Shown piece after piece: positions 1 to 64,000 of a stretch of 64,000 bases of DNA. The notes below the pieces were generated by a model that had not been told where the DNA came from, did no database searches, and was given only the letters and a program-made list of their open reading frames with translations. A program made the position numbers and the translations under genes. Position 1 is the stretch's first letter. Each line of letters starts with the position of its first letter. The DNA comes from an uncultured virus (IMG/VR IMGVR_UViG_3300035498_001578). Its lineage: Duplodnaviria > Heunggongvirae > Uroviricota > Caudoviricetes. The stretch lies in the IMG/VR virus record IMGVR_UViG_3300035498_001578. One strand, written 5' to 3'.

Positions 1-57
1 TGATATAATATAATCGTAAACAAAAAGAGTGATTACAAAAAAGGAGGAATGTAAAGA

Positions 58-222
58 ATGGTAAAGATGGTGAATGGTAATTATTATGTTAGGTGTGATT
101 GTTGCGGTAAAAAGGGTAAAGTAAATGAGCAGACTTATCTAAAATTACTCTTTGGTAAGGAAAAGACTATTTATTGCCCAACGTGTTTTAAAGAAAGAAA
201 TATGAACAAAGAAGCTATGTAG
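58..222 (+). CDS. Small zinc-ribbon protein (54 aa, CxxC...CxxC)
   Basis: Translated by hand: MVKMVNGNYYVRCDCCG...YCPTCFKE...; AAGGAGG RBS at 41-47; below the ORF-track cutoff. Confidence 0.7.
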   Translation: MVKMVNGNYYVRCDCCGKKGKVNEQTYLKLLFGKEKTIYCPTCFKERNMNKEAM

Positions 223-364
223 CAAAAAACAAAGAAGTTTTTCTAAACAAAGCGTTATCTAATTTTTTATATATATATTTTATACCTTCAAAGTGAAAAG
301 GCAGGTAAATAATATTACCTGTCTTTTTCATCATTTATATTTATTTTTTCATCATTTATATTTC

Positions 365-823
365 TTAAAATCCCATTGTCTTTAAATCTTTTTCATTGTC
401 TACTACTATACCATTTATCATTATATTATATTTAGTTTCCTCTGTGTATTGTGGTACTTCCTTCTTTATATATTCGTATGTATAATATCCTCTCTTATTT
501 AAGAACATACCACACTTTGATTTTAACTCACCATTGCTTATATAAAAATCACATACTTCTTCTTTTGGTATACCTTGGTAAGAAACATATTCTTTCTTAA
601 TCTTATCCGCTAACTTATTTACCTCGTCCTCAGAAAACTCAATATCAAACATTATTTCTTCTTCTACTTCTTTAAGTTCAGGGTTATCTAATTCAGTATC
701 ATAAATCTTATAACTTGCAAATACACTAAGCTCATTCTTATCCTTAATCTCATATTTTTCCTCAAAGGCTTCTATGTTTGCTATTTTCTTAAAGCTCGCA
801 AATCTTCTTAATATCTTATTCAT
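365..823 (-). CDS. Hypothetical protein, distant paralog of 1142-1645
   Basis: 152-aa ORF with GAGGAG RBS; IEFSEDEVNKLADKI resembles IKFSKEEIPELANKL. Confidence 0.7.
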   Translation of the reverse strand: MNKILRRFASFKKIANIEAFEEKYEIKDKNELSVFASYKIYDTELDNPELKEVEEEIMFDIEFSEDEVNKLADKIKKEYVSYQGIPKEEVCDFYISNGELKSKCGMFLNKRGYYTYEYIKKEVPQYTEETKYNIMINGIVVDNEKDLKTMGF

Positions 824-1141
824 ATTCCTATCTCCTCTCCTTTATTTTTAGAAAATTTTTAGAAAATTTTTAGAAAACTCTTTTTAATTTTTAAATATAC
901 TATATGCTTATTTACTATTATAGATAACTTTGTCTAATAACAAAAAATTGCATAATCAGAAATTTACATAATCAAAAATTTGCATAATCATAATTTCCCC
1001 ATTCAATTCTATTAAAGATAATGATTATTAAAAAACATTATTAAAAAAACATTATTAAAAATAAACATTTTAAAAAATTAAACATTTAAAAAAAATAAGT
1101 AATAAAATATTAAGTAAAGAAAGTTTTTTATAATAGAGAGG

Positions 1142-1645
1142 TTGAATAATATGAAAAGAAGATGTTTTATAAGAAAATCTGCTCAGAAACGCTTACTTAG
1201 AATATCTTATGATATTATAGAGGATTTTATAGAAGATTTTGATATAACCGATAATAACAATACTTGTGAATTAGAATATATTCTTACTTTAGTTTATGAT
1301 GAAAATAATTATCACGACTTAAATGTTGATGATTCAAAAATATCTAACGCTTTCTCAGGGCTTAAAATTAAATTCTCAAAAGAAGAAATTCCTGAACTTG
1401 CTAATAAATTAGCTGCTGAAATAGAAAGAATTTTAGGCACTAAAGAAATTATTTATTGGATTGATAATGAACAGCTCGCAGTAGAGCTTAATTCCTTTAA
1501 TAAACTTATTACTAAAAAAGACTTACGCTCAAACAAAGAATATGATGAAAATAATCTTAAAATAATTATTAATTTTGGACTATTAATAAATGATTATGAA
1601 ATGTTCTCCGCAGGTTATCTTAATACGATTGGTTTTAGTAATTAA
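1142..1645 (+). CDS. Hypothetical protein, distant paralog of 365-823
   Basis: 167-aa ORF (ATG at 1151 is the likely start), followed by a hairpin with U-tract at about 1678-1707. Confidence 0.7.
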   Translation: MNNMKRRCFIRKSAQKRLLRISYDIIEDFIEDFDITDNNNTCELEYILTLVYDENNYHDLNVDDSKISNAFSGLKIKFSKEEIPELANKLAAEIERILGTKEIIYWIDNEQLAVELNSFNKLITKKDLRSNKEYDENNLKIIINFGLLINDYEMFSAGYLNTIGFSN

Positions 1646-1818
1646 TTTTTTTATTATAATAAATAAAACAATTATCAAAGGGAGTATTTTTTATACTTCC
1701 TTTTTTTGTTATTTATAAAGAACCCTTATTTATAATTATATTATTTGTTATTATTTTTGTAAAGAAATAATAGAATCTTTCATAAAATTATTTTTTACAA
1801 TAAAAAGGACGTGATTAA

Positions 1819-3228
1819 ATGTATGCCAGTGATTCAATATATCAAATATTAAATAATGAGCAAAGCTTAACAATTGAAATAAATTCTGCAAGTGATTTAA
1901 TAGATGCTCTCAATAATACAGATTTTTCTGATTATAGTAAATGGTGTGATGACGAAAACTCCAGTAATCCAAAAGAAATAGGTGTTATCTTTAATATAAA
2001 CGCAGATTTGGATTTTTCTTATATTAAAACATATACACATTTTGTTACTGCCAAAAACAATACTTTTATAGCCAACCTTATTATTTTGGGAAACGGACAT
2101 ACCATATCTAATATTGAATCGAAAGATATAGTAGAAACTGACTTAGATTTGTTACTATTAGAAGATGATGCAGATATGGAAGATGTATTCATAAATACAA
2201 AAACAGGACTTGATTTGTATTTTTATGCTAATTGTCAAATTTTTGATTTATCTTTCGATAATATAACAATAAATTATTCTCACTCACCATTTAGTTTTTT
2301 TGCTTATGTAAATTATGCTAAGAATGTACAATTTTTATATACTTGTAATATTAAAGCCACTACAATCGCTTTATTCCCAAATGGTTATTATCGAGAACAA
2401 CCTTTTATTGTAGATATGAGTTCAGATTGGGCTACACAACCTATATATTGTGCTTTATATTTAAATGAAAGTTATGGAGAAGTTAATAATTCTTTAAACG
2501 ATTTAAAAACAATTAATACAATAGAATCTTGTGTAATTGACGGTACTTATAAAACTTTTAATTTTGTTGGCTACCAAGGTTATTATTTGTTAAATAATCG
2601 AATAGCAGGCGATATTACTTTAAATCCTGATAATCTATACTTTGGAATTGCAAGTGTCTCTAATGCAGGTTCTAAAGCAGAATATGTTTTATATAATTGT
2701 CCTCGTTTACCAGAAAATGGTTCTTCAACAACAGGATATGATAAATATAGAGTTGAGAACTTAACTAAATTTGTTAGTTATAATGGATTTGTTTGTTGTA
2801 ATTTGTGTTATGATTGTACTTCTTCCGCAACAATAACAATTAATGATGTATCTGATGATTTAGGATTTAGTTATAGAGCGTTAGGACTTTTTTCTACAAG
2901 CAGTAATTACTCTCAAATTCAAGCTTATGAAAATAATTCTACATATAGAAAAATATTTAATTTTAAATCTACTGATAAACTTACTTTGAATACCGAAAGT
3001 GATACTATTAATTATAGTGATGGATATAAAATAATTCAACCTATTTCATCAATTTATAAAAATTATTATATAACAGGTTCTTCCTATGCGAAAGGTAATA
3101 TACCAAAATCCTTAACTTCAAGTACCTATCGTATGGAGGGTGGGGAAGATTATATTATTTTTGTACACGAAAAACTTTCCTCTGATGACATAGAAAAACT
3201 TAACTGTACTCAAATATCTATTGTATAA
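1819..3228 (+). CDS. Putative beta-rich surface/virion protein (GLUG-associated-like N-terminus)
   Basis: 469 aa, N/S/T/Y-rich; INADLDFS...ILGNGHTISNI resembles the DLDF...GNGHTISNL pattern of GLUG-type proteins. Confidence 0.45.
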   Translation: MYASDSIYQILNNEQSLTIEINSASDLIDALNNTDFSDYSKWCDDENSSNPKEIGVIFNINADLDFSYIKTYTHFVTAKNNTFIANLIILGNGHTISNIESKDIVETDLDLLLLEDDADMEDVFINTKTGLDLYFYANCQIFDLSFDNITINYSHSPFSFFAYVNYAKNVQFLYTCNIKATTIALFPNGYYREQPFIVDMSSDWATQPIYCALYLNESYGEVNNSLNDLKTINTIESCVIDGTYKTFNFVGYQGYYLLNNRIAGDITLNPDNLYFGIASVSNAGSKAEYVLYNCPRLPENGSSTTGYDKYRVENLTKFVSYNGFVCCNLCYDCTSSATITINDVSDDLGFSYRALGLFSTSSNYSQIQAYENNSTYRKIFNFKSTDKLTLNTESDTINYSDGYKIIQPISSIYKNYYITGSSYAKGNIPKSLTSSTYRMEGGEDYIIFVHEKLSSDDIEKLNCTQISIV

Positions 3229-3512
3229 AAGCTATTATATAAAATTTGATTTAAATATAAGTTTATCTATTGAATAAAGTAAAAGAAAAATGAAATTTAT
3301 AATCAATACTAAGAGGGTATAATAAAACCCTCTTATTTTATTGTTTTCTTTACAAAAAGAAGATTATCATAAAAAAACAAATATTAAAAAACAATTATTA
3401 AAAAAACAATTATTAAAAAAACAATTATTAAAAAAACAATTATAAATAAAACGCTATCATAAATAAAAATAGTTTAATCCAACAATATTCTTTCTAATAA
3501 TATTCTTTCTAA

Positions 3513-4146
3513 GGGGTATTTTCCAAATTTTTTCATGAAAATTTTTTATATAGGATTTTTATCTATAGAAAATGAATGAAAATTATTATAAAGAAAGCTC
3601 TGTTATAAAGAAAAATAATTAAATGTTGCAGTAAATATTATGTAAAAAAAAGTATAAGCGATTTTATGAGTTAATAATAAATAATAAAACAATAAATAAA
3701 CTTCTAATAATATTTCTGATAATAAGAGATAAACAATAAACAGTAAAGAATATTTTAATAATAAAAGCTCTATTATGAAAAACAATTACAATATATAATA
3801 ATTATTTATTACAGCCATTAAATAATCTACCACCCTATTTTTCCAAAAAAATTTCATGAATTTTTTTCGCCATAGAGTTTTGTTCTATAGAAAACGATTA
3901 AAATTTATATATAGAAATAATTTATAGAAACGGGTTATAAGAAAGATTTATAGAAACGATTATTTATAGTTCGCTTATTAAAACATTTAACAACAAATAA
4001 AAAAAATAAACAAAGAATAAACAATAGATTATCTTAATAAACCATTTAATAAAATATTTAATATTTCTTTTTATAATTACCAAGCCCGTTTTTCTCAAAA
4101 TTTTTTCATGAAAATTTTTTACCATAGTATTTTATTCTACAAAAAA
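3513..4146. repeat. Three ~60-bp dispersed direct repeats centred on the palindrome TTCATGAA
   Basis: Copies at about 3513-3572, 3834-3894 and 4085-4146. Confidence 0.7.
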
Positions 4147-5500
4147 TCATTAAATTATATATAGAGAAAATAATGTATAGAGAAATAACATATAAAGAAA
4201 CAATAATTAAATAACATATATAAATATAGCTCAATAAATGCCGTTTGATAATTGTTGCTTTCCCAAAAAACAGCTCAAAAATTACCCCGTAATTTAAGGG
4301 GGGTATGCCCAGCAATATATACAAAAAACGGGTTTTTTTGGCGACTTTTTTAGGCACTTTTTAGGCTATTTTTACCCTTATTTTTCTCTGTTTTTACCTA
4401 AAAATTAGCCTATTTTTAAGCATTTTTATACAATTTTAAAAAAATATATTTAAGAATTTTGTTGTGTTTATATACAAAATCCACCTTTTAAATATGTTAT
4501 TTTTGTATATAACGCTGATTTTTAGCTATTGTAATCTTGTTTAAAAACAAGGTTATTTTTAGGCGGTTTTTTAGCTATATTTTTGTAAAATAGCCGATTT
4601 TATCATTGTTAAATATATACAAATATCATATGGTGTTTTTGAACACATTAAACAAGCAATTTTTGAACATTTTGTTTAAAAAGCAAAGCTTATTTTTGTT
4701 AAATATTTAAAGCCGATTTTTCCATACCAATTTTGTTATAACTATTATTCAGATTATAACATAAAGTCGTAAATTCTGAAAAAAGGCGAAAATTTATTAT
4801 ACTATTTTTCATATAATGATTAAAAGAATTATACAATATTTGTTATATGGTATAAATTGGAAAAAATAGACACTTAAAAAATTAAGTTTTCATCAGACAA
4901 AACACAATACCGCTGTATATCGCTTTATTTTGCCCATATACGGCGATATTTTGCGTTGTGGTATAATTTATCTATACAAACGGATAAAAGGCAAATAAAG
5001 CCGTTTAAAGCGTATTTACAAGCATATACAAGCTAATACTCAATCAGATATCAAGAATAAAATTAGTTATTGCCTGCCGTCATACTCAAAAAGTCAAACA
5101 TAGGCTTATAATGCGTTATTTTGCATTTTACGGCGGTTCATTTGCATAGTCGATAAATTCCACGCATACAAGTTAAAACGCCGTTAAATAAGCAAACAAA
5201 CGGCAAATATGAGATATGTGCAAGCATTGAATATTATGAAATATGATATAAAACACACAACGCAAAAGTGTTTATTTTTATGTATTTTATGTAATAGAAG
5301 GAATTATTCAGAAAATCAAAATTAAAAGGCTTGCAAGTCCTTTAAATAAAGGCTTTACGGTTTTTTTGAAAATCAATATATACAATGCTGATTTTTTGCT
5401 GGAATCAGCTCAATATTATAAATATTGCACAATCAAAAGTATTAAACTAAAAAAGTTTTTGTGCAAATAAATGAAATTGCAAATTTGCTTAAAAAAGTAT

Positions 5501-5646
5501 TTGACAATTGGCGGTCGTTGTAGTATAATAATAAGTGTCAAAGGGAAATGACAACAACGACACGCAAGGCGGTCGAAAAAAAGTTTTGAAAAATATGAAA
5601 AAACTTTAAAAAACCTATTGACAAATGCTAAAAAGTATGGTATAAT
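5501..5646 (+). promoter_or_regulatory. Two tandem consensus sigmaA promoters
   Basis: TTGACA-17-TATAAT at 5501-5529 and 5618-5646. Confidence 0.85.
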
Positions 5647-5746
5647 GTAATTACCATAAAGGTGAGGGCAACGCCGCACCGATAACACAAAACCTATAAC
5701 TAAACCATTTAATATAATGGTTCTGAATTTCAAGGAGGAAATGACT

Positions 5747-6739
5747 ATGTTAAACAACACAACACTCACACTCACAAACAGATTTTCAACAAACGATAAT
5801 GCACTTGTTATGGAGTGCAACAACGATGTAACAGTTCTTTGCGAAAAGTTTGGTTTGAACTTTTTGCCTACTGTATCAGCAATAACAGATACAAGATTGC
5901 GTGGTACAAATAGGGCAACAGATGTGCCAGCAATCATTGTTGACCCTAGAGATGAAATGCAAATGATGGGTAGTAAAATCGTAACTACTCGTTACAATGT
6001 AGTTAGTTATTATGAAGCCTTTACAAACTTGTTTGAACAGCTTAAAACTGTTGCAAGCGAACCAAAAATCGTAAACTTGTTTACCTATGATAATGCACTC
6101 GGTGCGTATCTTGTAGTAAAGACTGAATCAATCGGCACAAACGGCGGTTTGTACTTTGTATTGAGAAATTCTTTTGACGGCGATAAGGCTATAAAGGTTT
6201 TCGCTATCGTAAAGATTGACAATGTTGAGTACACACTCACAAACACTCTTGACGGTGACTTAAATCACACTGAAAACGCCGATAACAAAATTAAAGGTCA
6301 TTTCTATGACTTTTATAACAAGGTTATCAATGAGAAAAAGGAAATCATTGAAAAAGTTCTTGCTCTTAAAGCTAAAAAGGCTTTTAGGGTAAACAAGTAC
6401 AACGAGGTTGCACTTGATAATAACTTTACAAACCTTCTGAAAAATGTTTTCCAAACAAAAGACTTTTCAGATAAAGCCATAAGAGAATATGGCGTAAAAA
6501 CTCGTGAGGAATTTTACGAGAAAATTACAAACGAGCTTGAAAACACCTATTACGCTAATCCTATGGATATTCTCAAGGCTATCAACGCACTCGAACCAAA
6601 CAGAAAACCACAGCGTGTTCACGATAGCGGTGAAGCGTGGGTACAGCGTGAGGTTGAAAACTTCTTGCAAGGCAAGGGCAACAACAACAAGACTTTTAAC
6701 TCAATCTATAACTTGTTTAAAGATGTAGTAACCGAGTGA
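5747..6739 (+). CDS. DUF932-like phage/plasmid protein
   Basis: Motifs VTTRYNVVSYYEAF and LRNSFDGDKAI; AAGGAGG RBS at 5732; terminator AGGCGGTAC-AAACC-GTACCGCCT at 6751-6773. Confidence 0.65.
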   Translation: MLNNTTLTLTNRFSTNDNALVMECNNDVTVLCEKFGLNFLPTVSAITDTRLRGTNRATDVPAIIVDPRDEMQMMGSKIVTTRYNVVSYYEAFTNLFEQLKTVASEPKIVNLFTYDNALGAYLVVKTESIGTNGGLYFVLRNSFDGDKAIKVFAIVKIDNVEYTLTNTLDGDLNHTENADNKIKGHFYDFYNKVINEKKEIIEKVLALKAKKAFRVNKYNEVALDNNFTNLLKNVFQTKDFSDKAIREYGVKTREEFYEKITNELENTYYANPMDILKAINALEPNRKPQRVHDSGEAWVQREVENFLQGKGNNNKTFNSIYNLFKDVVTE

Positions 6740-6894
6740 TAAAAAAGAAAAGGCGGTACAAACCGTACCGCCTATCTTTTTGAAATAACATAGAAATAAC
6801 AAGGGTTATTTGTGGGCAAAAATCAAAAAGCCGTAAAGAAATAATTTTGCCTAAAGCAAATAGCAAAATACAATTAAAGATTGGAGTGTACACA

Positions 6895-7623
6895 ATGAGT
6901 AACAAGAAAAGACTTGTAATATTGATATTGATAATATTATATTTTATAGCCGCATATATTGCCTATAAAGTTTTTGACGGTGATAAGAATAGCACTGAAA
7001 ATGTGGTACTTTATGCTCAAACCACCATAACTCCACAGTTATCGACTACCCCAACAGGTATTGAAAAATCCTATATAGTCGCTGATGGCAATAGTGCTGA
7101 TGTTATACAGTTGACTACTGAAACTCCCATAACAACGACTACCCTAACAGACATTTCACCAATAGCCTATGAGGTAGCAAGCGAAACGACAACAATACAA
7201 ATACAAACTACTACCATACAGCCGACTACCCTAATAGACACAACAACAGAGGCTACAACCATTCAGAATTATTCAGATGAGGACCTGTATTGGTTGAGCC
7301 GAGTGATAGATGCTGAAGCTTCTGATTGTTGTACAGACGAGCATAAATTGTGGGTAGGTACAGTAGTTATGAATAGAGTTGATAGTTTACAATTTCCTAA
7401 TACAGTAAAAGGTGTTATTACGCAAGCAGGGCAATATGAAACCTATATCAATGGTACAATATATAACTACCCCAGCAGACGGTCAATAGATGCAGCCATA
7501 AAATTATTGAATGGGTATAGACCACCAAATTCACAAGGCTGTATTTGGCAAGCAAACTTTATACAAGGTCAAGTGGTTAGAACATTTCAAACCTCATTTA
7601 GTACAACATATATTTGTAGGTAA
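6895..7623 (+). CDS. SleB-type cell wall hydrolase (Hydrolase_2) with N-terminal membrane anchor and Thr-rich linker
   Basis: DLYWLSRVIDAEA...VGTVVMNRVDSLQFPNTVKGVITQAGQY; hydrophobic N-terminus. Confidence 0.85.
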   Translation: MSNKKRLVILILIILYFIAAYIAYKVFDGDKNSTENVVLYAQTTITPQLSTTPTGIEKSYIVADGNSADVIQLTTETPITTTTLTDISPIAYEVASETTTIQIQTTTIQPTTLIDTTTEATTIQNYSDEDLYWLSRVIDAEASDCCTDEHKLWVGTVVMNRVDSLQFPNTVKGVITQAGQYETYINGTIYNYPSRRSIDAAIKLLNGYRPPNSQGCIWQANFIQGQVVRTFQTSFSTTYICR

Positions 7624-8829
7624 AAAAGTCAACTACCCTATTAGGTAAAATCAAACAAATGAATAATTATTACATAATTAAAGGATAGAAATGAAAATCT
7701 ATCCTTTATTTTTATTTTAAATATTTAAATTGCATTATAATAAATATCCGATAATAGCGACTACCCTAATAGGCATTATTGCTTATTAAATGATTTATTA
7801 AGGAAAATTTGCTAAAAAATAGTTTTAAATATATTTAGCTCCATAGGTGTTTTAAATAAATATATTATTAAAAATACTTTTCTCCCGAATAATAGGAAAA
7901 ATATTACTACCCTATTAGGTAAAACAAGTATATAAAGAGAAATTATTTATTATAGTAAAATATTTAATTATTCAATATTACTTTATTCTAAGAGCTAAAA
8001 ATGTTGTACCCTAATAGACGAAATAACAATATACAATAAATAGCATATAAAAAATCAATCACTTATAAAACAATAGACTAAACAATAACATAAATCAATT
8101 ACAGCTCCGATGAGCTTTTTTATATTTAAACGAAAACATTTAATAATAGATAAAGTATATTAGGATAAATATTTAATTAAGAATATTTATAATAAATAAA
8201 AATATAAACTCCCTAATAAGTAAAATTATCATATACATAAAATAGGCATATAAGAAACTGAATACTACTAAATCAAAAACAAACATTATTTACAATAGAT
8301 GGATAATCATATAATCAATTTATAATCTATTTATTAAGCTCCTACGCAGCGTAAATAATAAAGCAGATAAATATACAATGAAATATCTATCGTTCAATAC
8401 AAGGCGAAATAAAGCTATTATATATAGGCTAAAAAAGCAACTACCCTGTTAGGTAAAATTAAGATAATTAGATTATTTAATAAATGCCTTAACAATCATT
8501 AGATAAATAAATAAAAAATCCAACAGGACTAAAACAATAAATATAAATAATATCAAACCATCTAATAAGAAAAAGAATAATAAATAATTAAATTATAAAA
8601 ACTTTAAATATTAAGCTTAAAATATTAACTACCCTAATAGACGAATTTAATATATAAAGAAAAATTACAAAACAAACCAATAAATAATCAAGTCCCTAAA
8701 TGAATTATAAAGCCATTATAAATAGATAAATAAATAATTAGATAAATAATACATTAAAATAATTATCATTGAATACAAGGGCAAATAAATTGATTATATA
8801 AAGGGTAAAAATACTACTACCCTATTAGG
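7045..8829 (+). repeat. Array of about 12 same-orientation ACTACCCTAWTAGR repeats
   Basis: Copies near 7045, 7138, 7225, 7466 (in gene) and 7631, 7760, 7906, 8007, 8208, 8440, 8628, 8816. Confidence 0.8.
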
Positions 8830-8905
8830 GAAAATTAAATAAATAAAAACAAGGGTGAATTTTACACTCACCCTTATAGAAGAAATAATTATATTATTCG
8901 CAATA

Positions 8906-9322
8906 TTATTCATAATCAAGTAAAGAACTTATTGAAGGTATGGCTTTTAAAAAGTTATCTATATCATAAATACAAGAGAAATAAATATAACCAATAATAT
9001 TTAGGTTATCTAAAGTATGAATAGATATTTGTTTATCAACAATTAGATTATCCAACACATCAGAAAATTCATTATTTGATAATTTAGTATAATAAGAGAC
9101 ATTAGAAATATCAGCTCCATATAATTTTAAAATAAAATCAATATTATCCATATCTATAGTATCTGAAAAAAATCTAATTTCACCCTTATACATATTTATA
9201 AATAATAATAGAATATCAGCAGAGCTGCCAATTTTTAAAGATTGATTATATTTAACAAGCTCAAACAATTCATTAAAAGTTATTTTATTATTAGTCTTTT
9301 TATTCAATAGATACAAAATCAA
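8906..9322 (-). CDS. Hypothetical protein
   Basis: 138-aa ORF overlapping the stop of 9319-9591. Confidence 0.6.
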   Translation of the reverse strand: MILYLLNKKTNNKITFNELFELVKYNQSLKIGSSADILLLFINMYKGEIRFFSDTIDMDNIDFILKLYGADISNVSYYTKLSNNEFSDVLDNLIVDKQISIHTLDNLNIIGYIYFSCIYDIDNFLKAIPSISSLLDYE

Positions 9323-9591
9323 TCCCCCTTAGTATAAGTATAAGAAATATAATCATCGTCAATAAACCTTTCAGATAAAGTAATTAAATTCCTATTTATA
9401 TTTAAAAGGTTTCCGTTATTCAAGCAAGAAATTGTTTTAAATATATTATCAGGATAAAAACAACTCCATTCCCAATTAGAATAAATAAAACTTTCCATAG
9501 TTTCCTTTAAAATTCTTTCCTTAATAGGTAATTCGATAATTTTCTTATATCCATTATTTAAATTAGTCAACTCAATATTATAATTTAACAT
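9319..9591 (-). CDS. Hypothetical protein
   Basis: 90-aa ORF with AAAGGA RBS. Confidence 0.65.
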   Translation of the reverse strand: MLNYNIELTNLNNGYKKIIELPIKERILKETMESFIYSNWEWSCFYPDNIFKTISCLNNGNLLNINRNLITLSERFIDDDYISYTYTKGD

Positions 9592-9644
9592 TTTATTATT
9601 CCTTTCTCTTTAGTTATAATTATTAAAATTTTTTAAAAATATAT

Positions 9645-10016
9645 TTAACTTACTTGCCAAATACCATCTGGACGCATTTTAGCAATAGTCAATAATTGAA
9701 TTAAAGCTCTCTTAGCGTTACCCTCGGTAGGTTTCCAATAGTCCTCATCTGTATTATCAGATAGATTACTTATAGCCTTATTTAATAAAGGAATAGTTTC
9801 CAATGCAGACTTACCATTAAAGACTTTTGCATAAGTTTCCTCTTGTGGTACATCAAACATAGCAGGGTTTATAACTTTAGAATAATTATAAGTTATGTTT
9901 AGATGCAGTTGATTAGTACCATTAGGGCAATAAGTACCACCGAACATAAAATGCGGATTATCAATAGTTAAAACTTCTTTAGACACTGAATCGCATAAAT
10001 AAAAATCCCAGCTCAT
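9645..10016 (-). CDS. Phage-type hypothetical protein
   Basis: NITYNYS...DYWKPTEGNAKRAL pattern; AAGGAGG RBS. Confidence 0.8.
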   Translation of the reverse strand: MSWDFYLCDSVSKEVLTIDNPHFMFGGTYCPNGTNQLHLNITYNYSKVINPAMFDVPQEETYAKVFNGKSALETIPLLNKAISNLSDNTDEDYWKPTEGNAKRALIQLLTIAKMRPDGIWQVS

Positions 10017-10052
10017 AACAAATCCTCCTTATAAAATTTAGTATAGATTAAT

Positions 10053-10238
10053 TTATCTATTATCTATCAATACAATTTTTCCTAAACTTTTCCTACTGTA
10101 AAGAATAGGTGTATTATCAGATATAGAATATAAGTTATTAAAATCTTTCTTTTCTTTAATAACAGAAGAACATAACTCTTTTCTATCGTTGATTATTTTT
10201 TCTTCCGTATTATGAAAAGTTATAGTATCGTGAACCAT
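10053..10238 (-). CDS. Small hypothetical protein
   Basis: 61 aa, GAGGTG RBS, TTGACA-17-TATAAT promoter at about 10322-10350. Confidence 0.6.
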   Translation of the reverse strand: MVHDTITFHNTEEKIINDRKELCSSVIKEKKDFNNLYSISDNTPILYSRKSLGKIVLIDNR

Positions 10239-10470
10239 ACAAACACCTCTTTAAAAATAAGCATTTAATTATAAATAGCTTTTTAAATTATAAAAGTTTT
10301 TATAAACATTTCACTATTAGTATTATATCACAAAATTTATTATTTGTCAATAACAAAAAAGGGTACTTGTATTAGTACCCTTAGTAAATATTAAATTACT
10401 TCTTTAGTAGTTACATTATCTGTTACATTGTTAGTTTCATTTTTTTCTTTAATTTTATTCACTGCTTTAT

Positions 10471-11826
10471 TTACTGCCTTAGACTTTTTCTTATAAGTTT
10501 TTTTTTAGGAACATCAGTAGTATTAGTTTCTATCTTCTTTCCATCAACATAAGTAATATTAGCAGATAAAGCAATATTCCTTGCAGCGTTTAAATCAGCA
10601 TTCATTTTAGCCCCACAAGCCTTACATTCAAAGTATCTACCATTCCTTTGACCTTCTTCCCAATGACCACAAGAAGAGCAATTTTGTGAGGTATGATATG
10701 GGTCTACTTTTCTTAATTCAATACCGTACTTAGCTGCTTTATATTCAATTTGTGATTGCAGTTGATAATAAGACCAATTTCTCAAAACAAATTTATCTGT
10801 ATCATAACCCTCTAAATCTTCCACATTGATATACTTAGCTTTATTAGCTATGGCAAAATCAACAATTTGTTTACTTATAGTATGATTATAAGTAGCAACA
10901 AAATTCTTTTCCTTTTCAGAAAATTTATTTACGGCTTTAAGTTTTTTATCTCTACCCTTACCACCATTAGAATTTTTCAAAGCACTATATAATCTTCTTC
11001 TTTGGTTTTGTATTTGCGTTCTTGTTTTCAAGAAATCATCTTTTGAACCTAAATACTGTTTTGCTATAGTATTATTAGTTGCACACACAGCAGGGATTGC
11101 AATACCAAGGTCAACACCTACAACAGTATTATTATCAAGCTCAATAATATTCTTAGGTATTCTCAAAGACAAATTAAGAATAATTTTATTATCTTCAATA
11201 GTAATTGAGCTATCCCTAACAGAATAAGTTTTATCTACTAAAATCTTTTTGAATACACTTCTCAATTCATAAGACTTTTTAACATTCTTACCCTTACCGA
11301 AATTAACTTTAAATTTAATATGATTTACCCAACCCATAGTTATAGATAAATCTTGACTATTTAAATGTTGTAAAAATTCTTCCTCGGTTGCATAATCATA
11401 ATTAAACTTCAAATTAATATGTCTTGTCATAAGAGGGGAGTCAGATTTATAGTTATTTATACTTCTCTCACCACGCTTTAAACCATTATTATATGCAGTA
11501 TCGAAATCACTTATAACCTTTTTAGATACTAAAGATTGAGTATCAACACCCGTACAGAAAACAATACCAGCAGAGTTATATAATGAATTATAATACGCAG
11601 CTCTACGCATTTCTTTTACTTCTTTTTTATAATCTTCATTAGTTTTATCGCAATTATACTTATAATATAAATTTGCATATTTACTCATAAAGAGATTAAG
11701 AGCTTTATATTGAGCTTTTTGTCCATCACGAATAAATTTATATACCCTATCTACTTCCGCTTTATCACCAAGTGGTGTGAGTGTAATTTTTCTACATATA
11801 ATCATTGTTTTATCTTCATTGCTCAT
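10471..11826 (-). CDS. cas12f: Cas12f1-like (type V-F / TnpB-related) RNA-guided nuclease, RuvC D-E-D intact
   Basis: VVGVDLG, INVEDL, NADLNAARNI, zinc finger CSSCG...CKACG; Cas12f1-type segments RGERSINNYKSDSPL, GGKGRDKKLK, LRNWSYYQLQSQIEYKA. Confidence 0.8.
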   Translation of the reverse strand: MSNEDKTMIICRKITLTPLGDKAEVDRVYKFIRDGQKAQYKALNLFMSKYANLYYKYNCDKTNEDYKKEVKEMRRAAYYNSLYNSAGIVFCTGVDTQSLVSKKVISDFDTAYNNGLKRGERSINNYKSDSPLMTRHINLKFNYDYATEEEFLQHLNSQDLSITMGWVNHIKFKVNFGKGKNVKKSYELRSVFKKILVDKTYSVRDSSITIEDNKIILNLSLRIPKNIIELDNNTVVGVDLGIAIPAVCATNNTIAKQYLGSKDDFLKTRTQIQNQRRRLYSALKNSNGGKGRDKKLKAVNKFSEKEKNFVATYNHTISKQIVDFAIANKAKYINVEDLEGYDTDKFVLRNWSYYQLQSQIEYKAAKYGIELRKVDPYHTSQNCSSCGHWEEGQRNGRYFECKACGAKMNADLNAARNIALSANITYVDGKKIETNTTDVPKKKLIRKSLRQ

Positions 11827-11846
11827 TTAAAAATTCCTCCTTTGAT

Positions 11847-12254
11847 TTATTCAGCCTTAACCCAATAGTTACCAATTTTTCCATCAGAACAATTCCAAGT
11901 ATCATATATCTTATTATCTTTAATACAAGTTATATGATGTGTGCCGATTTTAGCAATACAAGTACCTTTAAATAATTTACAAAATTCTTCACCTGTATAT
12001 TTTGTATTATCATATTTCTTCGGCTGCTTCATTTTTACCCAACCAATTTTTTGCATATACTTTTCAATGCCTTTTTTGTCATTTAAACAATAACCCGTTT
12101 CAAGCATTGTGTTTGTCATTTCCAATACAACATCTTTATAATCTTTTTCAGTTGCCAATGAAATAGCTCTAAAAACACAATCCCCTGTTATCCTATTCTT
12201 AGGGTTAGCATTGTAATAAGTAAAAGTGTCTGTATCTTCGACTATTCTTTTCAT
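11847..12254 (-). CDS. Phage-type hypothetical protein, probably co-transcribed with cas12f
   Basis: YYNANPKNRITGDCVFRAISLA...HITCIKDNKIYDTWNC; promoter at about 12316-12344; 20-bp gap to cas12f. Confidence 0.8.
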   Translation of the reverse strand: MKRIVEDTDTFTYYNANPKNRITGDCVFRAISLATEKDYKDVVLEMTNTMLETGYCLNDKKGIEKYMQKIGWVKMKQPKKYDNTKYTGEEFCKLFKGTCIAKIGTHHITCIKDNKIYDTWNCSDGKIGNYWVKAE

Positions 12255-12693
12255 ACATTAAGCTCCTTTCTTAAATCCTCTCTTAAAATTAGTGTTTTGT
12301 TTTTTAAGATAATTTATTATACCATACTTTTTATAGTTTGTCAATAAGTTTTTAATAAAAAAGAAGAATTAATGTTGATTATAAGATTATAATTTATACA
12401 TCATTATTCAATAATATTCATTATTTTATTCATTTTATCCCGTATATAAAAAGTTTTTTATTCATTTTTATTATAATTTATTCATTTTGTAAATTTAATA
12501 AATGATTAAATATTAAAAGAATAATCAGCAAATGAATTATTAAACTATTTATTAAATAATGAATAAAATAATTAAATATTCAGTTAAAAAAATATTTATA
12601 TTTAAATTTATGTATAATAGATAATTTAATAACAGGCAATTTAATGATGAATAAATAAAAGAGGATAGACAAATGTCTATCCTCTTAAAGGGA

Positions 12694-12909
12694 TTATTCC
12701 CATCGAATTTCCCACTTCCTTTCTAATAAATTGTATGAGTTTTCAATGTCAGCCAATTGAAACTCCAACTCATCTTTTTCTTTTGGGGAGTTGCAATCTC
12801 TGATTGCACTTTCCAAAAGATGAATTTTCTTAACCATAAAGGTAAGCACTTCACATTCAGCATTCATAGCCATCTTAATGTTTTCAGTTGTATTAGTTGT
12901 ATTAAGCAT
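12694..12909 (-). CDS. Small coiled-coil hypothetical protein
   Basis: AAAGGGAG RBS before the ATG at 12909; own promoter and terminator. Confidence 0.7.
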   Translation of the reverse strand: MLNTTNTTENIKMAMNAECEVLTFMVKKIHLLESAIRDCNSPKEKDELEFQLADIENSYNLLERKWEIRWE

Positions 12910-13165
12910 AATCGAAAAACTCCCTTTCTTATTTATAAAATATAAGTTATTGTTTTTTACCTTTCCTAAGTACATATTTATAATACCACAAATTCTGTTA
13001 TTTGTCAAGTGTTATTTTTATTTTTTTAAAAAAAATAATGGTATGCAAAAAAGCTCCAAATTGAAAACTTAACACATACCATTATTAAAAAGCTTATTAA
13101 AAAGCTATTTTCTTAAAAACTATTTACTGATGATTATTTTCTGATGATTACTTTTTGATGAATAA

Positions 13166-15160
13166 TTAAAGTAAATTATTAAATTCCTTTTCAGTAATTA
13201 CTTTAATACCATAACTCTTAGCTTTATCAATTTTATTCTCTTTAGCTCCCTCGCCAATAATTAAATAGTCAGTACCCTTTTTAATGCTGCTAACAGTACC
13301 ACCATTATTTTCTATAATATCTGTCATTTCATTTCTTGATATACTTAACTTACCCGTAAAACAAAATGATTTATTATTTAATTTACCACTATTATTTTTT
13401 ACTTTACCAACTATACCTAAATTAATTAAATCGTTTATTATATCTTTATTCTTATTTACATATTCCAAGATATTATTTACTAATATTTCCCCAAATGTGG
13501 GTAAAGATAATAATTCTTCTTCCGTACAATTTATAAACTTATCCAAGGTTTTATATTTATCTTGCAATATCTTACCTTTTTCCTTAGATACGCTCTTAAT
13601 CATTAAACCGTCTATTATTTGACTTAATTCATTATCTTTTGATTTTTCAATATTACTTATTACTTTATCTGCTGATTTATCTCCCATCTTTTCCAATGAG
13701 GAAATATCATTTTTATTTAATTTATAAATATCAATAAAGGTTTTTAATTTACCATTACTAAATAATTTATTTATAAGTACAGTACCGAAATTATCAATTT
13801 CCATAGCCTTAATAAAATTTTCTATTTTATTCACTTGCATACCTATACAGTTTTCATTATCACAGTAAAGGAAAACACCTTTATCAGTAGTATTAGATTT
13901 TAAAGGTTGCCCACAAGATGGGCAGACAGTAGGAATAGTTATTTCCTTTTCTTCACCACTTCTTAAATCTTTTATTACAGACTCGATACAGGGTATTACA
14001 TCGCCTCTTTTTGATACAATTACAGTATCACCGAGCTTTAAATCTAAGTTTTTAATATACTGAATATTATGCAGTGTAGCATAACCAATAGTTGAACCAC
14101 CTATTTGAACAGGCTCTATCACAGCTTTAGGAGTAATAGCTCCCTTACCGCCTAAACACCATTCAACATCTAATAATATGCTTGTATTTTCCATTGCTGG
14201 GAACTTATAAGCTACAGCATAGTTAGGATATTTTTTACCTATACCAAGTCTATTCCAATCGTCATATTTATTAGCTTTAATTACAATACCATCAATATCA
14301 ATGTTTAAATTATTTCTATCTTCATATACTTCATTAAATAAAGTGTTTAATTTTTCTATAGCATTATCAATGTTATTTACTTTAATAGCTGCTAAAGTTT
14401 TATATGGAGTAATAAATATATCCTTTAATAATTTAATATCTTTTAAATAAGTATCATTACAAAAATCGTCATTTTCATAATAACCGTATGGTGAGAATAT
14501 TAAATATTTACAGTAGTCAGTATTAGGCAATTTATTTTTTAAAATACCGCTTGCAGCATTTCTAACATTTTTATATTGATTATCTTCGGATAGATTTTTA
14601 TTTATTTCATCCAAACCTTCCTTTAATAAAAGAATTTCTCCTCTTACTTCTACTTTTTCAATATCCTTAAATTGTTCTATATAATATGGAATATTAGGAA
14701 TAAGTTTTGCAGTTGCAGTATTATCTTCGCCGACTTTTCCATTACCTCTTGTACTTGCTTGTGTTAAATAGCCATTCTCATATATTAAAGAATTTGCAAG
14801 ACCATCAAATTTATATTCAATAATAAATTCTTTAATATTTAATTTATTAAATGCTTTTTTAAACCAATCGTTAAATTGCTCTATAGATAAAACTTTATCT
14901 AAAGACAACATAGGAATTTTATGATTTACTTTATTAAATGAGTTTTCATCTACATAATCACCAATATTTTGTGTAGGAGAATTACTATCTTTAAATTCGG
15001 GGAATTGTTCTTCCAACTTTTTTAATTCTTCTAAAAGTTTATCGTACAATGAATCAGAGATATTATTTTCAGAAGAATTTTTAAAATATAATTCATTTTG
15101 GTTATTTATCAGATTTCTTAACCTAACAATCCTACCCTTAATCATTTCATTCATAGCCAA
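13166..15160 (-). CDS. ligA: NAD-dependent DNA ligase
   Basis: PMLSLDK, EYKFDG (KxDG), STRGNG, EVRGE, DIDGIVIK, AYKF, zinc finger, HhH motifs, C-terminal BRCT. Confidence 0.97.
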   Translation of the reverse strand: MAMNEMIKGRIVRLRNLINNQNELYFKNSSENNISDSLYDKLLEELKKLEEQFPEFKDSNSPTQNIGDYVDENSFNKVNHKIPMLSLDKVLSIEQFNDWFKKAFNKLNIKEFIIEYKFDGLANSLIYENGYLTQASTRGNGKVGEDNTATAKLIPNIPYYIEQFKDIEKVEVRGEILLLKEGLDEINKNLSEDNQYKNVRNAASGILKNKLPNTDYCKYLIFSPYGYYENDDFCNDTYLKDIKLLKDIFITPYKTLAAIKVNNIDNAIEKLNTLFNEVYEDRNNLNIDIDGIVIKANKYDDWNRLGIGKKYPNYAVAYKFPAMENTSILLDVEWCLGGKGAITPKAVIEPVQIGGSTIGYATLHNIQYIKNLDLKLGDTVIVSKRGDVIPCIESVIKDLRSGEEKEITIPTVCPSCGQPLKSNTTDKGVFLYCDNENCIGMQVNKIENFIKAMEIDNFGTVLINKLFSNGKLKTFIDIYKLNKNDISSLEKMGDKSADKVISNIEKSKDNELSQIIDGLMIKSVSKEKGKILQDKYKTLDKFINCTEEELLSLPTFGEILVNNILEYVNKNKDIINDLINLGIVGKVKNNSGKLNNKSFCFTGKLSISRNEMTDIIENNGGTVSSIKKGTDYLIIGEGAKENKIDKAKSYGIKVITEKEFNNLL

Positions 15161-15488
15161 ACCACCTTTTTATTTTTTCTTTAATTATAATATAAAATAT
15201 TTAATTATTCAAGTAGTAATAAAGAAAAATTTTCCATAAAATATAATTAAATTATTTATTAAATAAGCTCCGCAACTTGCTTTTTAAGAGACTCAAACTT
15301 ATGTAAAAAATTATTCTTTTTTACTTCAAAAGTCGAAAGGTAATTTTTCGCTAATACTATAAAAATAAGATATTACAAATTTTCTAAAATTAATTTTATA
15401 GTTGTTTTTTTTGACAATGAATATTGACAAATAAGTGAATATAGTTTATAATTGTTAAAGAAAAATTTAAAAAAGGGGAGGATTTAAA

Positions 15489-15938
15489 ATGATATATAAA
15501 ATTAAAATACACAGAATAAATGTCGTATTTCATTTAGTGGAAATAATTTTTTGTTATAGTAATCAGTTGTTAGATTTCTTTACTAAGAATAATATTAAAT
15601 ATACAAAGTCTATGAATGACGAATATTTATTTATAAACAATTTTAGTTTTTTAAATAAGTATGGAATAGAAATAATAGGGATGAATTTATTGCAGTTCGA
15701 CAATATAAGTTTATTAAATTATTCTTACGATAAGAAAATAAACAATATAGATAGGAATGAGCTTGCTAAGAGAATACAAAAGGGAAAAAATAAAAATGTT
15801 GCAGTAATAAAAGTAAAAGACCAAAAGAAATTAAGTAAAATAATAAATATTGAAAAGTATTCTAATGAATATATAGAAGATAATTATTATTTATGCAGTA
15901 AAGAAATAATGAAAGATATTATAGGTAATATTATTTAA
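15489..15938 (+). CDS. Hypothetical protein
   Basis: 149 aa, GGAGG RBS, TTGACA-17-TATAAT upstream. Confidence 0.7.
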   Translation: MIYKIKIHRINVVFHLVEIIFCYSNQLLDFFTKNNIKYTKSMNDEYLFINNFSFLNKYGIEIIGMNLLQFDNISLLNYSYDKKINNIDRNELAKRIQKGKNKNVAVIKVKDQKKLSKIINIEKYSNEYIEDNYYLCSKEIMKDIIGNII

Positions 15939-16257
15939 ATAAAAATAAGTAGCAGAGCTTAATGAAAAGCCGAGCTACTTATTTTACTTCAAAAAGGATT
16001 TAGATATTTACATACTAAAATTAAGTAATGAGGTGGACTCCTTGCAGAAGGTTATCCCCTCATTTTTTATATATACATACTTTAATGAATTATTTAATAT
16101 AATTCAAAGTTTTATAGAAAAACATTTTTGTAGCTCATTATAAATAAAAACTTATAATAATTATAGGAAATAAGTATTTGAATTTTATTTAATTGTGTGG
16201 TATACTAATTACAGTAAAGGAAACAAAATACTTGAACTCTTGAAAGGAGAATGTAAA

Positions 16258-16419
16258 ATGAAAGTACGAGAATTAAACGAAAGGCAGTTAGAATTTTTAA
16301 AGTGGGATTATTTCTATTCAAATGACAATGACTATGATTGTGTATTGGATGTACCAAACGAGGTTATCTATGACAATTATGACGGCATTGATTTTGTAGA
16401 AGATGATTTCTTCGGTTAA
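16258..16419 (+). CDS. Small acidic protein
   Basis: AAAGGAG RBS before the ATG at 16258. Confidence 0.7.
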   Translation: MKVRELNERQLEFLKWDYFYSNDNDYDCVLDVPNEVIYDNYDGIDFVEDDFFG

Positions 16420-16439
16420 GGAAAGGGGAGATATTTAAA

Positions 16440-16655
16440 ATGTTAGATTACGAAATTAACGATTATAATAAGTTAGCTGAAAAGAAGGGATTGAAAGGTC
16501 TGCTGAATTATACTAATGGTAAATTAGTACTCGCAAGCAGACCACAGCTTGAATATCACGCATATCAATGTGTGCTTGCAACAGGAGATGAAAAAGAGAT
16601 AATGCCAATAGTAAAAGTATTAAGTCAAGTCTTATGCTATGATTTTGGTGAGTAA
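16440..16655 (+). CDS. Hypothetical protein
   Basis: 71 aa, GGGGAG RBS, terminator at about 16661-16688. Confidence 0.7.
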   Translation: MLDYEINDYNKLAEKKGLKGLLNYTNGKLVLASRPQLEYHAYQCVLATGDEKEIMPIVKVLSQVLCYDFGE

Positions 16656-16764
16656 AGAATAAAGGGTAGATAATTCTACCCTTTTTTGATAAGAGAGAAT
16701 TTAATTATAAAAGAGAATTATTAGAGAGAAATATATAAAAATTATTATTTAGGAGGTCTTAATT

Positions 16765-17688
16765 ATGAGCAATTTAAAAGAATATAAAATAACATATAGA
16801 AAAAAGAGTGATACTTCTAAGTTCACCCCTATAGCAAAAGAATTATATAGTAAAATAATAAAATCTAAAAATCAGCAACAGGCGAGGATTGATTTTGCAA
16901 GAGAAAATCCATTCTTTACTATTGTAAAAGTAAATTCAATTACTAAGCCTAAAGTTAGCCGTAATATAAACAACGAATTTCTATTCAGTAAAACTGATGT
17001 TGTTGGAGATGTTGACTTTTCAGAAAAGGTTATTCAAGATAATATTACTTTAAATGATAATGTAGAAAAATTAAATATTGGTATTTGCATCGGTGAAACT
17101 AATACTAAAGATTTTTTCTATAATTTAAAGATAAATAACACAGCGGTTAAGAACAGTGAAAATGCTTTTGCGAAAAAAACATTTATATATTTAGATAATA
17201 ATATAATAAAGAAAACAAACGAAAGGGAGATTGACGATGTAACAATAAAAAATAATGTTGAGCAGATAACACAGGAAAATGTTCAGAATGTTGTTGAACA
17301 GATAAAAGAGTTAAAGACTTATTTTCCTAACAATATATTTATTTTACCATATAGAAAACATAATTATCTTATTAGCCAACAAGTATTAGAGATAACTAAT
17401 GAATATGATGTAGAAGAAATAAACGATAGTATAAAAGAATATAGAGAAAAGCAACAGCAAGCTATATTGTGTACTATATCTAAAAAGACTATCAAACATA
17501 TTCAAGGTGGTAGTATTGAGCAACTAAAAGAGGTTGCGATTGATTTATTAAAAAAAGAAAAGAATAATAATAAATATTATATTGTAACCAACAAAAGAAT
17601 TTTTTGTGCAAAGAACTTTTTCACAGAGGTAACAGCTAAATATAATGGTGATTTAAATACTAAGCAAGAATATGTGTTCTTCTATTAA
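16765..17688 (+). CDS. Hypothetical protein
   Basis: 307 aa, AGGAGG RBS, terminator immediately after the stop. Confidence 0.75.
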   Translation: MSNLKEYKITYRKKSDTSKFTPIAKELYSKIIKSKNQQQARIDFARENPFFTIVKVNSITKPKVSRNINNEFLFSKTDVVGDVDFSEKVIQDNITLNDNVEKLNIGICIGETNTKDFFYNLKINNTAVKNSENAFAKKTFIYLDNNIIKKTNEREIDDVTIKNNVEQITQENVQNVVEQIKELKTYFPNNIFILPYRKHNYLISQQVLEITNEYDVEEINDSIKEYREKQQQAILCTISKKTIKHIQGGSIEQLKEVAIDLLKKEKNNNKYYIVTNKRIFCAKNFFTEVTAKYNGDLNTKQEYVFFY

Positions 17689-18129
17689 AGGTGAGCTAAA
17701 AACTCACCTTTTTTATTTTCATCAAATAACTTTTTAAATTATTTAATAATGAAAAAATAAATATTTAATTTTTTAAATAATTAAAATCTTTTAAATAATT
17801 CAGCTCCAAATAAATCTTTATATAATCGTTTAAACGGCTTTATATGAACTGTTTATTCTTAATAGATAAATTTGTTAAGTAAATGATTTAAAATTCAATA
17901 CAGGGCAATATGAGAGCTTATAAGCAGTAAAGAAAACTAATCGTTCAGAATAATATTCAGTATGATTTGCAAAATGATTTCGGAATAATATGCAGCGTTA
18001 AATATTTAATCATATAACATATAACTTATGATAAATATAGGTATAAAGTATTTGCAATTTCCGTTGTTTTGTGTTAATATAATATTGTAAACAAAAACAA
18101 AACAGTTGGGCTGAAAGGTGGTTTTTTAT

Positions 18130-18414
18130 ATGTTAAAAAAGAGTGATAAGATAATCGTGAACGGCAAGGAATACAAAAAGATTAAGTATTCAGATGTTTT
18201 GAATTACATAAAATTTACTTATAGTTTTCTTTATGAGAATGAGGAAAATATAAGTAATGTGAGGGAGATGGTAGCCGTTGGAGATACATTCCTTGAAAAT
18301 GAAAACAACAAGGAGTTTATAACAGCGGTAGTCAATTTAAGAGGTGATGTATTTGCAAGCGATAGAGAAGTTGCCGCATTAGCATACACCTTGAAACATT
18401 TTGAACTTATATAA
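18130..18414 (+). CDS. Hypothetical protein
   Basis: AAAGGTGG RBS; own promoter and terminator. Confidence 0.7.
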   Translation: MLKKSDKIIVNGKEYKKIKYSDVLNYIKFTYSFLYENEENISNVREMVAVGDTFLENENNKEFITAVVNLRGDVFASDREVAALAYTLKHFELI

Positions 18415-18536
18415 ACAATTAAAAGAGGGGAATATATTTCCCCTCATATAATGAATAAGTTAAAAAAATCAGTAATTTTTAAAAATCAATAACTTTTAAA
18501 TAAACCGTCTTATAGACGAGGAAGGAGATATTTTTT

Positions 18537-19037
18537 ATGGAAAATTCAAAATACATAATCAGCAACGCAAACGCATTAAAATTTATGTTAGGCGGTAACA
18601 GTGAGTTTACAATGCACTCATTAAAGACAGGTAATGATTTAACATATAAGCTCATCAGACTTGAAACAAATAGAGTTTTTCGCAAGAGAATGGATAGCAA
18701 TGTATTTATATATTTTATGAGTTATTCAATCGGTTATGGCAAATATGAATATGGTGGTGTTATTTACTATAACGATAAAACCAACCAATTTTATTTTAAA
18801 AAAGGCTACAAGGGTTTTGCAAAAGAAGAATCACAGGTTGCGAAATCAATCATATTTGTACTTAATAAATTTCATAAAAACAGATTTAACATACCCGTTG
18901 AGATTTACCATCATTGCAAGTGCGGTAGGTGTGGTAGAAGATTAACTAAAACAGGTTCAATTATAACAGGGTTAGGCGAAAAGTGTGCAAGAAAAGTACA
19001 GATACCCTATGCAAGAATAAATACTAAAATAAGTTAA
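18537..19037 (+). CDS. DUF6011-like zinc-binding protein (copy 1)
   Basis: C-terminal CGRCGRRLT...SI.TGLGEKCA; close paralog of the next gene. Confidence 0.75.
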   Translation: MENSKYIISNANALKFMLGGNSEFTMHSLKTGNDLTYKLIRLETNRVFRKRMDSNVFIYFMSYSIGYGKYEYGGVIYYNDKTNQFYFKKGYKGFAKEESQVAKSIIFVLNKFHKNRFNIPVEIYHHCKCGRCGRRLTKTGSIITGLGEKCARKVQIPYARINTKIS

Positions 19038-19299
19038 TTATTTAAAAGGTAGATTTTTTATCTACCTTTTTTATTTATAGAAAATTCTTTTACAAAAAGC
19101 TCTTTTATTAAAAGCTCCTTTATTAAATTATTTATTAAGACAGCTCACTATAATTTTTTCCTATAGAAAAATTACAAATAATCGTTTTTTACTATAATCT
19201 TAAAAAACTATTGACAATTAGTAAAAAGTATGGTATTATAATAACATAATCAATGATACTTAAATAAATGTTTTGATAGACGAAGGGAGAACTGCTTTT

Positions 19300-19770
19300 A
19301 TGGAAAAGAATTTAGTTAAGAATGAAAACGCTTTAATGTTTATGTTGGGTGGTAAATCAGAATTTACGATGCACTCTTTGAAAACAGGTAATGATTTAAC
19401 ATATAAAATTGTTAAGCAAGAAACAGACGATAACAGATTTATCTATTTTATGAGATACTCAATCGGCTATGAAAACTATATGTACGGTGGTGTTATCTTC
19501 TACAACGAATACAAAAATCTGTTTGAGTACAGACAAGGTAAAAAAGGTAATGCAAGTGCTGAATCAACAGTTGTAAAATCTATTATGTTTGTGCTTAACA
19601 AATTAAACAACGGTAGATATAATATTCCCGTTGAAATCTATCACCATTGCCGTTGCGGTAGATGCGGTAGGGCATTAACAACCACATCTTCTATCTTGAC
19701 AGGTTTGGGAGAGTTATGTGCAAGCAAAGTAGGTATACCGTATATGAAGATAAGTGCTAAGTTAGATTGA
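19300..19770 (+). CDS. DUF6011-like zinc-binding protein (copy 2)
   Basis: CGRCGRALT...SILTGLGELCA; shares SEFTMHSLKTGNDLTYK with copy 1. Confidence 0.75.
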   Translation: MEKNLVKNENALMFMLGGKSEFTMHSLKTGNDLTYKIVKQETDDNRFIYFMRYSIGYENYMYGGVIFYNEYKNLFEYRQGKKGNASAESTVVKSIMFVLNKLNNGRYNIPVEIYHHCRCGRCGRALTTTSSILTGLGELCASKVGIPYMKISAKLD

Positions 19771-19935
19771 AAATTATATAAAGGGTAGTTAATCTACCCT
19801 TTATATTTTCTTATTAAATAAATTATTTTTCACAAACTTAAAAAAATTCTTGACAATTAACAGATAATGTGATATAATAAAGATAGTTAAGAAAGCAACA
19901 CAAACACTACACAGCATTGAAAGGGGATTTTTATT

Positions 19936-20349
19936 ATGACAATCACAGAAAAGAAAGCACAGGACAGAGAAAGACTTGACAGAATATCATACAGAATTCA
20001 CGCCATTGAAAAGGCAATCAAGGAGAATAAAGAATATGCAATCATAGTTCCTTCTCCACAGATTGCAGCTATCAATAGAGAGCAAGAGAAAATCGCAAGT
20101 ATCAGAAACGATATAGCTGAAAATGAGGTTTTCAGTACAGCTCTTGCAAGGTTTGGTAATCATACGATTGCTAATCAGATACAAGACGAGATAGCAGCGT
20201 TAAAAAAGGAAATTGCAAGACGTGAAGAAATTCTTGAAAATCTTGATTGTCTTACAATGTCAAAAGTTGACTATGAGTATGAACTTGAAAGCTCTTGGTA
20301 TAGTTACGAATATTATAGTCGTTGCTATGATATCGATTACGGTTTGTAA
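19936..20349 (+). CDS. Coiled-coil hypothetical protein
   Basis: 137 aa with consensus promoter, RBS and terminator. Confidence 0.75.
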   Translation: MTITEKKAQDRERLDRISYRIHAIEKAIKENKEYAIIVPSPQIAAINREQEKIASIRNDIAENEVFSTALARFGNHTIANQIQDEIAALKKEIARREEILENLDCLTMSKVDYEYELESSWYSYEYYSRCYDIDYGL

Positions 20350-20642
20350 TCAGCAGACAAAATAAAAGGTAGGTGATAAATAGAAACGATTTATTATAAA
20401 GGGTGAAAATATTCACCCTTTATTTTTTTACTAAAATCTTATGGATTTTTTCTTAATAAATCATTTAATAAGCTTATAGGAATTTTTCAGTATAAACTTT
20501 TCCTATAGAAAAATTATAAATAATCGTTTTTTACTATAATGAAGAATTTATTATTGACAAATAACAGAAAATGTGATATTATAATAATATAACAAAACAC
20601 TACTGAATAGTAAAGAGGTTAAATATGAAAGGAGTAATCAAT

Positions 20643-20831
20643 ATGGGATATTACAACAGCTTATTCGGAATTTACATCAGCAGCGATGATGAGTATCAGA
20701 GGAAAGAAGAAAAAGAGGTTAAAAAGGAAAAGACCTCTAAAAGAAAACCTACACCATATGAAAGAACGAGAGATGCAGTATATGCAACAGGTAACAAGTG
20801 GGCAATCGAAAACTTTAATGCAACACACTGA
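20643..20831 (+). CDS. Small phage-type protein
   Basis: C-terminal TPYERTRDAVYATGNKWAIENFNATH; AAAGGAG RBS. Confidence 0.75.
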   Translation: MGYYNSLFGIYISSDDEYQRKEEKEVKKEKTSKRKPTPYERTRDAVYATGNKWAIENFNATH

Positions 20832-20845
20832 AAGGAGAATGAATT

Positions 20846-21025
20846 ATGAAAAGAACTTATTATGCAGTGCAAGGTGTATGGGGAACTAATAGGAAAGTAT
20901 TATTAAGATTTAAAAGTATGAAAGCAAGAAATGAATATGTGAATAGTCACGATTTTATAAATTCTATTACTGCCGCTGAACTTAAATGTTACGGATATGA
21001 TTGGTACAGTATAGTTGATAAATAA
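20846..21025 (+). CDS. Small hypothetical protein (59 aa)
   Basis: Translated by hand: MKRTYYAVQGVWG...; AAAGGAG RBS. Confidence 0.65.
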   Translation: MKRTYYAVQGVWGTNRKVLLRFKSMKARNEYVNSHDFINSITAAELKCYGYDWYSIVDK

Positions 21026-21284
21026 AAAAAGGAGAGTGATACAGAGGGAGGTTTAATCTCCCTTTTTTATTTACAGAAATTTATTTAAAAAATCTTTTCT
21101 TTAACAAACCTCTTTAATAATAAATTATTTAATAATACATTTTAGAACAGCTCAACCCCGTATAATTATAATGTTATAATAAATATAGGATTTAAGTATT
21201 TGAAATTCATTCTATAATGTGTTATAATAAAGACAGTAAAGGAAGCAAACACTTAATCTATTACATTTTGAAAGGATGGTTAAT

Positions 21285-21794
21285 ATGAAAAACAACAAAT
21301 TACTCGCTGATTTTATACAGGCAATCGAGGACAACAAGGCTGAAATTATTAATTTGCAGATAGAATATAAACTGAAAGAAATTCAGAATAAAATCGTACA
21401 AGCGAAATTCAAGGATGCAAGAGATAAGGTGTTAAACAATAATGAATTTTATGCAACCACTGAAATGAACAGATGGGGAATTAAAAAAGGCGATAGGATA
21501 ACAGATAGCAAGTATGATTGGTTACTTGGTAAAGAAGATTTTGACAGGTATCAAGCATTATGCACACCAATATTTGTTGAGGAAAACTTAACAGATGAAA
21601 AAGGATATTACACAGAGGAAACAAACACCGAAAGACAGCTCACACAGCTTAAAGATAAACTCATTAAGTTATCTGTTAATATACTCCCGAATGATTTTCC
21701 TAAGAAAAATTTACTGATTGATGCAATCAACTTTAAGAGCTACGATAGCTACAACACAAGAGAGAGATTATTTGAGCTTGTTATGAAGATTTAA
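21285..21794 (+). CDS. Hypothetical protein
   Basis: ORF with own promoter, RBS and terminator. Confidence 0.75.
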   Translation: MKNNKLLADFIQAIEDNKAEIINLQIEYKLKEIQNKIVQAKFKDARDKVLNNNEFYATTEMNRWGIKKGDRITDSKYDWLLGKEDFDRYQALCTPIFVEENLTDEKGYYTEETNTERQLTQLKDKLIKLSVNILPNDFPKKNLLIDAINFKSYDSYNTRERLFELVMKI

Positions 21795-22300
21795 TAAAAG
21801 GGTAGGTGAATAACCTACCTTTTTTATTTATAGAAAATTTTATTTATAGAAAACTTTTAAATATTTAATAAACAATTTAATACTTAGAAAATAAAAATAA
21901 ATATTTATTCTGTATAATTTTTAAATATTTAATATACCGTTTAGAAAGCTCCACAATTGATTTTAAGAGGGTGTATTTGTTTAATGCAGAATTATTCAAG
22001 TAAATCGAAACAACGCATTACAGAGCGAATATGAGCTATTACGCAGCGGAATTTATTTAATTAGTAATTTACCTAATCAGTAATTTATTTAATCAACAAT
22101 TTATTTAAAAGCTTATTTATTTAATATTAAATATTTAAACTTTTCTCATGAAAAAACAATTAAATAAATTATTTATAATTATTTTTCAAAAACTAAAAAT
22201 TAGGCATTGACAAACTTTAAAAAATATGCTATTATAATATATATAGAAAACAGAACACATATTAGTCTTAAAACAAGACGGAAAGGAAAAAGGTGAAATA

Positions 22301-22672
22301 ATGGGATATTATTCAACAGTTAAAGTTTATACAGAGGAAAAGGCATATAAGGAAATTAAAGAAATCATAGATAGCTATGATTACAACAAACCAAACAATA
22401 TACAATTTGTTGCTTGTGCAACACCACATTATATAATCACTTGGGAAGACCGAAAGTGGTATTTCAATGATTGTGTAGATGCTATTGAAAAAAAGCTTGA
22501 AGAAATTATCCATAAAGAAGAAATTGGATATGCAGTTAAGCAAATAATTATCGGTGAAGATAATGCAGTGGAAGAAAAAAGTAATGAGCTTGGGTTTAAT
22601 ACATTCTGTGATTATTACACTATTACAACAGTTACCGAGCCGACAGGCAAAGTCACAAACATTGAAGTTTAA
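22301..22672 (+). CDS. Family-A hypothetical protein
   Basis: Similar to 24224, 24844, 37906 and 45053 (HY.ITW...GY..K.L/I). Confidence 0.8.
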   Translation: MGYYSTVKVYTEEKAYKEIKEIIDSYDYNKPNNIQFVACATPHYIITWEDRKWYFNDCVDAIEKKLEEIIHKEEIGYAVKQIIIGEDNAVEEKSNELGFNTFCDYYTITTVTEPTGKVTNIEV

Positions 22673-22930
22673 AATAAAGGGTAGGTGAATAACCTACCTT
22701 TTTTATTTATAGAAAATTGTTTTACAAAAAATCTTTTCTTAATTTTCTTATTATACTTTTCTTAATAAATTATTTAATAACACATCTGAAAACAGCTCTA
22801 CCTGTATAATTATAAAACTATAATAAATATAGGATTTAAGTATTTGAAATTCATTCTGTAATGTGTTATAATAAAGACAGTTAAAGAAGTAAATACTTAG
22901 TCTACTACATTTGAAAGGGTGGTTTTAATT

Positions 22931-23206
22931 ATGAAAGAAAAATTGGAAGAAATTATCGCATTGCACGATTCAATGAGAAATTGTTATTTTTGGAATGGCG
23001 TTGGCAATTCAAGAAGTCGCAGATGGTATGAAGAAAAGCATAGCTTGACAACAAACTTCGATTTTGAAGGTGATAGCTATAAGGTTGAGCAGATAACAAC
23101 TTGCAGTTGCAGAAATGTTTACTACAAAATGTATATCTACAAAAACGATGAGAGATTTAATAAAGATATCCGCTTTATTAAAAAAGTTTTGAAAACTTGT
23201 GCATAA
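22931..23206 (+). CDS. Hypothetical protein
   Basis: AAAGGGTGG RBS; promoter block homologous to 21160-21280. Confidence 0.75.
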   Translation: MKEKLEEIIALHDSMRNCYFWNGVGNSRSRRWYEEKHSLTTNFDFEGDSYKVEQITTCSCRNVYYKMYIYKNDERFNKDIRFIKKVLKTCA

Positions 23207-23257
23207 CTTTTAAACATTATTTAATTTCTAAACATTATGAAAGGGTGGCAAAGAATT

Positions 23258-23626
23258 ATGAATGAAATGATTAACAAAGTAAAGAGCTACATCAATAGGG
23301 CAATCGCAACAACAACGATTACCAAAGCAGAATTGCTTGAAGAAGGTAGTATCTTTTATATGAATGGTAATGACGGTACAATGTGGGATTTCAGAAATAA
23401 TAATCACACTTGCGAGTTTATGGTGTACTATAAAAACAAATACGGTTTTATAAAGGTATTTGTAAATGCAAATGATACCATAGACGGCTATATGTACCTC
23501 AACGAAGGAAAGGGCGAACCAATCTTTTTAAAGGTTGAAAAACTTGAACAGGGTACAGCAAGAAAATTCGCCGAATATCTTGACGATACTTACGATAAGA
23601 ATGCTTTATGGGATATGGTAGTTTAA
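23258..23626 (+). CDS. Hypothetical protein
   Basis: AAAGGGTGG RBS. Confidence 0.75.
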   Translation: MNEMINKVKSYINRAIATTTITKAELLEEGSIFYMNGNDGTMWDFRNNNHTCEFMVYYKNKYGFIKVFVNANDTIDGYMYLNEGKGEPIFLKVEKLEQGTARKFAEYLDDTYDKNALWDMVV

Positions 23627-24223
23627 TAAAGAGCTATGAAAGTGAGGTGATTAAAAAATAAATTATGAAAGGTGGTGAATATAACTTTAAATATTTATGA
23701 TTAAGAAATTGAAAGCAATTATAATACAGAAGAAAAAATCAAAGTGGTAGTCATTAGATAATTAGTGGCTATCACTATTTTTTTATATAAAAATTTTCTT
23801 AATAAATAATTTAATAAACAATTCATTTAATAATCAGCTCAAATATTTCCTAAATAAATTCTAAATATTTTCTAAGTATTCAATATTCTTTAACACCGCT
23901 TAAAACGCTTTAAAATCGATTTTAAGGTGGTTTTTTATTTAGCTAAACAATTTATCTATCGATTAAGTATAACGCTGCTGAAAACAAAATAAGAGCTATT
24001 CTAAGCTAATTTATTATTTAAGTTTACACAGGACAGGGTTTTACATATTTAATAATCATAAACTATAATGTGTACAAAAAATATAATAAATAAAAATTTA
24101 AAAAAAAGTATTGACAATTAACAAAATTTGTAGTATAATAGAATTATCCTAAGAGGTAGGATAACAACACACAAATATTTATGTAGCCTATATCAACGGC
24201 AGAAAGGAAAAGAGGTAAAAACT

Positions 24224-24586
24224 ATGGATAGTATGAAAACAAGAATTTATGTACAGTGGAAAGCATTTGAGGAAATTGCAGATATTTTAAATCAATTTGA
24301 TTATAACAGACCTGACAGAATTAAAAAGGTTGAAAAGATAATAAACGATATTTCAGTGAGCTATTGTGTTCTCACTTGGGAGGATATCACTTGGAATGAC
24401 TTTTCAGAATGGGGAATAGCAATGGACGAAAAGATTTCTGAATTGTTGCATAACAATGAAGAAGGCTACGGGTTCAAACAGTTGATTATCGGCGAAAGAC
24501 TTGACGATACTGTTGAAGTTTACAACGATACAGGTTGTATAGCATTTGAAGATTTCTATATTGTTAGAAATTTTAATGAAGATTGA
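24224..24586 (+). CDS. Family-A hypothetical protein
   Basis: DYNRP...LTWED...GYGFKQLIIGE. Confidence 0.8.
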   Translation: MDSMKTRIYVQWKAFEEIADILNQFDYNRPDRIKKVEKIINDISVSYCVLTWEDITWNDFSEWGIAMDEKISELLHNNEEGYGFKQLIIGERLDDTVEVYNDTGCIAFEDFYIVRNFNED

Positions 24587-24843
24587 AATAAATAAAATAT
24601 AAATGAAAGGGTGATTGCTTAAGGGAGAATTAAATTTCTCCCTTTATTTTTTTGAATTTAATTTTTACAAAGGCTTAATAAATGATTTAATAATGCAAAG
24701 GAATAAGAAAAAATTAAAAGCTTCGAAAATTAAAAAACTATTGACAAATAATAAAATTTGTGATACAATATAATTACCTTAAAAAGTTAATAAAAATATA
24801 TAAGTCTTAATTAAGACGGAAAGGATATAAACGGGTGAGAAAT

Positions 24844-25239
24844 ATGTTAAACGCTAAATATATTGTAAAGCTTTATTGTGAAGAAAAGAGCTATAAGAAT
24901 TTTAAAGAAGTTATAAATAAATATAAGGATAAAAAACCTAATAAGGTTCAGTTTGTGAATGGTAATAATCCACATTATATTATTACTTGGAATAATGTAG
25001 AGTGTAGCTATCCTTTTTATTCAGATAATTGGAGTAAAGATATACAAAGAGCTATGCAGAATTGTGGCAGCGATAAAGGGAATGGATATAAGTTATTATA
25101 TATAAACTTAGATAACATTTCAGACCACCTTGATAATTGGAGCAATTATAATGAAAGAGGTTTTAAGGTTTTTGAAAAATATCACCTTACGGTACGATTT
25201 ACAGAACCACAGGAAAATGTAGAAAACATTGAAATGTAA
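24844..25239 (+). CDS. Family-A hypothetical protein
   Basis: KPNKVQFV...PHYIITW...GYKLL. Confidence 0.8.
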   Translation: MLNAKYIVKLYCEEKSYKNFKEVINKYKDKKPNKVQFVNGNNPHYIITWNNVECSYPFYSDNWSKDIQRAMQNCGSDKGNGYKLLYINLDNISDHLDNWSNYNERGFKVFEKYHLTVRFTEPQENVENIEM

Positions 25240-25429
25240 TTAGAAATTTAATTTTGAAAAATAAAAAAGGAGCGTGATAGATAACAGGGAGAATTAAATT
25301 TCTCCCTTTTTATTTTTTAAATTTGCTTAATAAACAATTTAAAAAATACTTGACAAACAACAGAATATGTGCTATAATAATACTTGTAAATGATAAATAT
25401 GATTTTGAAGTCTGAAAGGAGAATGACTT

Positions 25430-25873
25430 ATGTATATCTTTGAAAGCGAATATGGTGATGTTATGATAACAACAAATGAAGTTAAGGAAAACGAAACCGC
25501 ACTTAAAAATGCGTATGAGATTTTCAAAAATACATACAAAGAAGAAGTAGCAGACTTCTATGAAATAGAAGATTTCACAGAAAATAAGAAAAACGTACTG
25601 TATGAAATCTATACAGATGACAGCTACAACAATCTGTATGATACAGACAGGGAATATTCTTTTGATAGAATGTCCGCAAAGAGAATAGAAGAAGTTAGGA
25701 TTGAGCAAATCTTTACAGAAGATTTAGACTTAGTTCAGCTCAACACCTACAAGGAAGTTGAAAATGGTGTTTATGTGTTTGATAAAGAATTAAGTTCTTT
25801 TTCAAGAGAAGAAATGCAAAGCACCTACAAAACTTTTGAAAACTTTAAGAGAAAAACCAAAAAGGTAAAGTGA
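25430..25873 (+). CDS. Acidic hypothetical protein
   Basis: 147 aa; consensus promoter at 25350-25378; AAAGGAG RBS. Confidence 0.75.
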   Translation: MYIFESEYGDVMITTNEVKENETALKNAYEIFKNTYKEEVADFYEIEDFTENKKNVLYEIYTDDSYNNLYDTDREYSFDRMSAKRIEEVRIEQIFTEDLDLVQLNTYKEVENGVYVFDKELSSFSREEMQSTYKTFENFKRKTKKVK

Positions 25874-26058
25874 TTTTTCGCTTTATCTTTTTTTATTCTT
25901 TATTATTAAATAATTTACTAAAGTTAAGCGTTTTTATATTTCAACAATATTACAAATAAATTTCTTTTTAAAAAACTATTGACAAATAATAAAAAGTATG
26001 TTATTATAATATATGTAAACAACAAAACACAATATTACAAGGAAAAGAGGAATTGACT

Positions 26059-26403
26059 ATGATTACTACTAAGAGAATGGAAAGAAATATTGATACAATG
26101 AGCCGTTCAGAATTAAAAAAAGAGCTTGAACATTTAAGAGCTGAAAATAAATCTCTTAAAAGAGAATTAAGCAAGAGCAGAAAAACAACAAAGGCAGCGA
26201 GAAAAGAAAACATTACATTCTGTAATATATTTATCGTACTTGCTTTTGTTGGGGCGATAGCAATTTTCAATATAGCTATTGCCGAGGGTTGGGCATACAA
26301 TTATAACGGTTGGTTCTTTAATCACTTAGCATTCATTTATATTGCTTTAGCTGTTTTTGGAATTACTCCCTTTATAGTAAAGTTCTTTTCAAAAGATAAA
26401 TAA
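26059..26403 (+). CDS. Membrane protein (coiled coil plus two TM segments)
   Basis: Two hydrophobic C-terminal segments; promoter and terminator present. Confidence 0.75.
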   Translation: MITTKRMERNIDTMSRSELKKELEHLRAENKSLKRELSKSRKTTKAARKENITFCNIFIVLAFVGAIAIFNIAIAEGWAYNYNGWFFNHLAFIYIALAVFGITPFIVKFFSKDK

Positions 26404-28929
26404 GAAAATTAAAAGGTGGTTGAAAAATACCACCTTTTTTATTGTAAAAAATATTACAAGAAATTAGCGAATAACTCTAAAAAATAAATATACCTCTAAA
26501 AGCTCTCAGAATTGATTTTAAGAGGTGTTTTGATTTTAGTGTATAATTTATTCACTTATTTGTTAAAATTGATTTTAGAGCCATTCTCGTTGATTTTAAG
26601 ATAGGTTTTGTGTTGGTTCTAACTTGTTATCTATAAAAATGTTTTTTATATAAAAAATCTCTTAATTTCTTCTAACTAATTATTTTTTCTAATTATTCCT
26701 AAAATTATTTCTAAATATTCAAGCTCCGCATTGAAATTTTCTTATTAAACAATTTATTAAAAGTTCATTTATTAAAAAACTCTTTTATATTAAAGAACTC
26801 TTTTCTTAAAAAAGCTCTTTTATTAAAGAGTTATTTTTCAAAAATAAATATTATCTTTATAAATTTAGAAAATCGTGGCTGTAATATAAACAAGATGAAA
26901 TTTTTCAATATGCCGTTAAACGGCTCTATTTTCAATTTTAAGAGGTTTTAATTTTTCAAGGTATAATTTATCCACTTATTTATTAAAAGCTCTCAAAATT
27001 GATTGTGAGCGTTTTTAACGCTATTCTAAATCAAAAGTCTAACTAATGTTTTTCTATTTAACAAAACTTACTGAATAATAAAAAATTCTTAATTATAAGT
27101 TTTTATGTATAACTTTATAACAAAAAATCGTTGCGGTTATATTACAAAGGGAAATTTTGCTAAAAAGGAAAAAGTCTTTTCCTAAAGCAAAGAAATATTT
27201 TAAATGATATTTCGAATAATAATAAGAAGTTTAAATAATAAGAAATTTGATGAATATTCTTTTTTCTTAAAGAAGAGGATTTAAAATAAAAGTTTTCTAA
27301 TAACAACTTTTCTTATTATCTGAAAAATAAAAAAAGGAAATTACCAAATAAACAATTTAATAATTTCTTATACAGTAAATTTTTCTTATTTAATTTTTTC
27401 TTAATAATAAGTTTTAATAAATTGGTTTTTTGAAATAAAGTAAATAATAAAATATTTAATTTATAAATTTCAGCTCTGAATAATTATCTTTAAATAAGAA
27501 TTTTAAATAATAACTTTTTTATAATAAGATTTTAAATAATAAACCCTTGAATAAATAAATTAAAATAATAAAGCAAAATAATATTTCTCTGAATAATAAG
27601 TTTTAAATATAGATTTTTTCTAATAAGACTTTTTAACTTAATAAGTAATTTAATTATTCTCCAAAATAAGAAATAAATTTCCTTAATAAGAAAACTTTTA
27701 ATAATAAAGAATTTAATAATACAAGATTTTTTATTCTTAAATATTTAAAATAAATCCCAATTAAAAAATAAATAAATAATAAGCTCTGAATTAATATTTT
27801 CTAATAATATCTTTTAATAATAAGAAATTTAATAAAACAGCTTTTTAAATATTTAATCTTTTTCTTAATAAGGGATTTTATATAAAGTTTTTTAATAAAC
27901 AAATTTTTCTAATAAGAAGATTATTTCTTTTTTCTAATTATTAAATATTTTATTATTTGCAAAACTTATAATTTTACAAGTCCTACAATTAAAACAAATA
28001 ATAATCCTGTTCTTAAAAGAAAAAGAGAAAACAAAAACCCTTCTCATAGTTATTTCGAGTGCGAAAGCACTCTGTGGGATGTGCGAAGCACTCCCACAAC
28101 CCTCTCTCAATCTTTTTCTTATTTCTTATTATTTAAAAATTCTTTATTATTAAAAGTAATTATTTTAAAAACCATTATTCTAATTTTCATTATTTCAAAA
28201 AATAATTAATTCAAATTTCTTATTTAACAAAATTATTTATTATTCTTTTTTGTAATTATTTTAAAAGAAAATTATTTACTGTATCTTATAAAATAATTAA
28301 TTATTAATTTAATTAATAATACTTTTAATAAATTAATTATTAATATTACTTTTAGTTATTTTTTGATAAGTAATTTATTACTTATCTATTTAGTGTCCAT
28401 TCTGGAATAAACTATGTCCAATACTGAATATTTTTTTTACTTTAATTAATCAAACTATTTTTTCTTAAATGCCTTATTTTTATAATATTTCAGCAAGTTA
28501 AATTTTGTAAAAAATGCAATTTTGAATGTACATTTTTGTACAAAAAAGAATAAAAAACACCAATTTTGAAAACTGAAAACAGTACATGGTATGGAGAATT
28601 CGCAAATTACATTGTATTCTTATTTATACATTTATTTTACTTTTTTGAAAATAGAAAAATCCCCAAAACTCTTTAAACAAAGGGCTTTGAGGATTTATTT
28701 TTTATTTTTTTATTGTCTAAATATGAATACTTTTTTTGCTCAAAATTGAATAAAAAAACTTACTTATTTTTTATATCTAACCTAAAGAAGGTTTTTTTTA
28801 TCAAAATAGTTTTCATAAACCATATTATTTGCATTTTTTCAAATTTTATTCATTTTAATAATTTCTTAATAATTGAATGTTTTTAAATATTTTAAAAAAT
28901 AAGGTTATTTCTAATATAAAAAAATAAAG

Positions 28930-30174
28930 GTGGTGAGAAATAATTTGATAATAGTTGAACAACACATTTATAAAAAGACCAATAAACATTATCCACTATT
29001 AGATAAATTATGCTTTTTATCAAAAAATTTATACAATTCAACGCTATATGCTGTACGGCAACATTATTTTGAAACGGGTAAATATTTAAACTATTTTAAT
29101 GTAAATAAGTTATTTTTATCTGAAAATCAAAAAGACTATAGAGCATTCCCGTCAAGGGTTGGCAATATGACACAAAAGTTAGTTGATACAGGATTTAAAA
29201 GTTTCTTTGCTTTATTAAAATTAAAAAAGCAAGGTAAATATAACAAATCAGTAAATATGCCAAAATATTTAAAAAAGGACGGTAGGCAAGTCGTTCACTA
29301 TACTAATAAAGCATTATTAAGAAAAGAAAAAGGATTTATAGGTTTATCGGGAATACCATTATCGGATTTTAAAATAAAAGTCGAAGATAATAAAAAAATT
29401 AAGTTTATAAGAATTATTCCTAAAGGTGGATATATAATATTGGAAATAGCAAAAGAAATCCAAGAACCACCATTAAAAATAAATAATAATTACGCTGCTA
29501 TAGATTTAGGAATAAACAATTTAGCTACTGTAACTTCTAATGTAATGCAACCGTTTATAATAAACGGAAAACCTTTAAAATCTATAAACCAATATTACAA
29601 TAAAAAGTATAGTAAATTAAAATCAGAAGTAAACGGAAGATATAAAACTTATAAAACTTATAAAACAACAAAAAGAATGAATAGTTTATCTTTAAAGAGA
29701 AATAATAAAATAAAAGATTATTTACATAAAGCAAGTAGATTATTAGTGAATCATTTAGTTTCCAATAATATAAGCTTATTAATTATAGGTTATAATAAAG
29801 GATGGAAACAAGACACAAATATGGGAAATGTAAATAATCAAAATTTTGTTTTCATTCCTTTTCTTACATTTATTGATATGCTTATTTATAAATGTAAATT
29901 GGTAGGTATAGATGTTGTTTTAACCGAGGAAAATTATACAAGCCAATGTAGTTTTATTGACAATGAAAAAGTAACCAAGCATAAAAAATATGCTGGGAAA
30001 AGAGTTAAGCGTGGATTATTTAAAACAAGAAAAAAGAAATTTATTAACGCTGACGTAAACGGTAGTTATAATATAATGAAAAAATATTTAACTAAAAAGG
30101 CAGTATGGAATAAGAAAATTTTCTTAGACTGTATAGAGGTGTGCAATACGCCAACGATTTTTACTATTAAATAA
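28930..30174 (+). mobile_element. tnpB: Solo IS200/IS605-family TnpB (no tnpA nearby)
   Basis: SKNLYN, AIDLGINN, IIGYNKGWKQ, EENYTS, RVKRGLF, INADVNGSYNI. Confidence 0.9.
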
Positions 30175-30690
30175 TTTTAAAGATTGTAAACTAATAAATA
30201 TTTTAGAATTGTAACTGTGAATATTAATTTTTAAATTACAATTCTATTTATTGGAATTGTATCTGTGAATATTAATTTTTTTAAAAATGTAAAAAGGCAA
30301 GAGGTTTTATTTTTTTCCCTCTTGCTTTTTTCTTATTTAAGAATAAAAAACTTAGTAACTGACTTACTAAGAATTTTCACCTTGTATTTACAAAAACACC
30401 GATAAATAAAGGATTTTATAATTTCAATTTATAATTTACTGTCGCTAAATTAATTATTAAATATTTATTCTTAATAAATCATTTAATAGTAATTTCATGA
30501 AATAGCGATTTTTAAATATTATTCTAAGTAATAATCTAAACATTAAATAATACCTCTTAAGAACGCTCTACAATCAATTTTAAGAGCTGTTTTATTTTTA
30601 TTTAATTATCTATTCATTGAAAAATAAAAGCCTTGTATAATCGAAAATAAGCAAATAAAAAAGGGATAATTTCTTACCCCTTTTTACTTC

Positions 30691-31245
30691 TTAATATTCC
30701 TCATAAAAACCACATTCAAGCTGTTTGTAGTCCTTTGGCGGTTCAGTTTCAATGGAAATTATATCCCAAGCCCAAGTACCTACTAAATCAGCACAAACCT
30801 CTGAAAAGTAATCTCCACCGCCTTTGCCGTTGCCTATACAAGTCAATAATGGCAATGGGTGTGTATGCCAACCTTCGTCATTTTCAGACTTTTCATAATA
30901 ATCGTTACAATCAATATACAACTTCTTTGAGTGATTGCAAAGATATAAGCCAAACAACTCTGTCGGTTCGTCTTGCATATAAGATACTTGAATGGTTTCC
31001 TGTGGTTCAGCAACGATTTCGCTTAAATTCGCTTTATCTTCTTTATCTGCGTAATCACCTACCCAAGCTACTTGATATTTACTCTTATAAAGAATTGTAT
31101 CAATAACATTGCATAAAGTGTTATCCCACCAAGAGTGTTCTGTCAACTTTAACCCTACAAAATCACCCTCTGCGTATGTCATATCTACATTGTACTTCTT
31201 GCCTGTTGCTACCTCTTTAATGATTGGTGTGTAATATTGCCCCAT
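30691..31245 (-). CDS. Phage-type hypothetical protein
   Basis: MGQYY...GLKLTEHSW...WVGDYAD...HPLPLLT..GNG.GGGDY. Confidence 0.8.
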   Translation of the reverse strand: MGQYYTPIIKEVATGKKYNVDMTYAEGDFVGLKLTEHSWWDNTLCNVIDTILYKSKYQVAWVGDYADKEDKANLSEIVAEPQETIQVSYMQDEPTELFGLYLCNHSKKLYIDCNDYYEKSENDEGWHTHPLPLLTCIGNGKGGGDYFSEVCADLVGTWAWDIISIETEPPKDYKQLECGFYEEY

Positions 31246-31882
31246 AGTTCAAAACTCCTTTCAAAAGTTCAAAATTATATTGTTTACGGTTAGAAGTTTA
31301 AGTACCATTGCTTAACTTCTAAATATATTATAACAAATAAAATAGGAAATTGCAAATACTTTAATCCTATATTTATTATAAGTTTATAATTATATGATTA
31401 TAAAATACTAAGCGGTTTTAAATAGCCGTATAATCGATTTTAAGGTTATGTTTGATTATGTGGTATATTTCTTTGAATAATAAATAAACAGCTCTTATAA
31501 TCGAAAATAACGCTTTATACAGCAGAAATATTACAAGGTGGGATATTGTAAAAAAAATTGTACAAAAGGTACTGTAAAGAAAAAAGATATATATAGTAAA
31601 TTATTTAAGTAATTTATTTAAGAAAATCATTTTTAAATATTTAAACTTATAATAAATAAATTTCTTAATACTTAATTTTAAATATTTATTCTTAATAAAT
31701 CATTTAATAAGAATAAGAGCCGAAGATTGTTAAAAAATTAACAAAGTTTGTGCAGCAGCAAAAAAAGGATGGATAGTTAGAAAAATAATTAGAAAAGATA
31801 ATCGGAAAAGTTTATAAAGAAATTTTTTAAATAAAATTTTTGAATAATAAAAAGGTAGGATATTTCACCTACCTTTCATTTT

Positions 31883-32116
31883 TTAATAACTGTACAACGG
31901 CTGTGTGGCTGTGGGATAATCATTGAAATAATTATCCATTACATTGTGCAACTCCTTTCTTATTTTGCCACTGTTCTTTATACGGCTATCCACATAACAT
32001 ATTGTAAAATCTTCTGTATTCACTCCTTCGATATATGAACACTCAATCAGACTACCACTTAATTTATATTTACTAAAGATATTTCTTATCTTTTCCACAT
32101 ATTCGCTTTTATTCAT
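31883..32116 (-). CDS. Hypothetical protein
   Basis: 77 aa, RBS, terminator after the stop. Confidence 0.7.
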   Translation of the reverse strand: MNKSEYVEKIRNIFSKYKLSGSLIECSYIEGVNTEDFTICYVDSRIKNSGKIRKELHNVMDNYFNDYPTATQPLYSY

Positions 32117-32137
32117 TATCTATCCACCCTTTCATTA

Positions 32138-32335
32138 TTACAGTTCATAATACTTGCCTTCGACCTCAATAACATCAAGCGTTAAATTGCTTTCTATTAT
32201 TTCAACATCGTCAAAGCCGTTTTCAACCAAAATTTTCATAGCTTTTTTGGCTTTTTCCATTGTAGTACACTGTGCAAAAGTCATACCCTCTAAATCGTCA
32301 ATACCTACAACAGCAAAAATTCTTGTTTTTTCCAT
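32138..32335 (-). CDS. Hypothetical protein
   Basis: 65 aa, AAAGGAG RBS. Confidence 0.7.
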   Translation of the reverse strand: MEKTRIFAVVGIDDLEGMTFAQCTTMEKAKKAMKILVENGFDDVEIIESNLTLDVIEVEGKYYEL

Positions 32336-32396
32336 AGTTAAAATCTCCTTTCAAGTTTCCCCCTACCCTATTAAAGGTAGGGGATAGTTTTTATAT

Positions 32397-32711
32397 TTAC
32401 GCTACAAGTTCTCTTACATTTTTATTTTTGGTGTACATTTCTCTCTCAACAAAACAATCACCAAATCTGTCATTCAAATTAAGCAAGTCAGATAATCTTA
32501 CATATCCCCACTCCCATACAACTACATAATGATAGCCAAAGAATAACCAATCTCCGTCCTCTTGCTGTTCACCCTCGGTAACTAACCAAGTGAAATTAGC
32601 ACGAGGGGAAAAGAACTTTACAATTACTTTCGCATTCATACCCTCACCATCGTGTGAGTAAATTGGGTTTTTTCTCAACTCGTTTTCGATTTCCTTAGTC
32701 ATTAACTTCAT
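32397..32711 (-). CDS. DUF2958-like protein
   Basis: VKFFSP...TWLVTEG...FFG...EWGYV.LSDL...VER. Confidence 0.75.
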   Translation of the reverse strand: MKLMTKEIENELRKNPIYSHDGEGMNAKVIVKFFSPRANFTWLVTEGEQQEDGDWLFFGYHYVVVWEWGYVRLSDLLNLNDRFGDCFVEREMYTKNKNVRELVA

Positions 32712-33011
32712 AATTTAACCACCTTTCGTCTGTCTGCTGTGTGTTCTGTGTGCGTGAGCTAAGAGTTTTATTAACTGTTCTCTCTTAACTTCTAAATATA
32801 TTATAGCATACTGTTTAGTAAATTGCAAATACTTAATATTTATAATTATTATAATATTTTTGTTATACGGCTATGTGATATTTAAAGAGATACTAACAAA
32901 TCATTTATTAAATATCTGTAAACAAATTAAATTGTTATAAATAAAAAAGAGGGATTAAACCCTCTTTAATAAGTTTTAAATATTCACCTCATTTTTTATT
33001 CATAATGTTTT

Positions 33012-33179
33012 TTATTCATAATCACTGTATTTGTTATTCAAATATTCCGAATTAAGATATTCAGCCATTACTTTAATATTGTCAAGTTCAGAACAACATT
33101 CTTTTAAGTTCTGTATTCTTTCAAGTTCCTCGGCTAACTGTTCGCTTGTTAATGTATTAAATCTCTCTCTTACTGTCAT
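33012..33179 (-). CDS. Small hypothetical protein (55 aa)
   Basis: Translated by hand: MTVRERFNTLTSEQLAEEL...; AAAGGTGG RBS. Confidence 0.6.
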   Translation of the reverse strand: MTVRERFNTLTSEQLAEELERIQNLKECCSELDNIKVMAEYLNSEYLNNKYSDYE

Positions 33180-33196
33180 TTTAAAAACCACCTTTC

Positions 33197-33439
33197 CTAA
33201 TTTATTTTCATTATCTCATCTTCACCATAGGCTATACCTAAAGAAGAACCACTATCCCACTTAATATGAATTGTACCTATATCGTCAATATTTTCAACAG
33301 TACCCTCTGTACCTATTGGTGGTGCTTGAAAATCATTCATTCTTACAAGTTTAACTCTTGTACCTGTTGGATATTTTTCATTCAGCTCGTTTAATATTTT
33401 ATTTCTTTCAGAACCGCTCATTGTAAAAAAATCTTTCAT
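33197..33439 (-). CDS. DUF4314-like protein
   Basis: YPTGTRVKLVRMND..APPIGTEGTV..IDDIGTIHIKWDSGSSLG. Confidence 0.8.
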   Translation of the reverse strand: MKDFFTMSGSERNKILNELNEKYPTGTRVKLVRMNDFQAPPIGTEGTVENIDDIGTIHIKWDSGSSLGIAYGEDEIMKIN

Positions 33440-33685
33440 AGTAATTTAAAATCTCCTTTCATATTAAAAAATTTTTAATATCTATCGTTTACAATTATTA
33501 TAATATCACATTTTTTATTATTTGTCAATAGTTTTTAAAAATCATTTGTTTGTAAAGAATAATTATTTTATTAAATTGTTTACTAAGAAAAATATTAAAG
33601 AGAATTTCTTTAAATAAAAAGAGCTATTCATAATCGAATAGCTCTTTTTAAGATTAGCTCTTTTTTAAAACCATTTTTTTAAATA

Positions 33686-34093
33686 TTAAAAATGACTTTC
33701 AATAAAGTTTTCAACGGCAGCTTCACACTTATTATAATCTGCTATATTATCAATTACTTCTTTTGCATAACCACCCATATAACCTTGTAAATTAAAAATA
33801 TCAAAATCAGCAAGTACGGGCATTGAACCAACTTTATTATTGTAGCTATTGTCAGTTTCATTTTCTACTTTATAACAAACAAACATATCTTTTCCCGTTT
33901 CACCATCTTCAATATCTTCAATAGGTAATGCTGTGTAAACAAGATGTTCAACTCTTACTGTAATATCATTTCTTGTTATCCACAACTTAGCACATACCTT
34001 TCCGCTCACTTCATTGTCTAAATGAATATTATGGATATAATTTCTTAATTCTTCATACTTACCAATCGTGTCGCATTTACATTCAAATTTCAT
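33686..34093 (-). CDS. Hypothetical protein
   Basis: 135 aa, AAAGGAG RBS. Confidence 0.7.
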   Translation of the reverse strand: MKFECKCDTIGKYEELRNYIHNIHLDNEVSGKVCAKLWITRNDITVRVEHLVYTALPIEDIEDGETGKDMFVCYKVENETDNSYNNKVGSMPVLADFDIFNLQGYMGGYAKEVIDNIADYNKCEAAVENFIESHF

Positions 34094-34185
34094 AATTAAA
34101 AATCTCCTTTCGAATTTTTCAAAGTTATTATTTTTTATGTATGTAGGGTGAGTTTTTTAATTACCCACCCGATATAAAGAAATTT

Positions 34186-34428
34186 TTATCTATATTCTTC
34201 AATATAGTTATTCATTTCTTCTTCCATATCCATATCATTGATTATCTGCTCAAACTTATCTTTAGTTATAGGCTCATACATTGACATTTCAGTATCACCA
34301 TAAAAGGCTTGATAATGTCTTTCCTTATAACCCTTTGAACTTGTGTAATAGCCTAAATAAATATAAGTCAGTTGACTTCCTCTCTTTTTCAATTCCTTAT
34401 TAAATTCTCTCAATGTCATAATCGTCAA
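34186..34428 (-). CDS. Hypothetical protein
   Basis: 80 aa with promoter, RBS and terminator. Confidence 0.7.
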   Translation of the reverse strand: MTIMTLREFNKELKKRGSQLTYIYLGYYTSSKGYKERHYQAFYGDTEMSMYEPITKDKFEQIINDMDMEEEMNNYIEEYR

Positions 34429-34889
34429 GCTCCTTTCATTAGCTCTTTAAAAATCAAGTGTTCGGTTTTGTTTAGTTAAGACCTTACTCTTAACTTCTAA
34501 ATATATTATAGCATATTATTTAGAAAAAGTCTAATACTTAAAACTTATATTTATTATAAGTTTATAATTATAAATAAAAATTTATATTTAGAAAACATTT
34601 ATAGAAAATATTCAGAAAATTATTTAAAAAATATTCAGAAAAACTTTCGCAGCATTCCGCAGCTCGCCCCTGCACTAACTATTAAATGATTTATTAAAGA
34701 AGTGTTTATTTAAGAAAAAAGTTTTAAATATTTAAAATTGATATTTATTTAAGAAAAAATATTTAAAAAAGATATTTGATGAATGTTATGGGTTTAAATA
34801 AATCGTTTAATAGTTAGAAAAAGAATTCAAAAAAGAAGTTAAAAAAAGAGATTAAAAAAAATAATTTTTAAATAAAAAACAAGTAGGTT

Positions 34890-35288
34890 TTACCCTACTT
34901 GTTCGACAGCGACCAATCGACAATTGTCGATATTGGTACGCATACCATTAGAGAAGTACGCATACCTACACTGCACACGACCGTATCTGTCGCAGAACGG
35001 TCTTATGTCAGTGACAACAGCGACAGTGCCAACAGGGACTTTTCGTCCCTTGAACACCTCAACAGTATCACCCTTACAGATGATACCATTGTGGTTCAAC
35101 CACAAATGACGAACCTCGTCATTCAGCGGAATTTTATAGAGTTCCGCATTCTCTCGCTCCACCTGTGGGTTGTCAGCATCCCACACGATTTTGCTAAAGG
35201 ACTCCCCTGTTACAGGGTTGAAAAAAGTTGCCTCTGTAACAGAAAAACCAGCCTCGTTTACCTTAAAAAATCTATTCATAGTTGTCAT
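34890..35288 (-). CDS. Hypothetical protein with SH3/KOW-like C-terminus, GC-richer than neighbours
   Basis: KGDTVEVFKGRKVPVGTVAVV; own promoter. Confidence 0.7.
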   Translation of the reverse strand: MTTMNRFFKVNEAGFSVTEATFFNPVTGESFSKIVWDADNPQVERENAELYKIPLNDEVRHLWLNHNGIICKGDTVEVFKGRKVPVGTVAVVTDIRPFCDRYGRVQCRYAYFSNGMRTNIDNCRLVAVEQVG

Positions 35289-35527
35289 AATTAAAATCCC
35301 CTTTCGAATTAAATATAATGTATTGAGTTTACGCTTGTTAAGAGGAGCTATGTGCTTTCCCTTAACTTCTAAATATATTATAGCATACTATTTAGAAAAT
35401 GTCCAATACTTTAAACCTATATTTATTATAAGTTTTTTATTATATGGGTAAAATTAAATATTTTATCAAATCATTAAATACCAAATTTTTACTTGACAAC
35501 CAATTTATGATATGTTATTATAATATT

Positions 35528-35700
35528 GTGAAAATAATAAGCACCCATATTTTTGTAAAAAAGTATGTTATGGTGACTTCGGGTGATTTGCCATCCGTAG
35601 GGTGAGGGTAGCTCATTTCACATACAGTTCAACGCTGCTGTAGAGCTTTAAGGTTACACCGAATTGATGTAGTAATCCACCACTCACCAAATTTAGTATA
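35528..35700 (+). ncRNA. Candidate structured ncRNA
   Basis: TTGACA-17-TATTAT promoter at 35493-35521, no ORF, several nested stems. Confidence 0.55.
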
Positions 35701-35818
35701 TAATATAAACATTCTTTATTGATTGTTTACTTGTGTTTTTGTGAGAATAAAGTAAATATTTTAATTCAATATCGAATAGTTTATATTGATATATTAAAAA
35801 GTAAATTTAAACTTTTAT

Positions 35819-36025
35819 TTAATAATTGATTGTATTATAAGTTTTTTTATTTATTGCCCTGTTATAATTACTTTCATAATAACCATAAGTAATAAAGTTT
35901 TTATCTATCTGTGTATCATATCCAAAGGCTTGTATATCCAATTTCTTCATTGGTATACCTGTGATATTTTTTACTTTTCTTTTTAAACTATTCTCTCTAT
36001 CTCTACTTAATTTTGTCATAATCAT
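35819..36025 (-). CDS. Small basic protein
   Basis: 68 aa, directly after 36032-36571. Confidence 0.6.
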   Translation of the reverse strand: MIMTKLSRDRENSLKRKVKNITGIPMKKLDIQAFGYDTQIDKNFITYGYYESNYNRAINKKTYNTINY

Positions 36026-36031
36026 TCCCCC

Positions 36032-36571
36032 TTACTTAATTTCAAATAACAGTGCGTGAATTTTATCATATTTACGACTTGATGGGTTTTTAAATTTACT
36101 ATTTATTTCCACCATACCTTTCAATCCACAATTGTTTTGAATAAACACCCAAGCAAGTTCGATAGCACTTGACCAAGTAGAAGAAAATGTAAAATGAGTA
36201 ATTCCAAATTTTCTAAACAAGTTTATATATTCAATTGCACTTTCATTTCTGTGACAATCAATATCAACATAATCATTATTCCTGTCTTTCATACTTTCGT
36301 AAAGGGCAAATACACCTTCGTATTCCTCTCCTTTTTCTCGGATTTTAGCTCTAAAAGCATCATATTTTTCGAGAATTTCTTTTCTAATATCTCCGTCTTT
36401 TTCATTACAAAGACTTGTTGCTATTTCTCTTATTTTTGAGTATTCATTCTCAAAATCATTAGAAATAACTTCTTCATTATTCTGCTGTTCAAGAAAATCT
36501 CTTTCATTATTTACTCTATCTTCAAGAGTTTCAAATGCACTTGTTGTTTTTACTGATTTAATGTTAATCAT
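36032..36571 (-). CDS. Phage-type protein (DUF7698-like, from memory)
   Basis: GITHFTFSSTWSSAIELAW...GMVEIN. Confidence 0.7.
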   Translation of the reverse strand: MINIKSVKTTSAFETLEDRVNNERDFLEQQNNEEVISNDFENEYSKIREIATSLCNEKDGDIRKEILEKYDAFRAKIREKGEEYEGVFALYESMKDRNNDYVDIDCHRNESAIEYINLFRKFGITHFTFSSTWSSAIELAWVFIQNNCGLKGMVEINSKFKNPSSRKYDKIHALLFEIK

Positions 36572-36850
36572 TTTTCATAACCCCTTTCAAAAGTTACAAG
36601 TATTTTTTTGTTTACAAGTATATTATAGCATATAAGGCAATGAATTTCAAATACTTTAATCTTATAATTATTATAATATTTTTATTATATGTTAGCTGAA
36701 CCCTGTGTAGCACTCCCTGTGGTTATTATTAAATGATTTAATAAGTAACGAGAGAGCTGAATTGTTAAAAAATTAACAATTATAATATATTTTTTCATTA
36801 TATATTTTTCTAAAAATAAAAAAGGTGAGGTTTTACCCTCACCCTATTTA

Positions 36851-37450
36851 TTAAAACATTGGTAATTCTTCTTCATATTGCATACTGTAATCAGCTGTTA
36901 TGAACTCTTGCAATTCTTCCTTAGTCATAAGTTTCGCATTCTTATTTATGAATTGTATATTTTCTTCCGTCACCTCATCGATTGCATAATCTTCAACATC
37001 TTGCATATCCCACTTCAAATATTCCCTTGCCCTCAATGGACGATTAGGTCTCCAATTTGTAAAGCAATATTTAATGGTTTTTGTGTTGTAATTAAGGTCG
37101 ATAAATAACTTTCCATCGTTGTTATCCTGTCCGTCAAACACATAATCATTAAATTTACCAAGGTTATATTGAGTATGATTATCGTTATAGTCCTTGATAA
37201 TATCCATAGAAGTGGTAACTTCTCTTGTATCAAAGTCAACATCAAAATACCTTCTCAACTTTTCCTGTGAGGTTTTGTTGTAACAAATGATATTTGTGTT
37301 GTAATTGTCTATATAAGACTTTATATATTCAATGCCACTTCTTGCCCTACTAACCATTGCATCACCATAATTCCACTGATAATAGTTAGCTAACAATGTA
37401 ACCTCTTCATTTTCTGTTAATCTTACATAAATCTGTGAACGCTGTCCCAT
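36851..37450 (-). CDS. Phage-type hypothetical protein
   Basis: MGQRSQIYVR...YYQWNYG..MVSRA...DNNDGKL. Confidence 0.8.
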   Translation of the reverse strand: MGQRSQIYVRLTENEEVTLLANYYQWNYGDAMVSRARSGIEYIKSYIDNYNTNIICYNKTSQEKLRRYFDVDFDTREVTTSMDIIKDYNDNHTQYNLGKFNDYVFDGQDNNDGKLFIDLNYNTKTIKYCFTNWRPNRPLRAREYLKWDMQDVEDYAIDEVTEENIQFINKNAKLMTKEELQEFITADYSMQYEEELPMF

Positions 37451-37905
37451 AAGTCAAAACTCCTTTCAAAATTCAAAACTTAGAATAATCTATTGTGTTG
37501 TTTACGCTTGTGAGTTAATCACTCTTAACTCTAAATATATTATAGCATACTACAAGAGAAATTTCAAATACTTAATATTTATAATGATTATAACATTTTT
37601 ATTATATGGTTATATATGGTGGCATTAAAAGAAGTTTAAGTAATTATCAAAAAGGTAATGTAAAGTATATAAGCCGTCAAACAGCTCTATTTTGCGTTTT
37701 AAGCGTTGTTTAAATATAAACCATAGATTTATTCATTAAATAATTACAAGGCTGTAAACGGCTAATATAAGCGTTTATTTAAGTATATTTTTTCGAAAAT
37801 ATTCAAACCCTGTGCTACCTTATTAAATGATTTATTAAAAATATTATGTTAAAGATATTTTGTTGTAATAAAAAAGGTGGGAGTTGAACCCACCTTTCAT
37901 ATTAT

Positions 37906-38586
37906 TTATTTTCTTTTCTTTGCTGTTATAGAAAATGTATCACCGCACTGTGAAAAACTAAAGTTTTCTGCAAGACCATCAGCGGCAATCGTTAAAATCA
38001 AAGTTAAAGGTTTTTTAAAGAATTTTGCAATATCTATTTCATTGCCGAATACTCTAACATATTCTTCACCAAGAATAATATTGTAAAGTATTGTAGTTTC
38101 ACCCTCTATATCATCTCTTGTAGCGGATAATTCAAGTTTAAATAAATCTGTGTTTAATTCATTTTGCCAATCATAAACGGCTTTTTTAATCTTGCAAGCT
38201 AAATCATTATATTTGCTAAGTGGTTTAAAAACAATCACTTCACTTGCTTTATTCGGTGTAACAATTTTACCATCTTCAATGGTATATTCTTTAAATAACC
38301 TGTTGCCGTATGTATTAGTTTCAATAAACTGAATATCTTCTTCGGCATCAGCATAAAGAAATTTAAAACCAAAGCCGAACCCATAGCATTTAAAAGCATT
38401 TATAGTATCAATAATCTCATCTGTTGCTTCTTCACACCATTCATATTCATTAAACTTTACTACATAGTAGCTGTTTTCTACTTTTTCAATACTTGATGGT
38501 ATTAAACAGTATTTCTGTAAAACATTGTTAATTTCCTCAAAAGCACTGTTCTGCATAACGATTGTAATATTCTGTATAAGTGACAT
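37906..38586 (-). CDS. Family-A protein with C-terminal extension, paralog of 45053-45775
   Basis: Shared L.PS.I.KV, FKPL..YND and LNT.LFKL segments. Confidence 0.8.
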   Translation of the reverse strand: MSLIQNITIVMQNSAFEEINNVLQKYCLIPSSIEKVENSYYVVKFNEYEWCEEATDEIIDTINAFKCYGFGFGFKFLYADAEEDIQFIETNTYGNRLFKEYTIEDGKIVTPNKASEVIVFKPLSKYNDLACKIKKAVYDWQNELNTDLFKLELSATRDDIEGETTILYNIILGEEYVRVFGNEIDIAKFFKKPLTLILTIAADGLAENFSFSQCGDTFSITAKKRK

Positions 38587-38881
38587 AATTCATAACCCCT
38601 TTCAAAATTAGCTGTTATAATGTTTACGGTTAGTAGTTAAGACCTCTCTCTTAACTCTAAATATATTATACCATACTATTTAGAAAATTTCAAATACTTA
38701 ATATTTATATTGATTATAGGATTTATGTTATAAGTTTGCCACACCCTGTCGCTGTCTATTAAATGATTTATTAAGAGAAATTATAACAAAAAAAAGGTGG
38801 ATTTTACTCCACCTCTTATATGGTCATATTTCTTATAATTACATTTCTTACAATCACCCCTCTTATAATTATTTCTTATAT

Positions 38882-39061
38882 TTATGCAAATTGATAATCC
38901 CAATTTGATACATTATTCAAATTATCATCTACCCAATTTTCAACAGCTTCTTCAAGCTCTATTGTCAGTGAGTGTTCGATAGGTACTGTTACTGTATAAC
39001 TTTCGCCTTCATAAGGATATACAGTAATTATTACTAAATCTATTATAGCTCTATCGTACAT
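38882..39061 (-). CDS. Small hypothetical protein (59 aa)
   Basis: Translated by hand: MYDRAIIDLVIITVYPYEG...; AAAGGTG RBS. Confidence 0.6.
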   Translation of the reverse strand: MYDRAIIDLVIITVYPYEGESYTVTVPIEHSLTIELEEAVENWVDDNLNNVSNWDYQFA

Positions 39062-39083
39062 TTATACTTCACACCTTTCATTG

Positions 39084-39380
39084 TTAATCTGTCAGCAATT
39101 CACTAATAATATTCAAGTCAATTGGAATTGTCATAACCTTGACTTCTGTATAATCATCTGTAGCCTGTACATCTTCTTCCTCGTTGTAAAACATCTTTTT
39201 GCAAGTATCTTCCACTTCAAATACATAAGGTGTATAGCCACTCATTTCTTCCTGTTGCTTTACAGCTGCATCAAGCCATTCATTCATAGCTGTAATAGCT
39301 TCTTTTTCAGTAGCAAAAGCTTTTGCTGTATAGTCACTATCATAAGTGTGTGTGACAGTCATAAGATATAATCTTCTCAT
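39084..39380 (-). CDS. Acidic hypothetical protein
   Basis: 98 aa with promoter and RBS. Confidence 0.7.
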   Translation of the reverse strand: MRRLYLMTVTHTYDSDYTAKAFATEKEAITAMNEWLDAAVKQQEEMSGYTPYVFEVEDTCKKMFYNEEEDVQATDDYTEVKVMTIPIDLNIISELLTD

Positions 39381-39632
39381 AATAAAACCCCTTTCAGTTT
39401 TAAATATATATTTTGTTTACGCTTAACAATTAAGTTTTCTTAACTGTTAAACACATTATATCACTTTTACTGTTAATTGTCAAGAGTTTTTTAAAATTTA
39501 ATTATTAAGAAATTATGAATAGTTGAAAAATATTATTTAATAAAACAATGTTTAATAAATGATTTAATAAAGTTTACAGAAGAAGTCTTTATAGAAAAAA
39601 TCTTTACATAAAAAAGGTGGATTGCTCCACCC

Positions 39633-40088
39633 TTACAGCTCATTTATTATCTTTTCAATCTGTTTAACTGTTCTCGTGTCACATTCTTTATAATCAATCG
39701 TTATAATGTGACTATATGATAAATCTTTATAAGTCAGATTGATTTCACCATTAGTCTTTATTTTAAAATTCTTCAATCTCTTACTTATATTTATTCTTTC
39801 GCCTTTTAGCTCTTTCAGCATTGCTTTATAAGTCTTATCTTTGGTGTTTATATAGATGCTGCCGTCAAACTTCTTATCAATAAAGCTGTAATTATCTGTA
39901 ATAATATCTCTATCAATAAAAGTCATAAAAGCCATACTGATTGATTTTTCCTTGCCGTAATCCAAAGAATTTACACAATTACAATTCTTATCAACCTTTT
40001 CTTGATACTTATAGAAAATATCTTCTATTTTCTCTCTGAACATTTCTTCGCTTATAGATATATTCATTTCTTTCATTATGAAAACCAC
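39633..40088 (-). CDS. Hypothetical protein homologous to the C-terminal half of 49675-50460
   Basis: YSFIDKKFDGSIYIN versus YSFIDREYDGTLWIN; both end IEK.I.EL. Confidence 0.75.
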   Translation of the reverse strand: MVFIMKEMNISISEEMFREKIEDIFYKYQEKVDKNCNCVNSLDYGKEKSISMAFMTFIDRDIITDNYSFIDKKFDGSIYINTKDKTYKAMLKELKGERINISKRLKNFKIKTNGEINLTYKDLSYSHIITIDYKECDTRTVKQIEKIINEL

Positions 40089-40564
40089 CTTTCAGATTTA
40101 AGTTGTGTTGTTTATATGTATTATAATATCACATATTCTGTTATTTGTCAAGTGTTTTTTAAGAAATAAATTATGAATATTTAGCAAAAAATAATTAGTT
40201 ACCCACATAGGGTATTTATCGAAAAATTTAAAATTTTCTAATAAGCTCTAAATGTTTTCTAAATATTATCTAATAATAAAACAACCCTCTTATTTTGCCT
40301 GTATTTGCGTTTTAAGAGGGCGTTTGTATTTACCGCATATTTCTATTCAATTATAATTAAATGAGCTAATAACAGCTTTATATTAAATAATAAAGTATAA
40401 ATATATTTAACAAACATTTCTTTAATAAATTATTTCTAATGCTGCTGTAATGTTTTTACTTAATAAATGATTTATTAGTTTTAAATATTTAAGAAGTTAT
40501 TTGATGAAAAAACTCTTAAATAAAAAGCTCTGTTTTTAAATAAAAATATTTATTAAATAATTTA

Positions 40565-40795
40565 TTAAGTATTATTCGGTTTTTCTTCAATTTCTACATT
40601 CATTATATAGCCTTCTGATGTATAATCAATATAATCATTTATCTTACTAAAGTCATAATCATTTATATTTTTTCTGTTCCATTCATTTACTAACCCGATT
40701 GCTATATCATAATCATCTGTACTGTAAATTGTTTTACTTATATTATTTGTTTTCCGCTCAATTAAATTTACTTTGTATATATACATTTCTATCAC
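40565..40795 (-). CDS. Hypothetical protein
   Basis: 76-aa ORF, GAGGTG RBS. Confidence 0.6.
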   Translation of the reverse strand: MIEMYIYKVNLIERKTNNISKTIYSTDDYDIAIGLVNEWNRKNINDYDFSKINDYIDYTSEGYIMNVEIEEKPNNT

Positions 40796-41029
40796 CTCAA
40801 TTTATATACAAAAACATTCCTGTTGTATTATTGTTTATTTTGCCTTGTACGCTGCGTAAATAATTATATGGATAAATTATAAAGGAATATTAAACATAGT
40901 CTTAAAACGGCAAAATAAATTAAAATAAAGGGTGTTTATAATTAAAACACCCGTATATATTATTTAAAAATATTTAATTATAAAAAGAAGTTTTGATTTA
41001 TAAGAAAAGTCTTTGTGAATATAAAAATT

Positions 41030-41266
41030 TTAATTATTATATATTACTTCATTACTTAATAAATAAACCAATCTACCTATACTTGTACTTTTAACTTCCG
41101 TATCACCATCGGCTGTGGTATAATTATCATTTAACTTTGCAATATAAACATTTCTATATTTTCTTAATTCTTGACTATATTCCCCATTCTCCAAGACAAA
41201 TATTGTTTTTATTCTGTGTTGGCAATGTGAGGGAATAAACTTCATTACCTTTTTTTCAATAATCAT
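41030..41266 (-). CDS. Hypothetical protein
   Basis: 78-aa ORF, AGGCGGTG RBS. Confidence 0.6.
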   Translation of the reverse strand: MIIEKKVMKFIPSHCQHRIKTIFVLENGEYSQELRKYRNVYIAKLNDNYTTADGDTEVKSTSIGRLVYLLSNEVIYNN

Positions 41267-41444
41267 ATATTCACCGCCTTTTGATATTTTTACTATAATT
41301 AAATTTTATTTTGGTATGTTTATGAAATATTTCTATAAATAAACAATACCACATTTTTTATGTTTTGTCAATAAAAATATTATAAAAAACAGGGATATTA
41401 AAAAATCCCTGTTATAAATTACTATATTATTAATAATATCTCTT

Positions 41445-41711
41445 TTAATGATATACTACCCATACAGATGGATAATCATAATCCCTATCTGTATGAAAGC
41501 TCTCCACATTGATATCAAAATATTCGGATAAAGCTCTTGACAATTCAAAACCTAATATAGCTTCACCACTTTCGTAATAAGCATATAATCCATCTTCTTC
41601 AATGCTCATTTCGATTTTTTCATTCTTATAGATTTCTTCTATAATATTTTTAAAAGTATCAAAATCAATAGTAATACATTTTTTCAACATAGTTTCCTTT
41701 ACATTTTTCAT
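41445..41711 (-). CDS. Hypothetical protein resembling the C-terminal domain of 41871/42624
   Basis: LSEYFD...SVWV aligns with ISEFLG...AWL and IGEFLG...TVWI. Confidence 0.7.
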   Translation of the reverse strand: MKNVKETMLKKCITIDFDTFKNIIEEIYKNEKIEMSIEEDGLYAYYESGEAILGFELSRALSEYFDINVESFHTDRDYDYPSVWVVYH

Positions 41712-41870
41712 TTTAAAAACCTCCTTGAAATATTTATTATTTAATTTCTAAGTATATTATAACAAATTATTATGTAAATTGCAATTACTTTAATTTTATA
41801 TTTATTATAATTTTATGATTATACATCAATAAAAAAGGTGAGATAACTTCTCACCTTTCATTTTTAGTAA

Positions 41871-42422
41871 TTAAGCAAGCCATAGCCAAGCATTTCCATT
41901 TTCATCTCCATCTTCATCGATATTGTGTTCGATAATCACATCAAGAACCTGTTCTCCAAGAAATTCAGATATTTTTTTATGAACGTCAAGATAGGGTATT
42001 TCTTCGTTATCTGCATTGTAAAAACAAGTACAACCATTTACTTCTTTTATTTTAACACATTCAAAGTCAGTTATTCTCCACACCATTTCTTCAAAATATA
42101 TAAACTCACAAGCTATCATTTTTCTTTGGGGAGAAAGGTATGCTTCGCAATCTTCTACCTCCATACAACTTTTGAGTTTATATCCCTCTGTTTTAAGTTC
42201 GTCAATAGATACCATATATCTATTATCTACATTTGAAATATCTTCACTCTTACAGTTTATGCAAGTTGGAGCATAATCATCGTCTTCAAAATAATAGTGA
42301 AAAAGAAGCATCAAACTACCGCATTTATTACATTTGCAAAAATGTCCTTTTTTTCTATAACAACCATCCATATATGCAACTACATTTACAATTCCTTTTG
42401 TTGCTACTTCTTTCATAATCAT
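41871..42422 (-). CDS. Zinc-ribbon fusion protein (copy 1)
   Basis: FCKCNKCGSLML...CINCKS. Confidence 0.75.
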   Translation of the reverse strand: MIMKEVATKGIVNVVAYMDGCYRKKGHFCKCNKCGSLMLLFHYYFEDDDYAPTCINCKSEDISNVDNRYMVSIDELKTEGYKLKSCMEVEDCEAYLSPQRKMIACEFIYFEEMVWRITDFECVKIKEVNGCTCFYNADNEEIPYLDVHKKISEFLGEQVLDVIIEHNIDEDGDENGNAWLWLA

Positions 42423-42623
42423 AATTAAAAACCTCCTTAAAATTCTTAAACTAACTTTTTTGTTTACAACTATATTATATCAGATAAAGTCATAAATTGC
42501 AAATACTTTAATCCTATATTTATTATTGCTTTATAATTATATGCCTATTGTTTTAATAAATTATTTAACAACAACATACAAATAAAAAAGGTGAGATAAT
42601 CTCTCACCTTTCATTTTTAGTAA

Positions 42624-43172
42624 TTATCCTCTTACTTCAATCCATACAGTTTCAAAATCAAAACCTGTGTTATCGGTTTCGTGTTTAATATGCAAGTCAA
42701 TAACTTCTTCTCCGAGAAATTCGCCTATTTTATCAAGAACATCTCTATAAGACATTTCGTCATCGTCTGCATTGTAAAAATTAACTTCGCTGTTTTTTTC
42801 TTCCATTACAATATCTTCATAGTTAAATATTCTCCATAAGATTTCTTCAAATGCAAATAATGGACTTACTATTGTTTTTCTTGGAGCAAAGTATATATCA
42901 CAATCTTCCAAAACCATACGGCTTTTGAGCTTATATCCTTCGTCTTTAAGTTCTTCAATAGATACTGTATCTCTATTATCCACATTTGCAATATCATCGC
43001 TCTTACAGTTTACACATACAGCAATTTCATTATCGTTATTATAATCAATATCAATAAACAACATCAAACTACCGCATTTATTACATTTGCAAAATGCACC
43101 CTCTGTATTATAGTTGTCAGCATTATATGCACATACATTTACAAGTTTTGTTGCTACATCTTTCATAATCAT
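42624..43172 (-). CDS. Zinc-ribbon fusion protein (copy 2)
   Basis: FCKCNKCGSLML...CVNCKS. Confidence 0.75.
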   Translation of the reverse strand: MIMKDVATKLVNVCAYNADNYNTEGAFCKCNKCGSLMLFIDIDYNNDNEIAVCVNCKSDDIANVDNRDTVSIEELKDEGYKLKSRMVLEDCDIYFAPRKTIVSPLFAFEEILWRIFNYEDIVMEEKNSEVNFYNADDDEMSYRDVLDKIGEFLGEEVIDLHIKHETDNTGFDFETVWIEVRG

Positions 43173-43252
43173 AATTTATTCCACCTTTCAAATTTTTAAG
43201 TTACGGGATTGCTAATAATTCTTACAATATTAACAATCCCTACAATATTTAC

Positions 43253-43498
43253 TTACTGAATTTCAATTATATAACCCTCGGCTTCAAGCTCTTCAAGAGT
43301 TACTTCCTGTCTCTCGTCTGCCCATTCGAGATTTTCACTTTCACAATCTCCGCAAGCTGTACCACCCAACTGCATAAGCATAAGACAGCCACAATCATTA
43401 CACCTTACAAAGTCACCTAAATGATTTTCGTTAAGCTCATCAATATAAACCTTTACTACTTCCTTAATCATAATCAAGTCCTCCTTTAAAAACTTCAA
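43253..43498 (-). CDS. Stand-alone zinc-ribbon protein
   Basis: FVRCNDCGCLML...CGDCES...EELEAEGY; true start probably the ATG at 43471. Confidence 0.75.
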   Translation of the reverse strand: MKFLKEDLIMIKEVVKVYIDELNENHLGDFVRCNDCGCLMLMQLGGTACGDCESENLEWADERQEVTLEELEAEGYIIEIQ

Positions 43499-43643
43499 TC
43501 AAGTATTTGTTTTTGTTTACAAGTATATTATAGCACATCATTTAATAAATTGCAAATACTATAAACCTATATTTATTATAACATTTTAATTATATCGTGT
43601 GGAGTGATAAATAAAAAAGGGTGGAATATCCACCCTAATTTTA

Positions 43644-44690
43644 TCAAATTTTTTCTACTGTAATAGAATCTTTTATTACAAGATTGCCATTCGCAAGTTT
43701 AGCAATGTATTTCGTATCATTCTTTTTCTCTGTGTTTTCAAACAGTGTTCCTGTTTGGAGTGCAATGTTTTTATCCTCTGTAAGGTTGCGAACTAATTTC
43801 TTAATCTTGAATTTAAGGTCTGCTGTAACCGCATCAAGATAAATTTTCTTTGTTGAGTTATCCATAAGTTGAATAATCTGATTTTGTTTATTTAATTCAT
43901 CTTGTAAAACCAAATGATAAGCATTCAATTTTCCACCTTTGGCTCGTTGATTTTCAAAATCCGTTATTGTTGGAACTTTTATTAAGTCATCTATATCAAT
44001 AGTAGTAATTCTAACCTTTTTTGAACCACTAACTACTTTTTGTTTTCCAACGCCAACATACTCTCTTTTTTCATTTATTCCGTGGTCACGAAGGACTGTT
44101 TTCTGCTCTTCATTGTAAATTGAGGGATAAGTTTTAAACTTGCAATTGTTATACAATGCCTTTACTACTTTTTCCTTTAATTTTAAAACATTAAGCTCGT
44201 TTTTTCTTTCATATAAAGACTCATTGCTAACATTTTTTGTAGTATCAAAAATTGGTCTGCCTGTAAGAGTTATATCGGCTCTTATCTCGTTAGCCGAATA
44301 TTCTCTGATATTTTCCAAAAAATCCATATCGTTAGCTAATCTTTTTGATACAACAACATCCATCGTAGGGATATTAATTTTATTATCGCAAACATAGGCT
44401 TGGTCTTCAAAATTTTTAACATCCTCTACCATATTACTTAACCCTACTCTTTTTGCCGTATTAGGATTAAGTTTTACTTCGCCTTTTACAACATTCTTTA
44501 CAATAACATTGGCTTTATTTTCAGTTATTGAAAAATTCATAGGTGTCAATGTTAATTCTTTGTATGGTACAAAAACACCAAAGGTCTGTACTACCTGTGG
44601 TGTTATGCGGCTATAATTACTCGCATATACCACCTTTGCTTGATTTTTTTCAAGCGTGTTGAAAATCTCTAAAACTGATTTTGTTGCCAT
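43644..44690 (-). CDS. Hypothetical protein, paralog of 54729-55784
   Basis: Shared LNP.TAK.VGL, NIPTM, MDFLEN..EYS, GGK.LNA. Confidence 0.8.
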   Translation of the reverse strand: MATKSVLEIFNTLEKNQAKVVYASNYSRITPQVVQTFGVFVPYKELTLTPMNFSITENKANVIVKNVVKGEVKLNPNTAKRVGLSNMVEDVKNFEDQAYVCDNKINIPTMDVVVSKRLANDMDFLENIREYSANEIRADITLTGRPIFDTTKNVSNESLYERKNELNVLKLKEKVVKALYNNCKFKTYPSIYNEEQKTVLRDHGINEKREYVGVGKQKVVSGSKKVRITTIDIDDLIKVPTITDFENQRAKGGKLNAYHLVLQDELNKQNQIIQLMDNSTKKIYLDAVTADLKFKIKKLVRNLTEDKNIALQTGTLFENTEKKNDTKYIAKLANGNLVIKDSITVEKI

Positions 44691-45052
44691 AGAAATTCCT
44701 CCTTCAAATAATAAAACTTAGGGTATTATTCTTAATCAAACAATTAAGAACTTTTTTAATCTAACAATATTCTACCACTTTTTTTATTGTTTGTCAATAC
44801 TATTCTCTAAAATTTTATAAGAAAATTATAAAAAAATTACTTAAATCACTTTAGAATTAAACTTGATTATGTAAATATATTTTAGATTTTGCATAACCTA
44901 AAACATTTATAGGATTTTTTATAAGGTTACTTTAATAAATGATTTAATAAGCATTGGGACATACTTTGTTAAAAATTAACAATCATAATATATTTTTTCA
45001 TTATATATTTTTCTAATAATAAAAAAGGTGAGATTTCTCCCACCTTTATATT

Positions 45053-45775
45053 TTATTTCATTGATACAGTTATCCACAACATATTATTCATCTGTGTTAC
45101 TGCAATATCTTTGATTTTATCATAGAAAAGTATTTCAACACACAACTGCAATTCTTCTTGTAACCCGTAAATAAAATCACTTGTTAAATTTACGACTTCA
45201 CCCAACGCATTTACATATTCTTCACTCGGAATAATTGTATATGCTATGTCAATATTTAAAAGTTCTTCTCTTTCGTCACGCACACAATAATTATCTAACT
45301 TAAATAACTTTGTGTTTAAATTTCTCATATAGTTATAAACTGTGCTTTTTGCTGCATAAGGGATATCATTATACATATTTAAAGGCTTAAAGTCGATATA
45401 TTCAACATTTTCAAGTGTTGGCTCAATAATCATACCATAGTCAATGATATAATCAGCGAACACCTTATCTCCCCTGTTATTGCTTTCTGTATAGCTGTTA
45501 TCTTCTCCAATTTCTTCCTTATCAATGCAAAGGAGTTTATATCCATAACCCTTAATGTAGCGGTCATCGTATTCGTCAAAAACCTTCAATATTGTTTCTA
45601 CCGCCTTGTATTCTCTATCACCGCTGAACCACTGAATTGCATTAAACCTTATTATATAAGTATCGTTTACCTTTCTTATAGTTGAGGGATAAAGACAATT
45701 CCTTCTTAATACTTCGTTAAGTTCTGTATATCCTCTTTTTTCAATTACGATTTCTACTGTCTGTACTACTGCCAT
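45053..45775 (-). CDS. Family-A protein with C-terminal extension
   Basis: Paralog of 37906-38586; GYGYKLL. Confidence 0.8.
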   Translation of the reverse strand: MAVVQTVEIVIEKRGYTELNEVLRRNCLYPSTIRKVNDTYIIRFNAIQWFSGDREYKAVETILKVFDEYDDRYIKGYGYKLLCIDKEEIGEDNSYTESNNRGDKVFADYIIDYGMIIEPTLENVEYIDFKPLNMYNDIPYAAKSTVYNYMRNLNTKLFKLDNYCVRDEREELLNIDIAYTIIPSEEYVNALGEVVNLTSDFIYGLQEELQLCVEILFYDKIKDIAVTQMNNMLWITVSMK

Positions 45776-46041
45776 ATTTAAAATCCCCTTTCGATAATTC
45801 TACAAAATATTGTTTACGCTAAAAGTTAAGACCTTACTCTTAACTTCTAAATATATTATACCATACTATTTAGGAAATTTCAAATACTTAATATTTATAT
45901 TTATTATAGGTTTATACTTATATTTATGTGTTATTAAACAATTTATCAAGGAATTTTTTATTAAAGAATTTATTTAGAAGGCTTGCAAAAATAAAAGGGT
46001 AGAAAAATCTACCCTTTATAATTTATTTATTCACCTACTTT

Positions 46042-46359
46042 TTATATTATATTTTCCAATTTATCCAATGTTATATTTGTTTTATCTGCACCGAATATAT
46101 TTGTCATTTCTCCGCTGTGGTCTGCACTGTAAATATTGGATATATTGCCTTGAATTTTCATAGCCATATTTTTATATCTACATTGCTGCACTCTTTCTTG
46201 TTGGTCTTTCAGTACCTTATTGACTTCTTCGGAAAATTCTCTAACAGCCTGTTCCCTACCATAATAGTAAGCGATTGCAATAAGTTTCTTGATATCGTCC
46301 TTTTCCATATCATACTTATGATTTTCAACGATATCCTTTACCAATTCATAACACTTCAT
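46042..46359 (-). CDS. Hypothetical protein
   Basis: 105 aa, AAAGGAG RBS, promoter and terminator. Confidence 0.75.
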   Translation of the reverse strand: MKCYELVKDIVENHKYDMEKDDIKKLIAIAYYYGREQAVREFSEEVNKVLKDQQERVQQCRYKNMAMKIQGNISNIYSADHSGEMTNIFGADKTNITLDKLENII

Positions 46360-46796
46360 TTTTCATTCTCCTTTCCTTAAATAGCCACATTATAGAAGTC
46401 ACTTGTTTTTGTTTACAAGTATATTATAACAGATAAAACCATAAAATTCAAATACTTTAATCCTATATTTATTATAGTTTTTATATTATATATTTTAATT
46501 TAAAACATTGGGTTAAATATTTAAGCTATTTACATTTTAAAGTATTTATAAATAGCTCATATTTTAATTTTAATAGGGTGTTTATATTTAATTAAACATT
46601 TATACATAATAAATCATAATCAGCGGTAAAACGCATTATATGGCTTTATAACCACATATAAAATCATTTATTGCTTTAAGCATTCAGCTGCGGAATATTT
46701 TATTGAATATTTAAAATTATAATTTGAAAAATATAAATAAATCATTTAATAACCTCAATTAAATAAAAAAGGGTGGAATTTTTCCACCCTCATTTT

Positions 46797-47363
46797 TTAA
46801 CCAACAAGCATTCTTTTCATTTCTTCTATATCGTTCATTTCCTTTTCATACTTACGCTGTATCTTTTCAAGCTGCTCATTCTTTACTCTTATATATTCAT
46901 CTGCTAACTGTTGCCTAACTGTTGGGATGAAATCATTCAATATAGAATAAAGAGTTATTATCATTTCTCTTTTGTACCAATTTTCAAAGTTTGTACCATC
47001 CCAAATGACATCATTTTTTGTATGATAATCATTTTTATATGTTACATATACAATCGGATTTCTTTGGTCTTCCTTGAATGTAATACATACTTTTGCATCG
47101 TAAGGTGAACCGTTTGAATAAGGAGTATATGGAACTGAAAAACCTGTGTTAAAGTCTTGTTTTTCTATTTTTAACTCCTTATAAGTATCATTCACAAGCT
47201 GCAAACCCTTTACAAGTTTATCAAACATCAATTCATACAACTTAGTCTTTTCATTTTTCAGACCAACAACTTTCGCTTTTTCTTCTGCAACCGCAATTTC
47301 TATTTTATCTCTTCTTGCGATAACCTCATCAACTGTTATATTTTCGAATTTTCTCATAGTCAA
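46797..47363 (-). CDS. Coiled-coil protein (copy 1)
   Basis: EEKAKVV, YELM and QQLADEYI shared with 47583. Confidence 0.8.
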   Translation of the reverse strand: MTMRKFENITVDEVIARRDKIEIAVAEEKAKVVGLKNEKTKLYELMFDKLVKGLQLVNDTYKELKIEKQDFNTGFSVPYTPYSNGSPYDAKVCITFKEDQRNPIVYVTYKNDYHTKNDVIWDGTNFENWYKREMIITLYSILNDFIPTVRQQLADEYIRVKNEQLEKIQRKYEKEMNDIEEMKRMLVG

Positions 47364-47582
47364 AACTTCCTTTCGTTTAAGTATTTGTTTTTGTTTACAA
47401 ACATATTATAGCATACTGTTTAAGAAATTGCAAATACTTTATACCTATATTTATTGTAGGTTTTTATTATACACCATCTGTGCTGCCTATTAAATGATTT
47501 ATTAACGATATTCCATATTAAAAATTTTTCACATAGAAAAAAGGGTGAATTTGCTCACCCTTATTACATCACCGCCTTTTTA

Positions 47583-48140
47583 TTATCCTACAAATAATTG
47601 CTTAAGTTCAGCTAAAACAAGTTTTTCAGCATTATATTTATTTATAATATCGTCAACTTCTTTATTTTTCATATTTATATATTCATCTGCAAGTTGTTGT
47701 TTAATTACCTTTATTGCATCATTCCATACCGCATAGATTTTTGCAATATTTTCTTTAAATTCCCAACCGCTGATTTCCAGTTTGTCATAAGCAGATATTC
47801 TTAAATTCTTTCCGTTATTACAAACTAAAGTATCTATAAGTGCTGTCTTTTTATCTTCTCTAAAGTAAAAACCAACAAATGATTGCTTTACAACCTCATT
47901 ATTTAATTTGTAAAGGAATTTTACTTCTGTATTAAACATAAATTTCTGAATTTTTAATTCCTTCCATATATTGTTGATTTCAGTTAAGTCTTTTTTGAGC
48001 TTTTCAATCATAAGCTCATATATTTTATCTTTTTCACTTTCAATCGCAACAACCTTTGCTTTTTCCTCTGAAATTGTTACCTCAATATTGTTTTTCTTAG
48101 CCAAAATTTCCTCTAAGCTGATGTTTTCAAAATTTCTCAT
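47583..48140 (-). CDS. Coiled-coil protein (copy 2)
   Basis: Tandem paralog of 46797. Confidence 0.8.
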   Translation of the reverse strand: MRNFENISLEEILAKKNNIEVTISEEKAKVVAIESEKDKIYELMIEKLKKDLTEINNIWKELKIQKFMFNTEVKFLYKLNNEVVKQSFVGFYFREDKKTALIDTLVCNNGKNLRISAYDKLEISGWEFKENIAKIYAVWNDAIKVIKQQLADEYINMKNKEVDDIINKYNAEKLVLAELKQLFVG

Positions 48141-48948
48141 TTTTCATAACCCCTTTCAAAAAAGTTACAAGTAATATTTTCGTTTACAAGTATATTATAA
48201 CATACTCTTTAATGAATTTCAAATACTAAATACTTATATTGATTATAGGATTATAATTATACTGCTACATTATTAAATGATTTATTATTCATAGAAAAAT
48301 TGTTGAGCTGATTTTAAATATTTATTACTTTTTAGTTTTAAATATTTATTATGGTTTATTGGCTTTATATTCACTCTCTAAGCTGCATTAAATATTTAAT
48401 AGGTGAATTATACCTAAAATCAAAACAACCGCTTTAAAAGGCAAAATAAGAGGATATAAGGCTATATTTTGTTAAGTAGAAATATTGTGTAAAGATAAAA
48501 CTGCTTTATAAATTATTTATTTAATTGAAATTTATTTAACGGGTTAAATATTTAAAAAAGTTATTTGATGAATTTTTTTTAGATAAATATTTTTTCAGTA
48601 AATGTTTTTTGAATAAATATTTAAGATAAAGAATAGTTTAAAGAATCAAACCATATAGAAAAATTGTAACGCTGAATATTATATGCGATATTCAGAACCG
48701 AAGACTAAAAAACACACTATGCTTTATTTTGCGTTTAAATGCCGTTTTTAGCGTGTTTAATAAACTGCCTGTATAACTTATCCTAAATTTGCTTAAAATC
48801 AAAAATAAGGGCATTTACGGCTCATATTCGGCTATATATAAATCAATATCTCTGTTGTATATGAGATTTCCACTCACAACCCTGTCTGTAAATAAATGAT
48901 TTAACAAATTGGGTGTTGCCATTATCCATAATTTGTGGTACTATATCC

Positions 48949-49138
48949 ATAGTCTATACTACCGCTGCTACGGGTAGCCTTAGTAATTACATACCCTACC
49001 TTTTGAGGGTATAACTCAATTTTGGCTATGAATTTATACTTAGGGTATCTAATACTCTAATAACACCCTATTATTTATTACTTAGGCTAACCTCCATACT
49101 AAGAAATAAATTATATACTAAGATTAACAGTAGACTAT
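48949..49138 (+). ncRNA. Candidate ~190-nt structured ncRNA next to the origin-like locus
   Basis: TTGCCA-17-TACTAT promoter at 48916-48944; closing stem ATAGTCTA/TAGACTAT and long internal stems. Confidence 0.5.
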
Positions 49139-49199
49139 ATATAATTAATATCTTAGTGTAACATCTATCCTAAATATTAATTTATATAATATAAAAAGA

Positions 49200-49534
49200 A
49201 TAATCATGCATGGATGTATATTAATTATTTTATATCTAAGGATAAAGTATATACTAATATCTAAAGTATAACTAAATTAATATATACATATATACATGAT
49301 TATTAATATTAATATATATAGTAGTAGTAGGGGATAGTCAAAAATGTTAATAAGTGCCTCAAATGCCTACTATATCGTTGAATAGGTATGTTGATAAGAT
49401 GTTAATAAGTCGAAAGTTATCCACATCTATCAACATCAATTAACATAGTTTGAAAAATAAAACAAAATTGTATGTTGATAAAAATAGAGTTATCAACACT
49501 TATTAACATATGATGTTGATAAATATGTTGATAA
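49200..49534. other. oriC-like replication origin: AT-rich region, DnaA-trios and DnaA-box cluster
   Basis: (TAG)4 at 49319-49330 then GGG; one TTATCCACA at 49417 and about ten TTATCAACA/TTATTAACA-type boxes at 49345-49534. Confidence 0.75.
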
Positions 49535-49674
49535 CTAAAAATAGAATCTACTCACCTTATTAAACCATTTAATAAGCCAAGGGGCGGAGATTGTTAAAAA
49601 ATTAACAATATTGTGCAAGTATTTAACAAACTTTTTAAACATAAAAATAGGTGGGATTTCTCCCACCTTATTTA

Positions 49675-50460
49675 TTATAACTCACTGATTACCTTTTCGA
49701 TTTTTTTGAGTATCTTTGCATTTCTCTCTGTAAACTTAATCGTTATCTGATGTGTATACATTAAAGTGTTTTTATCCCCAATATCAAGATATCCGTCTGT
49801 TGAGAACTCAATATCTTTTAACTTCTTTTTGAGGTTCAGCCTGTTAGCCATAAACTTCTTTACTGTTGCTTTTGCATTTTTATCACTATCGTTTATCCAA
49901 AGAGTTCCGTCATACTCTCTATCGATAAAACTATAACTGTCAGCGTCAGCATACTTTTCAATTATTGTTTCAAAACCAACGCTAATTGTATCATCGCTAC
50001 TACTTGTAACATAGCAATAATCAGATTTCCTGTCGATGTTATCTCTGTTATTCTTAAAGATTTCCTCAACCTTTTTGTCAAAGTTTTCTCTGCTAATCAA
50101 ACCGCTTGCATTTGCAAGATTTTCTTTAGCCTTATTAACTTTTGTTTCAGCTGCTGAAATTTTAAGTCTTAATGCTTTTATTTCCTTTATCAATTTGTCA
50201 TAGTTTTGATATTCTGCCTTTGTCTTATCAAACTGTTCTCTAACCTTTGGAGCAAGTCTAACAGCCGTTACAGTGTAATCATTTGCACTTCTAAACCACA
50301 AATGTCTTATACTACTGTCTAACTGTAAGAATTTCATTTCTCCATAACCATCATATTCCTGTTCGATGAGCATACCAACAAATTCATTATCCTTATATTT
50401 AATTCTCTTTACATCATAAAGTTTGATTTTCTTTGTTGCCTTAGTTGTTGTGTTTGCCAT
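49675..50460 (-). CDS. Hypothetical protein with central coiled coil
   Basis: GAGGAG RBS before the ATG at 50460; C-terminus homologous to 39633. Confidence 0.75.
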   Translation of the reverse strand: MANTTTKATKKIKLYDVKRIKYKDNEFVGMLIEQEYDGYGEMKFLQLDSSIRHLWFRSANDYTVTAVRLAPKVREQFDKTKAEYQNYDKLIKEIKALRLKISAAETKVNKAKENLANASGLISRENFDKKVEEIFKNNRDNIDRKSDYCYVTSSSDDTISVGFETIIEKYADADSYSFIDREYDGTLWINDSDKNAKATVKKFMANRLNLKKKLKDIEFSTDGYLDIGDKNTLMYTHQITIKFTERNAKILKKIEKVISEL

Positions 50461-50712
50461 TGTGCATTCTCCTCTCAATTTTAAAAACTACTGAAAAACT
50501 GTGTTTTGTTGTTTACAAGTATTATTATAGCATACATTCTGTTTATTGTCAAGTACTTTTTTAAAAATATTTTAAATTATTTATTAAAATGTTTTTTCTT
50601 AATTTTTTTCTTAATCTTTAATTGTTAATTATTTACGCTGCGTGTTATTAAACCATTTATTAAAAAGGGTTGGAAAAAATAAAAGGGTGGAGTTTTCTCC
50701 ACCCTTTATAAA

Positions 50713-50904
50713 TCACTTACTTCTATACAAACCCGATAATGACTTGTAAAACTTGTCTGAAACGATGGGCAATGTGCAACTTCTGCTACCTCTCACAATT
50801 TCAGTTGTACCATCAGCGTAAAACAGCTTTGCAATTTTGTTGCCGTTGATATCGTGTGCTGCGTGATATTTAATTACCTCTTTGTTTTCAAATTCGAATG
50901 ACAT
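50713..50904 (-). CDS. Small hypothetical protein
   Basis: 63 aa with promoter, RBS and terminator. Confidence 0.7.
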   Translation of the reverse strand: MSFEFENKEVIKYHAAHDINGNKIAKLFYADGTTEIVRGSRSCTLPIVSDKFYKSLSGLYRSK

Positions 50905-51392
50905 ATAATCACCTTTACCCTTTCATATTAGTTTTTTGTATTTCCTGTTTACAAGTATTATTATAGCATACATTCTGTTATTTGTCAATACCTAATTTTT
51001 TTTTAAAAGAATGTTTTTATATATATGAGCTAATTAAATAAAGTTCGTTATTTAAAAAAATTATTATTTAAAATAAATCATATAAATATATATTTAAAAC
51101 AGCTCAAATTAGCCATATAAGGCGGTTAAATAAATACTTAAATAAATTCTCCGCTAAATAATTAACCCTTGTATATAAGCCATATAAACGCATTGTATAC
51201 TGCGTGGTATTTGCTAAATATCTGTGGTATAATTGTGGGATAATTGTACCACGCTAAAAAATATTTAATATTTAGTATTTAGAAATAATATTTAAAAAAA
51301 TATTTAAAAAATATTCATCAAATAAAAAAGGGTGAATATTTTCACCCTTTAATTTTTTAAATATTTATCTTTCAATATTTATCTTTCAATAT

Positions 51393-52481
51393 TTATCTTT
51401 CAAACATAACTGTTTTTCTGTGAGTGATTTTTGAAATGTTTTCAATAGGTAAATCAATTTTATTTAATTCTGTGAAAATTGAGTTCAAACCTAACCACTC
51501 TTTTTTTATAAATTCAGAAGCCTTAAAGTCTAACTTTTCTTCGATATGCTTAATCAAAGTATAAACATTGATTTTTTCGGTTATATCTTTTCTTTTGTAT
51601 TCCTCAATCTTTGTGTTAGGTGTTTCAGATAATGTAAATGTAACATATACTGTTTTTACCTTATCGGAAACAGCATTTAAAGATTTTGTAATATCTCTTT
51701 CATACTGTTCTGTTGTTAAGTTATTATTGATTAACATTTCAATATAACCTTCACGCAACTTTACCTCTTTGATTTTTTCTTTAACTAAAGATACTGTATT
51801 ATTGATTGTATCTTCAATAGAAGTATAACCAAGAATATCGTTTAAAACATCAAATTGAGTAATTATATGAGTATTACTATTTATTATGTCTTTTATTACT
51901 TGCTGTGCTACTTTTGAAACATCTGTACCAAACAACTGATATCTTCTTGCTGTCGCTTCAAGATTGAGAATTCCTTTTTCAATCTTTTCTATATCAAATT
52001 CCCTTCCAATCTTATCATAGATTTTCTCTAATTCTGTAATGTAAAATTCTGTGTACCCATCTTCGGGATAATCAACCTCTATATCGTTATAAAGGTTTTC
52101 AGTTTCACGCTCATAGCGTTTTGAATATTCCTCTGAAATATCGGATAAAAATTTTACATTATCGTCTGGAAATTCGCTGTTCTTTTCAGATGGAGCAAAA
52201 TCAAACGCATTCTTGATATAATAAACATTGTCTTTTTCAATCACAATAGGACTTGTTATTATATCGTTGAGAATAAGTTTTTCAAATGCTTTTTCTCTTG
52301 AATAATACTTTTCAGCATATACATACTTCGCATCAAATACTTTTCTAACGATAACAGCGTAATGATTTTTTTCATTCAATGATATTATAAAATCACCATC
52401 ATTCTCATTAAGACCTTTTTTAATGCTGTTGAATAGTTCAGCATTCCATCCCCAATTTTTTATACATTCATAAGATTTCAT
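51393..52481 (-). CDS. Hypothetical protein, paralog of 52692-53642
   Basis: Shared AKYVY, ARRYQL, DITK.LNA, KTV.VTF.L, ENI.KIT. Confidence 0.8.
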   Translation of the reverse strand: MKSYECIKNWGWNAELFNSIKKGLNENDGDFIISLNEKNHYAVIVRKVFDAKYVYAEKYYSREKAFEKLILNDIITSPIVIEKDNVYYIKNAFDFAPSEKNSEFPDDNVKFLSDISEEYSKRYERETENLYNDIEVDYPEDGYTEFYITELEKIYDKIGREFDIEKIEKGILNLEATARRYQLFGTDVSKVAQQVIKDIINSNTHIITQFDVLNDILGYTSIEDTINNTVSLVKEKIKEVKLREGYIEMLINNNLTTEQYERDITKSLNAVSDKVKTVYVTFTLSETPNTKIEEYKRKDITEKINVYTLIKHIEEKLDFKASEFIKKEWLGLNSIFTELNKIDLPIENISKITHRKTVMFER

Positions 52482-52691
52482 ATTAAAAATTCCTCCTTCG
52501 ATAGTTCGTTTTTTGTTTACAAGTATATTATAGCATATTGCTGTATAAATTGCAAATACTATAAACCTATATTTATTATAGTTTTATAATTATATCCCTG
52601 TGCGGTTATTAAATGATTTATTATTTACTTATAAAAAATATTTAAAAAATAAAAGAGGGTGGAAAAATCCACCCTTTACAAAATATTTATA

Positions 52692-53642
52692 TTACTTTTC
52701 GAATAATACATTTTTACCATAAGTAATCTTTACAATGTTTTCAGTTGTTAAAGGTGTTCCATTCGATGAAAAATCTTTAGCGTTTAATTTTTTCAGCAAT
52801 TCTCTGCCTTTTGCACCGTTAGAAAAACTGCAATGACTAAATGTATTTCTATCAATAACATAGTCAATAACTTTCTTAATTTCAACTTTTTCTGAACCTG
52901 TTATTCCGTTCAATTCAAATGTAACATTTACTGTCTTTGCTACATCTTTGATTGCATTTAAAGGTTTTGTAATATCAATTTCCCACTGTTCAACTGTATC
53001 ATTGTTAGCAATCAAATTTTCAATATATTGAACTCTTGATTTCAACCATACAAAATCTTTTTCGTTTGATTTTACAACCTTTTCAATGATTTCTTCTTTT
53101 GGAGCATAACCGATTTCAGCCTTTAATATATCTGTATGTGATAACTTCTTTTCTGTTATATACTCTCTTTGCTCATCGAATACATTCAAATTTTTCAGTT
53201 GATAACGCCTTGCATCATTTCTCATAGTTGAAATTTTTTCTTCTGAAAAATCGGTATTGACTTTAATATCATTGTAAAACTTCTTTATTTCTGTTTCATA
53301 AATAGCTTTATATTCATCTGAAACCTCTGTAAAAGTTTTTACATTGTTGGGAAATGCCGTTTCATCTCTGCTTGCAAAAACCCATTCGTCAACAAGATAT
53401 TTATTATCCTTTACTAACATTGCAAAAGTCATTCTCTTGTGTTCCCCGTTTATCAAATGTTCGATTAATTCTTCTCTATCGTATGAGTATTCATAATAGA
53501 CATACTTAGCTCCAAAAATGTCATCTACTACTACTGAATATATTTGAGGTTCTGTATATCCTTTTTCTTGAATCTCAAATATAAACTGACTTTTATTTTC
53601 CTTTATACCCTGTGCAAACTTTTCAAATAATTTAATGTTCAT
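52692..53642 (-). CDS. Hypothetical protein, paralog of 51393-52481
   Basis: Same shared motifs; AAGGAGG RBS. Confidence 0.8.
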   Translation of the reverse strand: MNIKLFEKFAQGIKENKSQFIFEIQEKGYTEPQIYSVVVDDIFGAKYVYYEYSYDREELIEHLINGEHKRMTFAMLVKDNKYLVDEWVFASRDETAFPNNVKTFTEVSDEYKAIYETEIKKFYNDIKVNTDFSEEKISTMRNDARRYQLKNLNVFDEQREYITEKKLSHTDILKAEIGYAPKEEIIEKVVKSNEKDFVWLKSRVQYIENLIANNDTVEQWEIDITKPLNAIKDVAKTVNVTFELNGITGSEKVEIKKVIDYVIDRNTFSHCSFSNGAKGRELLKKLNAKDFSSNGTPLTTENIVKITYGKNVLFEK

Positions 53643-53761
53643 AAATAAATCCTCCTTAAATAATTAAAAATTATTGATTTTTTTCAAGCTAATTTTTATA
53701 TTTGCGTTCTTAACTTGATAAATATATTATAGCATAAATTCTGTTTATTGTCAAGTACTTT

Positions 53762-54238
53762 TTAATCAAAAAGGCTTTTTATTAAATTAGTATCTGCTGT
53801 CGGTATAGGATTATATATAAAACCTGTTCCATACTTATACACACCACCGTTATATTTAACCTCAAAAAGATTGATTGATTTTAAATAATTAATATTAGAT
53901 AGAATATCCCATGGAGTAGTATAACCATTATCTATAGCATAGTTTATTGCTTTTTCCTGTTCTATTGTACCCACACGGCAATCATTATTATTATAATTTT
54001 TCCAAAGCATATATAATTCAGAAAATAATTCATTAGCCTGTAAATCTTTAAAATTGTTATACAGATAATCAAAGTTATTTTCTATTACCTGTGTTTGGGT
54101 ATGATTGTATAATTTACAGCTTGCAGAAAAAACCAATCCGTCTGCTGACTCCTCACATTCTATTGTTACAGTAGGTATGCAATTTTTTAAGCCACATTTA
54201 TACCCATCAATTTTATCAAAAACAAATGTTTTAATCAT
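53762..54238 (-). CDS. Hypothetical protein, paralog of 61028-61528
   Basis: Shared K.DGYK.G.KNC, GLVF.A, GT.EQE.AI, YKYG, IPT.D. Confidence 0.8.
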   Translation of the reverse strand: MIKTFVFDKIDGYKCGLKNCIPTVTIECEESADGLVFSASCKLYNHTQTQVIENNFDYLYNNFKDLQANELFSELYMLWKNYNNNDCRVGTIEQEKAINYAIDNGYTTPWDILSNINYLKSINLFEVKYNGGVYKYGTGFIYNPIPTADTNLIKSLFD

Positions 54239-54728
54239 TTTTAATTCACTCCTTATTTATTTTTTATAGGTTATTAAAGTTTATTGATTGTTATCATTAT
54301 ACTACTTTTTTTGTTTATTGTCAAGTACTTTTTAAAAAATAAATACTTTTTAAATTATTTAAGTTTATGATTAGGAAAAATATATAGAAAAAAGCAGATG
54401 GAAAAGATATAATTGCTACTGCGTGTATAAACACTGATGTAATACTGTATTCGGCTGTATAATAAGAGTTTAATTATTATATGTGTAATTCTTAACATAA
54501 AAATAAACGGCTGTATATAAGCCGTATAAGAGATTTTAAAGGGTGTTTATATTTTTTAAAAAATTATTTGCTTAATAAATTATTTAATAGTGAAAAATAA
54601 AAATGCTATTAAATCATTTAATAAAAACAGGGGGGCTGGATTGTTAAAAATTTAACAATATTGTAAAAATATTTAACAAACTTTTTGCAAAAAAAAGAAC
54701 GGCTATTTCAGCCGTTCCTTTTTATTTA

Positions 54729-55784
54729 TTAAATTGCCACATCAGCAAACTTATCGTTGATTACAAGTGTATTTCCGTCACAATCAACCTCATAAGTTGT
54801 TGTATTATCCTTTGACTTCTTTTCAACCGCATTGTTAAACAATGTGTTGTTGAGAATTGCCATCGCCTTGCTTGTGTTGAGTGTTACTCTTGCATTGGCT
54901 ACCTTTATACCTGTTCTCTTTACAAGGTCTTTGAGATACTCTCTCTTTTCGTCTATATCCATATTTGCAAGGATATTATTCTGCTTATCAAGTTCATTCT
55001 TGATAGCTGTATCAAAAGCATTCAACTTCTTGCCACCCTCAATCTTTTTAAGTGTTGCATTGATTGAAGGTACAGTCTTAAGTCCTTTAATATAAACTTC
55101 GATTTCTCTTGTCTGTCTTGCACCGCTGACTTCTTTTTCGTTGTCGATACCCTCATACACATTGTCTGATGTGATACCATACTGTTTGAGAATTTCAATC
55201 TGTTCAGCAGTGTACATACTTGAATACTGATTAGGAAAATTCTCTTTATTCAAGTGCTTTGCAACTTTATTCTTGATACTTGCATTATTGAGTACCTCAA
55301 TCATACCAAACAACTTCTTGTTGTCAACCGCCGTATCGTCTGTAATAGGTCTGTTCAGCAAACTAACAGTTGCTTTAACCTCATTTTCTGAATATTCTTT
55401 TACATTTTCCAAAAAGTCCATATTTCCAACAAACTTTTTAGGAATGATAACATTCATTGTTGGAATGTTTACAGAACCATTCATAACATATGATTGATTT
55501 CTGTAAATATGACATCTGATGGTCTTATCCAACCCGACTGCCTTTGCTGTCTTTGGGTTCAGCTGAACCACACCATTGATTTTATTTCTGATTGAGAAAT
55601 TCAATTCCATACCATTGGTAACAAGATTGTTAGCAAGCGGTGTAATAATCGTTTCCTCATCAGCCTTAAACATATCAAAGTTGTCATTCACCTTTGCGGT
55701 GATACGCTTGTAATCCTTTGCGTAAATAACCTTTGCATTATTGTTAGCAAGTTCGCTCATAACTGAAATAATAGATTTTGACAT
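54729..55784 (-). CDS. Hypothetical protein, paralog of 43644-44690
   Basis: 351 aa, AAGGAGG RBS, consensus promoter. Confidence 0.8.
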   Translation of the reverse strand: MSKSIISVMSELANNNAKVIYAKDYKRITAKVNDNFDMFKADEETIITPLANNLVTNGMELNFSIRNKINGVVQLNPKTAKAVGLDKTIRCHIYRNQSYVMNGSVNIPTMNVIIPKKFVGNMDFLENVKEYSENEVKATVSLLNRPITDDTAVDNKKLFGMIEVLNNASIKNKVAKHLNKENFPNQYSSMYTAEQIEILKQYGITSDNVYEGIDNEKEVSGARQTREIEVYIKGLKTVPSINATLKKIEGGKKLNAFDTAIKNELDKQNNILANMDIDEKREYLKDLVKRTGIKVANARVTLNTSKAMAILNNTLFNNAVEKKSKDNTTTYEVDCDGNTLVINDKFADVAI

Positions 55785-56159
55785 ATTTGTGTCCTCCTTG
55801 AATAGTAAAATTTTTTAAGGTTCTAAGGTCTTGTTTGGTGTTCCCTCTCTCAACCTTGTGAATATATTATAACATAAATTCCGTTTATTGTCAATAGTTT
55901 TTTAAAACTTTTTTTGAAAAGTCTATTGTTTGTTTTTATGAATTATTAAATTATTATAATAGAAAACCTATACAGGGTTGAGCTGCGAAGGGTTTATTAA
56001 ATAATTTATAATTTAAAAATATTATGTTTTAAATTATATTTTGAATAATGAAAAGATATTCTGTTAAATATTTTATAAATATCTTATTAAATGATTTATT
56101 AAGCATTTATTTTAAATATAACGGATAGGCTTTTTTACCTATCCGCTGTATTATCCTAA

Positions 56160-56369
56160 TCACTTAATGTTTTGTACCATATTTTCAACTTCTAAGTTTA
56201 TTCTATCCCTTAAAAGGATATATTCAAGTTGAGCCGTATATTCAGCCTTTAACTTTTCAATTTCCCTTATTTTAATTTGCAACATTTCATATTCGCAACA
56301 CAATCCTCTATCGTACAACTTTTCAAGCCTATCCATAAAGTTTACAAATTTCTCCATAGTGTTATCCAT
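56160..56369 (-). CDS. Small hypothetical protein
   Basis: AAGGAGG RBS before MDNTMEK. Confidence 0.7.
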   Translation of the reverse strand: MDNTMEKFVNFMDRLEKLYDRGLCCEYEMLQIKIREIEKLKAEYTAQLEYILLRDRINLEVENMVQNIK

Positions 56370-56860
56370 AATGTTATCCTCCTTAAAGATAATAGTTATA
56401 TCGTGTATTGTGTTCTTTGGGTGTTCCCTTGAACTAATATTATAATACCACATATTCTGTTATTTGTCAATACCTAATTTTAAATTTTTTAAATATTTTT
56501 TATTAAAAAAATCCCTATAAAAATTCTTATAATAGAAAATATTACAATCCCTGTTATAAGCGTTTATTTTAAGTTTTAAGGCGGTATTTAATTTTATAGT
56601 ATATTTCTTTATTAAATTGATTATATAGTCTTATACAGCCTGTTACGGCGGTTATATATGGATAAAAAGAATAATTAAAAAAGATAATTAGGAAAAATAA
56701 ATAAAAACAAGTTGAGCATATAAAGAAATTTCCGCATCTATAGGATAATTAAAAAATAATCATAGAATTTTTTATTTAAGTGTTTAATAAATCATTTAAT
56801 AAGTATTGATTGAAAAGCTTAAAAAAGGATAACCCTTTTATAGGTTATCCCTTTTGTTTT

Positions 56861-57178
56861 TTAACAGTGATTATATTTTATACATTTACCTTGTTTATTA
56901 TATAATTCATATTCTAACTTTGTACTATCGTCAAAACGGATTACATAATAAGCATATTCCCAATCGTGTTTTTTATCCTCATCGTCAACCTTATCTAACG
57001 CAGCTAATACCCTATCACAATCAGCAACGCTGATTTCATTGAGTAATAAAAGATTACATTCAACACCGCCGACTAAATGAGTATTTTCAGTAATAAGGTC
57101 TTTTAATTCCTTTACAAAAATTTCCTTTGCGGTATCTCCGCATTCAATACTTATATATTGTTTATTATCCTTTTCCAT
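56861..57178 (-). CDS. Hypothetical protein
   Basis: AAGGAGG RBS before MEKDNKQ. Confidence 0.7.
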   Translation of the reverse strand: MEKDNKQYISIECGDTAKEIFVKELKDLITENTHLVGGVECNLLLLNEISVADCDRVLAALDKVDDEDKKHDWEYAYYVIRFDDSTKLEYELYNKQGKCIKYNHC

Positions 57179-57664
57179 ATTGTTTTCCTCCTTAATAGTA
57201 AATAGTGTATTGTGTTTGTTGTCTGTTCCCTTTGACAATACTATAATACCACATTTTTTATTTATTGTCAAGCATTATTTTTTAATTTTTAATAAAAAAT
57301 TCTATACGGGAATATAAATTATATTTAAAATAAAAAACAGCTGTAAAGCCTGTTATACGCTTATATATTGAATTTTAATTATTTATAGTAGTGTTTTATG
57401 GTAAATTAAATATATACTCAAATACAGCCGAATACAAGCAATATACAAGGGAATATTTAAGTAATTATAAATTAGATGTTTATAAATTAAGTGTTTGTAT
57501 TTTAAATATTTATATATTCAGAAAAACCAAACCGAATAAATATCTTATTAAATTATTTAATAAAACAACGGGGAACTAGATTGTTAAAAATTTAACAATA
57601 TTGTACAGCTTTTTAACAATCTTTTTAAATATAAAAATAGGTGGGATTTCTCCCACCTTTATTT

Positions 57665-58258
57665 TTATTCGGCTATCAATTCATAACTGTCGATATATGA
57701 CTTTGGTAAATAAGATGTACTACCTTCAACCATCCACCAATATTGCTTAAACTGATGGTTAGGCTTCATCTTAATAACTGTATATTCATTACCGTTTTTA
57801 GTTTTAACCTTGACTTTAGCACCAAAATCAATTTTTTTCAATGCACTTGATTTTGTTGTCTTGCTATTAGCCTTTTCAATACATTGTTTTCTCCAATTTA
57901 AAGCGTATTCACTATCTGTTGGAGATAACAGTTTAAGTATACTCTTTGGGCAATCATACTCATATGGTCCTTCCGTTTCATCTAATTCCTTATAAGAAAA
58001 ATTGAAATAATCCTTATTATCAACAGATGTTAAACAAACCACACCATATACAATCCTTGTATTTTCCTTATTGTTTACACGCTCAACAGCGGCGTAATAG
58101 GTACTACCTACAACGGCTGATTTCAATACTGTAAACTTTGGTGAATAATCACCGTCATTCCAATAACGCTCACTTTGCGTAAATAATTTATCGCATTCAG
58201 CCTTTTTATCGACCTTCCCATTTTTATAATTTGTTGCGTGTGTTGAAGTCCATCCCAT
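57665..58258 (-). CDS. DUF6927-like protein
   Basis: MGWT...NFSYKELDETEGPYEYDCPKSILKLLSPT..EYALNWR..C. Confidence 0.75.
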   Translation of the reverse strand: MGWTSTHATNYKNGKVDKKAECDKLFTQSERYWNDGDYSPKFTVLKSAVVGSTYYAAVERVNNKENTRIVYGVVCLTSVDNKDYFNFSYKELDETEGPYEYDCPKSILKLLSPTDSEYALNWRKQCIEKANSKTTKSSALKKIDFGAKVKVKTKNGNEYTVIKMKPNHQFKQYWWMVEGSTSYLPKSYIDSYELIAE

Positions 58259-58504
58259 AGTGTTATCCTCCTTATAATATATAAAATTCTTAAAGGTTAT
58301 TCAGTAAAGTTATTTTTGCGTTTCCTTTACTGTAATAATAGTATATCATACTTTTTTAAAATTGTCAATAGTTTTTTAAATACTTAATATTTATAATCAT
58401 TATAACTTTTATATTATACAGGCGGTTTTTTAAAATATCTTAATAAATCATTTAATAAGTATTTAAAAAAATAAAGGTGGAAAAAATCCACCCTTATATA
58501 TTGA

Positions 58505-58792
58505 TTACAAGCTAAAGTTATAATCAGCGAATAATTCAGTACCCACTTCATTACAATGAGTATACATATTACCATCATTATCCACCACATAAGCCTTATA
58601 ACCGCCCTCACACTTATTTAAGAGTGATACTAAAGCATCAAGGTGTTCTGCAAGTGCATCGTTATCATACACAAGCACACTACCAAAATCCTCAACATCT
58701 CCAGCCTTACAAGGCTGTACAAGGTTAAAGAATTTATCAAAATCAATATTATCGCAAAATACTACCATACAAGCTTCATACTTATTATCCAT
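58505..58792 (-). CDS. Hypothetical protein
   Basis: 95 aa, AAGGAGG RBS. Confidence 0.7.
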   Translation of the reverse strand: MDNKYEACMVVFCDNIDFDKFFNLVQPCKAGDVEDFGSVLVYDNDALAEHLDALVSLLNKCEGGYKAYVVDNDGNMYTHCNEVGTELFADYNFSL

Positions 58793-59347
58793 AATTTTTT
58801 CCTCCTTGCCTTTTCATAGGCTATGTTCAAAATTTTTTAAGGTTTGTTTTGTAATCACTTGATTACATATACTATTATACCACTTTTTCAAAAAAAGTCA
58901 ATAGGTTTTGTAATACTTATAACCTATATTTATTATAATTTTTATATTATACAGCCGTTATGCAAAAAAACTCTTATTAAATGATTTATTAAGCATTTAA
59001 AAAATTAGATATAACTTTTATATTCATTGAATAACCCATCTGTATACAAGAATATAGAATATATCCTATATTGTAAAAACGCTTTTTAATATTGTAAAAT
59101 ATCTATTCAGTAACATTTGAGCTGTACTGCATACCTATAATATACCCTTAAAATCGTTTATATTGCCTTGTATAGGGTTTTTATTTAACCGCTGTATAAT
59201 TCACTACTAAATATAAACCACGCTGTAAATAAGCCGTAAATACATTGTAAATACGCTGCAAGGCTGCACAAATAACTGCAAAACAATATTCAAAAATAAT
59301 ATACAATAAAAAGAGTGGGTAGTATTTTTCAACTACCCACTGTATTA

Positions 59348-60493
59348 TTAAAACTTGCTTTTAAAAGCCTTTAAGTCATTACTCTCACTGTTATAAGAAC
59401 CTTGTAACAATACTGGAAGTACCAAAGCATTGTACTCATTACCGCTAAAAAATGTGATTGATTTATCGCCCGTTGGATTGTACTCAACTGCATCAACATC
59501 AAGAATTGAGAATATTTCAAGCAAATACCTTGCATTATAGCCGATGTACAAATTATTATTGATGTTTACATTTGTTGCGGTTATCTCATCCATACTCTCA
59601 ATTTTACCCGTTGTGATAAATGAATACAATGTGTTGCTGTTAGCGTGCATAATAAGTCTATGCTTTTCAGTATCTGCAATATCATTTGCATACTTCAAAA
59701 CGCTTATAAATTCCTTTTTATCTATCATAGCACTATTTTCTGCAGTCTTGTTAGCGAAAAGTGCATTGATATTAAGAAAATTACCATTGACTTTTTTAAC
59801 TGTATACTTAAAGTCAACACCTTTTACAATAACACTCTTATTGCCTTGCATTACTGTAATAGTGTTATCTGTATTTTTTCCAATAGACTTTTTAAGAATA
59901 TGCACTGCAATCTGTGGAATAAGTACGCTGTCAGTATTCTTAATATCAATGATATTCATTTTTCTTGTTACCGCCCTAAAGCCGTCACAAGCTTCAACTT
60001 GCTTTTCTGCACTATTAAAGTTTACACATTGCAATGAAGGTCTTGCTTTTTCGGGAGATGTAAACATCACAAGGTTATTAAGTGTATCAATAAACCAATT
60101 GGTGTTAGCTGTAAACATATCTTTTTCGCTATCGTTATTCAAGTGGTTAAAGTCTGTTACTTCATAGCCTTTAAGGCTTAAAGACTTTTTGCCACAAGTA
60201 ACATTTAAAACACTCTTTTCACTATCATAGCTTAAAGTCAGCGTACCGCTCAATTTTGTTATTGCCTTAATATCTGAAAAGTCAATAGCAAAACTGTCAA
60301 TATCGCCCGTACACTCATTAAGAGTGATTTCAAGTGCCTGTTCGCTATGTCCAGCGATAACTTTTACTCCGTCTGCATCACTTATAAAGTTGATGTATAA
60401 AAAAGGTATATATGCGGATTTTTTATCAATAGCCGTTGCCACCTTTTCGATAACGCTCTTCATTTCTTTTGCTGTAATAGTCATTTTTTTCAT
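59348..60493 (-). CDS. dnaN: DNA polymerase III beta subunit (sliding clamp) homolog
   Basis: About 380 aa; RPSLQCVNF, ACDGFRA, VLIP, IGYNARYLLEI, ALVLPV. Confidence 0.8.
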   Translation of the reverse strand: MKKMTITAKEMKSVIEKVATAIDKKSAYIPFLYINFISDADGVKVIAGHSEQALEITLNECTGDIDSFAIDFSDIKAITKLSGTLTLSYDSEKSVLNVTCGKKSLSLKGYEVTDFNHLNNDSEKDMFTANTNWFIDTLNNLVMFTSPEKARPSLQCVNFNSAEKQVEACDGFRAVTRKMNIIDIKNTDSVLIPQIAVHILKKSIGKNTDNTITVMQGNKSVIVKGVDFKYTVKKVNGNFLNINALFANKTAENSAMIDKKEFISVLKYANDIADTEKHRLIMHANSNTLYSFITTGKIESMDEITATNVNINNNLYIGYNARYLLEIFSILDVDAVEYNPTGDKSITFFSGNEYNALVLPVLLQGSYNSESNDLKAFKSKF

Positions 60494-61027
60494 AATTAAG
60501 ACTCCTCTCATAAATAAAAAATATAGGTTATTCATTAAGGTTTTGTTATTTGCGTTACCCTTAATGTGATTATAGTATACTACAAATTCTGTTAAATGTC
60601 AATAGTTTTTTAAATACTTAATATTTATAATCATTATAATGTTTATGTTATACGGCTGCGATGCGATGAGCTGCATATTTTTCTAATATTATTTTTCTTA
60701 ATTATATAGAAGGAAATTTTTATATTGAAAAATATTTACTATTATATAAAGAAAAAATATATAAAGAAAAAATATATAAAAAACTTGTAAAAGAAAAATG
60801 ATAGTGGTACTGTTCCGCAGAGGGTAAATAGATTGTTAAAAATTTAACAATGTTGATATCTTAATAAATCATTTAATAAGCAAATATAAAAATTCTTATT
60901 AAAGCATTTATTAAAATCTTTTTGCTTAAAGCATACTTTATAATTACGGGTTATTCTTAATAAATCATTTAATAAGTATGCTGCAAAAAAAAAAGCAAGG
61001 GTATTTTTATACCCTTGCAATTTATAC

Positions 61028-61528
61028 TTAAATTCCCATTATCTTTTTTATTCTATTTATATCTTCCGTTGGTATTTCCCTAAATAACCACGCTGAACCA
61101 TACTTGTAAGGCTTTCCCTCATATTCAACCTCATAAAGGTCTATAGATTGAAGGTATGCTACTTTAGTCACATAATCGTTACGCAAAAACAAATTATTGT
61201 CAATACCTTCTTGAATTGCCTGTTCCTGTTCAACTGTTCCAGGGTGCATATCGTTTAAGTGATATTTTCTCCACAAGTCAACGATTTCCATAAACAATGG
61301 GTTATACTTTAAATTCTTATACAAGTCAATAACCGTTTCAAAAGCCTGTCCACCTATAAGTGTATCACTTTTAATATGGTTATATACATCAACGCAAGCT
61401 GTAAACACTAAACCCTTTTCGCATTCGCTCAAATCTAATGTTACATAAACGGGGCAGTTTTTTCTTCCTATCTTATAGCCGTCAACCTTTCCTATAAGTA
61501 TTCTTTTTTCAATAGCGTTTTTTCTCAT
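61028..61528 (-). CDS. Hypothetical protein, paralog of 53762-54238
   Basis: LWRKYHLNDMHPGT...YKYGSAWL. Confidence 0.8.
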   Translation of the reverse strand: MRKNAIEKRILIGKVDGYKIGRKNCPVYVTLDLSECEKGLVFTACVDVYNHIKSDTLIGGQAFETVIDLYKNLKYNPLFMEIVDLWRKYHLNDMHPGTVEQEQAIQEGIDNNLFLRNDYVTKVAYLQSIDLYEVEYEGKPYKYGSAWLFREIPTEDINRIKKIMGI

Positions 61529-62617
61529 AATTAAAAACTCCTCTCATATAGATAAATTTTCTAAAGGTTATTTACATTAAAGTGTGTTTTGCGTTACCCT
61601 TAATGTAAATATAGTATAGCATATTGAGTTAAAAAAGTCAATAGTTTTTAAATACTTAATATTTATAATCATTATAATTTTTTTATTATACCGCCTGCGG
61701 CGAACCCTGTACTACCTTAATAAATCATTTAATAAGGAAGGGTATCTGGATTGTTAAAAATTTAACAATATTGGTTATTTTTTTAACAATGAATGGAAAA
61801 ATAAAAAAGTCTTGTAATACCTTTATTTATTATGTTTTTATATTATTTCAATTTAAAAAATGCTTATTAAATCATTTAATAAGTATTGAACCATATAAAT
61901 ATTGTTAAAAATTTAACAATATTGAATATTTTTTTAACAAACATTGTTTAGCTTCCGTATAATATAGAAAACAAACAATATACAATAAAATCTATTTATC
62001 TGTAATCCATATTATAAGCCGTTTATTTGCCGTTTTAAGCCGTTGTAATGCTTGTTTTATGTATTTGTGTTACCGAAGTATAAAGTCCTCAAATAAGCCT
62101 ATTTACACGCTTATAAACCGCATATATTGAAAAGCATATAATGTATCGTTATTTTATAGTATAAAGTTTTTATCATTACCAATTTTTTCCATATTTATTG
62201 TTTGACTATTAAAACTATAAACATTATAAGAAAAATATATTATTGTTTTTATTTATCGATATTTAAAAATCTATATTATTTTTATTATAATATTCTATGG
62301 GTGGTATTGAAGTGTCAAAAACTGCCTATACTTTTTGTGCAATATTACAAAACAGGTTCTTATTAAAGCCTCAAATAGTAATTTTGTATAAAAAGTAATA
62401 TTAAATAAATTTATCTTTATTTAATTTGTATAACTTGTTACGGAAATGTTTCAAGTTGTTACGATTTTGTTGCGATTTCAAAATCTATTGTAACTTAATC
62501 GGTTATGTGCTATAATATAGTTGTTGAAAAAGGAAAAGGCTTGAAGTGCCTTTAAATAAAAGGCTTCCAGCACTTTTAACAATAGCACAACAAGAAATAG
62601 ATTGAGAATTTTTTAAC

Positions 62618-62891
62618 AAACTCCATAATATGACTATATAAGGTATAGTTTACCCGTTATGATATAACATATTTGTTATGAATGTTATAACGATTGAGCA
62701 ATGGGGTATAGGACCAGACCTATAACTATAATAGGTATGTGTTTTTCCTATGATAGCCCTTTGGCTATAACTTTTATTGCTTTTGAGCTATGGTAATTTT
62801 TTATATCATTTGATATAACTTTTATCCCTTTAGTCATATTACTATTATCGTAAAATGTTAAATACAACATAAGTGATATAATATGGAGGTT
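62618..62891 (+). promoter_or_regulatory. Long structured 5' leader with anti-Shine-Dalgarno pairing
   Basis: Promoter TTGTAA-17-TATAAT at 62488-62516; nested stems; CTCCATA pairs with the RBS TATGGAG. Confidence 0.55.
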
Positions 62892-62896
62892 TCGTT

Positions 62897-63394
62897 ATGA
62901 AAAATTTATTTACAAAAGTTGCAGTAAGTGTTATAATGTGTCTGTCGTTGATAATCAATGTACAAGCAAGAGAATTACCATTAACAAGAGGTATTAATAG
63001 TTATTCAAATGCTACTATTGAAGATATTCAAAAAATAACAGCAGGTACAAGGTTATCAGGATATGAACAGGTCATATTAGATACTGAGAAAGAGTATGAA
63101 GTAAATGCGTTCTTTATATTGGCAGTAGCACAGGCAGAAACAGGATTTGGTAATGCAGGTGTTGGTAGGTCAAGAAATAATTGTTTTGGTACAACTGATG
63201 GTCATGGTTACGCTTATTATGCTAACACAGGTGAAAGCGTTAAAGCATTTGGCTCTAATATCAGAAGAAATTATTTTGATAAAGGACTGTATACTTTACC
63301 TAAAATTGGTGCTAAGTATTGTACCAGTTATGGATGGGCTAAAACAGTTGAAAATAATATCAACTCTATCTATAATAAAATGATGAATAGTTAA
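62897..63394 (+). CDS. Secreted glucosaminidase-domain (GH73-like) peptidoglycan hydrolase
   Basis: Signal peptide; EKEYEVNAFFILAVAQAETGFG...NNCFG...IGAKYC...WAKTV. Confidence 0.85.
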   Translation: MKNLFTKVAVSVIMCLSLIINVQARELPLTRGINSYSNATIEDIQKITAGTRLSGYEQVILDTEKEYEVNAFFILAVAQAETGFGNAGVGRSRNNCFGTTDGHGYAYYANTGESVKAFGSNIRRNYFDKGLYTLPKIGAKYCTSYGWAKTVENNINSIYNKMMNS

Positions 63395-64000
63395 TTACAT
63401 ATTTCTAATCGTTTTTTAATTATTCATCAATTAACAAAAATAAATATTTTTAATATATAAAGGAAAATAGTTTTCTTTAAACCGTTAAATTTTTTCTTCT
63501 ATTATATTTTAAAAAAATAGCATAAATAAAAAATATAAAAGAAAGATATAGAAACTTAGTGGATATAGTTAAAGAAAAAATAATCAAAAAGAAAACTATA
63601 AAAATCCTATCCATTAAAAATATTATTTTGTAAATTATAGAAAAGTGGAGAGTTTGTTAAAGATTGCTTGGCACTCGGTTTATTTCTTTTTTAGAGTTTA
63701 TTATTATAATATTTTTAATGAAGTCGGGGTTGAGAAAATCTCGACTTTATTTTTATTCATCAATAATTATTTTTTAATAATTGTTTCTTTAAATGTTTTT
63801 TCTAAAATCTTTTTTAATATTTTTAAAAAAGTTCTTGACAAATACTAATTCTTGTGTTATCATAGGTTTATAAATTGAATAGTTGATATTCGATTTTCTT
63901 TGTTTCTATAATATACGGTTTATAGATTAAGAACAAATACTTTTTGTTGAAAAGAATTATTTATTTTCATAACTATTTATTTAAAAGAGCATATTCAAAC

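What the first reader, a model, noticed from the sequence alone, without database searches (positions are those of the whole stretch)
10471..12344. Orphan Cas12f1-like nuclease with intact RuvC motifs and no adjacent array or obvious guide locus
Seen: 451 aa with D-E-D motifs and zinc finger; second gene of a two-gene unit behind a consensus promoter; a terminator follows about 90 bp after the stop (GGGTAC/GTACCC at 10361-10380). No transposon ends, tnpA, cas1/cas2 or repeats were seen nearby. Known: Cas12f1 needs a tracrRNA plus crRNA, and TnpB omegaRNAs normally overlap the gene 3' end. Inference: a domesticated nuclease whose guide is supplied in trans from elsewhere in the element or from host crRNAs.
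Basis: partly seen in the sequence, partly recalled or inferred. Interest (0 to 1): 0.75.

Follow-up and report, generated by a model that had tools for sequence, protein, structure and literature searches.

The report
Phage Cas12f1 with scattered guide cassettes
The gene is a real miniature CRISPR nuclease (Cas12f1) of a huge phage, and it is not guide-less: its guide RNA is made from a small stand-alone cassette 24 kb away, an unusual scattered layout of a known kind of system.

Summary
In detail: window 10471-11826(-) encodes a 451-aa protein with invariant D239/E336/D411 and a CxxC..CxxC zinc ribbon. It is the second gene behind a perfect sigma-70 promoter and is followed by a terminator. 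No array, tnpA, cas1 or cas2 is nearby.

It is not an IS-type TnpB. Its closest solved relatives are CnCas12f1 (E 8e-95) and RhCas12f (E 9e-78). In 48 of 53 related loci, mostly from large phage contigs, a conserved tracrRNA lies within 3 kb of the gene, and 10 of 13 examined carry mini-arrays.

The window's lineage differs. The syntenic sister phage (379 kb, 68% identical protein, dN/dS 0.22) also has no adjacent guide locus. It carries five dispersed cassettes instead, each a promoter plus tracrRNA plus 1-9 repeats, with no cas gene beside the three full arrays.

The window has one such cassette at 35493-35841(+): promoter, structured tracrRNA, a single 28-nt repeat that pairs with the anti-repeat, and a 35-nt guide.

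"Orphan/domesticated" and "host crRNAs" are not supported. Targets and activity remain inferred. This is a new variant of a known kind.

The parts
12316..12344 (-). sigma-70-type promoter of the two-gene unit (TTGACA-N17-TATAAT, TG extension)
   Evidence: 12 of 12 matches. Conserved in the sister phage (alignment A2).
11847..12254 (-). first gene of the unit, 135 aa, unknown function (phrog_3754)
   Evidence: 90% aa identity to the sister phage, dN/dS 0.08. A weak Atlas lead to a C39-like peptidase, score 0.90.
10471..11826 (-). cas12f1 effector gene, 451 aa; RuvC D239/E336/D411; zinc ribbon C383, C386, C401, C404
10359..10382 (-). intrinsic terminator of the unit
   Evidence: The sequence is not conserved in the sister phage, which has a different hairpin at the same place.
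35493..35521 (+). sigma-70-type promoter of the guide cassette (TTGACA-N17-TATTAT)
   Evidence: 11 of 12 with TG. The same promoter heads four of the five cassettes of the sister phage aligned; the fifth has TTGACA..TATAAT.
35577..35714 (+). tracrRNA-like RNA: 5' hairpin 35580-35597, long stem GGGTGAGGG..CCACCACTCACC 35600-35688, anti-repeat 35692-35714
   Evidence: blastn to the array-linked cassettes of G001, E 1e-37 and 94% identity to the G001 83-kb cassette. RNAalifold on 5 copies gives 31 pairs, 6 with compensatory changes. Same layout as the family tracrRNA model R1 and, by eye, as the published RhCas12f1 tracrRNA.
35779..35806 (+). single CRISPR repeat (28 nt, ends AAGTAAAT)
   Evidence: It is the only site in the window, on either strand, with at least 22 of 30 matches to the G001 array repeat (24 of 30). 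It pairs with the anti-repeat in the MFE fold. Duplex with its own tracr tail is -14.8 kcal/mol, against -8.2 to -11.0 for the repeats of other cassettes.
35807..35841 (+). 35-nt guide (spacer-like) segment followed by a T-run; no target found

Best explanation
The gene encodes the Cas12f1 effector of a phage-borne type V-F CRISPR system that has no adaptation genes. In this phage lineage the guide-RNA loci are detached from the effector gene. They are scattered over the genome as self-contained cassettes, each with a host-type promoter, its own tracrRNA copy, and a mini-array of 1 to 9 repeats.

In the window the effector is transcribed with a 135-aa gene from a consensus early-type promoter. 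A cassette 23.7 kb away is transcribed from a similar promoter into one RNA. In that RNA the tracrRNA tail folds back on the single repeat, leaving the AAGTAAAT handle and a fixed 35-nt guide at the 3' end, much like a natural single-guide RNA.

The protein, probably as a dimer like its solved relatives, would bind this RNA and the crRNAs of any arrays elsewhere in the genome. It would then cut DNA that matches the guide next to a C-rich PAM. The most likely targets are co-infecting related phages.

Shown here: gene intact and under purifying selection; cassette present, structured, and co-varying with its repeat; arrays with the same tracrRNA in the sister phage; no other Cas12f-type effector there.

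Inferred: binding, processing, cleavage, PAM and the biological target.
For: Protein identity:
- Top solved relatives are 8HR5 CnCas12f1 (E 8e-95) and 9NZP RhCas12f (E 9e-78); ISDra2 TnpB scores only 3e-6. The PDB identities come from passages of PMC13186708.
- D239, E336, D411 and zinc-ribbon cysteines C383, C386 and C401 are invariant in 14 of 14 family members aligned.
- dN/dS is 0.217 against the syntenic ortholog at dS 1.13.

Family context:
- A tracrRNA covariance model built from 19 elements hits within 3 kb of the gene in 20 of 22 viral loci at E<=1 and 28 of 31 metagenome loci at E<=0.01.
- The two viral loci without a hit are the window's sister phage.
- Mini-arrays were seen in 10 of the 13 loci given to the repeat finder, out of 22 fetched.

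Sister phage G001 (379,029 bp):
- Arrays of 8+1, 3 and 9 repeats lie at 278.5, 332.5 and 354.7 kb.
- There are five promoter+tracr cassettes in all.
- Pfam finds no cas family in 29 flanking ORFs, and no Cas1 or Cas2 anywhere in the record.
- The only other TnpB-like hits are weak (25-32% identity). The one that was looked at is an ordinary IS605 tnpA-tnpB pair.

Window cassette:
- blastn E 1e-37 to the array-linked cassettes.
- RNA fold -68.1 kcal/mol, z -3.96, with 0 of 200 shuffles as stable, and the anti-repeat paired to the repeat.
- 6 of 31 consensus pairs show compensatory changes.
- Cognate tail/repeat duplexes are the most stable within two compatibility groups.

Published comparison: the RhCas12f1 30-nt repeat ends GGAATGTAAAT and its tracrRNA starts with the same 5' hairpin (supplement row read, compared by eye).

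PAM hint: the two significant protospacer matches of G001 guides carry CCA at offset 0 or 1 on the 5' side. CCA frequency is 0.006-0.008 per position. This fits the 5'-CCD / CCCA/TCCA PAM of RhCas12f1 (PMC10090079, passages and supplement).
Against: - No RNA or activity data exist, and no sequencing run holding this DNA could be listed.
- The window's guide has no target. There are 0 exact 26-mer matches in IMG/VR. The best matches in the window and in G001 (26-27 of 35) lie within the shuffled background. The single-repeat cassette could therefore be a decaying remnant.
- The window holds only 64 kb of a genome likely near 380 kb, so whether this phage has full arrays is unknown.
- The general family model R1 does not reach significance on the window. 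The partial hit at 35580-35617 scores 11.5 bits, E 4.1, and the best hit, 19.6 bits, lies elsewhere. The link to the family tracrRNA therefore runs through G001's array-linked copies (R1 E 0.09-0.5) and through comparison by eye.
- The terminator scan found no intrinsic terminator after the guide.
- External targets were found for none of the three guides scanned.
- The PAM inference rests on two post-hoc cases.
Confidence: 0.75

Rival explanations
1. The effector is real and works only with arrays elsewhere in this phage's genome, outside the window. The window's single-repeat cassette would be a decayed array or merely an extra tracrRNA source, and its 35-nt 'guide' would be meaningless flanking DNA.
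For: The guide has no target. The repeat is degenerate, with 24 of 30 matches to the array repeat. The guide region is simply homologous, at about 75%, to the 3' end of a small convergent gene that in G001 lies at 74.3 kb without a cassette. No terminator-like site follows it.
Against: The repeat has co-varied with its own anti-repeat: -14.8 kcal/mol with its own tail, against -8.2 to -11.0 for that tail with the other cassettes' repeats. The promoter, tracrRNA and repeat are kept at 87-94% identity between the two phages. The in-cis duplex is predicted in both copies.
Confidence: 0.3
2. One reading: a domesticated, truly orphan nuclease. It would use host crRNAs or act without its own guide, for example as a regulator or a guide-independent nuclease.
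For: No array or tracrRNA lies within 3 kb in the window or in the sister phage. The position is stably inherited, inside an operon with an unrelated gene.
Against: A homologous tracrRNA/repeat cassette is present in the window, and five are present in the sister phage. Their repeats and tracrRNA resemble those of the protein's nearest characterized relative. The catalytic residues are intact, unlike nuclease-dead domesticated TnpB or Cas12 forms. No host is known, so host repeats cannot be compared.
Confidence: 0.07
3. An IS200/IS605- or IS607-type TnpB of a resident insertion sequence, with an omegaRNA that overlaps its own 3' end.
For: NCBIfam guided_TnpB scores 183 bits, above its cut-off of 100. 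PHROGs label the family 'transposase'. The window and G001 do carry genuine IS-type TnpB genes elsewhere.
Against: The specific models fail: IS200_TnpB 68.6 bits against a 425 cut-off, and IS607_TnpB 53 against 350. There is no tnpA and there are no repeats at the flanks. G001 holds a single copy. The gene is syntenic in a phage that has diverged to dS 1.1. The region 3' of the stop is not conserved except for the next promoter. No stretch of the gene shows suppressed synonymous change; pS is 0.41-0.71 in all 60-codon windows. Rfam finds nothing.
Confidence: 0.03

Closest known systems
RhCas12f1 (Ruminiclostridium herbifermentans) and CnCas12f1 (Clostridium novyi), type V-F1 CRISPR-Cas
   Same: Protein: E 9e-78 and 8e-95 to the solved chains, with the same D-E-D RuvC and zinc ribbon and a similar size (451 aa against 415 and 497). 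RNA: a 28-30-nt repeat ending (A/T)GTAAAT, and a tracrRNA with the same 5' hairpin and a GAGGG..CCACTC stem (compared by eye). The CCA 5' flanks fit the C-rich PAM.
   Different: The published systems were picked for a native cas12f-tracrRNA-array organisation; their tracrRNAs were sought between the Cas12f gene and the array (PMC10090079, passages). Here the effector has no guide locus within 3 kb. The tracrRNA is multiplied, with one copy for each mini-array, and the cassettes lie 24 kb to about 300 kb from the gene. The tracrRNA stem carries a long insertion. The window's cassette has only one repeat.
Type V-F (Cas14-like) systems of huge phages (Al-Shayeb et al. 2020, PMC7162821)
   Same: Encoded by a huge phage; no Cas1, Cas2 or Cas4; compact arrays; conserved catalytic residues; inter-phage targeting proposed (passages read).
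   Different: The passages I read describe loci and compact arrays. They do not describe effector-detached, promoter+tracrRNA+array cassettes or single-repeat fixed-guide units. I did not see the paper's supplements or Extended Data trees, which may include this lineage.
TnpB omegaRNA (IS200/IS605) and transposon-CRISPR intermediates (TranC)
   Same: The single-repeat cassette gives one continuous RNA: scaffold, then a fixed guide that is simply the DNA flanking the scaffold's 3' end. An omegaRNA has the same arrangement. LaTranC appears among the distant structural matches (E 5e-6).
   Different: The scaffold does not overlap the nuclease gene. It has a tracr/anti-repeat/repeat architecture and its own promoter. 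No transposase or IS ends were found.
Viral mini-arrays and solitary repeat units (SRUs/Racr) (review PMC11656645)
   Same: [quoted passage not shown]
   Different: Those elements copy the host's repeats and exploit or inhibit host Cas proteins. Here the cassettes bring their own tracrRNA, and the phage brings the matching effector.

Membership tests
Type V-F1 CRISPR-Cas (Cas12f1) | Effector homologous to experimentally characterized Cas12f1 nucleases | tested here: met
   8HR5 CnCas12f1 at 322 bits and 9NZP RhCas12f at 266 bits, then further Cas12f chains at 108-173 bits; ISDra2 TnpB scores 30 bits.
Type V-F1 CRISPR-Cas (Cas12f1) | Intact RuvC D-E-D triad and C-terminal zinc ribbon; size 400-700 aa | tested here: met
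   D239, E336, D411, C383, C386 and C401 are invariant in 14 of 14 sequences; C404 is present in the window; 451 aa.
Type V-F1 CRISPR-Cas (Cas12f1) | tracrRNA with an anti-repeat that pairs with the CRISPR repeat | tested here: met
   Window 35577-35714. The anti-repeat pairs with the repeat in the MFE fold. 6 pairs covary. The cognate duplex is the most stable.
Type V-F1 CRISPR-Cas (Cas12f1) | CRISPR array (two or more repeats with spacers) next to the effector gene | tested here: not met
   No array in the 64-kb window. There is one repeat only, 23.7 kb away. The sister phage has arrays 220-300 kb from the gene.
Type V-F1 CRISPR-Cas (Cas12f1) | PAM-dependent, RNA-guided dsDNA cleavage as an RNA-bound dimer | not testable with these tools
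   Only two protospacer flanks (CCA) hint at a C-rich PAM.
NCBIfam CRISPR_Cas12f2 (NF049972) | Score above the curated cut-off of 450 bits | tested here: not met
   120.9 bits. It is not a Cas12f2.
IS200/IS605 or IS607 TnpB | Score above the cut-off of the element-specific models | tested here: not met
   IS200_TnpB 68.6 bits against 425; IS607_TnpB 53.1 against 350. Only the broad guided_TnpB subfamily passes, 183 against 100.
IS200/IS605 or IS607 TnpB | Adjacent tnpA and/or IS ends; several copies; variable insertion sites | tested here: not met
   Neighbours have no transposase family. One copy in G001. Same position in both phages.
IS200/IS605 or IS607 TnpB | omegaRNA overlapping the 3' end of the gene and the right end | tested here: not met
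   No conservation 3' of the stop. No dip in synonymous divergence. No Rfam hit. RNA data are lacking.
Nuclease-dead domesticated TnpB/Cas12 (TldR, Cas12m/k-like) | Loss of RuvC catalytic residues | tested here: not met
   All three catalytic residues are kept.

The most novel reading that the evidence does not exclude
The single-repeat cassettes may be omegaRNA-like selfish units. Because the guide is whatever DNA follows the repeat, a cassette that lands in a gene makes a guide against the uninterrupted allele. In a mixed infection the phage's Cas12f1 would cut cassette-free relatives at that site, and recombinational repair would copy the cassette in. That would be homing, a return of a CRISPR effector to TnpB-style behaviour.

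The hint is in G001. Its 83-kb cassette replaces the 3' 83 codons of a DUF2958 gene that is intact in the window phage. Its guide matches the window's intact allele at 29 of 35 positions (shuffled maximum 24), with ACCA on the 5' side.
Probability: 0.12. Interest if true: 0.8.

Novelty: new variant of a known kind. Interest (0 to 1): 0.55.

Why it matters
This shows that an apparently guide-less Cas12f or TnpB gene in a large phage should not be called orphan until the whole genome has been searched for the family's tracrRNA.

It also documents a modular layout: one effector gene, and many movable promoter-tracrRNA-array cassettes whose anti-repeats co-vary with their own repeats. That layout could explain how phages without Cas1-Cas2 shuffle and keep guides.

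The natural one-transcript tracr-repeat-guide unit sits between a CRISPR array and a TnpB omegaRNA, so it bears on how type V systems arose. The compact 451-aa nuclease with its natural single-guide-like RNA is an ordinary candidate for bench characterization.

Tried and rejected
- Repeat remnant in the terminator. My first impression was that the terminator region (10380-10400) hides a degenerate repeat. An nhmmer profile of 17 family repeats found nothing there or elsewhere in the window (best E 2.4), so I dropped this.
- Family tracrRNA model R1 on the window with filters off. Nothing was significant. The best hit, 19.6 bits, E 0.077, lies at 18795-18858(-) inside a DUF6011 gene and is taken as chance.
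- Conserved noncoding block upstream of the operon (12370-12500) as a candidate guide locus. It is less stable than its shuffles on both strands, and a second copy sits in G001 at 107.7 kb, so it looks regulatory.
- Own-genome search: no genome is held for this window.
- Closer relatives. No isolate phage holds a relative covering 80% of the protein; all 444 records are below 60% identity. The metagenome scan gave nothing closer than 62% best-segment identity, on short fragments (L054, L055).
- External protospacers. Two G001 spacers found only copies of the same arrays in G001-like contigs (5 and 4 stretches). The window guide found 0. 67 unique spacers from 32 related loci, searched against all fetched DNA, gave 1 marginal hit: 24 nt with 2 mismatches, E 0.005.
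- Sequencing runs: none was listed, and no RNA holder was listed.
- Earlier findings of this scan: none.
- Host clue from the ligase: the best isolate match is Bacillus phage G at 37% identity, which is not informative.
Full report
**The observation**

The window is very AT-rich (GC 0.20-0.33 in 2-kb steps). It is densely packed with short genes, each behind repeated promoter cassettes. Of the 51 window ORFs scanned against Pfam, 12 matched a family at the E-value cut-offs used. The matches include an NAD-dependent ligase, a sliding clamp and cell-wall hydrolases.

ORF 10471-11826(-) encodes 451 aa. It matches Pfam Cas12f1-like_TNB (4e-25) and OrfB_IS605, and NCBIfam guided_TnpB (183 bits, cut-off 100).

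A perfect TTGACA-N17-TATAAT promoter lies at 12344-12316. A 135-aa gene follows, then the nuclease gene, then a hairpin terminator at 10382-10359. The next perfect promoter is at 10350-10322. Tandem-repeat and dispersed-repeat scans and my own period-45-90 scan found no array in the window. No tnpA, cas1, cas2 or cas4 family was found.

**What the protein is**

Against all PDB chains the best matches are:
- 8HR5 (E 8e-95) and 9NZP (E 9e-78). Passages of PMC13186708 identify these as the CnCas12f1 and RhCas12f complexes.
- Other Cas12f chains follow: 9NZO/9NZR and the 432-aa 8J3R/8J1J/8J12 chains (names not given by the tool), AsCas12f1 (7WJU), a further 446-aa chain (8DZJ) that the tool does not name, Cas12f (9NZQ), Cas12f/Cas12f1 (7L48), SpCas12f1 (9I8Y) and Cas14a.1 (7C7L).
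- ISDra2 TnpB scores only 30 bits.

The element-specific TnpB models and the Cas12f2 model are all far below their cut-offs.

In an alignment with 13 relatives, D239, E336, D411 and zinc-ribbon cysteines C383, C386 and C401 are invariant; the window also has C404.

So it clusters with Cas12f1, not with IS-borne TnpB.

**Relatives and their RNA**

A scan of IMG/VR gave 22 loci, 21 of them on contigs of 35-379 kb (one on a 19.9-kb contig). A metagenome scan gave 31 more.

Next to the more distant relatives (42-62% identity) I found mini-arrays with 24-40-nt repeats at 63-68-nt spacing. They were present in 10 of the 13 loci I gave to the repeat finder, out of 22 fetched.

In front of each array lies a conserved element: a 5' hairpin, a GAAAGTGAG..CTCACTAAA stem, and a tail complementary to that array's repeat. 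This is a tracrRNA.

A covariance model built from 19 copies (R1) hits 20 of 22 viral loci at E<=1 and 28 of 31 metagenome loci at E<=0.01. Some loci (L016-L018) carry three tandem tracrRNA+array units, with different but matching repeat/anti-repeat pairs (by eye).

**The window's own lineage**

The two viral loci without an R1 hit, L001 and L002, are one phage: G001 at 379,029 bp, with G002 a sub-fragment of it. Its protein is 68% identical by tblastn best segment (66% in the global alignments). The locus is syntenic with the window: the 135-aa gene, the nuclease gene, then four small genes.

About half of the window aligns to G001 at 63-94% nucleotide identity, in rearranged order.

The nuclease gene has dN/dS 0.217 at dS 1.13. 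No 60-codon stretch shows suppressed synonymous change. The DNA after the stop is not conserved apart from the next promoter. There is therefore no sign of an omegaRNA at the 3' end, and the gene has been inherited in place under purifying selection.

**Where the guides are**

Scanning the whole of G001 found three arrays far from the gene, which lies at 54.3-55.7 kb:
- 8 repeats plus a degenerate one at 278.4-279.0 kb;
- 3 repeats at 332.4-332.6 kb;
- 9 repeats at 354.7-355.25 kb.

The repeats are 30 nt, ending GGAAAGTAAAT, and the spacers are 34-37 nt.

Each array is preceded by a sigma-70-like promoter and a ~150-nt structured RNA. That RNA has the family's 5' hairpin and a GAAAGGTGAGGG..CCACCACTCACCAAA stem split by a long insertion. 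Its tail pairs with the repeat. The weak R1 hits in G001 and G002 (E 0.09-0.54) all fall on these elements.

Two further cassettes exist. One at 4.0 kb has two degenerate repeats. One at 83.3 kb has a single degenerate repeat.

Pfam finds no cas family in 29 ORFs flanking the three arrays. Those ORFs are replication and nucleotide-metabolism genes. G001 has no Cas1 or Cas2 match. The window protein has only three other weak tblastn hits in G001, at 25-32% identity. The one I looked at, 655-1755, is a standard IS605-type tnpB beside a tnpA-like ORF.

**The cassette in the window**

blastn of the G001 cassettes against the window hits one place, 35510-35758(+) (E 1e-37). This site is 94% identical to the 83-kb cassette over the tracrRNA. 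Reading the sequence gives:
- promoter TTGACA-N17-TATTAT at 35493-35521 (11 of 12 matches);
- 5' hairpin at 35580-35597;
- long stem at 35600-35688;
- anti-repeat at 35692-35714;
- a 64-nt linker;
- one repeat, GTTTATATTGATATATTAAAAAGTAAAT, at 35779-35806;
- 35 nt of guide at 35807-35841, followed by a T-run and the end of a convergent small ORF.

This repeat is the only site in the window with at least 22 of 30 matches to the G001 repeat.

The 286-nt RNA folds to -68.1 kcal/mol (z -3.96; 0 of 200 shuffles as stable), with the anti-repeat paired to the repeat. The G001 83-kb copy does the same (z -2.54; 2 of 200).

Across the five aligned copies, 6 of 31 consensus pairs show compensatory changes.

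Duplex energies fall into two compatibility groups. The window and 83-kb tails prefer the window repeat: -14.8 and -13.9 kcal/mol, against -7.8 to -11.0 for the other repeats. The 83-kb tail's own repeat (-10.1) is not preferred. The four array-type tails prefer array-type repeats: -9.8 to -17.8, against -5.9 to -9.5.

The published RhCas12f1 row reads the same way by eye. It gives PAM CCCA/TCCA, a 30-nt repeat ending GGAATGTAAAT, and a tracrRNA beginning with the same hairpin followed by a GAGGG..CCACTC stem (supplement of PMC10090079).

**What the guides hit**

Of 22 guides tested against the window and G001 with shuffled controls, two stand out.
- The terminal spacer of array 1 matches G001's own helicase gene, 2 kb away, at 34 of 35 positions (shuffled maximum 29). 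The single mismatch is at guide position 3, and CCA lies directly 5' of the site.
- The guide of the 83-kb cassette matches the window at 32651-32685 at 29 of 35 positions (shuffled maximum 24), with ACCA one base from the 5' end.

A third match, 28 of 34 against a shuffled maximum of 26, is marginal.

CCA occurs at 0.006-0.008 per position. RhCas12f1 uses 5' C-rich PAMs, CCD after engineering, with CCA the best (PMC10090079 passages). These two flanks are post-hoc observations.

The 83-kb cassette sits where the window has 516 bp holding most of a DUF2958 gene (window ORF 32397-32711). Only codons 1-21 of that gene remain in G001, and they form the 'guide'. Likewise the window's guide is the tail of a small gene that in G001 lies at 74.3 kb without a cassette. 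Cassettes thus sit at different sites in the two phages.

Exact-word scans of IMG/VR with two G001 spacers returned only the same arrays in G001-like contigs. The window guide returned nothing.

**Mechanism, with what is shown and what is inferred**

Shown:
- an intact, selected Cas12f1 gene behind an early-type promoter;
- a separate cassette with its own promoter, encoding a structured tracrRNA, a co-varying repeat and a 3' guide;
- array-bearing versions of the same cassette in the sister phage, with no other matching effector.

Inferred from the solved relatives and from PMC12255294 (passages: Cas12f1 acts as a dimer on one ~200-nt RNA): the protein binds the tracr:repeat duplex and cuts PAM-flanked matching DNA.

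Inferred from PMC7162821 (passages) and from the near-self match with a seed mismatch: the targets are closely related competing phages.

**Against the reading**

There are no expression or activity data. The window guide has no known target and no terminator-like site after it, so this cassette may be a remnant. Only 64 kb of the genome is visible.

**Comparison and novelty**

Type V-F systems in huge phages, without adaptation genes and with compact arrays, are in print (PMC7162821, passages). Viral mini-arrays and solitary repeats that copy host repeats are also in print (PMC11656645, passages).

My five full-text searches and the passages I read turned up no description of the following:
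- an effector detached from all guide loci;
- one tracrRNA copy per mini-array, each under its own promoter;
- two co-varying tracr/repeat flavours in one genome;
- single-repeat units that form a natural one-transcript guide.

I did not read the supplements or Extended Data of PMC7162821, which may bear on this.

I file it as a new variant of a known kind. 'Orphan' is not.

Noticed in passing
window 28930-30174 (+): A second TnpB-family ORF of 414 aa. It scores 174 bits on guided_TnpB and 7e-22 on OrfB_IS605, and is about 25% identical to the Cas12f1. It looks like an IS-type TnpB inside the phage. No tnpA was seen beside it, and its omegaRNA was not looked for.
   Followed up: partly
window 12370-12500 (-): A noncoding block just upstream of the operon promoter, rich in AATGAATAAA repeats. 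It is 91-93% identical to two places in the sister phage: G001 53362-53470, in front of its cas12f operon, and 107728-107845. That is better conserved than the genes around it. It is not structured as RNA and is probably a regulator-binding cassette.
   Followed up: partly
window 31294-52609 and elsewhere: Families of 50-130-nt intergenic cassettes are repeated 6-15 times (D1-D8). They carry consensus TTGACA..TATAAT promoters or a second motif (GTTTACAAGTATATTATAGCA). Nearly every small gene has its own promoter and hairpin terminator.
   Followed up: no
G001 276481-276515 (L079) against array 1 at 278476-278510: A phage spacer matches the phage's own helicase gene at 34 of 35 positions, with CCA on the 5' side and the only mismatch at guide position 3. 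The gene is ResIII/Helicase_C with a LAGLIDADG insert. This looks like a spacer against a near-identical relative, from which the phage's own allele escapes.
   Followed up: partly
L016, L017, L018 about 4200-4900: One cas12f gene is followed by three tandem tracrRNA+mini-array units. Their repeats differ, and each matches its own anti-repeat (seen by eye; R1 hits).
   Followed up: partly
window 35741-35756; G001 cassettes: All six cassettes carry GTGAGAATA(A/T)AGTAAAT downstream of the tracrRNA. This mimics the 3' handle of the repeat (AAGTAAAT). Its role is unknown; it could be a leader-proximal pseudo-repeat.
   Followed up: no
G001 655-2177 (L066): An ordinary IS200/IS605-type pair inside the sister phage: a 366-aa TnpB plus a 92-aa TnpA-like ORF.
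   Followed up: partly
L003/L004 4335-4460: These relatives have a tracrRNA downstream of the gene but no array by the repeat finder. By eye a single repeat-like segment (..AAATTTACACAATAATCAAAAT) follows. Single-repeat units may therefore occur in other branches of the family.
   Followed up: no
window 18795-18858 (-): The best R1 hit in the window (19.6 bits, E 0.077) lies antisense inside a DUF6011 gene. It has no similarity to the G001 cassettes and is taken as chance.
   Followed up: partly

Follow-up and report, generated by a model that had tools for sequence, protein, structure and literature searches.

The window analysed here, i.e., a 64-kb stretch of DNA that forms the first part of a 118.8-kb viral record (G000; 25% GC), encodes a Cas12f1 protein next to which no scaffold or array is found, and carries, 23.7 kb away from this gene, a promoter that reads against its surroundings into a structured RNA. 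Is this RNA the scaffold of the distant nuclease, and if so, to which target would it lead it? A preliminary description, made from the letters of the window, had proposed such a trans scaffold, or otherwise a novel sRNA or ribozyme. The parts of the locus and its predicted partner are collected in Table 1.

Table 1. Features of the window cassette, its predicted effector and the empty form of the sister site
Feature	Position	Strand	Remarks
Cas12f1 (V-U3) gene	10471-11826	-	451 aa; RuvC residues D239/E336/D411 present; predicted partner
CCA + protospacer (empty form of sister site)	32647-32669	+	inside the intact DUF2958 gene 32397-32711 (-)
Sigma-70-type promoter	35493-35521	+	counter-oriented to the surrounding genes; TTGACA-17-TATTAT, 11/12 consensus
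5′ accessory stem-loop of the tracrRNA	35539-35579	+	AAGCACC with GGTG-A-CTT, top of variable length; 94.5% paired, one compensatory pair
Core hairpin	35580-35597	+	loop 35586-35591, predicted to form a pseudoknot with the terminal bases of the repeat (35801-35806)
Long second stem (stem 2) of the Cas12f1 scaffold	35601-35688	+	branched ~70-nt insertion 35610-35678
Anti-repeat	35692-35711	+	pairs with the cassette's own repeat
Leader remnant	35712-35776	+	about 63-65 nt vs 198-217 nt in full cassettes
Single degenerate CRISPR repeat	35777-35806	+	ends GTAAAT; 8 mismatches to the L002 array repeat
Guide position	35807-35826	+	flanking DNA entering the 3′ end of ORF 35819-36025 (-)

Promoter, fold and identity of the RNA

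Around the cassette, many short genes with recurring promoters lie on the minus strand. From 26 to 64 kb, the pattern of the cassette promoter has this single plus-strand match versus ten on the minus strand, and it is kept in all eight distinct scaffold copies that were compared (two in G000, the second at G000:95954-96141, five in the 379-kb genome G001 and one in G005), which bears out, at the level of sequence, the plus-strand promoter inside a minus-strand array that had been described. The copies beyond G000 were gathered by pattern scans of IMG/VR and further sequence searches, and those of G002-G004, which repeat the G001 copies and are not independent, were left out of the eight. Elsewhere, scans of GTDB returned neither the scaffold nor the repeat, a metagenome scan for the scaffold gave 12 stretches, all of them chance matches and none with a scaffold, and the scaffold core found only short chance matches in GenBank phages. 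A 53-codon ORF (35444-35605, plus strand) overlaps the start of the RNA.

The region 35540-35815 folds with a z of -5.2, and none of 200 shuffles was as good. In the structure built on the eight copies 95.7% of the cells are paired and eight pairs carry double changes; its covariation score was reached by none of 500 shuffles, a fraction that is not a probability because the copies are related by descent, and its pair count by 17 of 500, and the covariation signal collapsed when the structure was slid along the alignment. Hence, the folded core of the preliminary description stands, and with it the stem GGTGAG-GGT/ACC-A-CTCACC, which holds over the eight copies, and the stems AGCTC/GAGCT and (T)ACAG/CTGT(A), which do so with compensatory changes. 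The enclosed GGTTAC/GTAATC stem could be kept only as a weak and variable pairing (70.8% paired for the three alignable pairs). The proposed first stem, ATGGTGA/TTGCCAT, had a pair probability of 0.0 and no compensatory pair, and a conserved hairpin, CGGGTG/CATCCG (35580-35597), takes its place; the proposed TTCGG/CCGAA loop pairing was paired in 67.5% of the cells, with two of its five pairs broken in five of the eight copies. Taken together, these two elements were rejected (76.4% paired, no double change). Furthermore, the hairpin placed at 35760-35800 turned out to be mostly the 3′ arm of the anti-repeat:repeat duplex, 35692-35711 with 35777-35798. With the Rfam covariance models there was no family match at the gathering threshold and nothing meaningful at E ≤ 10, and a tRNA identity was rejected.

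The RNA is, in all likelihood, a Cas12f1-type tracrRNA, an additional member of that family. In PMC12255294, stem 1, the pseudoknot and stem 2 are named as the conserved tracrRNA core, and the window RNA has the corresponding hairpin with a pseudoknot loop and stem 2. The same hairpin recurs, together with a TGAG..ACTC stem, in the tracrRNAs of CnCas12f1, Cs1, Ch, Cr, Pt2 and RhCas12f1 (PMC10090079, supplementary file 5), all of which go with C-rich PAMs, and the CnCas12f1, ChCas12f1, Pt2Cas12f1 and RhCas12f1 repeats end in GTAAAT or close to it. A covariance model of the eight copies was run on 21 of 22 viral loci with cas12f relatives and on six control loci. At E ≤ 0.01 it recovered the short scaffold form from 12 of the 21, and at E ≤ 1 from 15; the matches number 27, each of them on the strand of cas12f, and most adjoin the gene and its arrays. 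No match was obtained in six of the cas12f-relative loci, nor in any of the six controls. In 18 cassettes that differ in their repeats, the loop is complementary to the end of the repeat of the same cassette, and the stretch that follows stem 2 to the body of that repeat, each with a score that none of 20,000 permutations reached (the repeat end of L042_5591 was mis-set but counted, and L039 and L049_3867, which are without a repeat pair, were left out). Within the eight long copies, the anti-repeat duplex was significant (38 of 20,000) and the loop/repeat-end pairing was not (3600 of 20,000).

The proposed link to Cas12f is therefore borne out by homology, by co-occurrence in relatives and by covariation, and the sRNA or ribozyme alternative is not needed, as repeats follow all eight copies and the scaffold tracks the cas12f relatives. 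The element first taken for the anti-repeat, CATTTCACATA, shares an 11-nt complementarity with the CnCas12f1 repeat as published and matches no repeat of these cassettes; the matching anti-repeat comes after the long stem. Viral cas12f relatives, such as those of L041:5294-5370, L042:3700-5830, L052 and L055:3338-5530, often have two or three scaffold-plus-array cassettes, with different repeats and on both sides of one gene, and in L041 a scaffold is fused to half a repeat by a 5-nt loop.

The predicted partner scores best with Cas12f/Cas12u3 models (E 2e-112), and its closest structures are CnCas12f1 (8HR5, E 8e-95) and RhCas12f (9NZP, E 9e-78), of whose three PAM-contact residues it keeps two (RhCas12f R119 is replaced by Ile). 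Thus a Cas12f1 effector with a RuvC domain and a Zn finger shares the genome with the scaffold. The homolog in G001/G004 is 67% identical to that of the window, G001 has one close cas12f, and the gene is absent from the fragments G002, G003 and G005. In G001 the nearest scaffold copy lies 27.6 kb from cas12f, no cas12f occurs within 2.5-4 kb of any of the eight copies, and the usual Cas12f1 locus layout, with the tracrRNA and the array adjoining the gene, is not found in G000 or G001. Besides cas12f, G000 has three TnpB-like genes, one of them in the window (28930-30174, plus strand); TnpB was rejected as the partner, given weak scores against the Cas12f models and no TnpB near seven of the eight copies.

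Repeats, leaders and the layout of the window copy

In all eight copies the scaffold is followed by an anti-repeat, a leader and one to nine CRISPR repeats, and every array carries its own tracrRNA. The repeat that adjoins the window RNA, the guide in its flank and the further copies had been missed in the preliminary description. The repeats are of 29-30 nt and the spacers of 23-37 nt; two cassettes have about nine repeats, three have two to four, and three, that of the window included, have one. Full leaders carry an inverted-repeat motif that we take to be type I-B-like. Cas1 was found in none of three records and Cas6_C in none of four, and the cassettes presumably borrow host adaptation machinery. 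The second G000 copy (G000:C1:96389-96600, i.e., L001:2890-3100) has a full leader and one repeat followed by gene-fragment-like sequence and then by a TnpB-bearing insertion element; neither an empty allele nor a homolog was found for it. The nine-repeat G001 cassette (L002:2186-2878 to 5059-6022), unlike the window copy, lies among DNA-metabolism genes, with neighbours that by eye are exonuclease-like, GIY-YIG-like and thymidylate-synthase-like.

In the window copy two leader blocks are gone, which brings the anti-repeat and the repeat together in a single long hairpin, a duplex of 19-20 bp with pair probabilities near 1. As predicted from its sequence, the copy has a natural single-guide layout, with the tracrRNA fused in cis to one repeat. 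The pairing energy of its anti-repeat is -14.8 kcal/mol for the cognate repeat and -6.9 to -10.4 kcal/mol for the repeats of the seven other copies; hence, the anti-repeat has drifted together with its degenerate repeat, which argues against plain decay. The guide position is 90% A+T. The leader remnant keeps one conserved hairpin (35725-35757), which survives both leader deletions, and the stem-2 insertion holds an unpaired TCACA (35618-35622) that is complementary to the TGTGA at the tip of that leader hairpin (35740-35744). Both motifs are invariant in the eight copies, with no covariation in either, and a long-range contact between them is possible.

Junctions and reciprocal empty sites

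The closest relative of the window cassette is the G001/G004 83-kb cassette, which has 94% core identity and the same two leader deletions and stands at a different site, where its repeat is fused to a DUF2958 gene fragment made up of the first 22 codons. The guide of this sister cassette matches the intact DUF2958 gene of the window at 18 of 20 positions, with CCA directly before the junction base 32650. The identity to the window gene rises from 2-4 of 10 to 9 of 10 exactly at the end of the sister repeat, and none of 60 shuffled guides gave such a match. The window's own site is in turn empty in G001/G004, where an ortholog of ORF 35819-36025 occurs without a cassette. The equivalent of the junction there is CCG, in a register that is uncertain by 1-2 nt, and the window guide matches at only 12 of 20 positions, its first 8 bases being mostly mismatched. 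At the level of sequence, the window and G001/G004 are shown to carry reciprocal empty and filled sites. An omega-RNA-like guide from the flank, with a motif 5′ of the vacant site, is clear for the sister cassette and weak for the window copy. The cassettes of G001-G004 are identical and effectively come from one phage, so that the informative insertion sites are only two.

Matches in sister genomes were also found for two array spacers, one after CCA (30/34), the other after CCT (21/23); for one of these targets, the version present in the carrier itself has CTA. CC precedes the four matched sites, and its background frequency is 2% per position. No credible target was found in the sequence searched for 22 of the 25 spacers and guides, with three weak partial matches without CC; two arrays compared with GenBank phages gave no credible protospacer, and IMG/VR held no exact target of the window guide. 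Repeated searches for further empty alleles found none, one of them returning the two filled alleles only. Self-targeting at 14805 was rejected: the match there, which is CC-flanked and has 4 mismatches, is what chance would give, as 27% of shuffled guides show.

On the left, neither junction is that of a clean insertion: G001 lacks about 525 bp of DNA equivalent to that of the window, and the left flank of the window cassette is non-syntenic. With left junctions that are replacements or non-syntenic, no precise two-ended insertion was found, and the cassette holds no nuclease gene. In the G001 empty allele a terminator hairpin stands where the window has the cassette; a recurring family of such hairpins, with a GGTGAG-type stem, closes minus-strand gene units in the window (34877-34904 and 36822-36845). 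The gene order of the window is shuffled relative to G001, and its minus-strand region has duplicated gene pairs (41871-43172, 43644-44690/54729-55784, 46797-48140 and 51393-53642).

Proposed mechanism, rival readings and known systems

We lean towards a reading in which the tracrRNA-repeat fusion loads the distant Cas12f with a guide taken from its flank and targets the same site in cassette-less relatives, and on balance we regard the window copy as a working single guide. The promoter would give one transcript; as covariation shows, this RNA folds into the Cas12f1 scaffold, with anti-repeat and repeat paired and with the predicted pseudoknot pairing of the loop to the last 5-6 bases of the repeat. 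Cas12f would bind this RNA in trans, as its co-occurrence in relatives suggests; the ~20 nt that directly follow the repeat would serve as the guide, and from the four matches and the relatives of the protein a CCN motif is predicted to be required 5′ of the target. The carrier would be immune because the end of the repeat replaces CCN. When both phages infect one cell, Cas12f would cut the empty allele, which would then be lost or else be repaired from the carrier, so that the cassette is copied. Spread by homing, which rests on two insertion sites, is a more tentative proposal, and we put forward with the same reserve that the cassette could be a protein-free CRISPR-derived homing element, i.e., a promoter-tracrRNA-repeat unit of ~320 bp that moves to CCN-adjacent sites, borrows the single phage Cas12f in trans and drives into co-infecting relatives. 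The route to a new site that we prefer would start with spacer acquisition, because a repeat joined just after a PAM is the product of such an event; a spacer would then recombine with its protospacer on the right and one promoter with another on the left. Against this route, a leader as short as that of the window copy might be unable to support acquisition, and the left junctions are those of replacements. The junctions suggest a movable guide cassette aimed at its own empty site, in which the logic of TnpB would be rebuilt from CRISPR parts.

The main rival is that same route of acquisition and recombination without any later function, the window copy being a decayed remnant of an ordinary cassette that lost its array by spacer-protospacer recombination, with the repeat joined to the flank and no present guide function. 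Such recombination alone would also leave a repeat-protospacer junction after CCN, and the degenerate repeat, the two leader deletions and an A+T-rich guide for which no good target was found are all compatible with it. Nevertheless, neither the promoter nor any of the stems is damaged, the anti-repeat shows changes matched to those of the degenerate repeat and prefers it, and the same shortened cassette persists at two sites with different guides, so that we consider decay unlikely, if still the strongest competitor. It is a good deal less probable that the copy mainly supplies free tracrRNA, from a strong, early-type promoter, to crRNAs derived from the other arrays of the phage or from host repeats by way of CATTTCACATA. 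The 11-nt complementarity to the CnCas12f1 repeat would fit this, as would the TCACATA that is invariant in all eight copies and the residual pairing of the window anti-repeat with the other repeats, but the anti-repeat would be tied up by the repeat in cis, no array lacks a tracrRNA of its own, and CATTTCACATA lies inside stem 2, away from the place of the anti-repeat in Cas12f1 structures, and varies in its first bases.

Alternatively, Cas12f might bind without cutting, in self-regulation or antisense to the neighbouring gene, or might be titrated by the RNA as by a decoy. Cas12f guides of fused form are known to play regulatory roles (PMC13472631), and the guide of the window cassette runs antisense to ORF 35819-36025 at its 3′ end; this reading is nonetheless very improbable, since the RuvC residues are intact, the guide differs between the sister cassettes, and the only CC-flanked self match is the chance-level one at 14805. 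We give hardly any weight to a stand-alone sRNA or ribozyme, or to a scaffold of one of the three G000 TnpB genes: against the lack of an Rfam match and the position of the second G000 copy 300 bp upstream of a TnpB gene stand the repeats after every copy, the co-distribution of the scaffold with cas12f relatives and, for TnpB, the weak scores and the seven copies without such a gene nearby.

The cassettes can be compared with several known systems. With the type V-F1 systems of CnCas12f1, RhCas12f1, ChCas12f1 and Pt2Cas12f1 (PMC10090079, PMC13186708) they share the effector family, the core hairpin with a pseudoknot loop, the TGAG..ACTC stem, 29-30-nt repeats ending in GTAAAT, a C-rich PAM (predicted here) and the absence of Cas1. 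Unlike in that group, at least 24-28 kb separate the scaffold from cas12f, a genome can hold as many as five dispersed cassettes, stem 2 has a branched 70-nt insertion and a 5′ extra stem is added, the anti-repeat directly follows stem 2, and the window copy is fused to one repeat without an array. The chimeric single guides of dCas12f-sigmaE (PMC13472631; PMC10691335) likewise collapse tracrRNA and repeat into one RNA, but they belong to a nuclease-dead protein and are directed to promoters, whereas here the RuvC residues are intact, the guide is the own flank, and a leader remnant links tracrRNA and repeat. As in viral CRISPR mini-arrays and the type V-F loci of huge phages (PMC11656645; PMC7162821), the arrays are short, have no adaptation genes and have spacers that match related viruses; mini-arrays use host effectors and are described without a tracrRNA, whereas the arrays found here come with a tracrRNA apiece and would serve an effector of the phage.

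The likeness to TnpB and the omega-RNA of IS200/IS605 elements (10.1101/2023.11.20.567912, 10.1101/2023.03.14.532601) would lie in a flank-derived guide, in a motif found in the vacant site only and in cut-and-copy maintenance, all of them predicted for the window cassette; these papers provide a precedent for the cutting of vacant sites by TnpB. The cassette differs in consisting of a tracrRNA and a CRISPR repeat, encoding no protein and using a predicted Cas12f1 nuclease in trans, and neither a transposase nor a clean two-ended insertion was found for it. In the literature searched, mostly without subscription papers, we found neither dispersed tracrRNA-array cassettes for one phage Cas12f nor a single-repeat cassette that is guided by its flank and goes with an active Cas12f; loci of this kind may be present in the supplements of surveys of phages and of TnpB. 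The Cas12f1 tracrRNA family is already known, and what appears to be new is the dispersed, fused and flank-guided arrangement. If the proposal is true, CRISPR-Cas12f parts would have been rebuilt as a TnpB-like selfish element and would be reverting to transposon-like behaviour with an active nuclease, which so far has been inferred for dead Cas12f regulators only, and a natural gene drive would be added to phage-phage competition. The system would also offer a new Cas12f with a predicted C-rich PAM and eight natural scaffold variants, one of them a natural single guide, and it warns that orphan cas12f genes and orphan phage arrays can be one dispersed system.

In addition, an ORF with a repeated SCNMYMCMYWN motif (L001:8387-8728) was observed in G000 downstream of a 547-aa TnpB/Cas12-like gene (G000:99863-101506), and its sequence suggests a further CRISPR-like repeat array.
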